Notes under the pieces: model-generated
Database searches by the model: none
The model's input: only the letters and a program-made list of their open reading frames with translations
Told to the model about the DNA's origin: nothing
Assembly: GCA_963662465.1 (NCBI GenBank)
Contig: OY759599.1
Location: 1,472,001 to 1,536,000 of the forward strand
Direction of reading: 5' to 3'
Source: Desulfatiglandales bacterium
Lineage (GTDB): Bacteria > Desulfobacterota > DSM-4660 > Desulfatiglandales > Desulfatiglandaceae
Length of the DNA stretch: 64,000 bases
Made by a program: the position numbers and the translations under genes
In this document: piece after piece, positions 1 through 64,000 of the stretch
Position numbering within the stretch: the first letter of the stretch is position 1
Layout: each line of letters begins with the position of its first letter

Positions 1-438
1 GCCGGGATATGGGATCCGGCCTGGGAAAAGGAAAATGCCGGATGGTTTTCCGATACGGTTGACCTGGTTCGCGCCCGGTTCCATACGACGGTGGATTTTG
101 TGGAACAGGGACGGGCCTATTTTTCAGATCAATTTCCAATGGATTCAAAAGCGCTTGAGAAGAATATTCTCAAACATGATGTGCTTCAAAAATGGCTGCC
201 TGAAATGGCAGATCGGATTTCGGAAATCCCCGATTTTACCAAGCCTGCCATCGAGTCCGTTTTGGAAAAAGTTCTGAAAGAAATGGGCGTCAAGCCGGGG
301 GTGTTGATGAATGCCGTTAGAACAGCGGTCACCGGTCAGTCCAAAGGTCCGGGATTTTTCGATTTTTTCCTGGCCATCGGGCAGCGGGAGGTGGTTCGGC
401 GGCTGCGCCGGGCAGTTCACTGGTTCAAGAAGGTCTGA
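1..438 (+). CDS. gltX: Glutamate--tRNA ligase, C-terminal anticodon-binding part (5' truncated by window edge)
   Basis: Frame +1 open from base 1; ends LMNAVRTAVTGQSKGPGFFDFFLAIGQREVVRRL, typical of the GluRS C-terminus. Confidence 0.85.
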   Translation, partial: AGIWDPAWEKENAGWFSDTVDLVRARFHTTVDFVEQGRAYFSDQFPMDSKALEKNILKHDVLQKWLPEMADRISEIPDFTKPAIESVLEKVLKEMGVKPGVLMNAVRTAVTGQSKGPGFFDFFLAIGQREVVRRLRRAVHWFKKV

Positions 439-481
439 ACCTTTTACGGGTATCCCGTCGGGTGTTGGCCTCCTCCCTGTT

Positions 482-635
482 TTTGAACACGATTCACAGG
501 ATTAAATACGATTCACAGGATTAGAAGATGGCGGCCCGGCAAATTTCTCCTCGTCATGGGGAGACCTTTTTGTTTGCGGTTTATCGCCCAAGGGTAATCC
601 TGTCCATCATTATAATCTTCTAAATCGTGTTCAAA
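482..635. repeat. Solo 154-bp empty copy of the GxxExxY-associated inverted-repeat element
   Basis: Begins TTTGAACACGATT, ends AATCGTGTTCAAA; colinear with array units at 8063-10531 and with both arms of 10532-11046. Confidence 0.95.
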
Positions 636-647
636 CAGTGTCCCCAT

Positions 648-2327
648 TCATAAAACCAGATTGTGCGCCAGAACGGGGCGGGAAAAACCTTTCACGGTAA
701 TCTCGCCCCCGGTTTCAAATTGGAAAGCATCTTTTACCAGTGCCCAGGTGGCATGGCTGACCAGAATCCCCCCGGGGGCGCAGGCGCCTTCCAGGCGGGA
801 GGCGAGATTGACGTGCATCCCGAAGGCCGTAAAATCTTTTCGGTTTTTGGATCCGAACCCTCCGACGTTCACCATGCCCGTATTGATGCCGCAACGAATC
901 TGTAACGGTTGGGCAATCCCTTCATTGAACCATTTTTCATTCAGTTCCGACATTTTTCGCTGCATAGTAACGGCCATTTGGGCGCAGTGTAATGCATTGT
1001 TCTTATCGTTTCCTTTTTCGGGAGCCCCGAAAAAAATAAAGAGTTCATCCCCTTTGACATTGGCCACAACCCCGCCGTATTCATTGGCGATCTCGTACAT
1101 CTCCGACAGATACTCATTGAGAAGGTTCGCCATGTCTTCGGGTTCCATGGATTCCGTGATGTTTGTAAAATCCTTGATATCCGAAAAAAACAGGGTGAGT
1201 CTTTTACGTGAATAATCCCATACATCATCGATTTCATTGGCCAAAATCCTTTCCGTCAATTGAACCGGAACATATTTGGCCAGCACCTTATGGGCCCGCG
1301 CCACGGTCTCTTTCTCACGTTGAAGGTCACAGGTTCTCTCTTCAACCAGTTTTTCCAGGTTTTCGCGATGGTATAAATTGTCGAAAGCGATGGCCACGTT
1401 TGAAAGAAAAATATTGATCAGATCCCTGTCGGTTTTACCCACGGGCTTTTGGCTTTCAAGATAGAGAATGTTTTCAATACAACGGTTGGTTTTGAAATAG
1501 CAGATGATTTTTTTATCCTTAAAATTGTTCTTTTTCTCCCTGAGTGCCTCGTTGATGTCATCCTTGACATTTTGATCGCTCAAGTCCGTCACACATCGAT
1601 CCAGATACTTTTCATAATGGCCTGTTCCGGCGACAATCTTGTAGTTGTCTTGTTCCTGGGTCGCCGCAAACCCACAGGTTCCATCGGATGTTCGGAGCAA
1701 CAGTGAATTTTCTTCAAAACCCAATATGGATGTCAACTGGGCCAACACGCCCGCTGTAAACTGTTTGAAGGATGAAAGTTTCAACAGACTTGAAGAGGCA
1801 TTGATAATCATCTCAAGTCCTTTGCGGTTCTTTTCAATCACGTTCAGATCGCGACAGGACCGCAGTGCCGAGGTTACCGCCGTAAAAAGCCTGCTGCTGG
1901 TCAACTCTTCCTTGGTTTTATAATCATTGATGTCATACTCAATAATGACCTTTTTTTCAGGCGCCTGTCCGGGTTGACCCGTGCGCAGGATGATCCGCAC
2001 AATGGTGTTTTGTAGCTCCTCCCGGATATACCGAACAACATCCAATCCGGCATGATCCGTTTCCATGACCACATCCAGAAGGATCACCGCCGTATCTGGA
2101 TGTTCCGCAATCAACCGCCTGGCTTCCGCTCCGGAATAGGCGCTTAAAAACACCATATTCCGCCCATCAAAAACGTAGTCCTCAAAAATCATGCGGGTCA
2201 CATTGTGAACATCTTCCACATCATCAACGATCATCATTTTCCATGCATTTTGATGAACCGCTGCGTCTTTCTCAAGATCATCGTCTTCAAAGAAAAGTTC
2301 CTCTTCTTCAGATACGTTTAATGTCAT
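648..2327 (-). CDS. Receiver domain + DUF3369-like domain + class III nucleotidyl cyclase
   Basis: REC motifs IVDD, LLDVVME; cyclase motifs FSDIKDFT, GDE, RCGINTG, VNLASRLE. Confidence 0.9.
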   Translation of the reverse strand: MTLNVSEEEELFFEDDDLEKDAAVHQNAWKMMIVDDVEDVHNVTRMIFEDYVFDGRNMVFLSAYSGAEARRLIAEHPDTAVILLDVVMETDHAGLDVVRYIREELQNTIVRIILRTGQPGQAPEKKVIIEYDINDYKTKEELTSSRLFTAVTSALRSCRDLNVIEKNRKGLEMIINASSSLLKLSSFKQFTAGVLAQLTSILGFEENSLLLRTSDGTCGFAATQEQDNYKIVAGTGHYEKYLDRCVTDLSDQNVKDDINEALREKKNNFKDKKIICYFKTNRCIENILYLESQKPVGKTDRDLINIFLSNVAIAFDNLYHRENLEKLVEERTCDLQREKETVARAHKVLAKYVPVQLTERILANEIDDVWDYSRKRLTLFFSDIKDFTNITESMEPEDMANLLNEYLSEMYEIANEYGGVVANVKGDELFIFFGAPEKGNDKNNALHCAQMAVTMQRKMSELNEKWFNEGIAQPLQIRCGINTGMVNVGGFGSKNRKDFTAFGMHVNLASRLEGACAPGGILVSHATWALVKDAFQFETGGEITVKGFSRPVLAHNLVL

Positions 2328-2565
2328 TTAATTTCTCCATACATGGAATTTGTATCAAAGTCATTCGTTCGGTTGGGCGATCACGATTCGAATTCAGAAT
2401 CTCCGCGGATGAGGCTGTTTCGAAAAATAATTCAAGTGCTTCCTTAAGATTTTTCCGGGCAGCCTCGATTGTATCCCCCTGGCTGGCAATATCGAACTCC
2501 GGGCAAAACGAAACATAACCGTCACCTTCACGTTCGATAATTGCAGTGAGTTGTTTTTGCATCAT
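2308..2565 (-). CDS. hicB: HicB-like antitoxin, orphan, C-terminus probably degenerate
   Basis: LTAIIEREGDGYVSFCPEFDIASQGDTIEAARKNLKEALELF is a HicB N-domain signature; no hicA adjacent. Confidence 0.75.
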   Translation of the reverse strand: MMQKQLTAIIEREGDGYVSFCPEFDIASQGDTIEAARKNLKEALELFFETASSAEILNSNRDRPTERMTLIQIPCMEKLNDIKRI

Positions 2566-2611
2566 ACTTTCTCCAAATGTTTTAATTCGTTTTTAATCGG
2601 CAAACGTTCCG

Positions 2612-5600
2612 TTATTCCAGGATCTTCATCCCTTCTGGAATTTTCATTCTGATCATCATACCATTTCCCTGCGTACTCTCACATGAAATCTTCCCCCTGA
2701 GGCTCTGGGTCACCAGGTTATGCACAATGTGCATCCCCAGCCCGCTTCCCCCCTGGGAGCGTTTGGTGGTGAAGAACGGATCAAAGATCTTGTTCAAATC
2801 TTTTTCGTTCATCCCCTTGCCGTTGTCCCGGTAGGTCAATATGATGGAACCGTTATCTTCTGTAGCGTCAAAACTGATTTCGCCCGCTTCCATTTCGTCA
2901 AAGCCATGAATCAGGGAATTCATCACCAGGTTTGAGATAATCTGGGAAAAGGCGCCGGGGTAACTATTCAATGTCAGCGCTTCCGGGCAGTTGACGGTAA
3001 CCAGGTGCTTTGTTTTCTTCAGTTTCGGTTTCAGGCTCAAGAGCACATCTTCGATATAGGCCTTGAGAGTAAACTCGCGGCGTTCGCCGCTGGTCTGGTC
3101 TACCGCCACCTGTTTGAAGCCCTGCACGATTTTCACCGCGCCGCTCAGGTTCTTGAGGATCAGGTTGGAGGAATCGCCGGCGGTTTTGGCATAGCTGTTC
3201 AGGTCGGAACGTTTCAGCTTTTGGGCTGCCACTTTTGCCACGAATTCCTGTGTTTTGTCTTCCAGGTGGGATGCGGCGGTCACGGCGATGCCGATGGGCG
3301 TATTGACTTCATGGGCAACCCCCGCCACCAAGCCCCCCAAAGCTGCCATTTTCTCGGATTGCACCAGTTGCGCCTGGGTCTTCTGGATGGTGTCGAGGGA
3401 TTGCTTCAGTTCCGTTGTTCTTTCCTCCACTTTTTCTTCCAGGGTTTTGGAATAGTCCTGCTGCTGTTTGTACAGGTCCGCGTTTTCAAGGGAGATGGCC
3501 GCCTGAGAGCAGAGCAGTGGAAGGACTTCAAGGCGCTCCGGGGTGAATGCGCCCGTTGCCAGGTTGTTTTCAAGATAGATGATGCCGCTCAAATTGTTTC
3601 GATGGATCAACGGGGCGCATAATAGGGATTTGGGTTGATGGTTCATGATGTAGGGGTCAGTGGTGAACTTCCCTTGGTGGGCGGCATCCTCAAGGACAAG
3701 GTTTTCGTTGACCCGGGCAACGTATTGAATGATGGTGACTGGCACGTTTGGAGAATCTTCCAGAGGAACGGACTGAAGCACCTGAACCTTTTCCTGATGG
3801 ATATGACCTTCGGCCTCGATCCGGAAATCCCCGTCTGATTTCAGGATCAGGCAGCCTTTTTCAGCACCCGCATTTTCAATGATGATCTGCATCATGCGGG
3901 AAAGGAGTTTCTCGATCTGGATTTCCCCTGATATCACCTGGGAGGCTTTCATGACGGAGGTCAGATCAAGCTGTTCGCCTTTAAGCTGGTTGCTGGTGGT
4001 GGTGATGGTTGTTGCATGGCCGGGTTTCCGGTCTTTATCATTGGTGGATGCTTGTGACGTTTTGGTCGAAACAACAGCCAGCAGTTCAGGGTAATTTATG
4101 TCCAGATGATCCACTTTTGCCCTGGCGCCCCAATGGTCATAGCAATACCTGGCTTCTGTCATATACTTTCGGGCGGTCTCGGTTTCTCCCTTTTCCAGGT
4201 AAAATTTTGCGGCCAACTCATTGGTCAGGGCTTCTTCCTGGATGTACTGGTTTTCCTTGGCTCCGGCGATGGCCTGGTTGTAGAAAGCAATGGCTTTCTC
4301 ATCTTTTCCGAGAACTCTCGCTCGTTCGGCCTCCACCAGTTGCCATTTGTGGAGATAATTCATTGGGGCGTGATAAGCCCATTTTTTCATCTTTTTTTGG
4401 TTTTTGGCAACTTTTCGAAGGATGAGTTTTTGGTTGGTTATTGGAGTTCCAGAGAACAGTGCCAATTGGGTCAGGGAATCGTAGAAATGGAAAACGACAA
4501 ATGGCACCATGCCTGTTACAGCAACTAAATGCTTTTCTGTATTTCCGGCATTATTAGCTGCCTGATCGTATTGCTGGAATAGATAACAAAGGATAAGTTT
4601 ATTCAAATACAAACCGCAAGTTCCAGTTTTATCATTTTCTTCTTGATAAAGCTTTAGTATTCTTTTTTCATCAAAAGCATCTCCAGTTAATATTGTAGGA
4701 TCTTCATTGTAACCCATCAAATTCAATACTACCTGCAAAGCCCTTTGGTTAAGAAATAGAAATGGTTTTTGCCCTAATTTTCTAATAGCATTGTTGTATT
4801 TGGATATATTTTGCTCAATCGTTAATAATTCTATTCCAGCAAAATAAGAATAAAGTGAGTAATTAAACGCGTTACTGGCAGCATCTTCCAAAGCCCCAAT
4901 TTCAAGGCTTTTTTGGAATCCCGTTTTGAATGGTTCTAACGATTCCCTGACATGTCTTTTCCAATGTTTAATATGACAATTAAATCCAAATTGGGCTTTT
5001 ACGTCTGCTGATTTGGCATTGAGTTTTTCTGATAACCGTACTCCCAACTTTCCGAATTCGAAACCGGATTTTATATCTCCTATGCCCCCGCATAGAATAG
5101 CGCCATATGCGGTATATGAACCACTTGATTCTGGAGCATTACCGTATTTGACGGATAGATTTATACCTGAAAAGACTAGAAATGGATAAAGCTCGGGCGC
5201 AGAAAAATAAACAGAGTTGCTCATACTTGTTCCAATACGCATCGCGGCAAACTTATAAGGATCAGTCATTTCCGGAAGGTTGATTAAAAACTCAGGTTGT
5301 TTTCCAAGCAAAGCGAATCTTGTTCTCAGATAGGCGGCCAAAAGATTCAATTTGGTCGGTTTTTGGGGGACAGTCATGCCTAAGAGCTTTGAAACATGAA
5401 GCCCGATCTTTACAGCATCCAGCAGCTTATGTTGCGCCGTATAGGCTTGAATCTTTACATCGTAAGTTTTTATCTTATCCAGCACGGTTTTTGCGTGCTG
5501 CAAGACTATCTCTGCCAAATCCCCCATCTCCTCATAGTCGCCGCAAAGAAAAGCTGCTTCTGCTGCTTCCTCGTGGAGCGTCAGAGTTAAGCCATATTGC

Positions 5601-8014
5601 ACCTGCCAGCTATCTTCTCGAAGCATTCCTATGCCGGATTTCAGGTAATCAAATGCCGGCACATAAGCCGCAGAAAGTTTCGCTTTTTTACCGGCAAGAA
5701 GATTTAATTGCGCAAGTTTTTCCCGTTCCTCTTCATCTGTCATCAATTCAGAACTTAAATTGAGTTGATCAACTACCGCCAAGATCTGCTCTTCAAGCTC
5801 CTCTTCAGAAATCCTCTTCAGCATCTCCCTGCCGATTTGCAGATGCACTTCCGGTCTCTCTTTTTCTTCAATCAGGGAATAGGCTGCCTGTTGTACCCGG
5901 TCGTGCAGAAATTTGTACACGGGAGATAGATGGTCACGGTCGGAAATCTTATCAGAAGTTGGAGATTTAAGCGGAGAAGAAATATACTTGTACGATTCAT
6001 CCACCGGCAGGACCAATTCCTCCTGCAATGCCGGCAATAAATCATCCGCCGTCTCCTGAACCGGTTTTTCATACACAATGGAGAGGGTGTTTAAATCAAA
6101 TCGATTTCCGATACAGGCTGCAAGGCTGAGAAGATGCCCGGTATTCCCTGATAATTTTTGAATCTTGCTGACCATCAAATCAACGACATTATCGGTAATA
6201 TCGGTTTGCCTGATTCTCTCCTCATCCCACTGCCAGATTCCTTCATCGCTATTAAAAAAAATCAGCCCGTCCTGATACAGGGAATGGATGAACTGGTTCA
6301 GAAAGAAAGGATTCCCCCGGGTTTTGGCAAAGCATAACCCGGCAAGGGGGTTTGATCGCTCCGGATCGCACGAAAAAGTTTCCGACAGGAGCTGGTTGAC
6401 GTGGGTTTCCATCAGCAATTGCAGTGGGATGGTTTCAACTTCCGCCCCGCTTTTTTCGATTTCCTCAATGGTCCGCATCAAAGGGTGGGCAGGGTCCACT
6501 TCATTGTCCCGATAAGCGCCGATGAGATAGAGATATTCCGCTTTTACGGTGATGAACATCTCGATCAGTTTCAGGGACGCCGCATCCGCCCATTGGAGGT
6601 CATCCAGGAAAATCACCAGGGGGTGATCTTCGGCGGCAAAGGTGTTGATAAAGTTTTCAAAGACATAGTTGAACCGGTTCACATTCTCCGTGGGACCCAG
6701 CGTCGGGACTTCCGGCTGGCTGCCGATAATCAGCTCCAGCTCCGGGATGACCTCGATCATCACCCGGCCGTTGGGGCCTAACGCTTTTAACAATTTCTCT
6801 TTCCAGGTGGATATCTGCGCGTCGCTTTCAGACAGAATCTGCCGGATCAATTGCTGAAAGGCCTGGATCAGGGGAACGTATGGGGTGCTCTTTTTTAACT
6901 GGTCGAATTTGCCTGAAATGAAATATCTCTTCTTACTTTTTGCGGTCAGGGGATTTTGCGTCTGTTGTGTCAGGGGCCGTTGAACTTCATGCACCAGGGC
7001 GGATTTGCCGATACCCGCCGGACCCGTCACCAACACCATTTTGCAGGCGCCCCGGCTTACCTCGTCAAAACCTGACAACAGGGTGTTGATTTCAGCTTCC
7101 CGGCCATAGAGTTTTTGCGGAATCCGAAGCCTGTCCGAGATATCCTTTTGCCCGATTTCAAAGGGCTCTATTTTCCCTGAACCTTCGAGCCTGTCCAGGC
7201 ATTGCCGCAAATCGTGCTGAATCCCAAAGGCCCCCTGATAGCGGTCTTCCGCATCCTTTGCCATGAGCTTCAGGATGATATCCGATAGGACCGGTGGGAT
7301 TGCGGCGTTGATTTTATGCGGCGGTTCAGGCATCAATGCCAGATGGGCATGCACCAGTTCAATGGGTTCCGTGGACAGGAAAGGCAGTCGGCCGGTGAAC
7401 AATTCGTAGAGCGTTACACCAAAGGAATAGAAGTCCGTTCGCCAGTCCACCAGGCGGTTCATGCGGCCGGTTTGTTCCGGGGACATGTAGGGCAGGGTGG
7501 CCGTCATCAGCATGGAACGTTCGACGGTGGGGGTTTCCCGGGAGATGATACTGGCCGAGCTGAAATCCATCAGTTTCAGGACGCCGGTTTCAGGGTTATA
7601 GAGGATGTTGGAAGGTTTGATATCTTTGTGGATGATGTGCGCCTGATAGATTTCGCCTAACGCTGATGCGGTTTTGACGGCGATCTCTAAAAACTGATCA
7701 ACTTTCAAGGCCTCTGATTTTTGCGGGGTTTTAAGATCAGCGCCGCCGGAGTCCTCCAATACCAGGTAGGGCCGGTGGTCATGCATGATGAGATCCATCA
7801 CTTTAACTACACCTTCTAACCCATTGGCTTTAAAGGTCTTCAGAACATTATATTCATGGCTGTAGCGTGCCGTTTCATGGGGAGAGGGGTGGGCGCTTGC
7901 GGTGGTTTTCAGGATAACCGGTTGGTTGTCATCGGTGTTTACGGCACGATAGACGTGGGTGTTGGCACCTTGGTATAGGGTGTCAGTAATGTCAAAATCC
8001 TTGAACTCGGTCAT
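2612..8014 (-). CDS. Ser/Thr kinase - AAA ATPase - helical repeats - GAF - histidine kinase (1800 aa)
   Basis: HKDIKPSN, YMSPEQ, Walker A GPAGIGKS, Walker B IFLDD, H-box AHEVNTP, DNGKG, GSGLG. Confidence 0.95.
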   Translation of the reverse strand: MTEFKDFDITDTLYQGANTHVYRAVNTDDNQPVILKTTASAHPSPHETARYSHEYNVLKTFKANGLEGVVKVMDLIMHDHRPYLVLEDSGGADLKTPQKSEALKVDQFLEIAVKTASALGEIYQAHIIHKDIKPSNILYNPETGVLKLMDFSSASIISRETPTVERSMLMTATLPYMSPEQTGRMNRLVDWRTDFYSFGVTLYELFTGRLPFLSTEPIELVHAHLALMPEPPHKINAAIPPVLSDIILKLMAKDAEDRYQGAFGIQHDLRQCLDRLEGSGKIEPFEIGQKDISDRLRIPQKLYGREAEINTLLSGFDEVSRGACKMVLVTGPAGIGKSALVHEVQRPLTQQTQNPLTAKSKKRYFISGKFDQLKKSTPYVPLIQAFQQLIRQILSESDAQISTWKEKLLKALGPNGRVMIEVIPELELIIGSQPEVPTLGPTENVNRFNYVFENFINTFAAEDHPLVIFLDDLQWADAASLKLIEMFITVKAEYLYLIGAYRDNEVDPAHPLMRTIEEIEKSGAEVETIPLQLLMETHVNQLLSETFSCDPERSNPLAGLCFAKTRGNPFFLNQFIHSLYQDGLIFFNSDEGIWQWDEERIRQTDITDNVVDLMVSKIQKLSGNTGHLLSLAACIGNRFDLNTLSIVYEKPVQETADDLLPALQEELVLPVDESYKYISSPLKSPTSDKISDRDHLSPVYKFLHDRVQQAAYSLIEEKERPEVHLQIGREMLKRISEEELEEQILAVVDQLNLSSELMTDEEEREKLAQLNLLAGKKAKLSAAYVPAFDYLKSGIGMLREDSWQVQYGLTLTLHEEAAEAAFLCGDYEEMGDLAEIVLQHAKTVLDKIKTYDVKIQAYTAQHKLLDAVKIGLHVSKLLGMTVPQKPTKLNLLAAYLRTRFALLGKQPEFLINLPEMTDPYKFAAMRIGTSMSNSVYFSAPELYPFLVFSGINLSVKYGNAPESSGSYTAYGAILCGGIGDIKSGFEFGKLGVRLSEKLNAKSADVKAQFGFNCHIKHWKRHVRESLEPFKTGFQKSLEIGALEDAASNAFNYSLYSYFAGIELLTIEQNISKYNNAIRKLGQKPFLFLNQRALQVVLNLMGYNEDPTILTGDAFDEKRILKLYQEENDKTGTCGLYLNKLILCYLFQQYDQAANNAGNTEKHLVAVTGMVPFVVFHFYDSLTQLALFSGTPITNQKLILRKVAKNQKKMKKWAYHAPMNYLHKWQLVEAERARVLGKDEKAIAFYNQAIAGAKENQYIQEEALTNELAAKFYLEKGETETARKYMTEARYCYDHWGARAKVDHLDINYPELLAVVSTKTSQASTNDKDRKPGHATTITTTSNQLKGEQLDLTSVMKASQVISGEIQIEKLLSRMMQIIIENAGAEKGCLILKSDGDFRIEAEGHIHQEKVQVLQSVPLEDSPNVPVTIIQYVARVNENLVLEDAAHQGKFTTDPYIMNHQPKSLLCAPLIHRNNLSGIIYLENNLATGAFTPERLEVLPLLCSQAAISLENADLYKQQQDYSKTLEEKVEERTTELKQSLDTIQKTQAQLVQSEKMAALGGLVAGVAHEVNTPIGIAVTAASHLEDKTQEFVAKVAAQKLKRSDLNSYAKTAGDSSNLILKNLSGAVKIVQGFKQVAVDQTSGERREFTLKAYIEDVLLSLKPKLKKTKHLVTVNCPEALTLNSYPGAFSQIISNLVMNSLIHGFDEMEAGEISFDATEDNGSIILTYRDNGKGMNEKDLNKIFDPFFTTKRSQGGSGLGMHIVHNLVTQSLRGKISCESTQGNGMMIRMKIPEGMKILE

Positions 8015-8062
8015 GTTCAGCTCCGTGTTTGAGGTCGTCCGTTTTTTTTAAGATGCAAGCGT

Positions 8063-10531
8063 TTTGAACACGATTCACAGGATTTAACAAGATGAACAGG
8101 ATTAGAAGATGACGTCCCGGCAATTTTCTTATTGTCATGGGGAAACCTTCTTGTTTGCGGTCTATCGGCGAAGAGTATAATCCTGTCCATCATCATAATC
8201 TTTTAAATCGTGTTCAAACAGCGCCCCGTTCATGATGCAATCCAGCTTCGTTGTTCCTCCCCGTTCTGAACACGATTCACAGGATTTAACACGATGAACA
8301 GGATTAGAAGATGAGGTCCCGACAATTTTCTTATTGTCATGGGGAAACCTTCTTGTTTGCGGTCTATCGGCGAAGAGTATAATCCTGTCCATCATCATAA
8401 TCTTTTAAATCGTGTTCAAACAGCGCCCCGTTCATGATGCAATCCAGCTTCGTTGTTCCTCCCCATTCTGAACACGATTCACAGGATTAAATACGATGAA
8501 CAGGATTAGAAGATGAGGTCCCGACAATTTTCTTATTGTCATGGGGAAACCTTCTTGTTTGCGGTCTATCGGCGAAGAGTATAATCCTGTCTATCATCAT
8601 AATCTTTTAAATCGTGTTCAAACAGCCTCCCCGTTCATGATGCCATCCAGCTTCGTTGTTCCTCCCCATTCTGAACACGATTCACAGGATTTAACACGAT
8701 GAACAGGATTAGAAGATGAGGTCCCGACAATTTTCTTATTGTCATGGAGAAACCTTCTTGTTTGCGGTCTATCGGCGAAGAGTATAATCCTGTCCATCAT
8801 CATAATCTTTTAAATCGTGTTCAAACAGCCTCCCCGTTCATGATGCCATCCAGCTTCGTTGTTCCTCCCCATTCTGAACACGATTCACAGGATTTAACAC
8901 GATGAACAGGATTAGAAGATGAGGTCCCGACAATTTTCTTATTGTCATGGGGAAACCTTCTTGTTTGCGGTCTATCGGCGAAGAGTATAATCCTGTCTAT
9001 CATCATAATCTTTTAAATCGTGTTCAAACAGCCTCCCCGTTCATGATGCCATCCAGCTTCGTTGTTCCTCCCCATTCTGAACACGATTCACAGGATTTAA
9101 CACGATGAACAGGATTAGAAGATGAGGTCCCGACAATTTTCTTATTGTCATGGGGAAACCTTCTTGTTTGCGGTCTATCGGCGAAGAGTATAATCCTGTC
9201 TATCATCATAATCTTTTAAATCGTGTTCAAACAGCCTCCCCGTACGATGAACAGGATTAGAAGATGAGGTCCCGACAATTTTCTTAGATGCCATCCAGCT
9301 TCGTTGTTCCTCCCCATCTTGAACACGATTCACAGGATTAAATACGATGAACAGGATTAGAAGATGAGGTCCCGACAATTTTCTTATTGTCATGGGGAAA
9401 CCTTCTTGTTTGCGGTCTATCGGCGAAGAGTATAATCCTGTCTATCATCATAATCTTTTAAATCGTGTTCAAACAGCCTCCCCGTTCATGATGCCATCCA
9501 GCTTCGTTGTTCCTCCCCATTCTGAACACGATTCACAGGATTTAACACGATGAACAGGATTAGAAGATGAGGTCCCGACAATTTTCTTATTGTCATGGGG
9601 AAACCTTCTTGTTTGCGGTCTATCGGCGAAGAGTATAATCCTGTCTATCATCATAATCTTTTAAATCGTGTTCAAACAGCGCCCCGTTCATGATGCTATC
9701 CAGCTTCGTTGTTCCTCCCCATTCTGAACACGATTCACAGGATTTAACACGATGAACAGGATTAGAAGATGAGGTCCCGACAATTTTCTTATTGTCATGG
9801 GGAAACCTTCTTGTTTGCGGTCTATCGGCGAAGAGTATAATCCTGTCCATCATCATAATCTTTTAAATCGTGTTCAAACAGCGCCCCGTTCATGATGCTA
9901 TCCAGTTCGTTGTTTCTCCCCATTCTGAACACGATTCACAGGATTAAATACGATGAACAGGATTAGAAGATGAGGTCCCGACAATTTTCTTATTGTCATG
10001 GGGAAACCTTCTTGTTTGCGGTCTATCGGCGAAGAGTATAATCCTGTCCATCATCATAATCTTTTAAATCGTGTTCAAACAGCCTCCCCGTTCATGATGC
10101 CATCCAGCTTCGTTGTTCCTCCCCATCTTGAACACGATTCACAGGATTAAATACGATGAACAGGATTAGAAGATGAGGTCCCGACAATTTTCTTATTGTC
10201 ATGGGGAAACCTTCTTGTTTGCGGTCTATCGGCGAAGAGTATAATCCTGTCCATCATCATAATCTTTTAAATCGTGTTCAAACAGCGCCCCGTTCATGAT
10301 GCCATCCAGCTTCGTTGTTCCTCCCCATCTTGAACACGATTCACAGGATTTAACACGATGAACAGGATTAGAAGATGAGGTCCCGACAATTTTCTTATTG
10401 TCATGGGGAAACCTTCTTGTTTGCGGTCTATCGGCGAAGAGTATAATCCTGTCTATCATCATAATCTTTTAAATCGTGTTCAAACAGCCTCCCCGTTCAT
10501 GATGCCATCCAGCTTCGTTGTTCCTCCCCGT
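8063..10531. repeat. Tandem array of 12 near-identical units (156-bp inverted-repeat core + ~46-bp linker)
   Basis: GAACACGATTCACAGG recurs at 8066, 8268, 8470, 8673, 8876, 9079, 9321, 9524, 9726, 9927, 10130, 10332 and then 10535 (gene-bearing copy); period 201-203 bp, one of 242 bp. Confidence 0.98.
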
Positions 10532-11046
10532 TTTGAACACGATTCACAGGATTAAATACGATGAACAGGATTAGAAGACGGCGTCCCAACAAGTTTCTTG
10601 TTGTAAAGCCGTTTAAATTCAAGGCTCCGTCCTCCGAAATTCATCAACAATCCATCGGAAATTCCATAGGCTTCCAGATAATTGATAGCCTGTGCCTTGT
10701 GAGCATCTTGCAGTTTTTCCACAGCTTTCAATTCAACCATCACACGATGGTCAACAAAAAAATCGACCCTTCTCGTTCCGATTTGTTTATTGCGATAAAA
10801 TATCGGCATTTCCTTTTCACGCGCAAAGGATAACCCCTGAAAAGTCATTTCAATCGCCAGGGCGCGTTGATAAATCACCTCTTGGAATCCATTGCCGAGC
10901 GAACTGTGAACCTTCATCGCGCAACCGATGACCACATGCGTCAATTCGTTAATCCCGTCACTCGTCATGGTGAGACCTTTTTGTTTGCGGTTTATTGGTC
11001 AATGGTAATCCTGTCTGTCATTATAATCTTTAAAATCGTATTCAAA
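10532..11046. mobile_element. Gene-bearing copy of the element: inverted-repeat arms enclosing the GxxExxY gene
   Basis: Left arm 10532-10604 and right arm 10966-11046 match the two halves of the array core; mobility is inferred, not shown. Confidence 0.65.
10552..10968 (-). CDS. GxxExxY protein (PD-(D/E)XK nuclease-like)
   Basis: 138 aa; GFQEVIY motif, RVDFFV...VELKA catalytic-type motif, QAINYL. Confidence 0.93.
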   Translation of the reverse strand: MTSDGINELTHVVIGCAMKVHSSLGNGFQEVIYQRALAIEMTFQGLSFAREKEMPIFYRNKQIGTRRVDFFVDHRVMVELKAVEKLQDAHKAQAINYLEAYGISDGLLMNFGGRSLEFKRLYNKKLVGTPSSNPVHRI

Positions 11047-11198
11047 CAGCATAATTTATACCTTTTCAAATTGAAAAGAAATTGCAAAATTCAAAACGAT
11101 CGTCAGGTGTAAAATGAAAAGGACCATGGAAAAGGTGATGACCTGCTTTTTACCGTATCTGTGTAGCAAGAAACCAAAGACGATCCAACAGATGTCCA

Positions 11199-11234
11199 TT
11201 GACTTCAACCTCGCCTTGCATTACGGTATGTAAT
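11199..11234 (+). promoter_or_regulatory. Putative sigma70 promoter and operator of vapBC
   Basis: TTGACT-17 bp-TACGGT, overlapped by inverted repeat ATTAC-N5-GTAAT; RBS GGAGG follows. Confidence 0.5.
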
Positions 11235-11248
11235 ACGGAGGGGATAAA

Positions 11249-11491
11249 ATGATCACACTAAGATTAGAAGAAAAATTAGAGCAAGATATAAATAATACAG
11301 CGAAAAACTTGGGACTGACAAAATCCGAACTGATTCGCCAAAGCATCCATGACTATCTTCAGAAGCTTCAAAAACCAAATGCGTGGGAGTTAGGCGAAGA
11401 TTTGTTTGGTAAATACTCAAGCGGCCTTGGAAATTTGTCGGAAAACCGGAAAGAGCTGATGAAAGAAAAAATAAAGGCTAAAGGAAAATGA
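11249..11491 (+). CDS. vapB: Ribbon-helix-helix (CopG-type) antitoxin
   Basis: MITLRL...TKSELIRQSI RHH pattern; ATGA overlap with PIN gene. Confidence 0.8.
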   Translation: MITLRLEEKLEQDINNTAKNLGLTKSELIRQSIHDYLQKLQKPNAWELGEDLFGKYSSGLGNLSENRKELMKEKIKAKGK

Positions 11492-11898
11492 AAAAAATCC
11501 TCATAGATTCCGGTCCGTTAATTGCCTTGTTTGATGCATCGGATAAATATTATCATAAAACAGTTAATTTTATACAATCAAATAAATATCCGCTTGTTAC
11601 AACGCTTGCATCAATCACGGAAACGCTCCACTTGTTGGACTTTAATCGAAATGCACAGATAGATTTCCTCGTGTGGATTGATAAAGGGGCCATTGAAATT
11701 CAACATATTGACAGCAGTGATTTTGGAAGACTCAAAGAATTAACTGAAAAGTATCGGGATTTGCCAATGGATTTTGCGGATGCTTGTCTGCTATATCTTG
11801 CGGAAAAACAGAGCCTGAACACCATTGCAACGATTGATCGGGATTTTACAATTTATCGAATAGGTGGTAAAAAGAAATTCAAGGTTGTTCTTTCTTAA
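11488..11898 (+). CDS. vapC: PIN-domain toxin
   Basis: ILIDSGPLIA, ITET, MDFADA, TIDRDF. Confidence 0.9.
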   Translation: MKKILIDSGPLIALFDASDKYYHKTVNFIQSNKYPLVTTLASITETLHLLDFNRNAQIDFLVWIDKGAIEIQHIDSSDFGRLKELTEKYRDLPMDFADACLLYLAEKQSLNTIATIDRDFTIYRIGGKKKFKVVLS

Positions 11899-11972
11899 AC
11901 AGAACGGAAGATGATTGAAACCAGGGTGAAACCAGAGGCTGCTGGGTGAATCACACAATAAGGGAGGAAGCA

Positions 11973-12371
11973 ATGGAACTGAAAGACTATTTTGAGGGTA
12001 CGAAAGGGAAGGGCATGCTGGCAACGGCGGATAAGGAGGGGACGGTGGATGTGGCGGTTTATGCCAAGCCTCACTTCGTGGAAGACGGCAACGTCGCATT
12101 TATCATGGCGGACCGTCTGACCCACCACAATCTGCAAAGCAACGACAGCGCCGCCTACCTGTTCCTGGAAGAGGACATGGGTTACAAGGGAAAGCGGCTT
12201 TATCTCACGAAGGTGCGGGAAGAGCAGGACACCGAACTGCTGTATACCCTGCGGAATCGGAAATTTTCTTCGGAAAAGGAAGAGGGCAAGCCCCGATTTC
12301 TGGTTTTTTTTAAGATCGACAAGGTGTTGCCGTTGATTGGCCCGGGGAGGGATGAAACTGCTTTGGCATAA
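11973..12371 (+). CDS. Pyridoxamine 5'-phosphate oxidase-like FMN-binding protein
   Basis: LATADKEGTVDVAVYAKP; RBS GGGAGG before ATG 11973. Confidence 0.8.
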   Translation: MELKDYFEGTKGKGMLATADKEGTVDVAVYAKPHFVEDGNVAFIMADRLTHHNLQSNDSAAYLFLEEDMGYKGKRLYLTKVREEQDTELLYTLRNRKFSSEKEEGKPRFLVFFKIDKVLPLIGPGRDETALA

Positions 12372-12444
12372 CCGGCCATGAAGGGATGCGGTTGGTGTTT
12401 TTTGCTATAAAAATAAACATCTTAAGGTTTTAGGAGAGTTGACC

Positions 12445-13356
12445 ATGCGCATTTTTATGACTGGCGGCACGGGTTTTGTGGGATCGGCGCTTACGAAAAA
12501 TTTGACGGAGCAGGGGCATTCCGTAACCCTGTTAACGCGAAAGATTCGAAAGAGCACTGCTACCCTGCCTTCCGGCGTTTCCATGGTGGAGGGAAACCCC
12601 ACGGAACCGGGACCCTGGCAGGAAACCCTGGCGGATCACGAGGTCGTCGTCAACCTGGCCGGGGCCTCCATTTTCAGGCGTTGGACCCGGGATGAAAAGC
12701 GCCGCATCCGCGACACTCGTATTCAGACCACCACCAACCTGGTAAACGCTCTTGAGCGTCGAAAAGGCATGAAAACCACCCTTCTGAGTACTTCGGCGGT
12801 GGGTTACTACGGTTTTCACGGCGATGAAGCGCTGGATGAGAGCCGTCCGCCCGGAAACGATTTTCTGGCGTCAGTGGCCAGGGAGTGGGAGGAAACCGCT
12901 TTAAAAGCGGAAAAGCTGGGGGTAAGGGTCGCCCTGTGCCGTTTCGGCATTGTCCTGGGAGCCGATGGGGGGGCTTTAGGCGAAATGATTCCCATTTTTA
13001 AAAAAGGTCTGGGAAGTCCCTTGGGTAGTGGAAAGCAATGGTTTTCCTGGATTCATCAGCAGGATCTGGTGCGTATCTTTTTGTTCCTTATTGAACGGGA
13101 GGATCTTTCGGGGGCATTTAACTGCGCCGCGCCGGAACCGGTTCGAAATCAGGAGTTGACCCGAATCCTGGGAAAGGTTCTGGGAAAACCCACCTTCATG
13201 CCGTCGGTGCCGGGTTTTGTCATCCGGATGGTCAAAGGGGAATTCGGCTCCGTGTTGCTCAAGGGGCAGAAGGTACTGCCCGAGAAACTGCAAAAAGCGG
13301 GGTTTCAGTTCAAATACCCGAATCTTTCCGGCGCATTGCGGGATCTTCTGGCATAA
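12445..13356 (+). CDS. NAD-dependent epimerase, TIGR01777/YfcH-like
   Basis: TGGTGFVG, NLAG, SAVGYYG, GSGKQWFSWIH. Confidence 0.92.
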   Translation: MRIFMTGGTGFVGSALTKNLTEQGHSVTLLTRKIRKSTATLPSGVSMVEGNPTEPGPWQETLADHEVVVNLAGASIFRRWTRDEKRRIRDTRIQTTTNLVNALERRKGMKTTLLSTSAVGYYGFHGDEALDESRPPGNDFLASVAREWEETALKAEKLGVRVALCRFGIVLGADGGALGEMIPIFKKGLGSPLGSGKQWFSWIHQQDLVRIFLFLIEREDLSGAFNCAAPEPVRNQELTRILGKVLGKPTFMPSVPGFVIRMVKGEFGSVLLKGQKVLPEKLQKAGFQFKYPNLSGALRDLLA

Positions 13357-15106
13357 GGGCCGTTATTCGCGGGGCCTGTGAAAAGGGATATTCTGAAATA
13401 GCGCTTGGATTCCCAACCCCATAGAGCGTCGCCTGGTCCTGAACGCCTTTCAACATGATCCTGAATTTCCGCTTTACCCTCACAATATCCGGAACATGTT
13501 TGTAGACCGAAGCGGAAATAACCACCTCTCCTTTATCAGCCGTTGACTGAATTCGCTGGGTGAGGTTTACGGGGGACCCCACAATGCCATATTTGGCCCG
13601 GGTATCCGATCCGATGTTTCCCACTACCACCACGCCTGCATTGACGCCGATCCCCATTTCCAGTGACGGCAGGTTCTCAGATAGCATCTCCCGGTTGAAG
13701 GCTGCCATGCTTTCCTGCATTCTGAAGGCGCACCGGACGGCTTTTTCGACCATGGGCTGTATGGGCGCATCGAGGGGGTCGAAAAAAACCAGGACGGCGT
13801 CTCCGAAAAAATCCACGATAATTCCCTGATGGTCTTGAATCACCTGGATCAAGTGAGAGAAATATCGATTCAAGAAGCGGATAATCTCTTCAGGCGCCAA
13901 TGTTTCCGATAAAGACGTGAACCCCCTGATGTCGCTCATGAGGATGGCCACTTCCCGTTTCCGCCCCCCCAGCCTCGCGGCTTCCGGGCGTTTCAACAGC
14001 TCCTTGGCAATGCCCTGGTCCACGTACCTGCCGAAGGTATTGGCAATCAGGTCCCTTTCTTTCAAGCCCTCTACCATAGTATTGAAACTCTGGGTCAATT
14101 GGGCGATTTCGTCTCGGCCGTGTACGGGAATCGGCTCACTGTAATTACCTGTCGCCACGGTTTCCGCGGCCTTTGAAATGGCGGTAAAGGAATGGACCAT
14201 CCTCCCCACCACCGATCGGATCAGCAGGAGAATGATGAGTATGGCAAGGATTCCGCCCGCAAAGTAATAGTTGCGGAAACCGACGATGGGCCCCAGGACC
14301 TTATTTCCCTCGGCAAAGAGTACAATCGTCCAGGGCGCATTTCGCAGTTTATAAAAGCCGCCCACCGCGTGGGGCGGGGCGCCGGGTCCCAGAACCGTGC
14401 CGAAAGGCTTTTCCTTGATGGCTTTCAACAGGGATCGTTCAAAGGGGTCGTCGGTTTCTCCGAACACCATTCCCTTTTTCATGATGACTTTGGTATGGCA
14501 GAGGTATTTTCCGGCCTCATCGATCAGACATGCCTGATCCGTCTGCCACCAGCCAAAGTCCTTGACGCCTTCCAGAAGGTAATCAAAACGGACGGTCGCC
14601 TCAAGGGTTCCCACCACCTTGTCGGTTTCATCCTTAAGCCGGCTGATGATATTTACCGTTTCCCCGCCGGTCTGTGCATCATAGCGTGGGGAGGTGACTT
14701 CCAGCGCTTTTGCCTTCTGGAATCGCATCATTCGCCTCCCTTCGGAAGAACGCCCGCCCATACGCATCATCATCGGTTCCGGTTCATAGCCGTCTTCCCA
14801 TTTCAATTCGGCGCTTTCAATCCCTTTCATGTTCCGCAACTGCTGGAGGATCCATTCCTGTATCAGCACTCCCCCCCTGCCTTCGGATGTATGATGAAAC
14901 ATCCGGAGCCAATCGGTGATGTGTCCCAGTTTCATATCGATCTGGTGGGCGGCTCTCTGCAGTTTCATGATGGAGGCGTCCTGCCATTGGGCAAAGAGAA
15001 TGCCTCTCACATAAACAAAACCGAAAATCCCAATGAACAACAGCATCAGCGCAACCGGAAGCAGCACCAGAAGCGTGAGGCGTTTTTGAAGGCTCTTGAT
15101 GGCCAT
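13310..15106 (-). CDS. Membrane-bound HAMP + class III nucleotidyl cyclase
   Basis: Two TM segments, HAMP (DEIAQLTQSFNTM), SDIRGFT, FFGDA, VNLTQRIQ. Confidence 0.92.
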   Translation of the reverse strand: MAIKSLQKRLTLLVLLPVALMLLFIGIFGFVYVRGILFAQWQDASIMKLQRAAHQIDMKLGHITDWLRMFHHTSEGRGGVLIQEWILQQLRNMKGIESAELKWEDGYEPEPMMMRMGGRSSEGRRMMRFQKAKALEVTSPRYDAQTGGETVNIISRLKDETDKVVGTLEATVRFDYLLEGVKDFGWWQTDQACLIDEAGKYLCHTKVIMKKGMVFGETDDPFERSLLKAIKEKPFGTVLGPGAPPHAVGGFYKLRNAPWTIVLFAEGNKVLGPIVGFRNYYFAGGILAILIILLLIRSVVGRMVHSFTAISKAAETVATGNYSEPIPVHGRDEIAQLTQSFNTMVEGLKERDLIANTFGRYVDQGIAKELLKRPEAARLGGRKREVAILMSDIRGFTSLSETLAPEEIIRFLNRYFSHLIQVIQDHQGIIVDFFGDAVLVFFDPLDAPIQPMVEKAVRCAFRMQESMAAFNREMLSENLPSLEMGIGVNAGVVVVGNIGSDTRAKYGIVGSPVNLTQRIQSTADKGEVVISASVYKHVPDIVRVKRKFRIMLKGVQDQATLYGVGNPSAISEYPFSQAPRITALMPEDPAMRRKDSGI

Positions 15107-15467
15107 TGTCTTTCGCTATTTCACCTCGTTGTTAAGGTGATCAAAGCCCTTTTTGTCTCCAAAAACCGCCTTTATTTTAGCAGTCCCCGCTGGAGTTCTT
15201 TGAGCTTTTTTCTTTAACTTATACCTTTTCAACCGGAAACCTACAACGTCAAAAGGAAACCGTACTGTAAAGGAACTCAGCTATATTATGGCGTTGACCT
15301 TCAGGGAGGCCGCAGATGGGGACGATTGCTGGACCCATGATGCCCTGGGGGACTACAAGACTCTCATTGCCGAGGGGATCAAAAGCGCCGAGTGCTGCAA
15401 GCGGTAATATCTTTTTTGGACGGGAAGATCTTTCAGGGTCGTTTAACTGTGTTGCGCCGGCGCCGGT

Positions 15468-16553
15468 TCAAGATTCTTCAATATATTTCTTTTGAATTTC
15501 AATTATTTCCTTTTTAAGTTTAAAGAAAACATCGAGGATTTCGGGATCAAAATGGGTCCCCCGACTTTCAGCCATTATGGTAAAGGCCTTTTCGTTTGAA
15601 AAGGCCTCCTTGTAGGGTCGTCGGCTGGTCAGGGCATCAAATACATCGGCAACGGCGCAAATTCTGCCGTAAAGGGGAATGTCTTTGCCGGCGAGGCCCT
15701 GTGGATAGCCCGTACCATCCCATTTTTCATGGTGGGACATGGCAATCAGTTCCCCCACCTGTAGCAGTTCGGATGATGAGCCGCTTAGAATGCGCGCCCC
15801 GATGATGGAATGCTGTTGCATGGTGTCCCACTCGTCGGCGTTCAACCGGTCGGGTTTCAGGATGATGGCATCGGGAATGCCGATTTTGCCGACGTCGTGC
15901 ATGGGGCTGGCGTTGTGAATCAGTTCCACTTCCCGGGGGGGAAGGCCCAGGTGCAGGGCGATAATAGCGCAGTAGTTGCTCATTCGTCGGATGTGTTCGG
16001 CGGTTCCCTCATCCTTGAATTCCGACGCAATGGAAAGCCGGTGAAGGGTGTCCAGGTAGGCCCCGAAAATCTGGGCTTGGGCCTGGTTCAACTCATCAAG
16101 GGCCTTCTGAAGGGATGCTGTCCGCTTCTGGACCGTTTCTTCCAGGGTGGCCTTGTGTCGTTTAATGTCGTCCTGGGCTTCCTTCATTTTTAAAAGGCTT
16201 TCAATGCGGACTTTCAGTTCAATACGGTCTACCGGTTTTGAAATGAAATCATTGGCGCCTACTTTCACAGCTCGAAGACGGTCCTTTGAACTGCTCAATC
16301 CGGTCACCATCACAATGGGGACATCGCGAAAATCAGATTCCTCCCGAATGCGCCGGGTGACTTCGAACCCATCCATCTCCGGCATCATGACGTCCATAAG
16401 AATCAGGTCGGTTTTTTCGTTGACTTTGTCCAGGGCCTCGAATCCGTCATGGGCTGACTCAGGTTCATGCCCGAAGGATGCTACCAGTGCCTCCATCAAT
16501 TCAACGTTGAAGGGTTCGTCATCCACGATCAGAATGCGTTTTGGATAATTCAT
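15468..16553 (-). CDS. Response regulator with HD-GYP phosphodiesterase domain (RpfG-like)
   Basis: REC; MHDVGKIG; HHEKWDGTGYP. Confidence 0.95.
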   Translation of the reverse strand: MNYPKRILIVDDEPFNVELMEALVASFGHEPESAHDGFEALDKVNEKTDLILMDVMMPEMDGFEVTRRIREESDFRDVPIVMVTGLSSSKDRLRAVKVGANDFISKPVDRIELKVRIESLLKMKEAQDDIKRHKATLEETVQKRTASLQKALDELNQAQAQIFGAYLDTLHRLSIASEFKDEGTAEHIRRMSNYCAIIALHLGLPPREVELIHNASPMHDVGKIGIPDAIILKPDRLNADEWDTMQQHSIIGARILSGSSSELLQVGELIAMSHHEKWDGTGYPQGLAGKDIPLYGRICAVADVFDALTSRRPYKEAFSNEKAFTIMAESRGTHFDPEILDVFFKLKKEIIEIQKKYIEES

Positions 16554-16568
16554 TACGAATACCTCATG

Positions 16569-17885
16569 TTAATCTTCAGCCGGTATTTTGAAGGTGAAGG
16601 TCGTGCCTTTTCCTTCCCCATCGCTTTTCACCTCAATGCGGCCATTGTGCATTTCCACCAGTTTTCTAGTCAGCGCCAGACCCAGTCCTGTCCCTGTGAA
16701 TTTACGGTCGTAATCGGCGTCCAGTTGCAGGAATTCCTGAAAAATAAGGTCCCTGTCTTCGGGTCTGATGCCGATTCCCGTATCGGCAACGGAAATTTCA
16801 ATTTCCGACAACTCCAGGTGTTTGACAAGTTTCGCGGAAACGGTAACGAGGCCCCCATCCGGTGTAAATTTAGCCGCATTGGAAAGTAGATGGTGCATGA
16901 TTTTTTTTAGTTTTCCCGCATCCCCCCGAACATTGGAATGCATCGGCAGGTGCGTCAGGTCAAGGTGCAGGGTGATATTTTGGTCGGTAACATTTTCCTG
17001 AAAACTGTGAAAGCTGTAGTCCAGCAACGCGTGGATATCCAGCCTGGTTTCACGCAGGGGCATATCACCGGTCGCCAGCCTTGAGATATCCAGCACATCG
17101 TTGATCAATGCAAGGAGATGACGGCTGCTTACCATGATATGGGAGACATATCGGTCCTGTTTTGGATTCAAGGAACCCACGGTCTGTTCCTTGAGGATTT
17201 CCGAAAAACCGATAATTGAATTGAGCGGCGTTCGAAGTTCGTGGCTCATCCCGGCCAGAAACTGGTCCTTGGATCGGTTCGCGGCTTCCGCCGCAATCTT
17301 GGCTTTCTTCAGGTTGTAAATGGTATCTTCCAGTTCCTGGTTGGCCTTTTCCAGGGAATCCTGCGCTTCAAGGAGATCACTGTTTTTTTGAATGGCATTT
17401 TCATAGGTGGAAAGGAGTAGATTCAGCATCCGCTGGGGATTTGCTTGAATCCGGTATTCTTTGCCGTCAATTACCACTGCCGAAGAATCATGTGGCGCCG
17501 GTGCATCCAGGGGGACTTGAGACTGTAAAATGGAAGCAATTTTTGAAAGCAGATGGCCTTCATTGTACGGCTTGGTCAGGTAATAATCCGCCTTGGATTT
17601 CAGGCCGTGAATGATATCCTCCGAATCGGACAGGGACGTGAGCAGCACCACGGGAATGTCTTTCAGCCTTTCTTCAAGTTTGATGGTATGACACAGTTCA
17701 AAACCATCCATTTCGGGCATCGTAACGTCCGTCAAAATGAGGTCGGGCAGGTTTTCCCGGGCGGCTTTAAGTCCTTCCAGGCCGTTTGTGGCTACCTGAA
17801 CGTCATACCCCCGGCTCTCCAGGACATGGCGCAGAAGGAGCAATTGTGTCGGACTGTCTTCAACAATGAGAATGCTTTTTGGCAT
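16569..17885 (-). CDS. Receiver + histidine kinase hybrid
   Basis: REC at N-terminus; SHELRTPL, NAAKFT, GTGLGL; start could be 17906. Confidence 0.92.
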   Translation of the reverse strand: MPKSILIVEDSPTQLLLLRHVLESRGYDVQVATNGLEGLKAARENLPDLILTDVTMPEMDGFELCHTIKLEERLKDIPVVLLTSLSDSEDIIHGLKSKADYYLTKPYNEGHLLSKIASILQSQVPLDAPAPHDSSAVVIDGKEYRIQANPQRMLNLLLSTYENAIQKNSDLLEAQDSLEKANQELEDTIYNLKKAKIAAEAANRSKDQFLAGMSHELRTPLNSIIGFSEILKEQTVGSLNPKQDRYVSHIMVSSRHLLALINDVLDISRLATGDMPLRETRLDIHALLDYSFHSFQENVTDQNITLHLDLTHLPMHSNVRGDAGKLKKIMHHLLSNAAKFTPDGGLVTVSAKLVKHLELSEIEISVADTGIGIRPEDRDLIFQEFLQLDADYDRKFTGTGLGLALTRKLVEMHNGRIEVKSDGEGKGTTFTFKIPAED

Positions 17886-18255
17886 TCGGGTTACGCCTCT
17901 CATCAAAAATCAAAATTCGCCCACATGAAAACCCGTTGGAGGCGTCAATTCGCCGCAACGCCGCTTTTTCAGAACTGAAGTAGGACCATTCTACTCGAAG
18001 GGACAAGTTGTCACAAAAGTGAATTTTTTGCAACATTCAGATGCCATAAATTAAACAGAATTAACCGGATAAAACAGGTTATCTCATCACTATCTTGAAA
18101 ATCTCGTCAAAATAACCTGACCTTCAAACAGGAAGGTGTTTTTTTATGTGACTTCAGAGCGCTCATGTCATATTCTGTTGCCGATGTATAAGGTTAATGA
18201 CCATCGTGTTTTTGCGTAAGTTTTCAGTAATAAAGCGATCGTGAAAGGGTAGTCT

Positions 18256-21200
18256 ATGCGGGATAAAAAAAGAGTTTTCATGCTGATAGGCCTGATGATC
18301 CTTGCCACCGGGATTGTGGGGACAACCGCAGTTGTTTTTCTGTATCGCGCCGCCATGTTTGGGGAACGGGAACGGTTGACGGAGATGGTCAAAAGCCAGG
18401 GGAGACTCATTGAGGTCATCGCACGCCATGACATGACATATAAACCAAACGCCTCCGGTGGGACGATTCAGGCAACAATGGGCCTGATCGCTGATACTCA
18501 CTCAAACCATAAACGCTTCGGGAAAACTGGGGCCTTTGCCTTGGCCGGGAGGGTGGACGATCGCATCATATTTTTGCTTCAGCATGAACCCGAAGATCCG
18601 GACAAAGCCTTGTCTGTGCCATGGCATTCTCCTCTGGCCCAACCCATGCGTCTGGCCCTGTCCGGCGGTTCCGGCGTCATGGTGGGGCTGGATTATCGCG
18701 GAAAAGAGGTTTTGGCTGCTTATGAATCGGTCGCCATTCTGGATCTGGGCATCGTGGCCAAAATAGATCTTGAGGAAGTTCGGGCGCCCTTTGTTCGGGC
18801 GGGGCTCCTGGCCGTAATGGTCATCTTGGTGGTTTCCATTGGGGGCGCTGTTCTTTTTGTTCGCATCACGCGGCCCATGATGCCAAGGGTTGAACGTCAT
18901 GCCCGGGATCTTGAGAAAACGGTGGCGGAGCTGGAGGAGAGCGAAGGCCGTTTCCGTAAAATGATCGAGCGAAATCCCGATGCGATTTTGATATTGAACC
19001 GGGGGGGAGATATCCTGTTCGCCAACCCTACCGCTCATGTCCTCTTTGGCCGTCCGGTCGAAGCGCTCATGGGGGTCAATCTCGGTTTGCCCATTGTGAA
19101 AGGGGAATTCAGCGAAATCAGTATTGCCGGAATAAAAGGAAATGAGCGGACCGCTGAAATGCGATCTGAAACCATTCAATGGGCCAATGAGGAAGCGTTC
19201 ATTGTCACAATACGGGATGTGTCAGAGCAAAGAGATGCAGCACGTCGTATTCGCCGTCTCAATGAGGCTTTGCGCGCCATTCGGGATGTGAACCAGTTGA
19301 TCACGAGGGAAGGGGATTCGAGTGTTTTGCTCCAGGAGGCATGCAAGATCCTGACCTCCGGTAATCGCTTCAAAGATGTTTGGATCGCCCTTCTGGATGA
19401 AAGCAGAAACATTGTAAAGGTTGTGCAGGCTGGCGTGGGCCCTGCCTTTCAGGTATGGTCCGATCTTTTGGAGACGGGGCCTTTTCCTTCCTGTTTTAAA
19501 ACGATCATTTCCGGGTCCCATGCGGTTGTGATGCAAAAGAGTTCGGACATCTGTCGGAATTGTCCATTAAACCAATCCTGCGCGGGTGAGGGCGCGCTGG
19601 TGGTTCCCCTGTTCCAGGACAACAGACTCTACGGGATTATGGTGATGTCGTCGCCTTTTAATATGATGATTGATGAGGAAGATCAGCACCTGTTCAAAGA
19701 GGCTGCCGATGATATTGCGTTTGCCCTCAAAAGCATTGAAACCGAAGAGAAACAGCGGCAAGTTCAGGAGTCGCTGCGTCAAAGCGAAAACCGATTTCGA
19801 CTTCTGGTGGAAAATGCACCCCTCGGGATATTTGTCATTGACAAGACGGGCGTTATTCTGGATGCCAATGAAAAAGCGTTGGAGATTCTACGGCTCGTTT
19901 CCGCTGAGGGAATGGTTCTTCGCAATATCCTGGAACTTCCAATGCTCATGGATGCCGGGATCAGCGATGATGTGCGTCGTTGCCTGGAAACAGCTGTCTC
20001 CCAAACCCATGAGCGCCCCTGCGCGACCGAAGGCGGCGGCGCCCTTCATCTTCGGTATCATCTGGCGCCGGTGATTGAACCTCATGATGCCGTTGTGGGC
20101 TTGCAGGGCATTATCGAGGACATTTCCGGCACAAGGAATCTGGAGTGCCAGCTGCGTCAGGCCCAGAAAATGGAAGCCATCGGCACACTGGCTGGGGGCA
20201 TCGCCCACGATTTCAATAATATCCTGGCAGCCATACTGGGCTACTCTCAACTTCTGATGGAGGAAACGCCGGAGGATTCCCCCGTTTATTCTTATATGGG
20301 TGAGATTTTAAAGGCCGGACAACGGGCACGGGACCTGATCAAACAGATTTTGACCTTCAGCCGTCAGACGGAAGCGGAACCCATGCCCCTTAAGCCACAT
20401 CTAATTGTTAAGGAGGCCATTAAGCTTCTGAGAAGCACCATCCCCACAACCATTGAAATCCGACAGCATGTATTTCCGAATACGGGAGCGATTATGGCTG
20501 ATCCCACCCAGATTCATCAGGTGATTATGAACCTGTGTACCAACGCCTACCAGGCCATGATGGAAACGGGCGGACTTCTGGAAATCACCCTCCAAAATGT
20601 TCATATCAAGCCTGAAAATGTGATTTTGAAACGGTGTCCGGCGTTAAAAGCCGGCGCTTATGTGCGGTTGACTGTCCATGATACGGGAAGCGGCATTGGT
20701 CCCCATACGATGGAGCATATCTTTGATCCCTACTTTACCACCAAGGAAAAAGGACGGGGTACGGGTCTGGGGCTCTCCGTGGTCCACGGCATTGTGGCGG
20801 ACTGCCGGGGCGCCATTGATGTTGAAAGTGAATTGGGGAAAGGAACCACGTTCCAGGTTTTTTTCCCCAGCGCGGAAAAGAAAGAGGTTGTTTCCCTTGA
20901 AAAATCCGTCTCCCCGATTCAGGGAGGAAACGAGTGCATACTCCTGGTGGATGATGAACCGCCCATTGTCAATATGGTCCGGCAGATGCTGGAGAAATAT
21001 GGTTACCGGGTAGAGACGAGTACCGACAGCCTTAAGGTGTTGCAACGTTTTTCCGAGGCGCCCGGAGAATTTGATCTGGTTATTACGGATATGACCATGC
21101 CGAATATGAGCGGTGACCGGCTTGCCTCAGAGATAATGAAGATTCGGCCTGATTTTCCGGTGATCATTTGTACGGGGCACAGCGACCTCATGGATGAGGA

Positions 21201-21294
21201 AAAGGCCGCATCTCTGGGGCTTCGTGCCTTTCTCATGAAACCTCTGGATCGACTGGAACTGGCTCAGACGGTGAGAGCGGTTCTGGATGCCTGA
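18256..21294 (+). CDS. Membrane hybrid sensor kinase (PAS-GAF-PAS-HisKA-HATPase-REC)
   Basis: AHDFNN, NLCTNA, GTGLGL, C-terminal REC. Confidence 0.93.
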   Translation: MRDKKRVFMLIGLMILATGIVGTTAVVFLYRAAMFGERERLTEMVKSQGRLIEVIARHDMTYKPNASGGTIQATMGLIADTHSNHKRFGKTGAFALAGRVDDRIIFLLQHEPEDPDKALSVPWHSPLAQPMRLALSGGSGVMVGLDYRGKEVLAAYESVAILDLGIVAKIDLEEVRAPFVRAGLLAVMVILVVSIGGAVLFVRITRPMMPRVERHARDLEKTVAELEESEGRFRKMIERNPDAILILNRGGDILFANPTAHVLFGRPVEALMGVNLGLPIVKGEFSEISIAGIKGNERTAEMRSETIQWANEEAFIVTIRDVSEQRDAARRIRRLNEALRAIRDVNQLITREGDSSVLLQEACKILTSGNRFKDVWIALLDESRNIVKVVQAGVGPAFQVWSDLLETGPFPSCFKTIISGSHAVVMQKSSDICRNCPLNQSCAGEGALVVPLFQDNRLYGIMVMSSPFNMMIDEEDQHLFKEAADDIAFALKSIETEEKQRQVQESLRQSENRFRLLVENAPLGIFVIDKTGVILDANEKALEILRLVSAEGMVLRNILELPMLMDAGISDDVRRCLETAVSQTHERPCATEGGGALHLRYHLAPVIEPHDAVVGLQGIIEDISGTRNLECQLRQAQKMEAIGTLAGGIAHDFNNILAAILGYSQLLMEETPEDSPVYSYMGEILKAGQRARDLIKQILTFSRQTEAEPMPLKPHLIVKEAIKLLRSTIPTTIEIRQHVFPNTGAIMADPTQIHQVIMNLCTNAYQAMMETGGLLEITLQNVHIKPENVILKRCPALKAGAYVRLTVHDTGSGIGPHTMEHIFDPYFTTKEKGRGTGLGLSVVHGIVADCRGAIDVESELGKGTTFQVFFPSAEKKEVVSLEKSVSPIQGGNECILLVDDEPPIVNMVRQMLEKYGYRVETSTDSLKVLQRFSEAPGEFDLVITDMTMPNMSGDRLASEIMKIRPDFPVIICTGHSDLMDEEKAASLGLRAFLMKPLDRLELAQTVRAVLDA

Positions 21295-21302
21295 ATTCAA
21301 TA

Positions 21303-23204
21303 TCAGGAAACTATTTTATTGCGGGGGTCCATTGAGGTTGGAACCGCCAGGCTGAGATACCGGTCCCCTTCATGAAACATGACCCCCTTATCCACCATCA
21401 TGCGGAGAAAGGGGCTGATGCGCTCTTCGCTGAACCGGGGGAACCGCGCCGCGATTTCATCCATGGGCCGCTGGGTTTCACAAAACAGATAGATGGCCCG
21501 GGAACTCCCCGTCAGGCGATGGGTCATGGGGTCTTTATTCAGCCGGCGTTTATGGATGATCAGGAAGTCTCTGCCGTCCCGGTAGGATAAAATCGGCAGG
21601 AACCCGGGGTCCCGATGCAATCCATCATAAGCGTTTTGCCATTCCTTCAGCCTTTTTTGAACGGGTTTCCACAGGCGTTGCTGTTCCCTGACGCCCCCAT
21701 GGTATCCCTGCAACATCAACGTGAATTTTTCGAGTTTTTCCTTGGGAAAGAGGTGATGATAGTGTGGATGATTTCCCGTCAACCGGATGCCATGGCGGGC
21801 GGGATTTCGCCACAGGGGGCTGCCGTATCCCAGCCAGAGGGAGACGCCGTTCAGCGGCCTGAAGGGGAAGGCAAAGGTGAGATTGTTCAGGGTCTCGGCT
21901 ACGTCCTGAGCGTCGCTTCCGGGAAAACCGAAAATGAGATTTCCAGTGAGGTTCGGAAGTTGGGCATGTTCGCAGTTTTTCATGATTTCAAGGTTGTCCA
22001 TGGCCGTGGTTCCCTTATTGAGCTTTTCAAGAAGCCTGGTGCTTAAGGCTTCGACACCCACCTGCACTTCCCGCATGCCGGCGTTTCCCATGGCCTCAAG
22101 AACGGAAACGGGTGTGTTCGCCCGGATTTCAGAATATAGTTGTAAATCCATTCCCAGGTGTTGGATATCAAAAAACAGATCCTCCAGGCCTTTGGCCGGA
22201 AGGAGGTTGTCCATGAAGAAGATGGAGAGGATCTGGTGACGCTTCACCAGTGTGTCTATTTCCCGGACAGTCCTTTCACGGCTTTTTCCCCGATAGCCGG
22301 TCCATTGAAGATTGAGGTTGCAAAAAGTGCAGCCTGCTTGGTCCTTTGAAGCATCCTTTTTCCGCCACCAGCATCCCCGGGATATTTCCATTGAAAGCCT
22401 GGGCATGAAGGCATGCCCGGCGCCCGGAGATTTCAGGTCCCGAAAGTAATCCGTGTAGTCGGGAATGGGGAGTGCATCCAGATTGGAGATTTGCTGATGT
22501 GTGTCTTCGAACGAAGCGTCACCCCTGTGAATAAGACCGGGTATGTCCGCGGCATGAGACGGATTTTGGCCCTCCAGTATTCTTTGGGTCAGCTGCAGCA
22601 AGGGCAGTTCTCCCTCCCCCCGAATGACGTAATCAATGGCGGGTTCACCCCGGAGAAGGCTTTCTCCCAAAGCGCCTGAACATGCGGCCCCCCCCACCAC
22701 AATGGGGATACCGGGAGCACGCCGCTTGATTTCCCGAATAAAATAGAGCGCACTGGTCAGTTGCGCCAGGCATATGGAAAACCCGATCAGACAATAGCGG
22801 TCCCAGGGTTGTGTATCTATGAAGGAAAGGGATGCCGTTTCAATTCGGCGGCAAAGGTCTCTGAAATCCTGTGATAAAAGTACGGGGGCGCCCTGCGCTT
22901 TACGGCGCCGGAATCGCTCCACCGTTTCCATGCGCTCCGGGTAAAGAAGGGCGGCATAGGGGCATTCGGCAACCCACGACCGTTCACCCATTTGCTGATA
23001 GAGAGAATAGCCCAGGGCTTGCGCAATTTTCAGGTAAACATGATGGGCATCGATGGTGATATGGGGCAGATGTTGATGGAGGAAAGCCTTGAGTGCTCCC
23101 AATTGAATGGACGGACGGTCAAAAAACGGCCACGGCGTTGAAATCAGTGCTATTCGGCCTTCCGTACCGGATGCTGTATTGTCTTTGTTTGCGTTTTGGC
23201 GCAT
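21303..23204 (-). CDS. B12-binding radical SAM protein, RiPP-maturation C-methyltransferase-like
   Basis: N-terminal PW..RPSIQLGALK, GEGE, SRGCWW...CTFC, QVGVEALS. Confidence 0.85.
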   Translation of the reverse strand: MRQNANKDNTASGTEGRIALISTPWPFFDRPSIQLGALKAFLHQHLPHITIDAHHVYLKIAQALGYSLYQQMGERSWVAECPYAALLYPERMETVERFRRRKAQGAPVLLSQDFRDLCRRIETASLSFIDTQPWDRYCLIGFSICLAQLTSALYFIREIKRRAPGIPIVVGGAACSGALGESLLRGEPAIDYVIRGEGELPLLQLTQRILEGQNPSHAADIPGLIHRGDASFEDTHQQISNLDALPIPDYTDYFRDLKSPGAGHAFMPRLSMEISRGCWWRKKDASKDQAGCTFCNLNLQWTGYRGKSRERTVREIDTLVKRHQILSIFFMDNLLPAKGLEDLFFDIQHLGMDLQLYSEIRANTPVSVLEAMGNAGMREVQVGVEALSTRLLEKLNKGTTAMDNLEIMKNCEHAQLPNLTGNLIFGFPGSDAQDVAETLNNLTFAFPFRPLNGVSLWLGYGSPLWRNPARHGIRLTGNHPHYHHLFPKEKLEKFTLMLQGYHGGVREQQRLWKPVQKRLKEWQNAYDGLHRDPGFLPILSYRDGRDFLIIHKRRLNKDPMTHRLTGSSRAIYLFCETQRPMDEIAARFPRFSEERISPFLRMMVDKGVMFHEGDRYLSLAVPTSMDPRNKIVS

Positions 23205-23487
23205 AAAAAAATCACCTGACCTGTATGGAATGAAGGCTTGCCCCTTATGGGCTGGGGATCCGTTTCAGAATAGCAATGTCATGCGCTTCTGTCAATCCGT
23301 CCGAGGCCCGGCATCATGGATGTCAGATGGCAACGCCTTGGAGGGGTGCGTGTCGGAATATTTCAAGATTTACCATTCCCTGTTGCAAAATCATGCGATT
23401 CGGGTAAAATGAACAATCGTCAAACTTTGGGGAACTTTCGAGGCTCTCCAAGGTTTGTAAACGGTCAAAACATGAAAGGAGGAAAAG

Positions 23488-23871
23488 ATGAAAGGAAAAT
23501 GGATGATACTGGTACTCGTTGCGCTCCTGTGTGCCCCCAGCTGGGCTGGGGCGGTGTCTGAGGAGGATTTTAAGCTCGACACCACGAGGGATCTCATTGA
23601 AGTCTGTACCGTACCCGACGGTGATCCGTATCAAAAGGAGGCCATTGGTTTCTGCATCGGCTTTCTGGTAGGATCCTATCACTACCACGTTGCGGAACAT
23701 GGTGGCCCGCTGGGCAATCCCTTGGTTTGTCCCCCGGATCCCCCGCCGCCACGGGCCAAGGTGGCGCAAATGTTTCTGGATTGGGCCAAAAAACATCCTG
23801 AGTACATGAATGAGGAACCGGTTGAGACATGGTTTCGGTTTCTCATTGAAAAATATCCCTGTAAACGTTGA
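23488..23871 (+). CDS. Rap1a/Tai-like exported protein
   Basis: Signal peptide; Cys pattern LIEVC..FCIGFLVG..VCPP..KYPC. Confidence 0.7.
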   Translation: MKGKWMILVLVALLCAPSWAGAVSEEDFKLDTTRDLIEVCTVPDGDPYQKEAIGFCIGFLVGSYHYHVAEHGGPLGNPLVCPPDPPPPRAKVAQMFLDWAKKHPEYMNEEPVETWFRFLIEKYPCKR

Positions 23872-23897
23872 ATTGATCCAGGAGAAAGGAGCTTGAA

Positions 23898-24170
23898 ATG
23901 AATAGAACGATGATTGCATTGATCATTGCCGCCTGTCTCACACTGGGTGGATGTGCCGGCATGAGCGATACGGGTGAGAGAACCTTGAGCGGCGGCGCCA
24001 TTGGCGCAGCCGGTGGCGCTATTATCGGCGCCATCGCCGGAAATGCGGGTTTAGGCGCCGCCATCGGTGGGGCAGCCGGCGCCGGCAGCGGCTACCTATA
24101 CGGTAAGCATAAAGAGTCAGAACAAAGTGCTTATGATCAGGGGTATAATGCGGGACGTCAGGGCCGGTAG
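23898..24170 (+). CDS. Glycine-zipper lipoprotein
   Basis: Lipobox LGGC; GGAIGAAGGAIIGA repeats. Confidence 0.85.
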   Translation: MNRTMIALIIAACLTLGGCAGMSDTGERTLSGGAIGAAGGAIIGAIAGNAGLGAAIGGAAGAGSGYLYGKHKESEQSAYDQGYNAGRQGR

Positions 24171-24254
24171 CTTTTCTCTTGACAATCTAAGCGAAAGAGC
24201 CAACACTCAAACCGGAAGTTGCGTTAAAACCATTTGAAAAAGGAGATACAAAGA

Positions 24255-24965
24255 ATGAAAGGCAATAAAAGTTCAAAGGCGACGTTCCATGTGGCAGTGA
24301 GTTTAATGGTGGCTGCCGTCTTTTTTCTAACCGCTCTGCCGGCAATGGCAAAAGACGATCTGAAACCTCAGATTCTGGTGGATCAGGCCCTGGCAACGCT
24401 GAATGATTTCGTTGCGGAAAAAGATATGGAATGGTTCAAAAATCATCTGAAAGAATCCAAGGGGATTCTAATCATTCCGCAACTCCTGAAGGCGGGTTTC
24501 ATCTTCGGGGGATCCGGTGGTCGGGGCGTCGTGCTTATTCGCGATGAGAAAACGGGTCAGTGGAGCCAGCCTGGATTTTACAGCCTGGGCTCCGTGAGCT
24601 TTGGCCTTCAGATCGGCGCAGAATCGGCCTCGGTAATCATGCAGGTGAGAACCCAGCGGGGCCTGGAATCCCTTTACGGCACCTCCTTTAACCTGGGCGC
24701 CAATTGTTCCGTAGCCGCGGGGCCGGTTGGGGTCGGCGCGTCCGGACAAGGGGTAACCGCGGATCTGGTTGCTTTTTCTCGCAGCCAGGGCGCCTATGCG
24801 GGGATCTCCTTTGACGGCAGCATGGTCAAGGTGAATGAAGACTTCGATAAGGACTACTACGGCAAAGCGGTGAGGCCCGTGGATATTTTCGTGAAAAAGG
24901 ATGTGAGCAATCCGGGCTCCGCCAACCTGCGCAAGGCCCTCAAAAAGGCTGAGAAAAGTAAATAG
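24255..24965 (+). CDS. SYLF/Ysc84 lipid-binding domain protein
   Basis: KAGFIFGGSGGRG, SFGLQIG, AAGPVG; signal peptide. Confidence 0.88.
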   Translation: MKGNKSSKATFHVAVSLMVAAVFFLTALPAMAKDDLKPQILVDQALATLNDFVAEKDMEWFKNHLKESKGILIIPQLLKAGFIFGGSGGRGVVLIRDEKTGQWSQPGFYSLGSVSFGLQIGAESASVIMQVRTQRGLESLYGTSFNLGANCSVAAGPVGVGASGQGVTADLVAFSRSQGAYAGISFDGSMVKVNEDFDKDYYGKAVRPVDIFVKKDVSNPGSANLRKALKKAEKSK

Positions 24966-25028
24966 CAAGTATCTGGACGAAAACCCGATCCGTTGTGGTT
25001 GTCGTTTAACCCCAAACCGTGCAAACAG

Positions 25029-25057
25029 AAAGGCAGAGTCGAATGGCTCTGCCTTTT
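25029..25057. terminator. Hairpin terminator
   Basis: AAAGGCAGAG / CTCTGCCTTT stem downstream of the SYLF gene. Confidence 0.6.
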
Positions 25058-25129
25058 CTGATATTTGTCCTCAAAAAAAGTTGACGTTTTTTCCTGATCG
25101 CTATATTTTGGTTCCAGGAGGTTCATCAT

Positions 25130-25420
25130 ATGGGCGCCGCCATCACGTTTGACACACTCAAATTTGCCAAAAAGCTTAAAAGCGTCGGGTTCGATGAGGC
25201 GCAGGCTGAAACGCTCTCCGATGCGTTCAGAGAGTCCGAAGCGGCAAGCATTGAAAATCTTGCCACCAAACAAGACTTGAGAGAACTTGAAACCAGGTTG
25301 ACCGGCGAAATAAAGGCGCTTGACGCTAAGATGTCCGGGGAACAAAAACTCATCCGATGGATGATGGGTTTTGTCCTTGCCGGTATTGCCGCGCTCATTT
25401 TGAAATCCTTTTTTGCGTGA
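25130..25420 (+). CDS. DUF1640/CCDC90-like coiled-coil protein with C-terminal TM
   Basis: FDTLKFAKKLKSVGFDEAQAE, LATKQDL. Confidence 0.85.
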   Translation: MGAAITFDTLKFAKKLKSVGFDEAQAETLSDAFRESEAASIENLATKQDLRELETRLTGEIKALDAKMSGEQKLIRWMMGFVLAGIAALILKSFFA

Positions 25421-25478
25421 TACACCCTGGCATTCGAGACGTGATCGGGTTCCATAAAAGACATGGCGACGACCTTTT

Positions 25479-25910
25479 TCACAACGGCGATTCAAATCGT
25501 CCCCCTTTTTCAATACCGGCCAGATATTTTTCAGCAGCCGCGCAGAAAAATTTTGACCGGTCCAACCCATCGGTTATTTTGACAAAGTCGCCGACCTTCT
25601 CCAACAAATCCACCGGCACCATAACGTTAATCCGTTTTTTTGGTCGATACTCTTTCATAATCTTTTCGTCCGGCACAACTGGGAAGACCAATTCATTTTC
25701 TTTGGCTTCAACCTTGACGTCGTCAAATGAGCGCGGCGCTTGATATTCCCGGCCTTTACGACCCATAACCATCAGGCCGCTTAAAGCGTCCATGGCCATA
25801 AACAGGGATTCATCCAGATCCTTTCCCCCAGTATGGACACCCGGCGCGTCCGGGAAACGTACCCCCCAGCCTGTTTCCAACCGATAAAAAATTCCGTAAT
25901 AAGGCTTCAT
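25479..25910 (-). CDS. hicB: HicB antitoxin with C-terminal RHH
   Basis: VRFPDAPGVHTGG; KRINVMVP...DRSKFF. Confidence 0.9.
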   Translation of the reverse strand: MKPYYGIFYRLETGWGVRFPDAPGVHTGGKDLDESLFMAMDALSGLMVMGRKGREYQAPRSFDDVKVEAKENELVFPVVPDEKIMKEYRPKKRINVMVPVDLLEKVGDFVKITDGLDRSKFFCAAAEKYLAGIEKGGRFESPL

Positions 25911-25974
25911 CTGTTTTTACCTCCATAATATCTTGAAAGCCGATAAAAGGAAGGGGTGCTTCATGCCCTTCTTT

Positions 25975-26148
25975 CTACTTGTCGGCTTGCTTAAGGATTT
26001 CCGTTGCCAATTGTTCGTCAATTTCCGCGTGCCTGGGGACGGGGAATCTGTAACCATTCCGGCTTTCCCAGAACTCGTGATTTCCGCCTTGACGAATCTG
26101 CAGTGCTCCTTTGGCTTTCAGTTTCTTTATCAGTTTTTTCTTTTTCAT
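25975..26148 (-). CDS. hicA: HicA toxin (57 aa, not in ORF track)
   Basis: Manual translation MKKKKLIKKLKAKGALQIRQGGNHEFWESRNGYRFPVPRHAEIDEQLATEILKQADK; GxH and VPRH motifs; directly upstream of hicB. Confidence 0.92.
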   Translation of the reverse strand: MKKKKLIKKLKAKGALQIRQGGNHEFWESRNGYRFPVPRHAEIDEQLATEILKQADK

Positions 26149-26175
26149 GTTTGCCTCATTGAAGGACTGTATTAT

Positions 26176-26229
26176 TACATACGTGTGTATTTAATGACAA
26201 TCAATTTTTACACACATGTATAAAAATTG
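26176..26229. promoter_or_regulatory. Two related palindromes upstream of hicA (putative HicB operators)
   Basis: TACATACGTGTGTA (26176-26189) and CAATTTTTA-CACACATGTA-TAAAAATTG (26202-26229). Confidence 0.55.
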
Positions 26230-26366
26230 CTGATTCCAAACAGTGAGGTCCTGATTTTACCTCCCGAAAAATATATTTCTTTTGAAATATGAAAAAAAAA
26301 GATAAAAAAAATGGTTGGAGGAGATTGACCCATTGGCAAACTTCAATTTTCAAGGGAGGGAAAAAC

Positions 26367-27002
26367 ATGGAATATGAAGCACCCAAATCAAAATGCGAAT
26401 TGTGTGGTTCGGAATTTGCGCGCCAGGGCATGACAAGGCATATCAAATCATGCTTGAAAAAACATCTTGAAAAGAAAGAATCCAAACATAAACCGCAAGA
26501 CCTTCTCTTGCTTCATGTAGCCGATGCTTTTAATCCCGATTACTTCCTGTATCTGTTGCTGGGTGAAAAAACGACCCTGAATGATCTGGATGGTTTTTTA
26601 CGGGAAATATGGCTGGAATGTTGCGGTCACATGAGTGCATTTTCCTTTGAACGATACGGCGATGAAATTGATATGCGGCAAAAGGCCGCGGATGTTTTCG
26701 AGCCTGGAAGCAAGATGGTGTACCAATACGATTTCGGCAGCACCACCGAATTGAATATCAAAGCCATGGGGCATTATCGCGGACCCATAGACCAAAAAAT
26801 TCAGATCATCTCAAGAAATGCCCAGCCTATCATTCCCTGTGATGTATGCAGCGCCAAACCAGCGGTTCAGATCTGTACCGAATGCGCATGGGATGGCGGT
26901 TGGCTCTGTGAAGATTGTGCAAAAACCCATGAATGCGATGAGGAAATGTTTCTGCCGGTGGTGAACTCGCCGAGAACCGGCGTTTGCGCCTATGCCGGCT
27001 GA
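26367..27002 (+). CDS. pRiA4b ORF3-like Cys-rich protein
   Basis: LDGFLREIWLECCGHMSAF, YQYDFGSTT, VNSPRTGVCAY. Confidence 0.7.
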   Translation: MEYEAPKSKCELCGSEFARQGMTRHIKSCLKKHLEKKESKHKPQDLLLLHVADAFNPDYFLYLLLGEKTTLNDLDGFLREIWLECCGHMSAFSFERYGDEIDMRQKAADVFEPGSKMVYQYDFGSTTELNIKAMGHYRGPIDQKIQIISRNAQPIIPCDVCSAKPAVQICTECAWDGGWLCEDCAKTHECDEEMFLPVVNSPRTGVCAYAG

Positions 27003-27033
27003 TGACGGGGGAGGGGGGACGTAAAGGGAACCA

Positions 27034-27666
27034 TTGGAAATACACCTGCCATTATATAGCGGATTGCTCCTGGGGTTTGCCGCCGGCGTGGCGCCGGGTC
27101 CCTTATTGACCCTGGTGGTCTCTCAAACCCTGACCCACGGCGTAAGGGAAGGCTGCAAGGTTGCCGCGGCGCCGCTGATGACCGATTTGCCCATTATCCT
27201 GTTGGCCCTTTGGATCGGCAGCGCGCTGGCTGCCAGGCCTCTCCCTCTGGGCATTCTTTCTATGGCAGGCGCCTGCTATATCGGCTTTTTGGCCTGGGAG
27301 AGTCTCAACATCAAAATGGCGGATCAAACCGATGCCCGGGCGGCGAAATCCATGACCAGGGGCATTATGACCAACCTGCTCAATCCACACCCTTATCTCT
27401 TTTGGATCACCGTGGGCACGCCCTTGCTTTTAAAGACCTGGGATTCCGGCCCCCTTGGCGCCGGGCTCTGGCTATTGGGTTTTTATTTGATGCTCGTGGG
27501 CGCCAAAATTGGAATCTCCATCCTGGTGGGCTATTCACGAAAGTTTCTTTATGGGCGCGCATATTTGTGGTTGAATCGCATTCTGGGATTGGTTCTGTTT
27601 TTCTTTGCCCTGAACCTGGCTAAAGATGGGTTGACGCTTATCATGACCGCCTTTCCAGGGAAATAG
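27034..27666 (+). CDS. LysE family transporter
   Basis: APGPLL, NLLNPHPYLFW, multiple TM. Confidence 0.9.
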   Translation: MEIHLPLYSGLLLGFAAGVAPGPLLTLVVSQTLTHGVREGCKVAAAPLMTDLPIILLALWIGSALAARPLPLGILSMAGACYIGFLAWESLNIKMADQTDARAAKSMTRGIMTNLLNPHPYLFWITVGTPLLLKTWDSGPLGAGLWLLGFYLMLVGAKIGISILVGYSRKFLYGRAYLWLNRILGLVLFFFALNLAKDGLTLIMTAFPGK

Positions 27667-27723
27667 ATCGAGGATTATCCGGTCGAGGTCTTTCACCGGA
27701 TCAGCATGAATTGGGAATTATAA

Positions 27724-28668
27724 ATGGAATTTGCCTCTTGCAACAGATTGATGCAAAACATATCGAAAGTGATGATCGGCAAAAAGGAAACCATCGAATC
27801 ACTGCTGGTTGCCTTGATCGGCGGCGGGCATGTGTTGATTGAGGATGTCCCGGGGGTCGGCAAAACACTGATTGCCAAAACCCTTGCCAAAAGCATCGGT
27901 GGGGTATTTAAACGGATTCAGTTTACGCCCGATCTGCTTCCGGCGGATATTACCGGTTTCAATGTCTACAACCAGCAAACCGCCGCATTCACGTTTCAGC
28001 CGGGTCCCGTGATGGCCAATGTGTTGCTGGCGGACGAAATCAACCGCACGGTCCCCAGAACCCAGGCCAGTCTCCTGGAAAGCATGGAAGAGCACCAGGT
28101 GACGGTGGACGGCGCCACCCGGAAACTTCCCGAACCCTTTTTTGTAATGGCCACCCAGAATCCCATTGAACTGGAAGGGACCTTCCCGTTGCCTGAAGCG
28201 CAGCTGGACCGTTTTCTGCTCAAAATAAATCTCGGGTATCCCAATCCCGACGAAGAGATCGACATCATGGAACGGTTCCAGGAAGATGATCCCCTTCTTT
28301 CCCTGACGCCGGTGCTGCATCCATCCGATATTGTGAGCATGCAGGAAAAACGAAAAAAGATCACGGCAGCTCGGCCCATAAAACGCTATATTGCGGAAAT
28401 TGTGGGTGCGACGCGAAACAGCGCGCATTTCCGATTCGGCGCAAGTCCCCGGGGGTCCCTGGGGTTGATGCGGGCTGCCCAGGCGTTGGCTGCCGTTCGC
28501 GGCAGGGATTATGTGCTTCCCGATGACGTTAAACACCTGGCCATACCGGTGCTGGCGCATCGTCTGATATTGAAGGATCAGGAAAAATTAAAGGGCGAGT
28601 CCGCAACGGAATTCCTCCAGAAAATAGTGGAAAGCACTCCGGTGCCGGTCCATGAAAGTCAGGTCTGA
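27724..28668 (+). CDS. moxR: MoxR family AAA+ ATPase
   Basis: DVPGVGKT, RIQFTPDLLPADITG, DEINR, ATQNPIE. Confidence 0.95.
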   Translation: MEFASCNRLMQNISKVMIGKKETIESLLVALIGGGHVLIEDVPGVGKTLIAKTLAKSIGGVFKRIQFTPDLLPADITGFNVYNQQTAAFTFQPGPVMANVLLADEINRTVPRTQASLLESMEEHQVTVDGATRKLPEPFFVMATQNPIELEGTFPLPEAQLDRFLLKINLGYPNPDEEIDIMERFQEDDPLLSLTPVLHPSDIVSMQEKRKKITAARPIKRYIAEIVGATRNSAHFRFGASPRGSLGLMRAAQALAAVRGRDYVLPDDVKHLAIPVLAHRLILKDQEKLKGESATEFLQKIVESTPVPVHESQV

Positions 28669-30841
28669 GATGTTTTCAATCATACCCAAAGACGATGCCC
28701 GACAGGCATTGCGAGTCCGGCGGAACCTCCTGGCTATCGGCATGGCCGGCGTGCATCTGATGATGTGCTGTGCCATGTATTATCGAGGGCTTTTCCGGAT
28801 TTCATTCACTGAATTTATCGTTTTCAATATCTTCCTGTGGATCGGGCACTTTTCCATCTTCGCTATCATCAGAACCGGGTTCAGCCAGCGGTTCTTCGAC
28901 CCGAGCCTGACCTTCGCGCAAATATTATGGACGGCAAGCTGCGTTATGTTGACGGCCTACTTTCTCAACGACTTGCGTCCGGTGGTCCTGATGCTGTTCC
29001 TTGTGGGAATGCTCTTTGGTTTTATGCGTCTGAATTTCAGGGAATTCATTTTTCTGAGTCTTTATGCCGTCATCCTGTACGGAGCGGTAATCGGTCTTCT
29101 GTACCGGTTTCATCCACGGGCTATTGACGTGGGAAAGGAGATTGTTGTGTGGTGTTCCTTTTCCCTCGTCACATTCTGTTTTGCATTGATGGGACGTGAA
29201 GTCAGCCGGATGAGGGAAGCACTGCGCGCCCAAAATATTCAGTTGAGCGGGGAAATCAGCGAGAGAAAACGGGCTCAAGAGGAGTTGCAGTTTAAGAAGG
29301 CATATTTTGAGGGGCTGGTGGACAATATGCCGGACGGCATTGCCATATTCGATGATGAAGGGATCATTACGGAGATCAACCCCCAGTTCATGGAGATGTT
29401 TGGATACCTGGAGGAAGAGGCCCTGGGGAAGCACATCAGCGAGCTTGTGGGGCCGCCGGATCGATCTAAAGAAGTCAACGCTTACCGGCGGGAAATCGCT
29501 TCGGGCCAATCGCTGAATGTGGAAACGGTTCGCATGAAAAAGGATGGCGCGCGGATCGACGTATCCTTACGGTCCGCCCCCATTGTCGTTGACAATGCGC
29601 GAGTGGGACGTTTTGTCATTTACCGGGACATCTCCCCCAGAAAACAGGCTGAAAGCGAAAGAGCCAGGCTGGAATCCCAACTTCAGCAGTCCCGGAAAAT
29701 GGAGGCCATCGCCACCCTGGCCGGGGGGATTGCTCATAAATTCAATAACGCCCTGACGCCCATCATGGGGCATATCGGCCTTCTTGAAATGAAATATGAT
29801 GAGGACGAGGAAACAGCCGCAAGCCTGGCGGATATGAAGGCCGCGAGTCGTCATGTGGCGCATCTGACCAGCCAACTGCTGGCCTATGCCAAGGGCGGAA
29901 AATACCAGTCTCGGACCGTGTCCCTGAGCGATTTTGTGCAGGGGGCCTTGCCTTTAATCCGACCGTCCCTGGATTCACGGGTGCGGTTGGATACGGATCT
30001 GCCGGCAACCACAATGGACGTTAAAATAGATCCCACCCAGATGCAGATGGTACTGTCGGCCGTCGTGGCCAATGCCAATGATGCTATTGAGGGAAAAGGG
30101 CGTATCCGGATTTTGGTGGGAGATGCGCAACTTGACGAGGCCTTTGTAAAGGTTCATCCGGGGTTTGAGCCCGGCGCCTACGTGGCCCTTACGGTAGAGG
30201 ATGATGGCAAAGGCATGGATAAAGAAACCCAAACCAGGATTTTTGAGCCTTTTTTTACCACCCACTTCATTGGTCGGGGCCTTGGCATGGCGGCGGTTTA
30301 CGGCATTGTCACCAACCATGGCGGCAGCATCACCGTGGATTCGGAATTGGAAAAAGGGACCACTGTCAGGATCTATCTGCCGGCGGTAAGCGTGGGAAGC
30401 CGGAACCTCGGGATGAAACCCGCCGGAGAACCCATTGCGAAACCGGTCATGGGCCGGGGAAACATCCTGGTCATAGAAGATGAAGCGTCGGTAATGCAAT
30501 TGACCCGTGCCGTACTGGAAAGGCTGGGGTACGGTGTTTTCGAAGCCGAAACCGGGAAAAAGGCCGTTGAGACGGCCCGTGACCTTAATGTGAAGATTGA
30601 CCTGGTTCTCCTGGATATCAAACTGCCAGATATGACGGGGAACCAGCTGTATCCACTCATCATGGAAGCCAGACCGGATATGAAGGTGCTTGTCTGCAGC
30701 GGCTACTCTCTGGACGGTCCCGCTCAGGAGATCCTGAATGCCGGGGCCGAGGGGTTTGTTCAGAAGCCGTTTTCCATAGCGACACTGTCCGCGAAGTTGA
30801 AGCAGTTGTTGGGTAACACGGTCCATGAAAATCAGTCCTGA
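28652..30841 (+). CDS. Multi-TM PAS hybrid histidine kinase
   Basis: TM N-terminus, PAS, AHKFNN, GRGLG, REC; start may be 28670. Confidence 0.9.
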   Translation: MKVRSEMFSIIPKDDARQALRVRRNLLAIGMAGVHLMMCCAMYYRGLFRISFTEFIVFNIFLWIGHFSIFAIIRTGFSQRFFDPSLTFAQILWTASCVMLTAYFLNDLRPVVLMLFLVGMLFGFMRLNFREFIFLSLYAVILYGAVIGLLYRFHPRAIDVGKEIVVWCSFSLVTFCFALMGREVSRMREALRAQNIQLSGEISERKRAQEELQFKKAYFEGLVDNMPDGIAIFDDEGIITEINPQFMEMFGYLEEEALGKHISELVGPPDRSKEVNAYRREIASGQSLNVETVRMKKDGARIDVSLRSAPIVVDNARVGRFVIYRDISPRKQAESERARLESQLQQSRKMEAIATLAGGIAHKFNNALTPIMGHIGLLEMKYDEDEETAASLADMKAASRHVAHLTSQLLAYAKGGKYQSRTVSLSDFVQGALPLIRPSLDSRVRLDTDLPATTMDVKIDPTQMQMVLSAVVANANDAIEGKGRIRILVGDAQLDEAFVKVHPGFEPGAYVALTVEDDGKGMDKETQTRIFEPFFTTHFIGRGLGMAAVYGIVTNHGGSITVDSELEKGTTVRIYLPAVSVGSRNLGMKPAGEPIAKPVMGRGNILVIEDEASVMQLTRAVLERLGYGVFEAETGKKAVETARDLNVKIDLVLLDIKLPDMTGNQLYPLIMEARPDMKVLVCSGYSLDGPAQEILNAGAEGFVQKPFSIATLSAKLKQLLGNTVHENQS

Positions 30842-32018
30842 GTGGGAACGAAATCCGGATACCTTTTCCAACGGTATCTTTTTTACCGCCTTCTGTTTGG
30901 CTTTTATGGCATTGGCCCTGTTTTTCGCATTGTTGCGACATCAAACTGATCTGACCCTGTTTGCGTTGGTGGTGATCATGATGGGCGTCGGATTGAGGCT
31001 CTGGAGTTCATTCAGCACCCACGGGTTGACGTACCGGGTTCAGATTGACAAACGGAAGGTGTTTCCCGGGGAGAAGATCGATTTCGCGCTCACCATCGAG
31101 AACCATAAACGCCTGCCGGTTCTGGCTAAAATCAGGCTGAATCTTCCTCGATCCCTGGTCTCCGGGAACGGGGATTTGCGCATCAGTGAAAACCGCGGCA
31201 TTCTTTGGCATCAGAAGATATCCTTTCATCGGGAATTGTCGCCGATCAAAAGAGGGTTCTACAAGACCGGGTCGGCACAATTGATAACGGGGGATTTTTT
31301 CGGCTTCTTCCCCAGGCCCACCCGGGAGCAGCAGGAAATGGATATCCTGGTATTTCCCCGGCTGATACCCCTTAAACCCTTTCCCATCCTGAAGCGAATC
31401 CTGTTTGGAAAGCAGGCGAACGTGAGCCCCATACACGACCCCATCCATATCCTGGGGACCCGGGACTACCAGAGTTTCAGTCCGGCCGGCAATATCCATT
31501 GGAAAGCCACAGCACGCCATCACAAACTGCAGGAAAAGATATTTGAAGTTACGGAGCAGGAAAAAGTCTTCATCATCCTTGAAGCCGAGGGATTTTTGCA
31601 TCAAGCGGATGAGGCGGCCTTTGAGCGCGTCATTGAAGTGATTGCGGCATTGTCCTTTGAAATGGATGCGCGTCACTATGCCGTCGGGTTTCTGACAAAT
31701 GGTTTCATGAATGACGGGGGACCGCAACTGTTGCCGGCGGCGCGAAATTCGGGCCACATTTCAGATCTTTTTGAAATGCTGGCAAAAATCGATTTTAAAG
31801 TGACCTGCAAAATGAATGATTTGCTACAAAGGACATTATATGCTTTTGCCGGAACGGTTTGTTTGTATTTTTCATATAAGCCGCCGGCTGAATCCTTTCC
31901 CTTAGCGCCCCTGATGAACATCATTGCACAACGTCGTTGCGCAGATCCGGCCACGGATAAGGACGGCAATCCCACGTTTTCTCACGGGTATCTTGAGGAT
32001 CTTTACGAGGCGCCCTGA
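30825..32018 (+). CDS. DUF58 domain protein (MoxR partner)
   Basis: GDFFG, RDYQ...IHWKATAR. Confidence 0.88.
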   Translation: MKISPEWERNPDTFSNGIFFTAFCLAFMALALFFALLRHQTDLTLFALVVIMMGVGLRLWSSFSTHGLTYRVQIDKRKVFPGEKIDFALTIENHKRLPVLAKIRLNLPRSLVSGNGDLRISENRGILWHQKISFHRELSPIKRGFYKTGSAQLITGDFFGFFPRPTREQQEMDILVFPRLIPLKPFPILKRILFGKQANVSPIHDPIHILGTRDYQSFSPAGNIHWKATARHHKLQEKIFEVTEQEKVFIILEAEGFLHQADEAAFERVIEVIAALSFEMDARHYAVGFLTNGFMNDGGPQLLPAARNSGHISDLFEMLAKIDFKVTCKMNDLLQRTLYAFAGTVCLYFSYKPPAESFPLAPLMNIIAQRRCADPATDKDGNPTFSHGYLEDLYEAP

Positions 32019-32019
32019 G

Positions 32020-33426
32020 ATGAAAAGAAGATCGGGAAATCATCTCCTGTTTGCTGCGGGCGCCGGGATGGAGTTATGCTGGTTGCAGGCCTGGACCGCA
32101 TTTATGTTGCATGCCATTTTTAACTACAACACCCCTTTATTATTCCTGCTCTCAATTTACGGCTGCGGCCTGATCACGAATTCTTTCTGCTATTTCCGGC
32201 AACGGATCCGGCTTCAGGTGTTCGTGATCAAACTCGTTGTTTTCCCGGCTTCCGTTCTGGCAGCCACCCGGTTTTTGTTTTACCATAACGGCGATGCCTT
32301 TCCTTTGAGCTTATCCCGATTGTTCAACGGCCATAAATCATTTGAGGAGTGGGGCCTGATCCTGACCATCGTGCTGATGGCGGGCCTCACTTGGAAAAGA
32401 AGCACCCGCCACGTGGTTACCCCTTTGAATTCGGAAAATGTCTACCACCGCTTCGACTTGGGGGTTGCCGCGTTGTTTGCTTTGATGGTACTCAAACTGT
32501 TCCTTTCCGCCAGATTCGGGCTGGATATCGTTTACCCGGATTTGAAAACCCTGTTTTTCCCATTTTTTCTCTTTGGGTTATTGGTCATTGGCTTGGTGTT
32601 GAGCCCCGAAAAAGAAAACAGGTCATATGATTCCGGGTTTCAGAAGATCGGGATTGTTCTGAGTTTCGTGGTTGCGGCGCTTTTCGGGGGATTGGGATTG
32701 GTTTTTTGGTTTCGCTCTCAACTGACCGTTTCGGCCGAAGTGCTCTCCGGTGTTTTGAAAAAAGCGGGTCCGCCCCTGGAAGGCGCCGTTATCTGGTTCG
32801 TACGGCTTTTATGGGCGCCAAGGAGCAGCCATGAACTGCCGCCGCCTTCATCCATTCCGGGCGGGCAAAACGCTTACGGCGACCTTACGCATGGTTCTAT
32901 TGAAACCGGCTGGTTGACCGCCGCCATCAAATGGGGAACCACCGCGTTAGTAATAGTGATGCTTCTGGTTGCCGTCTATTTATTGATGCGTTATTTGATC
33001 AGATTCCTGTTGACCCCAACCCAACCGATGAACCTGCGGATTTCCGGGCCATTTGATTGGCGAAAACGGCTGTACCGGCTTAAAGCCATGATGTTCCGAT
33101 TCTTCAACCGGATCATGGCCCTGACCCGGGGGGACAACTCGGGCGCCGATTTATTCAAAACCTTGACGTCATGGGGTCGAAGAAGCGGCATCCCCTATCA
33201 AAAAACCGATACCCCAACGGAGTACGGCGCTCGACTGTCATCGTATTTTCCATATTTAGAAAACGAAATCAATATGATCATCAATCTAGTTCAACAAGAG
33301 ATTTATGGTGAGATCAAACCCAACCCCAGCCGGATTGCTTCGGGAAGAAACGCCAAAAAGAGACTGCGATATCCTGAGTTCTGGAAAAACAGGATGAAAA
33401 CCTGGTTATTCTCACCAAGGAAGTAA
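32020..33426 (+). CDS. Membrane protein, probable C-terminal DUF4129
   Basis: Many TM segments; TPTEYGARL; follows DUF58. Confidence 0.7.
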   Translation: MKRRSGNHLLFAAGAGMELCWLQAWTAFMLHAIFNYNTPLLFLLSIYGCGLITNSFCYFRQRIRLQVFVIKLVVFPASVLAATRFLFYHNGDAFPLSLSRLFNGHKSFEEWGLILTIVLMAGLTWKRSTRHVVTPLNSENVYHRFDLGVAALFALMVLKLFLSARFGLDIVYPDLKTLFFPFFLFGLLVIGLVLSPEKENRSYDSGFQKIGIVLSFVVAALFGGLGLVFWFRSQLTVSAEVLSGVLKKAGPPLEGAVIWFVRLLWAPRSSHELPPPSSIPGGQNAYGDLTHGSIETGWLTAAIKWGTTALVIVMLLVAVYLLMRYLIRFLLTPTQPMNLRISGPFDWRKRLYRLKAMMFRFFNRIMALTRGDNSGADLFKTLTSWGRRSGIPYQKTDTPTEYGARLSSYFPYLENEINMIINLVQQEIYGEIKPNPSRIASGRNAKKRLRYPEFWKNRMKTWLFSPRK

Positions 33427-33440
33427 AAGGGGTTTGGTAT

Positions 33441-35675
33441 TTAAACCGACTCGACCGCCGACAGTTCCGCCGAAACCAATCGAAGACGTCGGCTCAACCC
33501 CTTTGCCATGGCGTGCAGGATACGTGAGCCGATCATGGCATCTTTCATCATGAGCCTCTCCAATTCATCCATTTGCAGCACGTAGAGTTCGCAGTCCTCA
33601 TCGGCCACGGCACGGGCGGAGCGAACCGAATTTTCGAGCAGGGCCATTTCACCGAAATAGAGGCCGGGTCCCAGGCTTATGAACCGTGTATTTTTGTCGG
33701 ATCCGGCGGATCCGAGAATACTCACATACCCGCAAGTGATGAAAAACAGCGAATCTCCGGGCTCACCCTCCTCGAAAATGGTTTCCCCGGCACGGTAATG
33801 TTTTTTGTGCATAACTTCTTTGACCTGGGCCTGTTGTTCAGCATCCAGATTACTCAGCAGTGCGAAATCAGAAAAATCCCGGCGACAATGGAGACTGGCG
33901 GCTTGGGCGCCATGTTTTTCAATCAACCGGTTTTCGGCGGCCTCCAGCGCGCGATCCACATCGGGAAAAATATTTTTTTCGCCAACGCTTTCCATAACCC
34001 CTAAATCCTTCAAATAGAGGATCAGCTTTTCGCGCCTGCCGGCGCCGAAGGAGAGGCTCGAAATCATGAAGGTTTCTCCGTTTTGTTTCACGTCGTCGCA
34101 GATTCTCTTGATCAATTCCGCCCCGGTAATGTCGATAGTATCCACCCGCTTAAGATCAAAGATGATAATTTGGGTCCCCTCCATTTCTCCTTGAACATCA
34201 TCGGATAGTTTGTCCGCTGTTCCGAAAAATAGGTTCCCGGACAGTTCATAGACCAGGATCTGACGGCCATGTTCCATCAACACCGCTGATTCCGCCTCGG
34301 TACGGACCCGTTTGGAATGGATTTTGTTGCAACGAAACTTCTTTCGGTAAACCTTGGCGCCAATCAGTTCTTTGAGGAAAAGGAAAGCCGAAATCATCAA
34401 TCCGATCCCCACGGCAATCATCAGATCCAGCACCACGGTGATGAGGGTCACCACGCCCACCACGAGAAGGTCCTTGAATGCCGTCTTTTTCCGTACCAGG
34501 CTGAGGCTGTAGGTGTCGAGCATGGAAACGGCGGTAACGATCAAGATAGCGGCCAGGACGCACATGGGAATCCACCCTGCCGCCGACCCTAGAATAACGA
34601 GGATGAACAGCAGAACAAGGCCGTGAAGAACCCCCGAAAGCCGGGTTCTGCCGCCATTCTGGATATTGACGACGGTCCTGACGGTGGCGCCTGCGCCGGA
34701 TATGCCACCGAAAATGGCGCTGACCGCGTTCCCGATGCCCTGACCGAAAAGTTCTCGATTGGAATGATGTTTGGTTTTGGTGCTGACGTCCGCCACCAGG
34801 GACGTGAGAAGGGCGTCGATGGCCCCCAGAATGCCCAGGGTTATTGCCGGGGCAAGGAATGCGGCCGGATATTGAACGATGAGTGTCAGGATATCCGTAA
34901 AAGAGATGGAGAGAAAACCAAGGGGAATGGGGAATCCTGTGGGGATGGCGCCGATGATGAAGGGATTTCCTTCAAAACGGGCAAATTCCGGCACAAGGGT
35001 TTTCCCCAGAAGGAGATAAAGACCGGTCCCCAGGATCAACCCCACCAGGGATGCGGGTATTTTCCGGGTAATTTTGTCTGAAATGAGGATGGCGGCAATG
35101 GTTATAACCCCGATTCCCAGCAGGGGAAGACTGCCCACGGCATTATCCAGCAGCACGGGTGAAAAAATGCCGGTGTCGTTAAAGAACAGTTTCATGCCCA
35201 GGATCGGCGCTACCTGGCCCAGAAAAATAATTACGGCAATGCCGTTCATGAACCCGGCAATAACAGGGTAGGGGATAAACTTGATGAGGGTGCCGCAACG
35301 CAGGATTCCCATCAGCACCTGAACCAGGCCGCCCAGGAAAACGATGACCGCCGTGAGGGTAATAACGGCGGCAAGGGGATCCTGCTGCTCCAGAATAGCG
35401 GGGTGTTTCATAAGCGTCGCGATGAACTCGGTGATAACCACGGTCATGGGTCCCGTGGGCCCCGTGATCTGGCTGGCGGTACCGCCGAATATGGCGGCAA
35501 ATATCCCGGTAAAGATGGCCCCGTACATGCCGGCGGCAGCGCCCCTTGCCAGGGCTTCAGGGGTTCCGATGGAAGCAAAGGCAGATACCCCGAAGGCCAG
35601 TGCCAGGGGAAGGGCAATGACCGCGGCGGAAATGCCGCCGGAAATATCGCCTTTGATATTGTTGAACATGGACAC
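33441..35675 (-). CDS. SulP anion transporter with STAS and cNMP-binding domains
   Basis: GPTGPM, FIPYPVIAGF, GNLFFG, FGEMALL...RSA. Confidence 0.93.
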   Translation of the reverse strand: MSMFNNIKGDISGGISAAVIALPLALAFGVSAFASIGTPEALARGAAAGMYGAIFTGIFAAIFGGTASQITGPTGPMTVVITEFIATLMKHPAILEQQDPLAAVITLTAVIVFLGGLVQVLMGILRCGTLIKFIPYPVIAGFMNGIAVIIFLGQVAPILGMKLFFNDTGIFSPVLLDNAVGSLPLLGIGVITIAAILISDKITRKIPASLVGLILGTGLYLLLGKTLVPEFARFEGNPFIIGAIPTGFPIPLGFLSISFTDILTLIVQYPAAFLAPAITLGILGAIDALLTSLVADVSTKTKHHSNRELFGQGIGNAVSAIFGGISGAGATVRTVVNIQNGGRTRLSGVLHGLVLLFILVILGSAAGWIPMCVLAAILIVTAVSMLDTYSLSLVRKKTAFKDLLVVGVVTLITVVLDLMIAVGIGLMISAFLFLKELIGAKVYRKKFRCNKIHSKRVRTEAESAVLMEHGRQILVYELSGNLFFGTADKLSDDVQGEMEGTQIIIFDLKRVDTIDITGAELIKRICDDVKQNGETFMISSLSFGAGRREKLILYLKDLGVMESVGEKNIFPDVDRALEAAENRLIEKHGAQAASLHCRRDFSDFALLSNLDAEQQAQVKEVMHKKHYRAGETIFEEGEPGDSLFFITCGYVSILGSAGSDKNTRFISLGPGLYFGEMALLENSVRSARAVADEDCELYVLQMDELERLMMKDAMIGSRILHAMAKGLSRRLRLVSAELSAVESV

Positions 35676-35708
35676 TTTATGCCTCCCTGAGTTTGGATGC
35701 AGGTAAAA

Positions 35709-36296
35709 TCAGGTGGGTTGGGGGAGCGCCGTTTCGTTGATTTTTTTCCATAATTCCGCCACACCCTGCCGGGTGAGAGAGGAAAAAATGATGGGCGGGG
35801 AAAATGAGACCGCCTTCAAGCCGTCGACAATGAGCCTGGCCCTGTTTTGTATTTTCTGGCGAGAGATTTTATCCGCCTTGGTTAGTACGATGATGGGTTC
35901 AATGTGATAGTAATTCAACCAGTTGATGAGGCTTTCATCTCCGGCGGACGGGTCCCTGCGAATGTCCAGAATGACCACCACGGCCTTCAGGGTTTCCCGG
36001 GTTCGAAGGTAGTCCTCCACCATTTGGCCCCAGGATGCCTTGACCTTGGTGGGCACCCGGGCAAACCCGTACCCGGGCAGATCCACCAGATAAAGGGTCT
36101 TGCCGAAGCGGAAAAAATTAATGGCCTGGGTCCTGCCGGGGGTGCTGCTGGTCCTGGCCAGTTTTCGTCGGTTGACAAGGGTGTTGAGCAGACTGGATTT
36201 TCCCACGTTGGATTTCCCCGCAAAAGCGACCTCGGGCCTGTCGGGGGGCGGATAATGTTGTTCTTTGAAAGCGCTTTTGATGAATTCAACATCCAT
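35709..36296 (-). CDS. engB: Ribosome biogenesis GTPase EngB/YihA
   Basis: GKSNVGKSS, DLPGYG, TKADK. Confidence 0.96.
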   Translation of the reverse strand: MDVEFIKSAFKEQHYPPPDRPEVAFAGKSNVGKSSLLNTLVNRRKLARTSSTPGRTQAINFFRFGKTLYLVDLPGYGFARVPTKVKASWGQMVEDYLRTRETLKAVVVILDIRRDPSAGDESLINWLNYYHIEPIIVLTKADKISRQKIQNRARLIVDGLKAVSFSPPIIFSSLTRQGVAELWKKINETALPQPT

Positions 36297-37443
36297 GGGT
36301 TCTGCTCTTTAAAAAACGTTCAATCCGGTTCAAGCCCTCTTTGATATTTTCAAGGGAATTGGCGTAAGAAAACCGGATATACCCTTCGGCGTTTTGTCCG
36401 AAGTCGATGCCGGGCGTTACGCCCACGTTCGCTTTTTCAAGGATTTCGAAGGCCAGGTCGTAGGAACTCTCCGTCAGGTGACGGGCATTGGCCAAAATAT
36501 AAAAGGCCCCGGCCGGTTCCACGGCGATGCCGAAACCTAAACTCCGAATCCGCTCGATCATGTATTTCCGACGTTCGTCATACACGCGCCGCATCCGTTC
36601 AACATCCTCATGGGCCTGTGTTAGGGCGGCAATACCGGCCCATTGGGAAACACTCCCGGCGGAGATAAAAAAATTCTGCTGCACCTTCTGCATGGGCCGG
36701 ATAAAGGCCGGCGGTGCGATGAGGTAGCCCAGGCGCCATCCGGTCATGGCGAAGATTTTGGAAAAGCCGTTCAGCACAAAGGCATTGTCCGTGAATTCAA
36801 GAATGGAATGCTCTTTTTCGCCATACACCAGACCGTGATAGATTTCATCGGATATGATGGGCGGACCCAAGGCCGCGATTTCCTGCATCCTCTCCTTTGA
36901 AAGGAGGTTCCCGGTAGGATTGGACGGCGAGTTAATGAGGATGGCGCGGGTTTTAGGACTTAACCGCTTTTTGACGTGTTCCGGCCGAAGCTGAAAACCA
37001 TCTTCCTCATATCCCTTGACACGGACAGGGGCGGCCCCCAGAAAATCCGCGAAGTTCGGATAGCAGGGATAATGGGGGTCACTCATGATCACCTCGTCGC
37101 CCGCTTCAAGGAGAGCGGAAAAAACCATGAAAAGGGCAGGGGAGGTCCCCGACGTCACAAGGATACGGTCAGGATCGATACTGGTGCTGTACTTTTTGTG
37201 GTGGTATTCACAGATGGCTTCCCTCAGCGGCAAAATCCCCAGGCTGTGGGTGTAATGGGTTTCACCCCTGCGAATGGCCTCGTGGGCCGCCTCGCAGATG
37301 CAGTCGGGCGTCGTGAAGTCCGGCTCTCCGATTTCCAGATGAATGATATCCCGTCCCGCTCTTTCAAGTTCGTGCGCTCTTTCCAGCACGTCCATGACGA
37401 TGAAGGGGGGAATGTTTTTTGTCCTTGCGGCAATTCTATTCAT
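36286..37443 (-). CDS. Class I/II PLP-dependent aminotransferase
   Basis: GEPDF, NPTG, DEIY, FSKIFAMTGWRLG. Confidence 0.93.
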   Translation of the reverse strand: MNRIAARTKNIPPFIVMDVLERAHELERAGRDIIHLEIGEPDFTTPDCICEAAHEAIRRGETHYTHSLGILPLREAICEYHHKKYSTSIDPDRILVTSGTSPALFMVFSALLEAGDEVIMSDPHYPCYPNFADFLGAAPVRVKGYEEDGFQLRPEHVKKRLSPKTRAILINSPSNPTGNLLSKERMQEIAALGPPIISDEIYHGLVYGEKEHSILEFTDNAFVLNGFSKIFAMTGWRLGYLIAPPAFIRPMQKVQQNFFISAGSVSQWAGIAALTQAHEDVERMRRVYDERRKYMIERIRSLGFGIAVEPAGAFYILANARHLTESSYDLAFEILEKANVGVTPGIDFGQNAEGYIRFSYANSLENIKEGLNRIERFLKSRTHGC

Positions 37444-37488
37444 AAAATGGCATCTCGACTTAAATTCGGGCATTAAGCCCTTGACGGG

Positions 37489-37516
37489 AAAACTTAAAAC
37501 TTAAAACCTAAAACTG
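37489..37516. repeat. Four 7-bp tandem repeats (AAAACTT-like)
   Basis: aaaactt aaaactt aaaacct aaaactg between hisG and the aminotransferase. Confidence 0.8.
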
Positions 37517-37524
37517 CGGTTGCT

Positions 37525-38397
37525 TTAGATGACCTTGTTGAGGGAATATTCGATAATGCCTTGAGCGCCCGCATCCATGAGTTGTGGAATAAGATCTCTC
37601 ACCACCCTGCTGTCCACGACGGTTTCAACCGACACCCAGTCGGATTTGTAGAGACCCGCCACCGTTGGGGCATTGAGGCTCGGCAGGATATCGATAATTT
37701 TTTCGACAGCTTCCTTTGGAATATTCATTTTGAGGGCCACCATGTTTTCAGCCCTGAGCGCCCCTTTCAACAGAAGCGCGATCTGTGCGATCTTGGCCTG
37801 TTTCCAGGTATCCTGGTAGGCTTCCCGATTTGCAATGAGCTGGGTATTGGTTTCCATCAGGTCATAAATGATTTTAAGGCCATGGGCTTTGATGGTGCTG
37901 CCGGTTTCCGTCACTTCCACGATGGCATCGGCGAGCCCGGATACCACCTTGGCTTCGGTGGCGCCCCATGAAAAGGCCACCTTTACGTCGATGTTTTTTT
38001 CCGCGAAGAACCTCCGGGTGAAATTGACCAGCTCCGTGGCGATTTTTTTCCCTTGAAGGTCTTCGAGGGTTTTGATGTCGGAACCGGCCGCCACGGCCAG
38101 AACCCAACGGGCCGGATTCTGGCTGACTTTGGAATAGATCAGGTCGTCCACCGTCACCACGTCGGACTCGTTTTCTTCAATCCAATCCCGGCCCGTGAGG
38201 CCGGCATCCAGGGTTCCGTTTTCCACATACCGGCTCATTTCCTGTGCCCGGCAGATGGCGCATTCGATTTCAGGATCATTGATGTCGGGAAAATAACTCC
38301 GACCGTTGACATTGATTTTCCAACCGGATTTTTCAAAAAGACCGATGGTTGCGTTTTGAAGGCTCCCCTTGGGGATGCCGAATTTCAATTTGTTCAT
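37525..38397 (-). CDS. hisG: ATP phosphoribosyltransferase (long form)
   Basis: [18 protein letters not shown]-terminal regulatory domain. Confidence 0.97.
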
Positions 38398-38816
38398 TTT
38401 TTATATACCTTCTCCGGATCAAATACTCTTTCTCCGATAATGGTTACAGTCCCTTCGCTATCAATTTTTTTATGAAAGCAGGTTTCGCGTCCCGTGTGGC
38501 AAGCGGCGCCCCCAACCTGTTCCACCCTGAAAAGAACCGTATCGTCATCGCAATCCGCCAATATCTCCCGGATGATCTGAACGTTCCCGGAAGTTCCCCC
38601 CTTGTGCCAGAGTTCCTGCCTTGACCGGCTCCAGTAATGGGCTTCGCCGGTCTCAAGGGTTTTGAGCCAGGCCGCTTCATTGATATAGGCCAGCATCAAT
38701 ACCTTCCCCGATGCGCCGTCCTGCGCAATGGCGGGAAGCAGGCCGTTCCCTTTTTTAAAATCAAGGGCAATTTTTTCTTTTAGAATTTCAGACATTGCAA
38801 CAAAATCTCTCCTCAC
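38394..38816 (-). CDS. hisI: Phosphoribosyl-AMP cyclohydrolase
   Basis: [22 protein letters not shown]; start uncertain. Confidence 0.96.
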
Positions 38817-38871
38817 AAAAAATCAAATGTTTACAATAATACCCATACCGGAAATGGCAAGGCCAAATGGG

Positions 38872-40164
38872 TTATAATCCCCGCGATATAATCGCAAACG
38901 CCTTTTTTGCCCGATCAATGGTGTCCGCTATCATCCGGTCCGTATGGGCCATGGACAAAAATGAGGTTTCAAAAGGGGAGGGCGCGAGATACACTCCTTG
39001 ATCCAGCATTTCTTTATAATATTGGCGAAAGATACTCTGGTTGCCGGTTTGGGCAGTAATAAAATCCGTCACGGTTTCATCGGTAAAAAAGAGGCAACCC
39101 ATGCTGCCCATGCGGTTTACCGTTGCCGGTATGCCCGCGTCTCTTGCCGCCGCCGCAAGCCCTGAAAAAAGGACTTCGCCTTTTCGGTCAAGTTCCCCAT
39201 AGGGATTTTCCCGCTTCAGGATGCGTAATGTGGCAAGGCCCGCGGCCATGGCCAGGGGATTTCCGGAAAGGGTGCCGGCCTGGTAAACATCCCCGTCCGG
39301 CGCGATACGGTCCATGATGTTCGCCTTGCCGCCATAGGCGCCCACGGGAAGCCCGCCGCCGATGATTTTGCCGAAGCAGGTGAGATCAGGGCGAATCCCC
39401 AGAACCGCTTGGGCGCCCCCCAGGGCAAGCCTGAATCCGCTGATGACCTCATCAAAAATAAGAATCGCCCCATGACGTTCGGTGATGTTTCTGAGGCCCT
39501 TTAAAAAGGATGGATTCGGGATGACGACCCCCATGTTTCCGGGAACGGGTTCCACAATAACGCAGGCAATTTCGTTTCCGAATTTGGCAAATGCCGCTTC
39601 AACCCCTTCAAGATGGTTGTAGGGAAGTGAGATGGTGTGTCGGGCCAAATTCGCCGGGACGCCGGGGCTTCCGGGAATGCCGAGGGTTGCAAGCCCTGAG
39701 CCGGCTGATACCAGCAGGCTGTCTGAATGGCCATGGTAGCAGCCGTCGAATTTGACGATTTTGTCCCGGCCCGTGTATCCCCTTGCCAGCCGAATGGCGC
39801 TCATGGCGGCTTCCGTTCCGGAATTCACCATTCGGACCCTCTCAACGGAGGGCGCCATGTTCACAATGGTCTCGGCCATGGTTACTTCACCTTCCGTGGG
39901 GGCGCCGTAGCTGGTGCCCTTTTCGGCGCTTTTGATGACGGCCTCGATCACTTCGGGGTGGGCATGGCCGAGAATCATGGGGCCCCATGAGCCCACATAA
40001 TCGATATATTCGTTGTCGTCAACGTCCCGGATCAGGGCGCCTTTTGCGGCGGCAATGAAGGGCGGATCCATGCCCACGGATTTTCCTGCCCGAACGGGGC
40101 TGTTCACGCCGCCGGGAATGAATTTTCTGGCTTTCTCAAACAAAGCCTTGGACTTTTCTCTCAT
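38872..40164 (-). CDS. hemL: Glutamate-1-semialdehyde 2,1-aminomutase
   Basis: [31 protein letters not shown]. Confidence 0.97.
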
Positions 40165-40486
40165 GTGAAAATCCTTTCAACAATTTTTCGACGGATGATA
40201 GCAACACCATCACCAACTTTCAAGAAATGTTTTTCACGACAGCGTGCGTAAACATTTTTTGTAACGGTTCACGGTGTCAACAAAAATTGAACCACAAAAT
40301 ATGTGGGATTCAAGAGCAAACGCAGTCAATTGAGCAAGTACGATGACATGGAAAGGGATAAAACCTGTTGTCGCGCTGGTGGAAAAGTCATATAAGAAGG
40401 GCCTTCGGCTTAAAAAGTTGATTGAGGGTTGGCCAAAACAGGCTCTAAGGGTACAATCGAACGTTTTCATCTCTAAGCCCTAAATT

Positions 40487-42247
40487 ATGGGGGAAGATTT
40501 TGCAATGGCGCTCAAACCTTGGGACACACCCTACTGGCCCGAAGGGGTCCCCCGTGAGATCACGGGGTATGAAAAGCCGCTCTTTTCTCTTCTGGACGAA
40601 TCCGCGAAGACTTATCCGGACAATCCCTTTACCATCTTCAACGGTCGGTTTAAATCATACTCTCGTGTGAAGGAGACCGCGGATCGGGTGGCCCATTTCC
40701 TGGGCGGCCATGGGATTGCCAAGGGCGACCGGGTGGCGATTTTTCTGCCCAACCTGCCCCATTTTCCCGAGATCTTCTTTGGCGCCCTGAAAGCGGGCGC
40801 CACCTGTGTGACCTGCAACCCCCTTTATACGGCGTCGGAGTTGCATTATCAGCTCAAGGACTCCGGCGCCAAATGCATTTTCTGTATGGATCACCCCCGG
40901 TTCTATCCTACTGTTGTGGAGGCTATACGGGATACGGATGTGGCGCAGGTGGTTATTTGCAGCGTCAAATCGTATCTGCCGCCACTTATGGGTTTCATCG
41001 GCGGTTTGCTGGGGAAGATTCCCAAGGCCCATGGGCACGCGCCGGGTCACCTTTTGTTTGACGACATGATTAAAGGCGCCCTGCCTGAACCTCCGGATGT
41101 TCCTATCTCGCCCACCGAGGATCCGGCCCTCATTCTGTACACCGGCGGAACCACGGGAAGGCCCAAGGGTGCGTGTTTGAGCCATGCCAATTTTATGGCC
41201 AATGTGATTGGCGTGGACGAATGGGCACGTCTTCCTCAAGCGTCCGGCGCTAAACCGGAAAAATTGAAACGGGGCGAGTATCAGACTATCCTTGGGGTGC
41301 TGCCCTGGTATCACAGCTTCGGCCTGACCTGCGCCATGCTCACTTCATGTTTTCTGGGCGGTCGTCTGGTTTGTATTCCGGACCCCAGGGCGGGAAAGCC
41401 TCCCTTTACCGATGTACTGAAGGCGGTGCAGAAATACAAACCCACCCTGATGGCGGCGGTTCCCTCTATTTTTGTGGCCTTCGTCAATCATCCCGACATC
41501 GAAAAGTACGACTTGAGTTCCTTTCTGTGTTGTAACTCAGGCGGGGCGCCGCTTCCGCCGGATGTTTGCCGGCAGTTTGAAGCCAAAACAGGGTCTATTA
41601 TTTTTGAGGGTTATGGACTGAGCGAAACGTCCCCCATCGCCAGTTGCAATCCCGCCAATGTGGAAACCCGAAAAATCGGCAGCATCGGGCTCCCTTTTCC
41701 GAGTACGGACATCAAGGTGCTGGATATGGAGACCGGACACAATGAACTCCCCAGAGGTGAAGACGGGGAAATTGCCATCCGCGGCGCCCAGGTGATGAAA
41801 GGCTATTGGAACAGACCCGAGGAGACGGAGGCTGTTTTTCGTGAGATTGAGGGAAAACAATATTTTTTGACGGGAGACATCGGACACATCGACGAGGATG
41901 GATTCATTGTTATTACGGATCGGAAAAAGGACCTGGTCTTAGTCGGTGGTTTCAATGTTTACCCACGGGAGGTGGAGGATATTCTCTTTGGGCATCCTAA
42001 AGTGGCCATGGCGGCGGTCATCGGTTTGCCTGATGCCAGGAGCGGGGAAGCCGTCAAGGCGTTTATCCAGCTCAAAGCTGGGGAAACCGCTACCGAGGAA
42101 GAGATCCTGGTATATTGCAAGGAGAACATGGCCGGGTACAAGCGCCCCCGGTTGATTGAATTTCGCGACGCTCTTCCGGTTTCAGCCGTTGGGAAAGTCC
42201 TACGCCGCGTTCTGCGGGATGAGGCATTGAAAAAGGAGCGACGATGA
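40487..42247 (+). CDS. Long-chain fatty acid--CoA ligase
   Basis: YTGGTTGRPKG, GYGLSE, TGD, DRKKD. Confidence 0.93.
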   Translation: MGEDFAMALKPWDTPYWPEGVPREITGYEKPLFSLLDESAKTYPDNPFTIFNGRFKSYSRVKETADRVAHFLGGHGIAKGDRVAIFLPNLPHFPEIFFGALKAGATCVTCNPLYTASELHYQLKDSGAKCIFCMDHPRFYPTVVEAIRDTDVAQVVICSVKSYLPPLMGFIGGLLGKIPKAHGHAPGHLLFDDMIKGALPEPPDVPISPTEDPALILYTGGTTGRPKGACLSHANFMANVIGVDEWARLPQASGAKPEKLKRGEYQTILGVLPWYHSFGLTCAMLTSCFLGGRLVCIPDPRAGKPPFTDVLKAVQKYKPTLMAAVPSIFVAFVNHPDIEKYDLSSFLCCNSGGAPLPPDVCRQFEAKTGSIIFEGYGLSETSPIASCNPANVETRKIGSIGLPFPSTDIKVLDMETGHNELPRGEDGEIAIRGAQVMKGYWNRPEETEAVFREIEGKQYFLTGDIGHIDEDGFIVITDRKKDLVLVGGFNVYPREVEDILFGHPKVAMAAVIGLPDARSGEAVKAFIQLKAGETATEEEILVYCKENMAGYKRPRLIEFRDALPVSAVGKVLRRVLRDEALKKERR

Positions 42248-42466
42248 TCCTCCGCCTGATAGAGGAAAACTGAGGCGTAAACCCAGTTTTGGTCGCAACA
42301 GGGCATTTTTTACGATTTGCTTTAGAAATAAGGTCTTGAAAGGAAAACGTTCATGGGTCATTCAAACGACACACATCAAAAGATGCGAATGTTACGCTTC
42401 TTTTCATTTGACATTGGATGGGCAGGCAGGGCATCCTGAAACACTGCCCACTCACCGATAGGAGAG

Positions 42467-44047
42467 ATGTCCATGCCGCCGCTTAAGCTGCCCATTGATC
42501 TGCAATCCTTTGAAATCATCCGCGGGGAAGGCTTTTTGTACGTAGACAAAACCCCCTGGATTCACAAAATGCTGGAGGAGGGGCGCTATTACTTTCTGGC
42601 CCGGCCCCGCCGGTTTGGAAAAACCCTCATGGTCTCCACCCTGCGGAACCTGTTTGCCGGCAACAGGGACCTGTTCAAGGGGCTTTGGGTCGACACCCAC
42701 GGAAACTGGTCGTGGGAAACCTATCCCGTCATTTTGCTGGATTTCAATGCTATCCCCCGTGAAACGCCTGAAAATTTCCGTCTGGCGCTTGACCGGCGAC
42801 TGACAACAGTGGCTGAAACCTTTGGACTCGTATTGAAGGAGCCCTTGCTGGGGCAGAAGTTTGAGGAACTGATTCTGGCCCTTTTCAAAAAAACCGGCCA
42901 ACCGGTTGTCTTCCTCATCGACGAATACGACAAACCCATCATCGATCACCTGGGCAAGGGCGATGCGGCCATGGAGATTGCTAAAGCCAACCGGGACATC
43001 CTCAAGTCTTTCCTGGGAACGCTCAAAGGGGCGGATGTGGCGAGCCACACCCGGTTCGTTTTCATTACAGGCGTCTCCAAATTCAGCCGGGTGTCGATCT
43101 TTTCGGACCTCAACAATCTGATCGATATCACCATGGATGATCGCTATGCCGCCATGCTGGGCTATACGGAAGATGAACTGTCAAGTAATTTTGCGTGGCA
43201 TTTGGAAAAACTCCATGAACACCTGAAGATGTCGCCTGCCGCAGTGCGTGAGCAACTGCGCAGATATTACGATGGCTACCGCTTTTCAGAGGCTGATGTG
43301 AAAGTGTACAACCCGTTTTCACTGTTGCGGGCCATGGCGTCGAGCAAGATCAAAAATTACTGGTTTGAAAGCGGAACGCCCAGTTTTCTCGTCAATCTTC
43401 TCAAACAAACGGATTATGATCTCCCTAAAATTGAAGATCTGCAGGTGAGCGAACAGATTTTCAGCGTGTACGAGCTGGAACGGCTCAGTATTTCGGCCCT
43501 GCTGTTTCAGACGGGATACGTGACCATCAGAGACGTTCAAGACAGGCTGTTCACCCTGGGGTATCCCAATCAGGAGGTCAAAACCGGTTTTGTGGAATCG
43601 CTCCTCTATTCATTTGTACCGCCGCAAAAGGCAGAAGGGGTATCCCGATTTCTGATGCTGGCCAATTACCTGAAGACCGAAGATCTGGAAGCCTTTTTCG
43701 AGACCGTGAACGGCATTTTCGCTACCATCCCGTACACCCTCAAGGGGGAACCGAACGAGGCCTGGTTCCACACCCTGTTTTACCTGATGGTATCGGCATC
43801 CGGGGCTTATGTGCAGACGGAAGTGCTGACCTCCAGGGGCCGCATCGATATGGTCGTTCATTTTGCCGAGAAAATCTGGGTCATGGAATTCAAGTGCAAT
43901 CAGTCGGCCGAATCCGGCCTGAAACAGATTCGCGAAAAAGGCTATGCCGACCGATACAAAGGCCTGGGCAGGAAGCTGTTGCTTCTGGGCATCGGATTTG
44001 ATTCGAAAAACCGCTGCGTGGATGGGTGGCGGCAGGAAAAGCCTTAA
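42467..44047 (+). CDS. AAA-ATPase-like protein with C-terminal PD-(D/E)XK nuclease domain
   Basis: YVDKT, RPRRFGKT, IDEYDKP, GRIDM...MEFK, QI..KGY. Confidence 0.9.
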   Translation: MSMPPLKLPIDLQSFEIIRGEGFLYVDKTPWIHKMLEEGRYYFLARPRRFGKTLMVSTLRNLFAGNRDLFKGLWVDTHGNWSWETYPVILLDFNAIPRETPENFRLALDRRLTTVAETFGLVLKEPLLGQKFEELILALFKKTGQPVVFLIDEYDKPIIDHLGKGDAAMEIAKANRDILKSFLGTLKGADVASHTRFVFITGVSKFSRVSIFSDLNNLIDITMDDRYAAMLGYTEDELSSNFAWHLEKLHEHLKMSPAAVREQLRRYYDGYRFSEADVKVYNPFSLLRAMASSKIKNYWFESGTPSFLVNLLKQTDYDLPKIEDLQVSEQIFSVYELERLSISALLFQTGYVTIRDVQDRLFTLGYPNQEVKTGFVESLLYSFVPPQKAEGVSRFLMLANYLKTEDLEAFFETVNGIFATIPYTLKGEPNEAWFHTLFYLMVSASGAYVQTEVLTSRGRIDMVVHFAEKIWVMEFKCNQSAESGLKQIREKGYADRYKGLGRKLLLLGIGFDSKNRCVDGWRQEKP

Positions 44048-44064
44048 GTCCGGTCCTTCACATT

Positions 44065-44276
44065 TTATCCCAGCCAGGTAATTTGATACAGATCCTTACG
44101 ACGGCTTTCCAGGTTGCGGACGGTTCCGTGTTTCCGCGGCTCTTTTAACAGGTCCAGATCCACATCCGCAATCAGGGTCATTTCCGTGTTGGGGGTTGTT
44201 TCCGCCGGACATCCATATAATCGCTGATTTTCAGGTTTCTGATTTCCAAAATGTGATCGTAATCTGCTGTTTCCAT
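44065..44276 (-). pseudogene. Internally deleted remnant of a GNAT / carbon-nitrogen hydrolase gene
   Basis: RBS + METADYDHILEIRNLKISDYMDV joined out of frame to AETTPNTEMTLIADVDLDLLKE...RRKDLY..stop. Confidence 0.7.
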
Positions 44277-44306
44277 TTAAATAATTTCCTCTAGTGATGA
44301 ATCCGG

Positions 44307-46019
44307 CTAAAATGATTTGAGCTTGCCCCCTTCTGCATACATCTTGAAAAACCGTTTTTCCGCTTCATCGGTGCCGATGATAATCAACTCATTGTTCTCA
44401 GACAGGCAAACAGAGGGGTCCGGGTTTATGACCATCTTCCCATCCTGACTCGTGGCAATGACATTGCAGCCGGTTTGCAGGCGGATACGGCTTTCCGCCA
44501 GGGATTTGCCCAGCAGAGAGGCGTTTACACCGACCCGAAATACATTCAACCCCTCCGCGAGCATCAACACTTTATCGGGTTTTAGAAGATTAAGAATCGT
44601 GTTGGCCGCCAGGGAAGCATAAGACATGACCAGGTCGGCCCCAGCCGTGTGCAGCTTTGAGATACTTCTGTCAAGGGTCGCCCGGCTGATAATCTGGATA
44701 TCGGGCCGTAATCTTCGACAGTAGATGGTCAGGTAGATATTGGTGGGGTCATCATGGGTGGTGATGATCACGGACGGGGCTTCCTTGATTCCCGCCCGGT
44801 TAAGCGTGTTGATGTCAGCGGCACTGCCATGGATATACCGGTCGTCTTCGACGCGCCGCTTGTTCTTTTCAATAATGCGATAATCGGCGCCCCCTTCTTC
44901 CAGGGCCTCCGCGGCGGCGCGGCCGACCCTGCCACCCCCCAGAATAAGAACCGGAGCCGGGGATTTCTGATAATCCCCGAAATGTTTGTCGTAGTTCTGA
45001 AGTTGTTCCGCCGTTCCGGCCATTAGAAGAACGGTAGTGGCATTGATGGGTGTTTCAGCTGTGGGGTTTAGAAAGGCGCCCCTCTCCCAAACACCCACAA
45101 TGGTAAGGCCCGTTGTCTCACGCAAGCCGCTTTGCTGAACTGTCTTGCCCACAAGGGTTGTCCTCATGGCGGGGGCCTCGGCCAGGAGGAGGGAATCGAT
45201 GCTGCCGATGACGTTTGCCCGGGCGCTCGTTTTGAGCACCCTTCTTGACAATGACCTGCCCAGCAGTGTCATGAACTGGAAAACGTGGGTGCTGCCGGCC
45301 AGTTGCAGGATATCCACGGAATCATCCAGATCGGCATTGGCGACAATGGGCACCTCTTTGGAAACTTCCCGAACGGTGAAAGCGATGTTGGTATTCATCA
45401 TGTCGTTAAGATTGGCGACCACCAGGGTGGCTTTCTCGACCTTGAGACGCCTGTAGGTTTCCGGATCACCCAGTTCACCCACCACGACTTTATAGTCCAG
45501 GTCAATGAGCTCCAACGCTTTCTTTACATCCTCCATGACGATGACATATTCATGCTCATAATGTCTCAGCCGGTCCACAAGGTTCATGGTGATAGGATCG
45601 TAGTGGGTCAGGATCACATGGTCTTTCATCTCCTCGGATACTTTCCGAGGGGCCCCGGCTTTGCTCTGGGCCTCCAGCCATGGTGCGTAAAAGAACTGGA
45701 TAAAGGTGAAGGGGAGCATGATGAGAAGCAATATGATACCGGAGAGGAGTACAACCATGGAGAATAATTTTCCCAGGTCCGAATGAAAGGTGATATCCCC
45801 GAACCCCAGGGTGGACATGACCGTAAGGGTCCAGTAAAACCCTGTAATCCAGCTGAATTCCTTGTTTTCCAGTTCCATCAGAAAATGAAACAGAACACTG
45901 TAGACGGTGATCATGGTGATCAGAAGGAGCAAAAACTTCAATAACATCTTGATGTTTCGCTCACTGGTCCCGGTGAGCATATAAACGAACTGTCCGAATA
46001 GAAATTTCACGATAAACAT
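44307..46019 (-). CDS. Potassium channel with tandem TrkA-N/TrkA-C (RCK) domains
   Basis: Filter TLGFGD, GGGRVG, two RCK pairs. Confidence 0.93.
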   Translation of the reverse strand: MFIVKFLFGQFVYMLTGTSERNIKMLLKFLLLLITMITVYSVLFHFLMELENKEFSWITGFYWTLTVMSTLGFGDITFHSDLGKLFSMVVLLSGIILLLIMLPFTFIQFFYAPWLEAQSKAGAPRKVSEEMKDHVILTHYDPITMNLVDRLRHYEHEYVIVMEDVKKALELIDLDYKVVVGELGDPETYRRLKVEKATLVVANLNDMMNTNIAFTVREVSKEVPIVANADLDDSVDILQLAGSTHVFQFMTLLGRSLSRRVLKTSARANVIGSIDSLLLAEAPAMRTTLVGKTVQQSGLRETTGLTIVGVWERGAFLNPTAETPINATTVLLMAGTAEQLQNYDKHFGDYQKSPAPVLILGGGRVGRAAAEALEEGGADYRIIEKNKRRVEDDRYIHGSAADINTLNRAGIKEAPSVIITTHDDPTNIYLTIYCRRLRPDIQIISRATLDRSISKLHTAGADLVMSYASLAANTILNLLKPDKVLMLAEGLNVFRVGVNASLLGKSLAESRIRLQTGCNVIATSQDGKMVINPDPSVCLSENNELIIIGTDEAEKRFFKMYAEGGKLKSF

Positions 46020-46092
46020 CCCCCTGCCCGTCTTTCCCGTAACCCTTTAAGAGATCATGGGGATATTGACGTCGGGGATTCCCCCGAAGCGC

Positions 46093-46434
46093 CTATCTGT
46101 GCTTTTCCGCTTCCTTGAAGTATTCCATCTGGCTTCGAAGCCCCATGGCACGTTCCACGTCCATTACAAAGGCGATACCCGTGCCCGGTTCTTCAAAACG
46201 TCCAACCTGGTAAACGGCCTTGAGCACCGAATCCACCAGGTGCTCCTCCAAAAGGAAGAGGACCACATCGGTCTGTGCCTCGAGGGTCAGGCCGAAGAAG
46301 GTCTTTGCCTCGTGTATGCCGGTACCGCGGGCCGGAATAATGGTGGCCCCGGTACCGCCGGATGCCTTGGCGGCATCCACGATGCGATCGGTTTCCGTGG
46401 TTTTGACCATTACCACAATCAACTTCAGGTTCAT
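46093..46434 (-). CDS. P-II-like protein
   Basis: GATIIPARGTG, PGTGIAFV; RBS AGGAG. Confidence 0.88.
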   Translation of the reverse strand: MNLKLIVVMVKTTETDRIVDAAKASGGTGATIIPARGTGIHEAKTFFGLTLEAQTDVVLFLLEEHLVDSVLKAVYQVGRFEEPGTGIAFVMDVERAMGLRSQMEYFKEAEKHR

Positions 46435-46435
46435 G

Positions 46436-47224
46436 TCACATCTCCTTTCTGCTTGCCCGCAATTTCCGCAGCTCAAGCCAGTGGGCAAGCTGAGCGTACC
46501 CCATTACCGTCATGATGGGAAAGACACTTGCAAAGGCAATCAATCCAAATCCGTCCAGTGCGGGATTGCGGCCCGGAATCGCTTCGGCCAGCCCCAGGCC
46601 CAGGGCGGCCACCAGGGGGACGGTCACTGTGGAAGTCGTGACCCCCCCTGAATCATAGGCAAGGGCGATGATCTCCCGGGGAGCAAATACCGTCTGAATG
46701 ACCACAATAACATATCCCGCAATGATATAAACATAAAGCGGCGTTCCCGTAACAATGCGAAATGTGCCGACGCCGATTCCGATGGCCACCCCGACGGCAA
46801 CGGCCAGCCGCAACCCCCACTGGCTCAGGGCGCCCCGAGAAACCTCGCCGGCTTTGTAGCACACCGCGATGAGCGCCGGCTCCGCAACGGTCGTGGCAAA
46901 TCCGATCAATGCCCCGAAGATATACACCCAGGCATAGGCATGCCAGGGGGCGGCCGCCGGTGGGGTTTTGGCTCCGAAAACAAATTCCGGTGATGACAGC
47001 TGTTTCGCCATGATCTTACCAATGGGAAAAAGCGCGGTCTCCAGTCCATCCAAAAAGAGGGCCAGCCCGACAAGAACGAATACGAAGCCGGCAACCACGC
47101 GTTTCCAATTGGGTATGGGCTTCCGCAAAACAACCAGCTGGAAAAACAACAGCAACGCCAGAACCGGAAAAACGTCTTTCACCGTCAGTACGAGGGTATG
47201 ACCGAATTTAAAGAGTAGTTCCAT
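46436..47224 (-). CDS. DUF1538 membrane protein
   Basis: [20 protein letters not shown]. Confidence 0.88.
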   Translation of the reverse strand: MELLFKFGHTLVLTVKDVFPVLALLLFFQLVVLRKPIPNWKRVVAGFVFVLVGLALFLDGLETALFPIGKIMAKQLSSPEFVFGAKTPPAAAPWHAYAWVYIFGALIGFATTVAEPALIAVCYKAGEVSRGALSQWGLRLAVAVGVAIGIGVGTFRIVTGTPLYVYIIAGYVIVVIQTVFAPREIIALAYDSGGVTTSTVTVPLVAALGLGLAEAIPGRNPALDGFGLIAFASVFPIMTVMGYAQLAHWLELRKLRASRKEM

Positions 47225-47239
47225 TTCAGTTTCCGTACC

Positions 47240-48010
47240 TCAGCGAAAAAAGATTAACCCGTAACCCATCACAAACACCATGGGCAATAACGAAGCGAAC
47301 GCAATCAGTCCGAAGCCGTCCACCAGCGGATTACGACCACGGATCGTGGAAGCCAGTCCCACACCGAGGGCTGTCACCAGGGGGACCGTCACGGTCGAAG
47401 TGGTAACACCCCCTGAGTCATAGGCAACACCCACGATCTCTTTCGGAGCAAAGATCGTCATGATCATAACAGCCACGTATCCGCCGATAATCAGGTATTG
47501 AACAGGCCACCCCTTGAGGATTCGGATGAGGCCCACCAGAATTGCAATGCCTACGGAAAATGCAACGGTGACTCGGAGCCCCATAGCATAAGACCCCATG
47601 GATGCCGGATCGGAGGCGATGAGTTTCCCATTAGCTGCCACCACGGAAGCCTCTTTGGCCACCGCAATGAGCGCCGGCTCCGCGATGGTGGTGGAGAAAC
47701 CGAGCCCAAATCCGAACAGGAGCAGCCAGAAAAGACTCCCCTTGCGGGCAAAAGCCTCCGCCATTGCCTCCCCTATGGGAAAGAGCCCTATCTCAAGCCC
47801 CACCACAAAAAGGGCCAACCCTAAAATGACGAGAACAAGTCCCACGAAGACATCCAGAACATCGGGAAAGGGCTGACGCACCACGGCCAATTGAAAGATC
47901 AGTATGACGAGTATGATGGGAAGAAGGTCCCGACAGGCGCCCAGGATGTTCAATCCAAATCTTTTGAGCGGATTGACAATATAATCTAATAGTTCAGTTT
48001 TTCCGGCCAT
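47240..48010 (-). CDS. DUF1538 membrane protein (paralog)
   Basis: [20 protein letters not shown]. Confidence 0.88.
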
Positions 48011-48478
48011 ATGCTTTCAAAGCCCATTTGCGGCTATCTTTACAATATGCAACAACGCTTTTCGCCATCGCGGACGATTTCTTTTTCCTCAAGGATACGG
48101 AAGTCGTGAACCTCCGGCGAACCCAGGACTTCTGCGCCAAGGGTAGCGGGGGTGCATGGAACAAAGCAAAAAACGAGCCAGCGAAAAAGAGGCGGACATT
48201 GAAACGGGTAAACGCTTGAAATGACAAAAAAAAGGCCTTTAAACCAACCATGCCATAAATCTGATTAACTTCAAAGGTAATTCAGAACCGAAAGTTCCGA
48301 TGAAGAGAGGATAAGAACTCTCGATTCTCATCCGTAAAATCCCATGAAATCCCTCGATTAGGAAACCATCCTGCTGAAAGGATTATCATAATCAGGGAAA
48401 CCCATCGGCCTAAAACGTTTTGAAACCCTTCCACGACAACCCTTTTTTCAAAGCGGATGATGTGTCCCTATCCTCCGA

Positions 48479-48628
48479 AGCCTTACCAATGTGAGGAAGT
48501 TCATGAGTGCGGCCCGGGCCATATCCAGAGTAAAACCCATCGTCATTCTGAAATCGGGACGTTCCAGGGCCGGGGCAGCGGCCGCATCCTCACACACCGG
48601 CGCCCTTGCGGGGGAAGAGATCATCTGA
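48479..48628 (+). pseudogene. Internal fragment of an ADP-forming acyl-CoA synthetase / Pat-type gene
   Basis: SLTNVRKFMSAARAISRVKPIVILKSGRSRAGAAAASSHTGALAGE; the rest of the gene is absent. Confidence 0.8.
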
Positions 48629-51287
48629 CACACCGGCGTTTGATAGCTTTTTCTAATTCTACCGCCAGAAATACTACAGTGGAAAGTAGAATCGTTACGA
48701 CAAGTTCCCTGGTAGTGAGTGGTTCAGTCTTGAAAATGGGGTTCAGAAACGGCACATAGATAGTGGCCATCTGAAGGGCGAAGGTCAGCAAGACGGCGCC
48801 GAGGAGTGGTTTATTGGATAAAGCCCCTTGGGTGAAAAAAGACGCCTGTTCGGATCGAACGGCCAGCACGTGTCCCATCTGACTCAAGCAGAGGACGGTG
48901 AATACCATGGTCTGCCAATGTGTCCGGCTTCCGTCAATGAACAAGGCTTGGGTCAGGATGGATATGGCGCCCATGAGCAGCCCAACCCAGATAATGTGAG
49001 CGCCGAGGCCTTTGGCGAATATGCCTTCCTTCGAGTCCCTGGGGGGTCGGCTCATGATGTTTCTCTCTCCAGGTTCGGCGGCCAGGGCCAGACCGGGGAC
49101 TCCGTCGGTCACCAGGTTTATCCACAGGATGTGGATCGGAAGTAAGGGAATGGGGAGACCGAGGAAGGGCGCTAGAAAGATGGTCCAGATCTCGCCCGAA
49201 TTGCTGGTCATGGTGTATTTGATGAACTTGCGGATGTTGTCGAAGATGCGCCGACCTTCCCGGACGGCCTTGACGATGGTGGCAAAGTTGTCGTCCAACA
49301 GGATCATGTGGGAGGCTTCCTTGGACACATCGGTGCCGGTAATGCCCATCGCCACCCCGATATCGGCCCGTTTCAAAGCCGGGGCATCATTGACCCCGTC
49401 CCCGGTCATCGCCACAAAATGCCCCTTATCTTGAAGGGCCTTGACGATCTTGAGTTTCTGCTCGGGAGCGACCCGAGCGTAGACGCGTATCTTTTCCACC
49501 CTGTCTTCGAATTCCTCCATCGGAAGCTGTGCGAGCTCCCGGCCGGTCATAACCTTGTCCTCCCCGTGGATGATCCCTACCCGCCTGGCAATAACCTCGG
49601 CTGTCAGCGGATGGTCTCCCGTGATCATTACCGGCCGAATGCCGGCGGACCGGCACATGGCCACGGCCTCCCCCGCCTCCGGGCGAGGAGGATCCATCAT
49701 CCCGACGATCCCGATCAGGACCAGCCCCGTTTCCACTTCCGAAGAGGTCAAGGAACCAGGGAGGGCATCCCAGATCCGCAGGCCGAAACCCAAAGTCCGC
49801 AGACCGTCCCCGGCGATACGATCGGCAATCTCCAGGACCTGGGACCGATTAACCTCCTCCTGACCCTGACGGGTAAACACATTATTGGAACGTTCCAAGA
49901 TTTCTTCCACCGCCCCTTTGGTAAAAGAAACCACCCGACCTTTATCCCAGGGATGAAAGGTGGTCATCAACTTTCGGTTCGAGTCAAAAGGAAGCTCGGC
50001 CAGGCGCGGAAATGTTTCATCGAGTTTATCCCGAAGGAAGCCCTTTTCCAGGGCCAGGTTAAACAGGGCCGCTTCGGTCGGGTCCCCTATAACGACGTCG
50101 GAGGCCTCCTGACGGGCGTCATTGGAAAGGGCCAGAGCCGTGAGTAGCAGGTCGAGGGGTTTCCTGCCGGAGAGAGTTGCCCCCGCGCTATCCGGACCCG
50201 CCGTCGGTAGTTCTTCTGCCCGAAACAAACGGCCGTCGGCATAAATTTCTTCCACGGTCATCCGGTTCAAAGTCAGGGTCCCGGTTTTATCGGAGCAGAT
50301 ATAGGTAACCGATCCCAGGGTCTCCACCGCCGGCAGTTTTCGAATCAAAGCCTGCTGCTTGACCAGCTTCTTGGCCCCCAGAGCCAGTGAGATGGTAATG
50401 ACGGCAGGCAGGGCTTCCGGAATGGCCGACACCGCCAGGGATATGGCCGTGAGCAACATCAACAGCGGAGCCTCTCCCCGAAGGAGGCCTGTCACAAAAA
50501 CGATGGCACAAATGGCCAGGACGGCGTAAGCAAGCTTCTGCCCGAAAGAGGTCATCCGCTTCTGAAGCGGCGTCCGTCCTTCGTCCTGGTCCTGAAGCAG
50601 AGCGGCGATCCGCCCGAGTTCCGTTTGCATCCCGCTGCCCGTCACCAGGCCCCGCCCTCGGCCGTAGGTAACCACGGTTCCTTTATAGACCATGTTTTTA
50701 CGGTCGCCGATGGGTAGGTCCTCTTCCCTGATCGCCGTGGTATCTTTTTCCACCGGCACGGACTCACCCGTCAACGCCGCTTCATCGATACGAAGCTGGA
50801 TTGCTTCCATCAGCCGGATATCGGCCGGCGCCACGTTGCCGGCCTCCAGAATCACCATGTCACCAGGCACAAGCAGTTCCGCGGGGATCGATTCCGCCTG
50901 CCCGCTGCGAATGACGGTCGCCGAAGGTGCTGCCAGCTTTTTCAACGCAGCCATGGCCTTTTCGGCCCGGTATTCCTGAACGAACCCAAGCACGGCATTC
51001 AGAAGCACAATAACGGCGATGGCGATGGTATCCATTGGGTCGCCGATCACGCCGGCCACCACGGCGGCAGCGATCAGTACCAGGATCATGAAGTCTTTGA
51101 ACTGATCCAGAAACATCATCCACAACGATTTACGCCGTTTTTCGATCAGTTCATTGGGACCGTAGCGCTCCAGACGCTTATGGGCTTCCTCTGAAGCAAG
51201 GCCCTTACCGGACGACTGTAATTTCTCCAACACCTCCTTCGGGTCAAGTTGGTGCCAGTTGATTGATTTGTTATCTTCCGTGCTCAT
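48621..51287 (-). CDS. Cation-translocating P-type ATPase (type IIA-like)
   Basis: TGES, IPEALP, DKTGT, GDGVND. Confidence 0.95.
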   Translation of the reverse strand: MSTEDNKSINWHQLDPKEVLEKLQSSGKGLASEEAHKRLERYGPNELIEKRRKSLWMMFLDQFKDFMILVLIAAAVVAGVIGDPMDTIAIAVIVLLNAVLGFVQEYRAEKAMAALKKLAAPSATVIRSGQAESIPAELLVPGDMVILEAGNVAPADIRLMEAIQLRIDEAALTGESVPVEKDTTAIREEDLPIGDRKNMVYKGTVVTYGRGRGLVTGSGMQTELGRIAALLQDQDEGRTPLQKRMTSFGQKLAYAVLAICAIVFVTGLLRGEAPLLMLLTAISLAVSAIPEALPAVITISLALGAKKLVKQQALIRKLPAVETLGSVTYICSDKTGTLTLNRMTVEEIYADGRLFRAEELPTAGPDSAGATLSGRKPLDLLLTALALSNDARQEASDVVIGDPTEAALFNLALEKGFLRDKLDETFPRLAELPFDSNRKLMTTFHPWDKGRVVSFTKGAVEEILERSNNVFTRQGQEEVNRSQVLEIADRIAGDGLRTLGFGLRIWDALPGSLTSSEVETGLVLIGIVGMMDPPRPEAGEAVAMCRSAGIRPVMITGDHPLTAEVIARRVGIIHGEDKVMTGRELAQLPMEEFEDRVEKIRVYARVAPEQKLKIVKALQDKGHFVAMTGDGVNDAPALKRADIGVAMGITGTDVSKEASHMILLDDNFATIVKAVREGRRIFDNIRKFIKYTMTSNSGEIWTIFLAPFLGLPIPLLPIHILWINLVTDGVPGLALAAEPGERNIMSRPPRDSKEGIFAKGLGAHIIWVGLLMGAISILTQALFIDGSRTHWQTMVFTVLCLSQMGHVLAVRSEQASFFTQGALSNKPLLGAVLLTFALQMATIYVPFLNPIFKTEPLTTRELVVTILLSTVVFLAVELEKAIKRRCVR

Positions 51288-51375
51288 GGTTTTAATTCCC
51301 TTCTCTCAAACGGCCAAAGGCCCTTCAACCAATCGGCAATCCGATTCCCATGGGTAGCAAAATCCTGAAAGGGAA

Positions 51376-51660
51376 TCATGGGGTTTTTTTACTCAAAAGC
51401 CAGTAAGTGATGCCCAGCGCCAGAACCACCGCACCCGATGCATAGATGTATTGAGGGTTGTTGGTGTTCGGCATCTTTTCCCTGATGGGACGGCTTCCGC
51501 TCGCCATCCAGAGCGTCTTCATCAGATGAACCTGTGCTAATCGGATAGGCATGGAATCATCCATCGGTATCATAAATTGAGGGGACAATATGCCAATGAA
51601 TCTGGATTTCTGGAAACTGCTTGCGGGACTCAGCATTTTCCTGTTTGGAATGCTTTTGGC
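51376..51660. pseudogene. Patchwork of gene fragments (PsiE-like C-terminus on -, Na/Pi cotransporter-like N-terminus on +)
   Basis: - strand PQYIYASGAVVLALGITYWLL; + strand from 51596 MNLDFWKLLAGLSIFLFGM after RBS GAGGGG. Confidence 0.5.
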
Positions 51661-51783
51661 GGCAGATCCTGGTTATGAGGATCAGTTTTCTTCTGCTCAG
51701 CCGTTGGCGCACCAAGCTGGTGACGCTTTGTCTCGTCAGCAAGGTTCAGGAACCGCTAAAACCTGAGTAATAAAATGTCTATT

Positions 51784-52743
51784 TCAAGACTGGTCATACT
51801 CAATCATGCTGATGTGCCTCTGTGCAATTTCCGGATCTATCTGGATGACCATTTTACCACCTGAAAACCCTCGTACCTGGCCATCGGTGGCTGAGACAAC
51901 AATTGCCGTCGCCATCGTTCGCATCGTGACCGCGGCGGCGGCGGCGTGTCGGGTTCCGAGACCGGAAACCAGCTCAGTTTCAGCGGGAGGGGAAGTCAGG
52001 AAAACCCCCGCCGCCTGGATAAAGCCGTCGCCACGAACTACAAAGGCCCCATCGAGTTTAGACAATTCAACAAGGGCATCGTGGATGTCAGGGTTTGTCA
52101 GCATGCGGTTGGCCTTATTGTGCCCCTGAAAAGGATTGGGAACTAGTTGCTTGCTTCCTTCAAGAACCCTGATAGAATCCCCAATCATAAAGATGGCGCC
52201 TATAGGCTTTCCGCGCCGGGCCGCACGTCCGATCTTACAGGCGACCATGACAGCGGACTCCAGAACCGTAGGCTGAATGCCATCGGTGAGTTTAAGAAGA
52301 TCATAGACGGCAGGTTTTTTAAAATTCGCTTCCACTTCAGTCAGGACAACAAGATCTCCCCCTTCCTCATAGACATCACGACCGATTGCGCAGATGACAA
52401 AATCGCCGACTGAAACATTGGCCGAACGAAGAACCACCGAAACAGCATGGCGGATCTGAGTGTACTTGTCCGCCGTGCGAAGCGGCAGGCGTATGACCTC
52501 CAAACCCGCCTTTGTCAGGGTATCGTATGTTTCGCCATTGGTCGTGGCGGCAATGACCCGAAACCCGTCTGACAAACGAAAAAGATATTGGGCCAGCGCC
52601 CCGGTTTCAGTAATACAAATGATACCGTCAACTTGTGTTGCCTTTGCTACGCTGACAACCATGCGGGCCAGGTCTTCATCGGAACGCGGCGGTCTTGTGG
52701 AATGATTGGCGCTACTCATCATTGGCGACCCTTTCTTAATCAT
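51784..52743 (-). CDS. Diadenylate cyclase, DacZ-like architecture
   Basis: DAC motifs LSKLDGAFVV and GLGTRHAAA; N-terminal pyruvate-kinase-C-like segment (IICITETG). Confidence 0.85.
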   Translation of the reverse strand: MIKKGSPMMSSANHSTRPPRSDEDLARMVVSVAKATQVDGIICITETGALAQYLFRLSDGFRVIAATTNGETYDTLTKAGLEVIRLPLRTADKYTQIRHAVSVVLRSANVSVGDFVICAIGRDVYEEGGDLVVLTEVEANFKKPAVYDLLKLTDGIQPTVLESAVMVACKIGRAARRGKPIGAIFMIGDSIRVLEGSKQLVPNPFQGHNKANRMLTNPDIHDALVELSKLDGAFVVRGDGFIQAAGVFLTSPPAETELVSGLGTRHAAAAAVTMRTMATAIVVSATDGQVRGFSGGKMVIQIDPEIAQRHISMIEYDQS

Positions 52744-53066
52744 CGCTTAACGGGAGAACCGGCAGTTTAAGGCAAGATAATTATCATACCACAAACAAAT
52801 ACCACCATGAAATAAAAAACGATACAAAAGATTATGCCTCCAATGAAACGCCTCCCGCGTTGTAAACCAGAATCATATCAATAGGGATCTGCATCAGGTT
52901 TGTAACCGAACGCATAAGTCTAAATGTTGTGGGATTGTATAACCCATCAAAATTAAAAGGCGTTTTCGGTAAACAAGAATGCATTATAAACAGTCATAAC
53001 TTGAAAGCATAGGAATTTCCATTTTTGATTTGGCATATCAAATAGTTGTTGCAGTGATGGCATTAA

Positions 53067-54401
53067 ATGTGTCAAAAAAAGCACATTATGCATATGCCAT
53101 CAAACCAAAAAATTGATAAGGAGACTTTCCGGACGATTTTTATTGATCATTGGGAATCATTCAAAGAGCATCATCCAGGGTATGATAATTCGCAATATGA
53201 AGATCCGGTTCAGAAAATGCTTGGTTGCGGCAAGGAAAGCGCCGGATATAGCGAGCACCGGTGTGTTTATTGCGGTGGTGATGTTCGCCGGATAGGTTTT
53301 AGTTGCAAGAGCTGTTTTTGTTTATCCTGCGCCAAGAAATATGTTGACGATTTTGTCAGTCAAGTGAGTAGGGTGCTTCATGGGGGCATGAATTACCGTC
53401 ACATTGTTTTGACAATTCCCGAGCAACTGAGAATCGTTTTTTATAAGGCTCGAAATGATGGACGTTTGTTATCGGCTTTTATGAGATGCGGGTACGAATG
53501 TTTGGAGGATGTTGTCGGAACGGTTCTTCGGCGGAAACTGAAAATAGGAACGATCGTCGTTGTTCAAACGCATGGTCGATCCGGTCATTATAATCCGCAT
53601 TTGCATATCATCATGACAAGCGGTGGGATAAATGAAGATCTGTGCGGTTGGTTTGATTTAAGGTTCTTCAAGTATGAGATTATACATAAGAAATGGCAGT
53701 ATCATCTATTCAGAATGCTCAAGTCCCATTTTAACAGCAGTGCGGTCGATAAACTTATTGATGAGCTGTGGAAAAAATACCCTAAAGGTTTGGTAGCCAA
53801 TGTGAGCAAGGGTAATGTTCCTGAGACATGTGGGGGTCTGGCGCGATATTTGGCGAAATATGTTGCATCTCCTCCGATAGCTCTGAGACGGATAATCAGT
53901 TATGATGGCCAATATGTTACCTATTGGTACAATGATCACATGACAAAATCCAGGAAGGTTGAAACCGTGGAAGTGGATGTTTTTATCGGTCGAATGGTTC
54001 AACACATAATGCCCAAAGGGTTCCAGCGGGTTCGTTATTATGGGCTACAGGCTACGAAAACTTTTAAGAAATGGTCGGAAGTAATACGGAAAGGGATGAA
54101 GGCTTTGGGGCGTGGGATTAAAGGAACGTATCAAGTCGTAAAAGCGAAAAGATATCGAGAACGTTATAAGGAGATCAGCTCTCAAGATCCTTTTTTGTGT
54201 CGTTATTGTGGCCATGAAATGGTGCTATGGAAGATATGGCATCCAAAATATGGAGTTTTATATGACGAATATGAAAACATCAAAAACGACAGGTACGGCA
54301 CGGTTACAGGACAAAATGACAGCGGGGGTGGAAGGCGAGGACTTCCCGTTCGGCCCTCCTCCGGAGGAATATCCTTACCGTTGTTCCCATTGCCGGCATG
54401 A
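53067..54401 (+). CDS. IS91-family Y2 HUH transposase
   Basis: Zn motif SCKSCFCLSC, HIVLTIP, HUH PHLH, YLAKY, VRYYG. Confidence 0.93.
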   Translation: MCQKKHIMHMPSNQKIDKETFRTIFIDHWESFKEHHPGYDNSQYEDPVQKMLGCGKESAGYSEHRCVYCGGDVRRIGFSCKSCFCLSCAKKYVDDFVSQVSRVLHGGMNYRHIVLTIPEQLRIVFYKARNDGRLLSAFMRCGYECLEDVVGTVLRRKLKIGTIVVVQTHGRSGHYNPHLHIIMTSGGINEDLCGWFDLRFFKYEIIHKKWQYHLFRMLKSHFNSSAVDKLIDELWKKYPKGLVANVSKGNVPETCGGLARYLAKYVASPPIALRRIISYDGQYVTYWYNDHMTKSRKVETVEVDVFIGRMVQHIMPKGFQRVRYYGLQATKTFKKWSEVIRKGMKALGRGIKGTYQVVKAKRYRERYKEISSQDPFLCRYCGHEMVLWKIWHPKYGVLYDEYENIKNDRYGTVTGQNDSGGGRRGLPVRPSSGGISLPLFPLPA

Positions 54402-54552
54402 AATGAAGGTAAATGAAGCGATAATAGACGTCGAGATTGCAAAAGCAGAATATGAAGGAAGGAATGTGGAAGGCTTTATGCCCATTCTCGGTTGCCCTCA
54501 GTGCAATCGAGAAACAATGAAATATGCGCAAGGTAGAAAGCCCGCGCGTTAG
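54316..54552 (+). CDS. Small zinc-ribbon protein overlapping the transposase 3' end
   Basis: CSHC...CPQC; stop lies in the terminal hairpin; start uncertain. Confidence 0.5.
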   Translation: MTAGVEGEDFPFGPPPEEYPYRCSHCRHEMKVNEAIIDVEIAKAEYEGRNVEGFMPILGCPQCNRETMKYAQGRKPAR

Positions 54553-55376
54553 CGCGCTAAGTTCAATCCAAGGTAAGTCAAATGTTTGGCCGTTGGCTAA
54601 TTCAAAGGGACTTTTATGAGCATTTTTTTGCGCCAGGTAAAAATGGGACAAAATTCCTGATAGTCGCATGTGCTCGAAAGAAAAGACTTACCCATTTCTT
54701 ATCTCGAAAACTCTCAATTTGTTTTAGTTTACGTTTTATCCTTTTTAAATAATTGTCAACAATGGACGTTGTTTGTTTCGTCCCCTTTCTATTTTTATGA
54801 GAGGTATACTGAGTGGCATTTTCTTTTAACTCTGCCACCCTTTTTTTTAGGAATGGATGAGAAAATGCATCGTCATCTAATGCCTTCTTGGAAGCAAGAC
54901 CCAGGATATTGGGCGCACTGCTTTCCGCCGTTGCGAAAACTCTGGAAATAAAGCCCCAGATTGAAATCGACAGATTATACAGGATCGCAGACTTTCATGT
55001 CGGGGGAGCAGCTGCGGCTGAAGCTACAGGAATCGGAGTGGAAAACTTTGAGCAAACCCTCAGCAGGTACTATGGAAATCCAGTTTCTAAGGCGTCGAAT
55101 TCGTTACAGTTGTCTGAACCCCTGATCGAATCAATACTGCAATTCATGTCTGACCAACCCTATTGGGAAGGATATGCAAGTGATTTTGTAGAACTCCTTG
55201 TGGAATGCAAAGAGTCTTCATCAACTTGAACATTTTTTGATGAATAGAAAAAATTTTAATGATCATAAAGTTGAAAAGGTAATTAATGCATTATATTATT
55301 TTGAAACTTATAATGGGTTTAATGGAAAGATGTTGCTTAACTCGTAATCATTTGTTTGAAATATGTCATTTAAGAT

Positions 55377-55423
55377 AAGGGTTTCATCTGTTGCTTAAAC
55401 AGGTGAAACCCTTTTTGTTTTTT
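55377..55423 (+). terminator. Rho-independent terminator
   Basis: AAGGGTTTCATCTGTT / AACAGGTGAAACCCTT stem followed by T-run. Confidence 0.75.
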
Positions 55424-55514
55424 ATTTGCATGTGAAGATGTTTCTATTGGTTTTTTCCTAACGGCGAAGTAGAGGCATTTTTTGGCGCCGGTTTTATTGT
55501 TTCTGGAAAAGGTT

Positions 55515-56078
55515 AAAACCCCCGCCTTTCAGGCGGGTAGCATTTTGCTAGCGGTTGGCTTATAATACTTGGCATGGAATACCGTCAAGGAAGCCACACT
55601 CGCTACAAGATTGAATATCATTTTGTTTGGGTAACCAAATACCGCTATCACGTTTTGCAGGGTGATGTTGCCCTTAGAGTTCGGGAACTCGTGCGACAGA
55701 CCTGCGAACGTTTCGAAATCCAGATAGTGCGTGGTGTGGTCAGCAAGGATCACGTGCATATTCTCGTTTCGGCGCCACCAAATATTTCCCCTTCGGACAT
55801 AATGCGAAGGGTGAAGGGAAGGGCGTCGCGAAAGATCTTTGAGGAATTCCCACACCTGAAGAAACGATACTGGGGTAAGCATTTCTGGGCGCGGGGGTAT
55901 TTCTGTGTCACATCTGGCGAGCTTACCAAGGACATGATTCAAGAGTATCTTGAGCACCATTTTGAAAAAGACCCAAACGATCGTTTCGATATCGAATAAT
56001 TTACCGGCTAAAGCCGGTCTTGCTGGACTTTCAGTCCGCGCTTTTAAACCCACCGTCTTCAAGACGGTGGTTGTTTAG
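55515..56078 (+). mobile_element. IS200-type element (tnpA only); ends approximate
   Basis: Subterminal hairpins CCCGCCTTTCAGGCGGG and CCACCGTCTTCAAGACGGTGG, each preceded by AAACC. Confidence 0.85.
55574..55999 (+). CDS. tnpA: IS200/IS605 Y1 transposase
   Basis: YHFVWVTKYR, DHVH, FWARGYF, QEYL. Confidence 0.96.
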   Translation: MEYRQGSHTRYKIEYHFVWVTKYRYHVLQGDVALRVRELVRQTCERFEIQIVRGVVSKDHVHILVSAPPNISPSDIMRRVKGRASRKIFEEFPHLKKRYWGKHFWARGYFCVTSGELTKDMIQEYLEHHFEKDPNDRFDIE

Positions 56079-56105
56079 TTATGGAAGTGATCCTTCAGTT
56101 TTGCT

Positions 56106-57434
56106 ATGATTCCCCGGTCTGGTGTGAGGGATTATTTTATAGAAATGAAAAGACCGAAGGGATCGTCAATGGATTCAGCAGATACTTATGATCAAAAAAG
56201 ACTGGAAACCATCGGGTATAGTGCGTTCTGGCCTTCTTATGGAACTTTCGAATACTACGAGGATGCTTGCTATATCGCCGATACACCCGAGTCATTGAGG
56301 GCGTTTAAAGAGGAACTGTGTGATTCCTCTGAAGGAGAATATGAGACCGTAGCCGTTTCTGTTTCGGATGTCCTCGAAGATTTTGCTTTTTCAAATGGGT
56401 GGTATGCTTTTGAACGGGGAACTTTTGAAAAGTTCGTTAAGGTAATCGATGCTCTTGGCATTGATTGCAGGATGAGGCCTGAAGATCCTTCAACGGATTT
56501 TAGTGATGAGATATCCAAGGTTTGCATCCAGACCTTCGACGATGATTCAGATGATGACGTGGTTTTGGATATTCTGGAAGATCTGGCGATTCTTGACGGC
56601 GAATATAAAAGGGAGTCAGTTGACGCAGCCATAGAGCACAGGGATGAGATTATCCCTCTGCTCATTGAGACTCTTGAAGAGGTCTTTTCTGCTCCTCAGG
56701 AATATGCCAACAACCCGGATTATATTTTGCAGACGTATGCCGTGATGCTCCTTGGCCACTTCAAAGAGACAAAAGCGCATTCACCAATCATTAAACTACT
56801 GGAGTTACCGGAGGATACCGCAGACAAACTTTTGGGTGAACTCATTCATGAGAATATCCCAACCATTCTGTTCAGAACTTCCGGCGGTTCATTTGATGAG
56901 ATCAAATCCTTGGTGCTGAATAAATCCGCGTGGGTATATTCAAGGATGTCTGCATTGAGATCAATGGTTATTGCTGTTCTTGATGGCGCCCTGGACCGGG
57001 ATGAAACACTGGAATTTTTTTCTTCCTTGTATCTGAACAAAAAGGACGATTTTCCAGAAGAATTCTGGACCTCATTTGTTCGGTGTGTATATGATTTGTA
57101 TCCACTTGAGTTGATGGATACAGTCAAAGCGCTTTATGCTGAGGATCTGATTGAACTTTTCTTTGTTCGTTTAGAGGATCTTGAATCCGCCTTGGAACAA
57201 GATAAAGAAACATTCTTGGAAGAGCGGAGAATTGATAAACAGCGGCACTCACTGGACGACGTCCACAAAGCAATGTCCTGGTGGGCGTGTTTTAATCAGA
57301 AAAGGGATAACCCCCGTATCAGCCAGACCCCAGTGGACAGTTTTCAGGAACCCAAAAGAAAAACAACATCCAATAAAAAAAAGAAGAGCAAGAATAAGAT
57401 GAAAAAGGCGTCCAAGAAAAAGAACCGGAGGTGA
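56106..57434 (+). CDS. DUF1186-like acidic protein with basic tail
   Basis: YAVMLLGHFKETKAH, MSWWACF; start uncertain. Confidence 0.65.
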   Translation: MIPRSGVRDYFIEMKRPKGSSMDSADTYDQKRLETIGYSAFWPSYGTFEYYEDACYIADTPESLRAFKEELCDSSEGEYETVAVSVSDVLEDFAFSNGWYAFERGTFEKFVKVIDALGIDCRMRPEDPSTDFSDEISKVCIQTFDDDSDDDVVLDILEDLAILDGEYKRESVDAAIEHRDEIIPLLIETLEEVFSAPQEYANNPDYILQTYAVMLLGHFKETKAHSPIIKLLELPEDTADKLLGELIHENIPTILFRTSGGSFDEIKSLVLNKSAWVYSRMSALRSMVIAVLDGALDRDETLEFFSSLYLNKKDDFPEEFWTSFVRCVYDLYPLELMDTVKALYAEDLIELFFVRLEDLESALEQDKETFLEERRIDKQRHSLDDVHKAMSWWACFNQKRDNPRISQTPVDSFQEPKRKTTSNKKKKSKNKMKKASKKKNRR

Positions 57435-57675
57435 ACGTTTTGTGAGGTTTCACCGGAAAATATTTCCTACATTGGAGGGTTATTTCTTTCAGTGGTTCAG
57501 TCGATTAGGCCTGTAACTAATAGATATGATGAAGAATCGTAGTTTAAACACCTTTCCAGCACGGTTGTTGCAGAGAACGCGAAGTAGATTTCCGAATGGG
57601 ATTTCAGCTTCAGGTTTTCCCTGTTTCTGCCGTTAATGATAATAGGGCGACAATAACCAAGGAGAAACCAACGCC

Positions 57676-58125
57676 ATGAAAATTGATCCCACACAGGAAC
57701 TCCTAAAAACACAGAACAAGACCTCTTTCACACGGAAACCGGATAAAAATGAATTCTCGGCCATGTTGAAGGAGGCTATTGAAAGTGATTCTTCAAGCGC
57801 CGTTCAAGACAAGAAGGGGCCGCAGATGATCAGCCTGGCACAGCTTCAGTTCACCACCCAATTCGCCGTTCAAAACAATCCCATTATAGAACGAACGGAA
57901 CAATTCCTGGACCTGCTTGAACAATACCAGAGCAAGTTGATGGACCCGCAGGCGTCCTTGAGAGATATCAATCCGTTGATCGGGCAAATGGAAAAGGAAA
58001 AGGACGCTCTGTCCCCTCTGATGGACTCACTTCCTGATGGGGACGAATTGAAAGATGTTCTCAATAATGCTCTGGTGACTTCGACCGTTGAAATGATAAA
58101 ATTCAATCGTGGAGATTATGTGTAA
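57676..58125 (+). CDS. Hypothetical protein
   Basis: Clean 149-aa ORF with RBS AAGGAG; ends KFNRGDYV. Confidence 0.7.
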   Translation: MKIDPTQELLKTQNKTSFTRKPDKNEFSAMLKEAIESDSSSAVQDKKGPQMISLAQLQFTTQFAVQNNPIIERTEQFLDLLEQYQSKLMDPQASLRDINPLIGQMEKEKDALSPLMDSLPDGDELKDVLNNALVTSTVEMIKFNRGDYV

Positions 58126-58277
58126 TTTTTTGCTTTCTTAAATCCTTCCTATTCGATCTTCTGCCAACCAATGCTTTCGCTGTTTCATTTTTTCTTTCCA
58201 AGATTTTTCCTTTGACAATACCAGAACGGGCTAATATATAATTCGCTGAAATTAAACAATAAAGCAGAGGAAGAGTT

Positions 58278-58553
58278 ATGAACAGAATCTTTTTGATACA
58301 CGGTTTAGCTTATAAAGAGGGTTATTCTGACGCTAAATCCAAAGCTATCGTGGATACGTTTTTTGGTGGTATAGCTGATGCTTTAATCAAGGGCGACCGC
58401 GTGGAGATTCGTGGGTTTGGAAGCTTCAAGATAAAAGAGTACCCTGGCTATGTTGGTAGAAACCCTAAGACTGGGCAGAAGATAAACGTGAAACCAAAGA
58501 AAATGCCTTTTTTCAAAGCAGGTAGAGAACTTCGTGAACGGGTTGATTATTGA
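58278..58553 (+). CDS. IHF/HU family DNA-binding protein (IHF beta-like)
   Basis: RVEIRGFGSF, GRNPKTG, PFFKAGRELRERV. Confidence 0.92.
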   Translation: MNRIFLIHGLAYKEGYSDAKSKAIVDTFFGGIADALIKGDRVEIRGFGSFKIKEYPGYVGRNPKTGQKINVKPKKMPFFKAGRELRERVDY

Positions 58554-58698
58554 TAATTTAGACTATGTGAGGAGCAAAGCTTTCGTAGTTTTACAGGGTG
58601 AGATTTTCTTGCTTGGTTGATTTCTTCCGCAAGAGTAGGTCGTTTATTCAGTACCAGTGGTTTATTCGTAGTTTTTAAAAGCGTTTAAAACAAAAAAA

Positions 58699-60396
58699 TC
58701 AGGAGAAAAGGCGCAACACCGATTGAGCTGCCTGGGATGCCATGGTTAGAGATGTCATCCCGAGGGACTGCTGAGTCTGGAGCATGAGGGCGTTTGCTCC
58801 TTCTTCGTTTAGGTCGGCGTTGGTGAGGTTGCTGGCGCCCGTTTCAAGGACGTTGACCATTGAATCAGTGAAAGATGATCGGGTAGTGATGATGCTTAGA
58901 TTGGTTGATAGTTTTGATTGAAGGGTTCGGAGTCGTTCTTTTGCTGCTTGAAGTTCGTCGAGTGAGGATTGGATGTTTGAGGGGGAGTTCCATGAGGAGC
59001 CAGCACTGGGAGGAGGAAGGAGAACGGCCTGATTTGTTTCTCCATCATTAATCCAAGATGAAATGTCCCCCATTTGGAAGTCTTGCTAAAGACGGAGCTT
59101 TGCTAGAACTTGTTTCCGCCAATTCGAGTTCACTAGCAATAGGGTTTCCTTCAGAATCAAATTCCTGTGCGTAAATACCATATTCGCCTGTGTGATTCGA
59201 TGACCATGCTATTACAAAGCTGCCATCGGATAAATTAATAACACTTGGAGAGCTTTGGTAGCTTTGAAAGCCATCTCCTGAACCAACAATGAATTCGCTT
59301 CCTTTGGGATTCAATTCACTGTCAAAAAGTTGTCCACAAATGTCACTATTTGACTGCCATACTGCTATAAAATTATTGTCAGATATTGTCGCAAAGGAAG
59401 GAACGGTTTGAGTTCCATCAGTGTTCGTATTGACAGTAAATTCAAGTCCGACTTTATCTGCGTTGGCATCGTATCTTTGAGCAATGATATTTGAACCAAT
59501 TTGGGAATTTGAAGTCCAAGATGCTATAAAGCCACCATCAGGCATGGGAGAAATTGTATTTATAGAGGCGGGAGAAATGCCGCTACTGTTTATTTGAAAT
59601 TCTTCCCCAATGGGATTTCCATTTAGATCAAATTTTTGACCTTTTAATTCATGAGGAGCAAGGTCAGTGTCATAGATTATGACAAATCCATCATCAGAAA
59701 GCCCAAGCACTGAAGGTCTAAGCTGTTCATTTACTGTAGGATTGTTAGCTATGAAAGCATCTCCAACCTTATTGCTATCGCTATCATATCTTTGACAAAA
59801 TATGTCCCATCGATCATCTTCCGATGTAAATTCAACCCAAGTAACGACGAACCCACCATTAGATAGACCAGAAACTGCAACATTACCGGTTATAGTATGG
59901 TCGCTTGATCTAACTTCAAATTGACCGCCTACAGGATTTCCCTCCGTATTGTATTGTTGGCCAAGAACATAATCTGGCTGGTCAGAATAGTATTCGGGGT
60001 CATGGGCTCCCCAAATAGTAACATAATTGCCATTAGCTAGATTCGCTGTTCGCGGGTTCATACTTGACTCTATGTTTTCCAAATTGGTGTTAACCTGGGA
60101 TATAATTGGATTTCGATCAAGTGATTCAGAAGACTTAACCTCACTCAACCCCAAGCCCCGTAGCACTGGAACATTCCCCCTCTACGGTTAAACCTGGATT
60201 CACCAGCCGCATCAAAGTCTCTGGCTCGGTTGGTATGTTCTAGGGCAGTAAAAAAACTGACAGGATTATCCAGAGCTGAGTTGATCTTTTTTCCGGTGTT
60301 CAGGCGCGTAGCATTTACGGACAGGAGTTTAGAGGTCCTTTGAATCGCAAAAAGATTTTGTCGCATTCCGGATGTGAGGGCTATGGCGGCGTTCAT
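58699..60396 (-). pseudogene. Frameshifted flagellin-like gene with central repeat domain
   Basis: N-part RLNTGKKINSALDNP; C-part ADLNEEGANALMLQTQQSL...QSVLRLF; three ORFs in different frames. Confidence 0.85.
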
Positions 60397-60869
60397 GGGA
60401 TTTTCAGTTCATAGTTCCGAATGATGTCTTGAGATTCAGCTTTAAACTGCGTTTTCAGGGAAACAACCCAAACTTCAAATCAGTCTATTTCTGTTCAGCA
60501 GGGCATAAAGCGTATTAAAAAAAACCTTCGTTATTTTTTCGAAATCCATGATGACGATATGCTGTTCCAAAAATAGTAGTAGTGATAGCCCGTATTCAGA
60601 TGTGGGAAGATTGATTATTGAGTGAAAGAGGCAAATGTGGCATATAAATGTCAGATATAATGAACATTTTTATAACCGAAAAATAGAAGTATCGCAGCAT
60701 AGTTTTATCACTAAAGAAAATTCGTGATTTGCCGATAGTAATAACGAACGTTATTTTCTACATATATTTTTTTAATTTTACAAAAAACGGCGTGACCTTC
60801 ATGTTCAAATATTTGAGAATAAAGCAAATTTTGCAAATTTTTGTATGGTATATGAAGGGAGTGTCAACC

Positions 60870-61109
60870 ATGAAAAAGACAGTAGCCTATTTAAGGGTAA
60901 GCGCAGATAGCCAGGATTTGAATAACCAGAGATACGAAATACTTGATTATGCGAATCGAAACGGTTTTAGTGTTGACCATTGGATCGGTATTAAGATTTC
61001 ATCCCGTAAATCAACCAAGGAACGGCTGATTGACCAACTTCTTCAAAACCTCCAAGATGGTGACTGTTTAATAGTAGCGGAATTGTCACGGCTTGGACTT
61101 CAACGCTAA
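60870..61109 (+). pseudogene. Truncated serine recombinase (resolvase)
   Basis: AYLRVS...Q, GDCLIVAELSRLG then immediate stop at an IS-like end. Confidence 0.88.
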
Positions 61110-61347
61110 TCAAAACTGAACCAAGTTTGCTAATGGAAATTGAACCATTGGCTGTCACCGCCAGTGAGTACGGCCCTCAGGTATAGCGGACGATGAGGGA
61201 TCCATAAGTGGCGGCAAAGGAGTCGTTGATGTAGATTTACTTTTCAATAAATTTTTATAAAATCTATTTTCTTTGGATTTGGTTTTCTTCTTCCAAGACA
61301 GAGGCTTGGTTAAGTGGAAATGCGATTTACTTTGTAGAATGGATGGT

Positions 61348-61383
61348 GAAGGCCCGAAGTAGCCGCTTCGGGCCTTCTTTTTT
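61348..61383 (+). terminator. Rho-independent terminator
   Basis: GAAGGCCCGAAG / CTTCGGGCCTTC + T6. Confidence 0.85.
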
Positions 61384-61471
61384 GACCACCGGATAGAGCC
61401 GGAAGCCACACACACGCCAATTTTATATAAGTGTGTTTCCGGCCAATTGCAAGGCCGGAATGATGGGAGAT

Positions 61472-63392
61472 CAGGGTGAATTTATTCTTCCGAATTATCC
61501 AAATAAAATATAAAAGTTGCGCTACATTATGGACAGAAACCCTCGGATGGTGTATATACTGTGACAGGCACCAAACCAATTCGGGGTTTAAATTCTTGAA
61601 CGTTAAGCAAGTCCGCATTCAAATAGTCCGCCCGCTTGAAGAACAACGCTTTCAGCATCTGATGCAGTCGCATCATTATTTGGGCGCTCTTCCCAAGATC
61701 AGCGAAACCCTCTGGTATACAGCTAGACTAAATAGTGAGTGGATTGCGCTTGTCAGTTTTTCTGCTCCCGCTTTGAAATGTACACCAAGGGACAGCTGGA
61801 TCGGATGGAATTTTCGCCATCAATACGATCGACTGAAACTGGTAACCAATAACAGTCGTTTTCTAATTTTGCCCGAATGGCATATTCCGAATCTCGCATC
61901 CCGTATCCTTTCATTATGTCGGAAGCGAATGCAGGCTGATTGGCAGGAGCGTTTCGGGCATCCGGTTGTACTCCTGGAAACCTTTGTGGACCCAAAGCAA
62001 TTCCACGGAACCGTATATCGAGCGTCTAATTGGATATATGTTGGTAAAACAAAGGGTTTTCATCGAACTCGCCAAGGCTACAGCGATAAAGCGGATTCAC
62101 CGAAAATGGTTTTTCTTAAACCATTGGTTTCCAATGTTCAAGCACTGTTATCCCGACCTGTTCTCAAAAAACCATATCTTACAGGAGGTTACAAAATCAT
62201 GCTCAGTGCGGAACATATGAAATCTCTACCCGACTTTTTTGCTCAAATTCCCGACCCGCGTCGATCCCAGGGACGACGTCACAGGCTCTCCACTGTTCTG
62301 GCCATTGCCACCGCCGCAACACTGTGCGGAATGCGCGGTTATCTGGCGATATCCGATTGGGTAAATGGTCTTGGACAAAAAGCCCTTGAGCGTTTCCGTT
62401 GCCGATATGAAAATAAGCGCTATGTAGCTCCCAGTCAGTCTACTATCCGTGATGTTCTGGTTCGCGTTGACCCCACAGAACTCGACAAAGCTCTCCAGCG
62501 TTGGAATCTGCTTTACGGTGAACAGGACGAAAGCTTGGCCATCGATGGAAAAACCATGTGTAATGCCATCGATGAACAAGGTTATCAGACTCACATCATG
62601 AGTGCTGTCGGCCATCAAACTAAGACCTGTTACACCCAAAAAAAGTCGGTTCTCTCCCTGTAGAAGGCAAAGACGAACTCAAGCGAACCAATGAAATCAA
62701 AACGGCTGCCCCTTTACTGGACGCGATCGATATCGAAGGCAAAGTCATTTCAGCTGACGCACTGCTAACCCAAAGGACTTTTGCTAAATATTTGGTCGAG
62801 CAACGCAACGCCCATTACCATTTCATCGCCAAAAACAACCAGCCCACATTACTTCAAGACATTTCCCTGTATTTTGAGGGCTGCAACGATCCTGATTTCA
62901 TACAACACGATGCTCCCGATCATGGTCGCATCGAAGTGCGCAAAATATGGACGACTACCGAACTTAACCTATACCTGGATTTCCCGTATGTCGGCCAGGC
63001 TTTTATGATCCAGAGAGAAGTTACAAACAAGAAAACCGGTAAATGCACAGTTGAGGTTGCTTACGGCATAACGAGTCAATCACCTGATCAGGCGAATCCC
63101 GAACGTGTACTTTCTATCAATCGCGGTCACTGGAGCATTGAAAACGAGTGCCATTACATCATCGACTGGAACTACGACGAAGATCGAAGCCGAATAAGAA
63201 CCGGCAATGGTCCTGAAAACATGACCAGGCTGCGTAGATTCGCGGTGGGCGTCATTAAGGCGAAAGGCGTTCGCAGTGTAGCCCAGAAAATGCGCCAGCT
63301 CACGCAGAACGTAAGGGGTGTCTTCGACTATCTCAAGATGACCAAAAATTCAGTGCCCCAAGCGTGATACCTGTTAGAACAAATTTACCGTG
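61472..63392 (+). mobile_element. ISAs1-family element, 1921 bp
   Basis: 17-bp imperfect TIR (CAGGGTGAATTTATTCT vs CACGGTAAATTTGTTCT) and perfect 10-bp duplication GATGGGAGAT. Confidence 0.93.
61476..63367 (+). CDS. DUF4338-like domain fused to ISAs1 transposase, -1 frameshift at 62639-62645
   Basis: HHYLG, NNSRFLILP, LLETFVD; DPRRSQGRRH, AIDGKT; -1 frame NEIK, ADALLTQ, HGRIE, HWSIEN; start uncertain. Confidence 0.88.
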
Positions 63393-63393
63393 G

Positions 63394-63807
63394 ATGGGAG
63401 ATGTCCTTTTAAGAGTGGTTCAATGCCGATGTTGTGGTTGCTTTTTTCACGTCTGTCGGTCGTGTTGGCGTGGCCAGGCCTATTGTGGGGAACGATGTCG
63501 CAGGATACGCCAAAGACAGCTGCACCGGAAAGCTCAGGGGAAATACCGCAATTCGAAAAAAGGGAAAGAGCGCCGTCGTTTGTACGAAAAAACAAAAAAA
63601 TCCAAAAAAAATGGACTGAACCCTGGTGATGATAGTTCAACACCTCAAAAAGACTGTGATATTGAACCCAAAAAGCGGTCGGGGAACCGACCCAGCTGTC
63701 TTTTTTGCGGGTCGATCGGGGTTGTTGTGGACCATTTTCCTCGCCGTGCTTATGCAGGGAGGGTTTTTTCAGATGTAACAGGCTTTGAGAAAACCCCATA
63801 TCCATGA
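63394..63807 (+). CDS. Cys-rich basic hypothetical protein
   Basis: CRCC..CRSC..YCGERC, CLFC; ATG lies in the target duplication. Confidence 0.65.
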   Translation: MGDVLLRVVQCRCCGCFFHVCRSCWRGQAYCGERCRRIRQRQLHRKAQGKYRNSKKGKERRRLYEKTKKSKKNGLNPGDDSSTPQKDCDIEPKKRSGNRPSCLFCGSIGVVVDHFPRRAYAGRVFSDVTGFEKTPYP

Positions 63808-63819
63808 CAGGAGAAAAAA

Positions 63820-64000
63820 ATGATCAAAAAAAGAGTCCTTTTTCCCGAAAGAGTGCGTGTCATCAATGGAAGCTTCGGCTTTCTGGAGCATCGTTTTTTG
63901 AGAAACGGCTTTTGGGAGAGCCTGAATCATCATGAGCTGCTGCTCTACATTTTTCTGGTGTTGGTATCTGACAAAAACGGGCTCTCTTATTATGGTTACG
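63820..64000 (+). CDS. Hypothetical (possible HTH) protein, 3' truncated by window edge
   Basis: RBS AGGAG; MIKKRVLFPERVRVINGSFGFLEHRFL...LLYIFLVLVSDKNGLSYYG. Confidence 0.65.
   Translation, partial: MIKKRVLFPERVRVINGSFGFLEHRFLRNGFWESLNHHELLLYIFLVLVSDKNGLSYYGY

Follow-up and report, generated by a model that had tools for sequence, protein, structure and literature searches.

Within the window – the whole 64,000-nucleotide stretch of bacterial DNA analysed here – a short gene for a GxxExxY protein adjoins twelve tandem copies of its own cassette from which the gene is missing. The locus raises the question of what such an arrangement is: a nuclease with an array that it uses, or a selfish element with a local overgrowth of its gene-less derivatives. 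The gene and its immediate surroundings are laid out as follows.

10532..11046, minus strand: gene-bearing cassette of 515 bp, with 5′ arm, short leader, gene and 3′ arm
11005..11046, minus strand: 5′ arm, with an outer tag TTTGAAC and three GATT words
10552..10968, minus strand: GxxExxY gene, 138 aa, predicted minimal PD-(D/E)XK nuclease (PF13366, TIGR04256)
10532..10573, plus strand: 3′ arm, repeating the 5′ arm in inverted orientation with 74% complementarity
11249..11898, plus strand: gene pair for an RHH antitoxin-like and a PIN-domain protein, running divergently from the cassette and outside the element

The protein matches the whole of both family profiles (PF13366 at 133.5 bits with a cut-off of 22, TIGR04256 at 136.5 bits with a cut-off of 35), bearing out a preliminary description that had placed a GxxExxY gene inside this 515-bp unit. 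These were the only profiles matched, with none for a DDE, HUH or recombinase transposase or for a GIY-YIG nuclease. Residues E30, D69, E79, K81 and Q93 are invariant among 117 aligned sequences, and the D..ExK residues of the metal type are kept. Nearly all top fold matches of the predicted structure (pLDDT 87) are to PD-(D/E)XK or related proteins, including R.SwaI (Z 8.0, rmsd 3.4, 116 residues aligned) and, as the best Foldseek match, Cas4 SSO0001 (E 2.8e-3). No match in the fold searches reached E <= 0.001 or exceeded Z 8.0 and no nuclease subfamily was singled out, while a PDB sequence search gave a single unrelated match (E 1.5); a homodimer prediction scored 0.00, informative neither way. 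As modelled, the protein has the core fold of the PD-(D/E)XK superfamily together with its conserved residues, and is a predicted nuclease. Relative to the second copy in this genome, dN/dS is 0.040/0.147, or about 0.27; dS relative to homologue L031 is saturated. The family is large (15,712 clusters at 50% identity), is present in 51 of 151 genomes sampled from the host phylum, and appears in the accessible text of PMC3424549 as a family of unknown function that has undergone multiple transfers. A promoter and terminator scan of 10450-11300 found none.

The array and the gene beyond it comprise the following.

8063..10531, minus strand: tandem array of 12 gene-less units, each a 156-bp core and a 45-47-bp linker
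8063..8218, minus strand: terminal core, with diagnostic bases and both flanks in common with a single unit of the relative G010
9244..9286, plus strand: 43 bp copied from arm and core DNA, in the linker of unit 6 where they replace 4 bp, as read from the assembly
10485..10531, no strand: last linker copy, with ~33 bp of flank as found beside dispersed elements and ~14 bp of the opposite flank
2612..8014, minus strand: context, a Ser/Thr kinase-AAA-GAF-histidine kinase gene, co-directional and starting 48 bp after the array

Units begin at 8063, 8265, 8467, 8670, 8873, 9076, 9318, 9521, 9723, 9924, 10127 and 10329 and are 201-203 bp long, except for the longer unit 6 (242 bp); TRF reports 12.3 copies of period 203. 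The core had been described as tandemly copied twelve times; the number stands, but what is repeated is the core with its linker. The units share a mean pairwise identity of 97.5% and are mosaic at four dimorphic sites, with four gametes in all six pairs of these sites (units 2-12). The short ORFs (61-78 aa) that cross the array come from reading through its repeats.

Short-read depth confirms that the array and its copy number are real. A 177-nt array contig has 8.5 times the depth of single-copy DNA in run X1 (317/37.3) and 7.8 times in X2 (327/42.1) – one sample, which may be the assembly's own source – where 31-mer multiplicity in the assembly predicts 8.76. A 233-nt contig from a different sample (X3, 1 difference) and a 185-nt contig from an RNA run of a different study (X8, 0 differences) span core, linker and core; the RNA run has this single array contig, with a depth of 2.3, which does not show transcription. 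Twelve copies as an assembly artefact are thus very improbable, given these depths and contigs and the same linker in G010, even though the whole array is spanned by no read or contig and the 43-bp insert and the variant order are as given by the assembly. Absence from the reads, on which the preliminary description was prepared to give up its proposal, is not what is seen.

The linkers are near-identical between units, are a shortened form of a ~90-bp linker in the relative G004, and lack unique spacers. This absence largely refutes a CRISPR-like guide or memory array, a reading that the regular period and the Cas4 match (E 2.8e-3) might suggest and that we rate the least probable of all: the linkers derive from the flanks of dispersed elements, protein similarity is limited to the core fold, and an Rfam scan of 7900-11300 gave nothing at gathering score, with two chance-level matches far below.

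With 10605-10965 excised, the cassette is reduced to 154 bp, which align over their full length with the core, itself two bases longer; the deletion joint retains the start codon and the last gene codons and has a 2-nt microhomology. Judged from this alignment, the array cores arose from this cassette family by deletion. The preliminary description had equated the core with the neighbouring gene unit minus this segment, and the alignment upholds that in form but not in descent: the cores share 85-87% identity with the neighbouring gene unit but 88-92% with two gene-less units of G010, and so are not fresh deletions of the adjacent gene. The G010 unit that matches the terminal core precedes the orthologous kinase gene, and since diagnostic bases and both flanks are common to the two, the terminal core is probably the oldest occupant of the array.

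The imperfect inverted ends, previously put at ~41 bp, are 41-42 bp long, with a complementarity of 74% for the gene unit and of 79-81% for the cores; the GxxExxY ORF extends into the 3′ arm. Each arm consists of a non-palindromic tag and three 8-10-bp words, such that a hairpin needs two arms together. The core folds strongly as RNA (z -5.8 on the gene strand, -5.6 on the other; 0 of 200 shuffles as good), whereas the full 203-nt unit reaches only z -2.1. Base pairing in arm pairs is 87-100% at the first two GATT words and 27-58% between words.

ORF-bearing intervening sequences of 23S rRNA form a long imperfect hairpin whose loop holds a small ORF, with a four-helix-bundle product as cargo, and the cassette likewise has a small ORF within such a loop. 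The arms could act in RNA, pairing in the transcript to fold the gene out of an operon message; a host RNase or the GxxExxY enzyme itself would do the processing, and the array would yield unit-length RNAs. Besides the strong folding of the core, this reading would draw on the operon-internal position of cassettes, on tRNA-splicing endonucleases among the weak fold matches (Z 5.2-5.9), and on an excess of purine-purine over pyrimidine-pyrimidine oppositions at unpaired gene-strand positions, 229 to 66 in 45 arm pairs and 94 to 24 in 18 empty pairs, where the composition of the loop predicts ~1.8-fold. A-richness, however, may stem from translation signals and codons overlapping the arms. Mismatches have no G.U bias (68 G.T and 59 A.C), pairing is confined to the words, the two strands fold equally well, and the metal-type D..ExK residues are retained. 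We consider action in RNA unlikely. Unlike the rRNA intervening sequences, the cassettes lie between protein genes, have no rRNA match and carry a nuclease fold as cargo.

Copies of the element are dispersed beyond the array, one of them in the window.

482..635, minus strand: dispersed gene-less copy, 86-88% to the array cores

The arm pattern has 72 matches in the genome and none in the reversed or complemented sequence, so the array arms are not chance. Outside the array are 46 arms, none inside an ORF of at least 150 aa, and 12 paired empty elements, all single. A second intact gene-bearing unit (G000:6955021-6955540) has the same arms and no array. Among the relatives, G010 keeps 17 arms and G004 six, plus two-unit tandems, those of G010 with the same 203-bp period and linker as the array; a cognate-clade gene was found in neither genome, indicating that empty elements persist, and at least duplicate, with the enzyme not in view. 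In same-genus relatives, one or two empty units occupy sites matching the array, ahead of kinase paralogues, giving copy numbers of 1, 2 and 12 at matching sites. A 79% match in G008 is a 33-codon fragment with arms absent in view. Comparison of 11 loci (10 of G010, with L116 and L133 being one locus counted once, and one metagenomic, L134) with G000 yielded no clean filled/empty pair or target duplication; shared elements, replaced intergenic stretches or rearrangements were found instead.

Arrays of 4-13 empty units next to intact genes recur in two other genomes, in which pattern matches lie at gene loci in 16 of 16 and 15 of 15 cases; those beside intact genes are L035 (114 bp x 12.8), L097 (82 bp x 7.1) and L166 (83 bp x 4). 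Yet long arrays adjoin only two of the 80 closest homologues. The proposal of an 'array system' finds weak support at best: arrays do recur, but 78 of 80 homologues, and the second gene here, are without one, relatives have one or two units, the linkers are near-identical, and tandem arrays are, in the accessible text of PMC3116915 and PMC3333891, an already described by-product of REPINs and BIMEs. For this last reason the array itself is of modest interest.

A functional array, serving as a binding-site sink or a hairpin leader and either holding the nuclease in check or tuning the kinase gene downstream, would fit its position between the gene and the co-directional kinase gene, the one or two units kept ahead of kinase paralogues in relatives and the recurrence of arrays next to genes. 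The variable copy number at matching sites, the rarity of long arrays among homologues, and the side of the gene taken – upstream in one of four arrays, downstream in three – make it more doubtful still than action in RNA. A stronger contender, to which we give somewhat less than an even chance, is that arms and gene travel together but the array owes nothing to the enzyme, with hairpin-promoted slippage and RecA exchange being sufficient. The G010 tandems, with no cognate gene found, favour this, as do near-identical tandem REPINs with their flanks, described in the available portion of PMC3116915, and two unrelated arrays with heptamer units (25.7 and 10.9 copies), which indicate that this genome amplifies small repeats readily. 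Against it, all four of the arrays found with at least four units adjoin an intact cognate gene, though three were found by searching near genes, and the 12 dispersed empty elements here remain single.

The preliminary description had suggested that the flanks of GxxExxY homologues be searched for matching arms, empty copies and arrays. At least one arm lies within 250-280 bp of 72 of the 80 closest homologues and in 11 of 262 control windows, with an arm pattern and classes drawn by eye from these very flanks; by a motif-free inverted-repeat score, only 35 of 101 gene flanks exceed the 95th percentile of controls. An arm word can be assigned in 75 of 81 rows of the protein tree, on which arm class changes 16 times, where shuffling the labels gives 47.4 (minimum 42, n=75) and, once an over-sampled clade is removed, 16 compared with 34.6 (n=55); kin share arm labels, so these counts speak to clustering and not to co-evolution. 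Of this genome's GxxExxY loci, the seven in the tree have five different arm words, and homologues from other phyla at 57-76% identity bear the same arm as this gene.

At the leuC-leuD junction of Mucilaginibacter, 30 loci comprise 17 with a cassette, inside the operon, four bare and nine with other inserts. Cassette presence is patchy and unclustered on the host tree (9 changes, 10.0 when shuffled), and bare sites, in hosts about 80% diverged, have no obvious target duplication. One of the cassettes there (L177) was probably assigned to the wrong type by the rule applied, and a division of these cassettes into two types is given no weight. One homologue, with arms, occurs in viral contigs, annotated phages gave no GxxExxY match, and eight of 72,556 plasmid records hold a homologue; the cassette is not a plasmid or phage passenger in the collections searched. 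A metagenome scan with a strict arm pattern gave one locus, a single empty element with no array.

The dispersed empty elements, the second gene unit, arms that follow clades and the patchy orthologous site agree with the earlier suggestion of an autonomous element with non-autonomous copies, analogous to RAYT/REP but with another enzyme, as far as comparison of sequences can tell. With a probability of roughly 60%, we interpret the locus as a selfish nuclease-repeat partnership, REP/RAYT- or NTS/Ssn-like, with a PD-(D/E)XK enzyme and an array arising by local amplification. The gene and its two arms would form a small selfish cassette, whose enzyme may recognise its own three-word arm and nick or cut DNA at or beside it. 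Enzymes of the PD-(D/E)XK type can only hydrolyse, so rejoining must come from the host, whose repair would then copy or move arm-bounded DNA into gene junctions, where arm ends can supply an upstream stop codon and precede a downstream ATG. Internal deletions yield gene-less hairpins that disperse and persist. Here, one or two such hairpins would initially have adjoined the gene-bearing unit, and the core-linker unit was amplified to 12 and shuffled, presumably through repeated slippage or unequal exchange between direct-repeat arms; whether enzyme cuts in cis helped this growth is an even bet. On this reading the array arises as a by-product and stores no guides.

More tentatively, and with the odds slightly against it, GxxExxY may constitute a third and very large nuclease-repeat class beside RAYT/REP and Ssn/NTS, in which a 130-residue Cas4/RecB-like nuclease, clade by clade, reads and cuts its own three-word arm, homes into arm-like gene ends and amplifies empty shells in cis. 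If each clade does cut its own arm, any member's substrate could be read from its flanks and its function directly tested. The family would in that case amount to a library of miniature nucleases, each sequence-specific and with its target written beside the gene, and would offer many small site-specific enzymes, as happened for Ssn. Intergenic hairpins of a common class, together with the arrays they form, would also be accounted for. The locus is a convenient test case, with gene, empty elements, two-unit ancestral state and 12-unit expansion within one genus. The cassette reads as a widespread, little-described selfish DNA element with local overgrowth here; our literature search, which covered the main text of mostly open-access papers, found no description of a GxxExxY cassette with arms, empty elements or arrays.

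Among known systems, insertion sequences have repeated words in their ends as transposase binding sites. Like IS/MITE pairs, the cassette has such words in terminal inverted repeats round one gene, and internal-deletion derivatives; unlike them, it has no recognised transposase, target duplication was not seen at the sites compared, and its ends are blurred by conserved outer flanks and mosaic neighbours.

REPtrons, in the text accessible to us, combine RAYT (TnpA(REP)) with REP, REPIN and BIME repeats (PMC3116915, PMC3333891, PMC3733652). There as here, gene-less doublets of inverted arms lie in intergenic space, the repeat family differs per enzyme, clusters adjoin the enzyme gene, and near-identical tandem units include flanks, with up to 12 REP pairs in strain-variable number in REPtrons. 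But RAYT is an HUH Y1 transposase that can cut and rejoin, of which there is none here; REPs are palindromic with a GTAG or CGTC tag, where our arms have a tag and three words; the gene sits here in the loop of the doublet and empty elements keep gene remnants; and the whole cassette is gained or lost patchily, whereas REPtrons are reported not to transpose as a unit.

The Ssn system, again as far as the accessible text extends, comprises GIY-YIG nucleases with NTS/SRM repeats, for which ssDNA cleavage was shown (Chenal et al. 2025, PMC11893778). Both systems have an IS-like architecture with unproven mobility, a small gene for a single-domain nuclease between cognate inverted repeats – found at most homologues when looked for, as above – many dispersed gene-less repeats, and repeat variants paired with enzyme variants. 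They differ in that each SRM alone is a 20-50-nt hairpin, while here two arms make one, and in that the enzyme is GIY-YIG there and, by prediction, PD-(D/E)XK here.

The preliminary description placed a 12-copy tandem array beside a GxxExxY cassette (a GxxExxY gene between two inverted arms), and both are borne out, with coordinates and ORF identity in agreement; array and cassette are a real feature. The components are:

8063 to 10329 (unit starts): array units 1-12, 201-203 bp long, with unit 6 at 242 bp
10532-11046: gene unit (GxxExxY cassette)
10552-10968, minus strand: GxxExxY ORF

The array consists of 156-bp cores – gene-less hairpins running from arm to arm – separated by linkers of 45-47 bp. 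Leaving 10605-10965 out of the gene unit gives 154 bp alignable with the core, which retains the start codon and last codons of the GxxExxY gene. The core folds far better than shuffled sequences on both strands (z -5.8 on one and -5.6 on the other). Short-read depth agrees with the copy number, the array contig having depth ratios of 8.5 and 7.8 in two runs versus 8.76 expected, although both runs come from one sample, from which the assembly itself may have been made. Contigs of a second sample and of a second study span core-linker-core, so at least two tandem units are present there; no record spanning the whole array was found among the read contigs examined.

The GxxExxY protein model (pLDDT 87) matches PD-(D/E)XK folds, although the nearest family is not clear-cut: the top Foldseek match is Cas4 SSO0001 (E 2.8e-3, TM 0.52) and the top VIA-align match is R.SwaI (Z 8.0, rmsd 3.4, 116 aligned). 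Residues E30, D69, E79, K81 and Q93 are invariant in 117 sequences, and Y97 nearly so; we take these to be the E, D, ExK and QxxxY motifs of RecB/Cas4-type nucleases. A family search of representatives returned 15,712 clusters. Natural proteins with two GxxExxY domains per chain also occur (P0133, P0143, P0149, P0152, P0156, P0170, P0173), several with one half that lacks the ExK motif, and these may mirror an asymmetric dimer.

The arms – a tag plus a three-word repeat, 41-42 bp in all – accompany this gene widely. Among the best 80 of 591 homologues in genome contigs (57-76% identity, mostly Bacteroidota), matching arms were found near the gene in 72, versus 11 of 262 control windows, the pattern having been drawn from those same homologue flanks; by a motif-free score, 35 of 101 gene flanks exceed the controls' 95th percentile. 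Other GxxExxY paralogues of G000, the genome holding the window, have different arm words. In a tree built from 81 proteins, of which 26 belong to the window clade (the window protein plus a subset of the 80), nine arm classes show 16 changes versus a shuffled mean of 47.4, with six unlabelled rows dropped and labels assigned by simple rules, a few of them wrong; with the window clade cut to one row, the values are 16 and 34.6. The arms thus track the protein rather than the host; as relatives share labels, this does not amount to strict co-evolution. A subgroup of the clade rich in Mucilaginibacter has GAATT in place of GATT in every word of the two arms. In 18 of 51 loci, the 3' arm is no more than 4 nt ahead of the ATG of an ORF of at least 60 aa.

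The tag and first two GATT words are paired in 84-100% of 45 arm pairs and the between-word bases in 27-58%, with no G.U bias in these pairs (68 vs 59), and unpaired gene-strand bases are purine-rich (229 vs 66); the arm pairs are related, so these counts overstate independence. The words are conserved and in phase and the spacers are unconstrained, which is compatible with protein-binding sites. As for the strand asymmetry, a single-stranded fold bearing regular loops may be what is recognised, or the bias may come from overlapping translation signals.

The leuC-leuD junction was compared across 30 Mucilaginibacter loci, the best of the 58 genomes that gave a match: 17 carry the cassette, four are bare and nine have other inserts. 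Cassette presence changes nine times on a weakly supported host tree versus 10.0 when shuffled, with no extra clustering. The arm starts within the last leuC codons and in several cases supplies the leuC stop; the bare leuC end is itself arm-like. At least three other inserts are seen across these loci (L167-L196), namely a small monooxygenase-like gene, heptamer hairpins and TGTCATTGCGAG-type hairpins, and the junction is a hot spot for several repeat families.

One arm pattern has 72 matches in the 8.16-Mb G000 genome and none in its reversed or complemented sequence. The array and gene unit account for 26; none of the 46 elsewhere lies in an ORF of at least 150 aa, and 26 of these form 13 pairs, of which 12 are gene-less elements and one is a further unit with a gene:

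G000:6955021-6955540: second gene-bearing unit, same arm pattern

The two GxxExxY proteins are 87% identical in amino acids (dN 0.040, dS 0.147). The remnant of the gene start varies among the empties (gene-less copies of the cassette), indicating more than one deletion event. Outer flanks are common to many G000 empties and mosaics with other repeats are frequent; a sediment metagenome contig (L134) has the same composite of element and repeats in another context. A 22-bp motif forms a direct repeat around several empties (e.g. 487800 and 488043 in G000), and its 28 matches in G000 include some away from empties, often beside other palindromic repeats in BIME-like mosaics; this composite too is present in L134. 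There are also 22 CATGAAG-class arm matches in G000 (e.g. 415868-416028), with seven hairpin pairs; none of the seven G000 GxxExxY loci in the tree carries this class, which thus represents orphan empties or has a partner beyond those seven. A five-arm cluster at G000:C1:6950146-6955540 includes the second gene unit, a truncated GxxExxY copy, small toxin-antitoxin-like ORFs and, between arms, a 439-aa reverse-transcriptase-like ORF, the ORFs being named from the look of their sequences.

The same-genus relatives G010 and G004 bear on the history of the array. In both, one or two empty units stand at the head of the paralogous kinase genes. A tandem of two units in G010 has the 203-bp period and the short linker of the window array; the G004 tandems have a 245-bp period and a longer linker, and the short linker derives from this longer form by deletion. 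Unit 1 has the same diagnostic bases and flanks as the G010 single unit at the orthologous kinase. The window cores match the neighbouring gene unit at 85-87% identity and the two most similar G010 units at 88-92%. No gene of the window protein's clade was found in G010 or G004 (92% and 98% complete; best identity 45% and 30%). Mean identity among the 12 units is 97.5%, and four dimorphic sites in units 2-12 show all four gametes in all six site pairs, so the array has been repeatedly shuffled rather than grown through a single duplication of a block; part of this mosaic could come from polishing errors, the variants being unphased. The linker is composed of flanks found beside dispersed elements and is not a spacer. 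Ordinary CRISPR-type arrays at G000:C1:1267235-1270813 and 7638663-7639838 have unique spacers, in contrast to the window array.

The kinase-AAA-GAF-histidine kinase gene (window 2612-8014; L121, L122, L123) has neighbouring paralogues in G010 and G004, each with empty elements at its head and different cargo after it; the upstream paralogue is absent from G000 at the window site. The empty elements at these paralogues may act as recombination points. At L126:5436-6959 in G010, a 5' arm and ~110 bp of upstream flank form a direct repeat that encloses 1.5 kb of cargo; REP-like hairpins open this cargo, and G000 has a single element at that site.

Arrays of at least five units adjoin two genes among the best 80 of 591 loci, a lower bound since arrays can collapse in fragmented assemblies, which make up most of the 80:

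L035: 12.8 copies of 114 bp, downstream of the gene
L097: 7.1 copies of 82 bp, upstream of the gene

Several others of the 80 have 2-3 copies. In both arrays each unit runs from a complete arm through a loop into a truncated opposite arm, and the L035 array is a mosaic of dimorphic sites, as in the window. The L097 genome has a second gene with four of the L097 array units downstream, and strict arm patterns fall at gene loci in 16/16 and 15/15 matches in the L035 and L097 genomes, respectively. Two facts speak against enzyme involvement: the second intact GxxExxY gene of G000 has no array, and G000 also carries heptamer-unit arrays unrelated to the cassette, with 25.7 and 10.9 copies (G000:C1:86291-88975 and 8147984-8149128). 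We consider local overgrowth the most likely origin of the 12-unit array, with even odds that the neighbouring enzyme drives it. The heptamer arrays have a 105-bp unit rich in TTTTGAG/TTTTGGG and lie, at unequal copy number, behind the same 132-aa ORF in duplicated regions near the contig ends. G000:C1:8151577-8161625 (contig end) and 91899-101959 (near the start) match over 10 kb at 99.5% identity, with further 95-99% duplications, reflecting either real duplication or assembly overlap.

PMC3424549 gives PF13366, the GxxExxY family, as of unknown function with multiple transfers. No description of a GxxExxY cassette was found in the literature searched, which held few subscription journals and excluded supplements; the cassette family is the valuable part of these findings and is directly testable. 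Of the systems described so far, Ssn with NTS repeats (PMC11893778) and RAYT with REP/REPIN/BIME (PMC3116915, PMC3333891, PMC3733652) come closest. Between them, these four papers describe small enzymes flanked by repeats, dispersed gene-less repeats, and near-identical tandem arrays that take in the flanks, contain up to 12 REP pairs and differ in copy number between strains; they also put forward models in which the enzyme drives amplification. The window locus works like both systems but differs from them in enzyme fold and arm design, and therefore belongs to neither.
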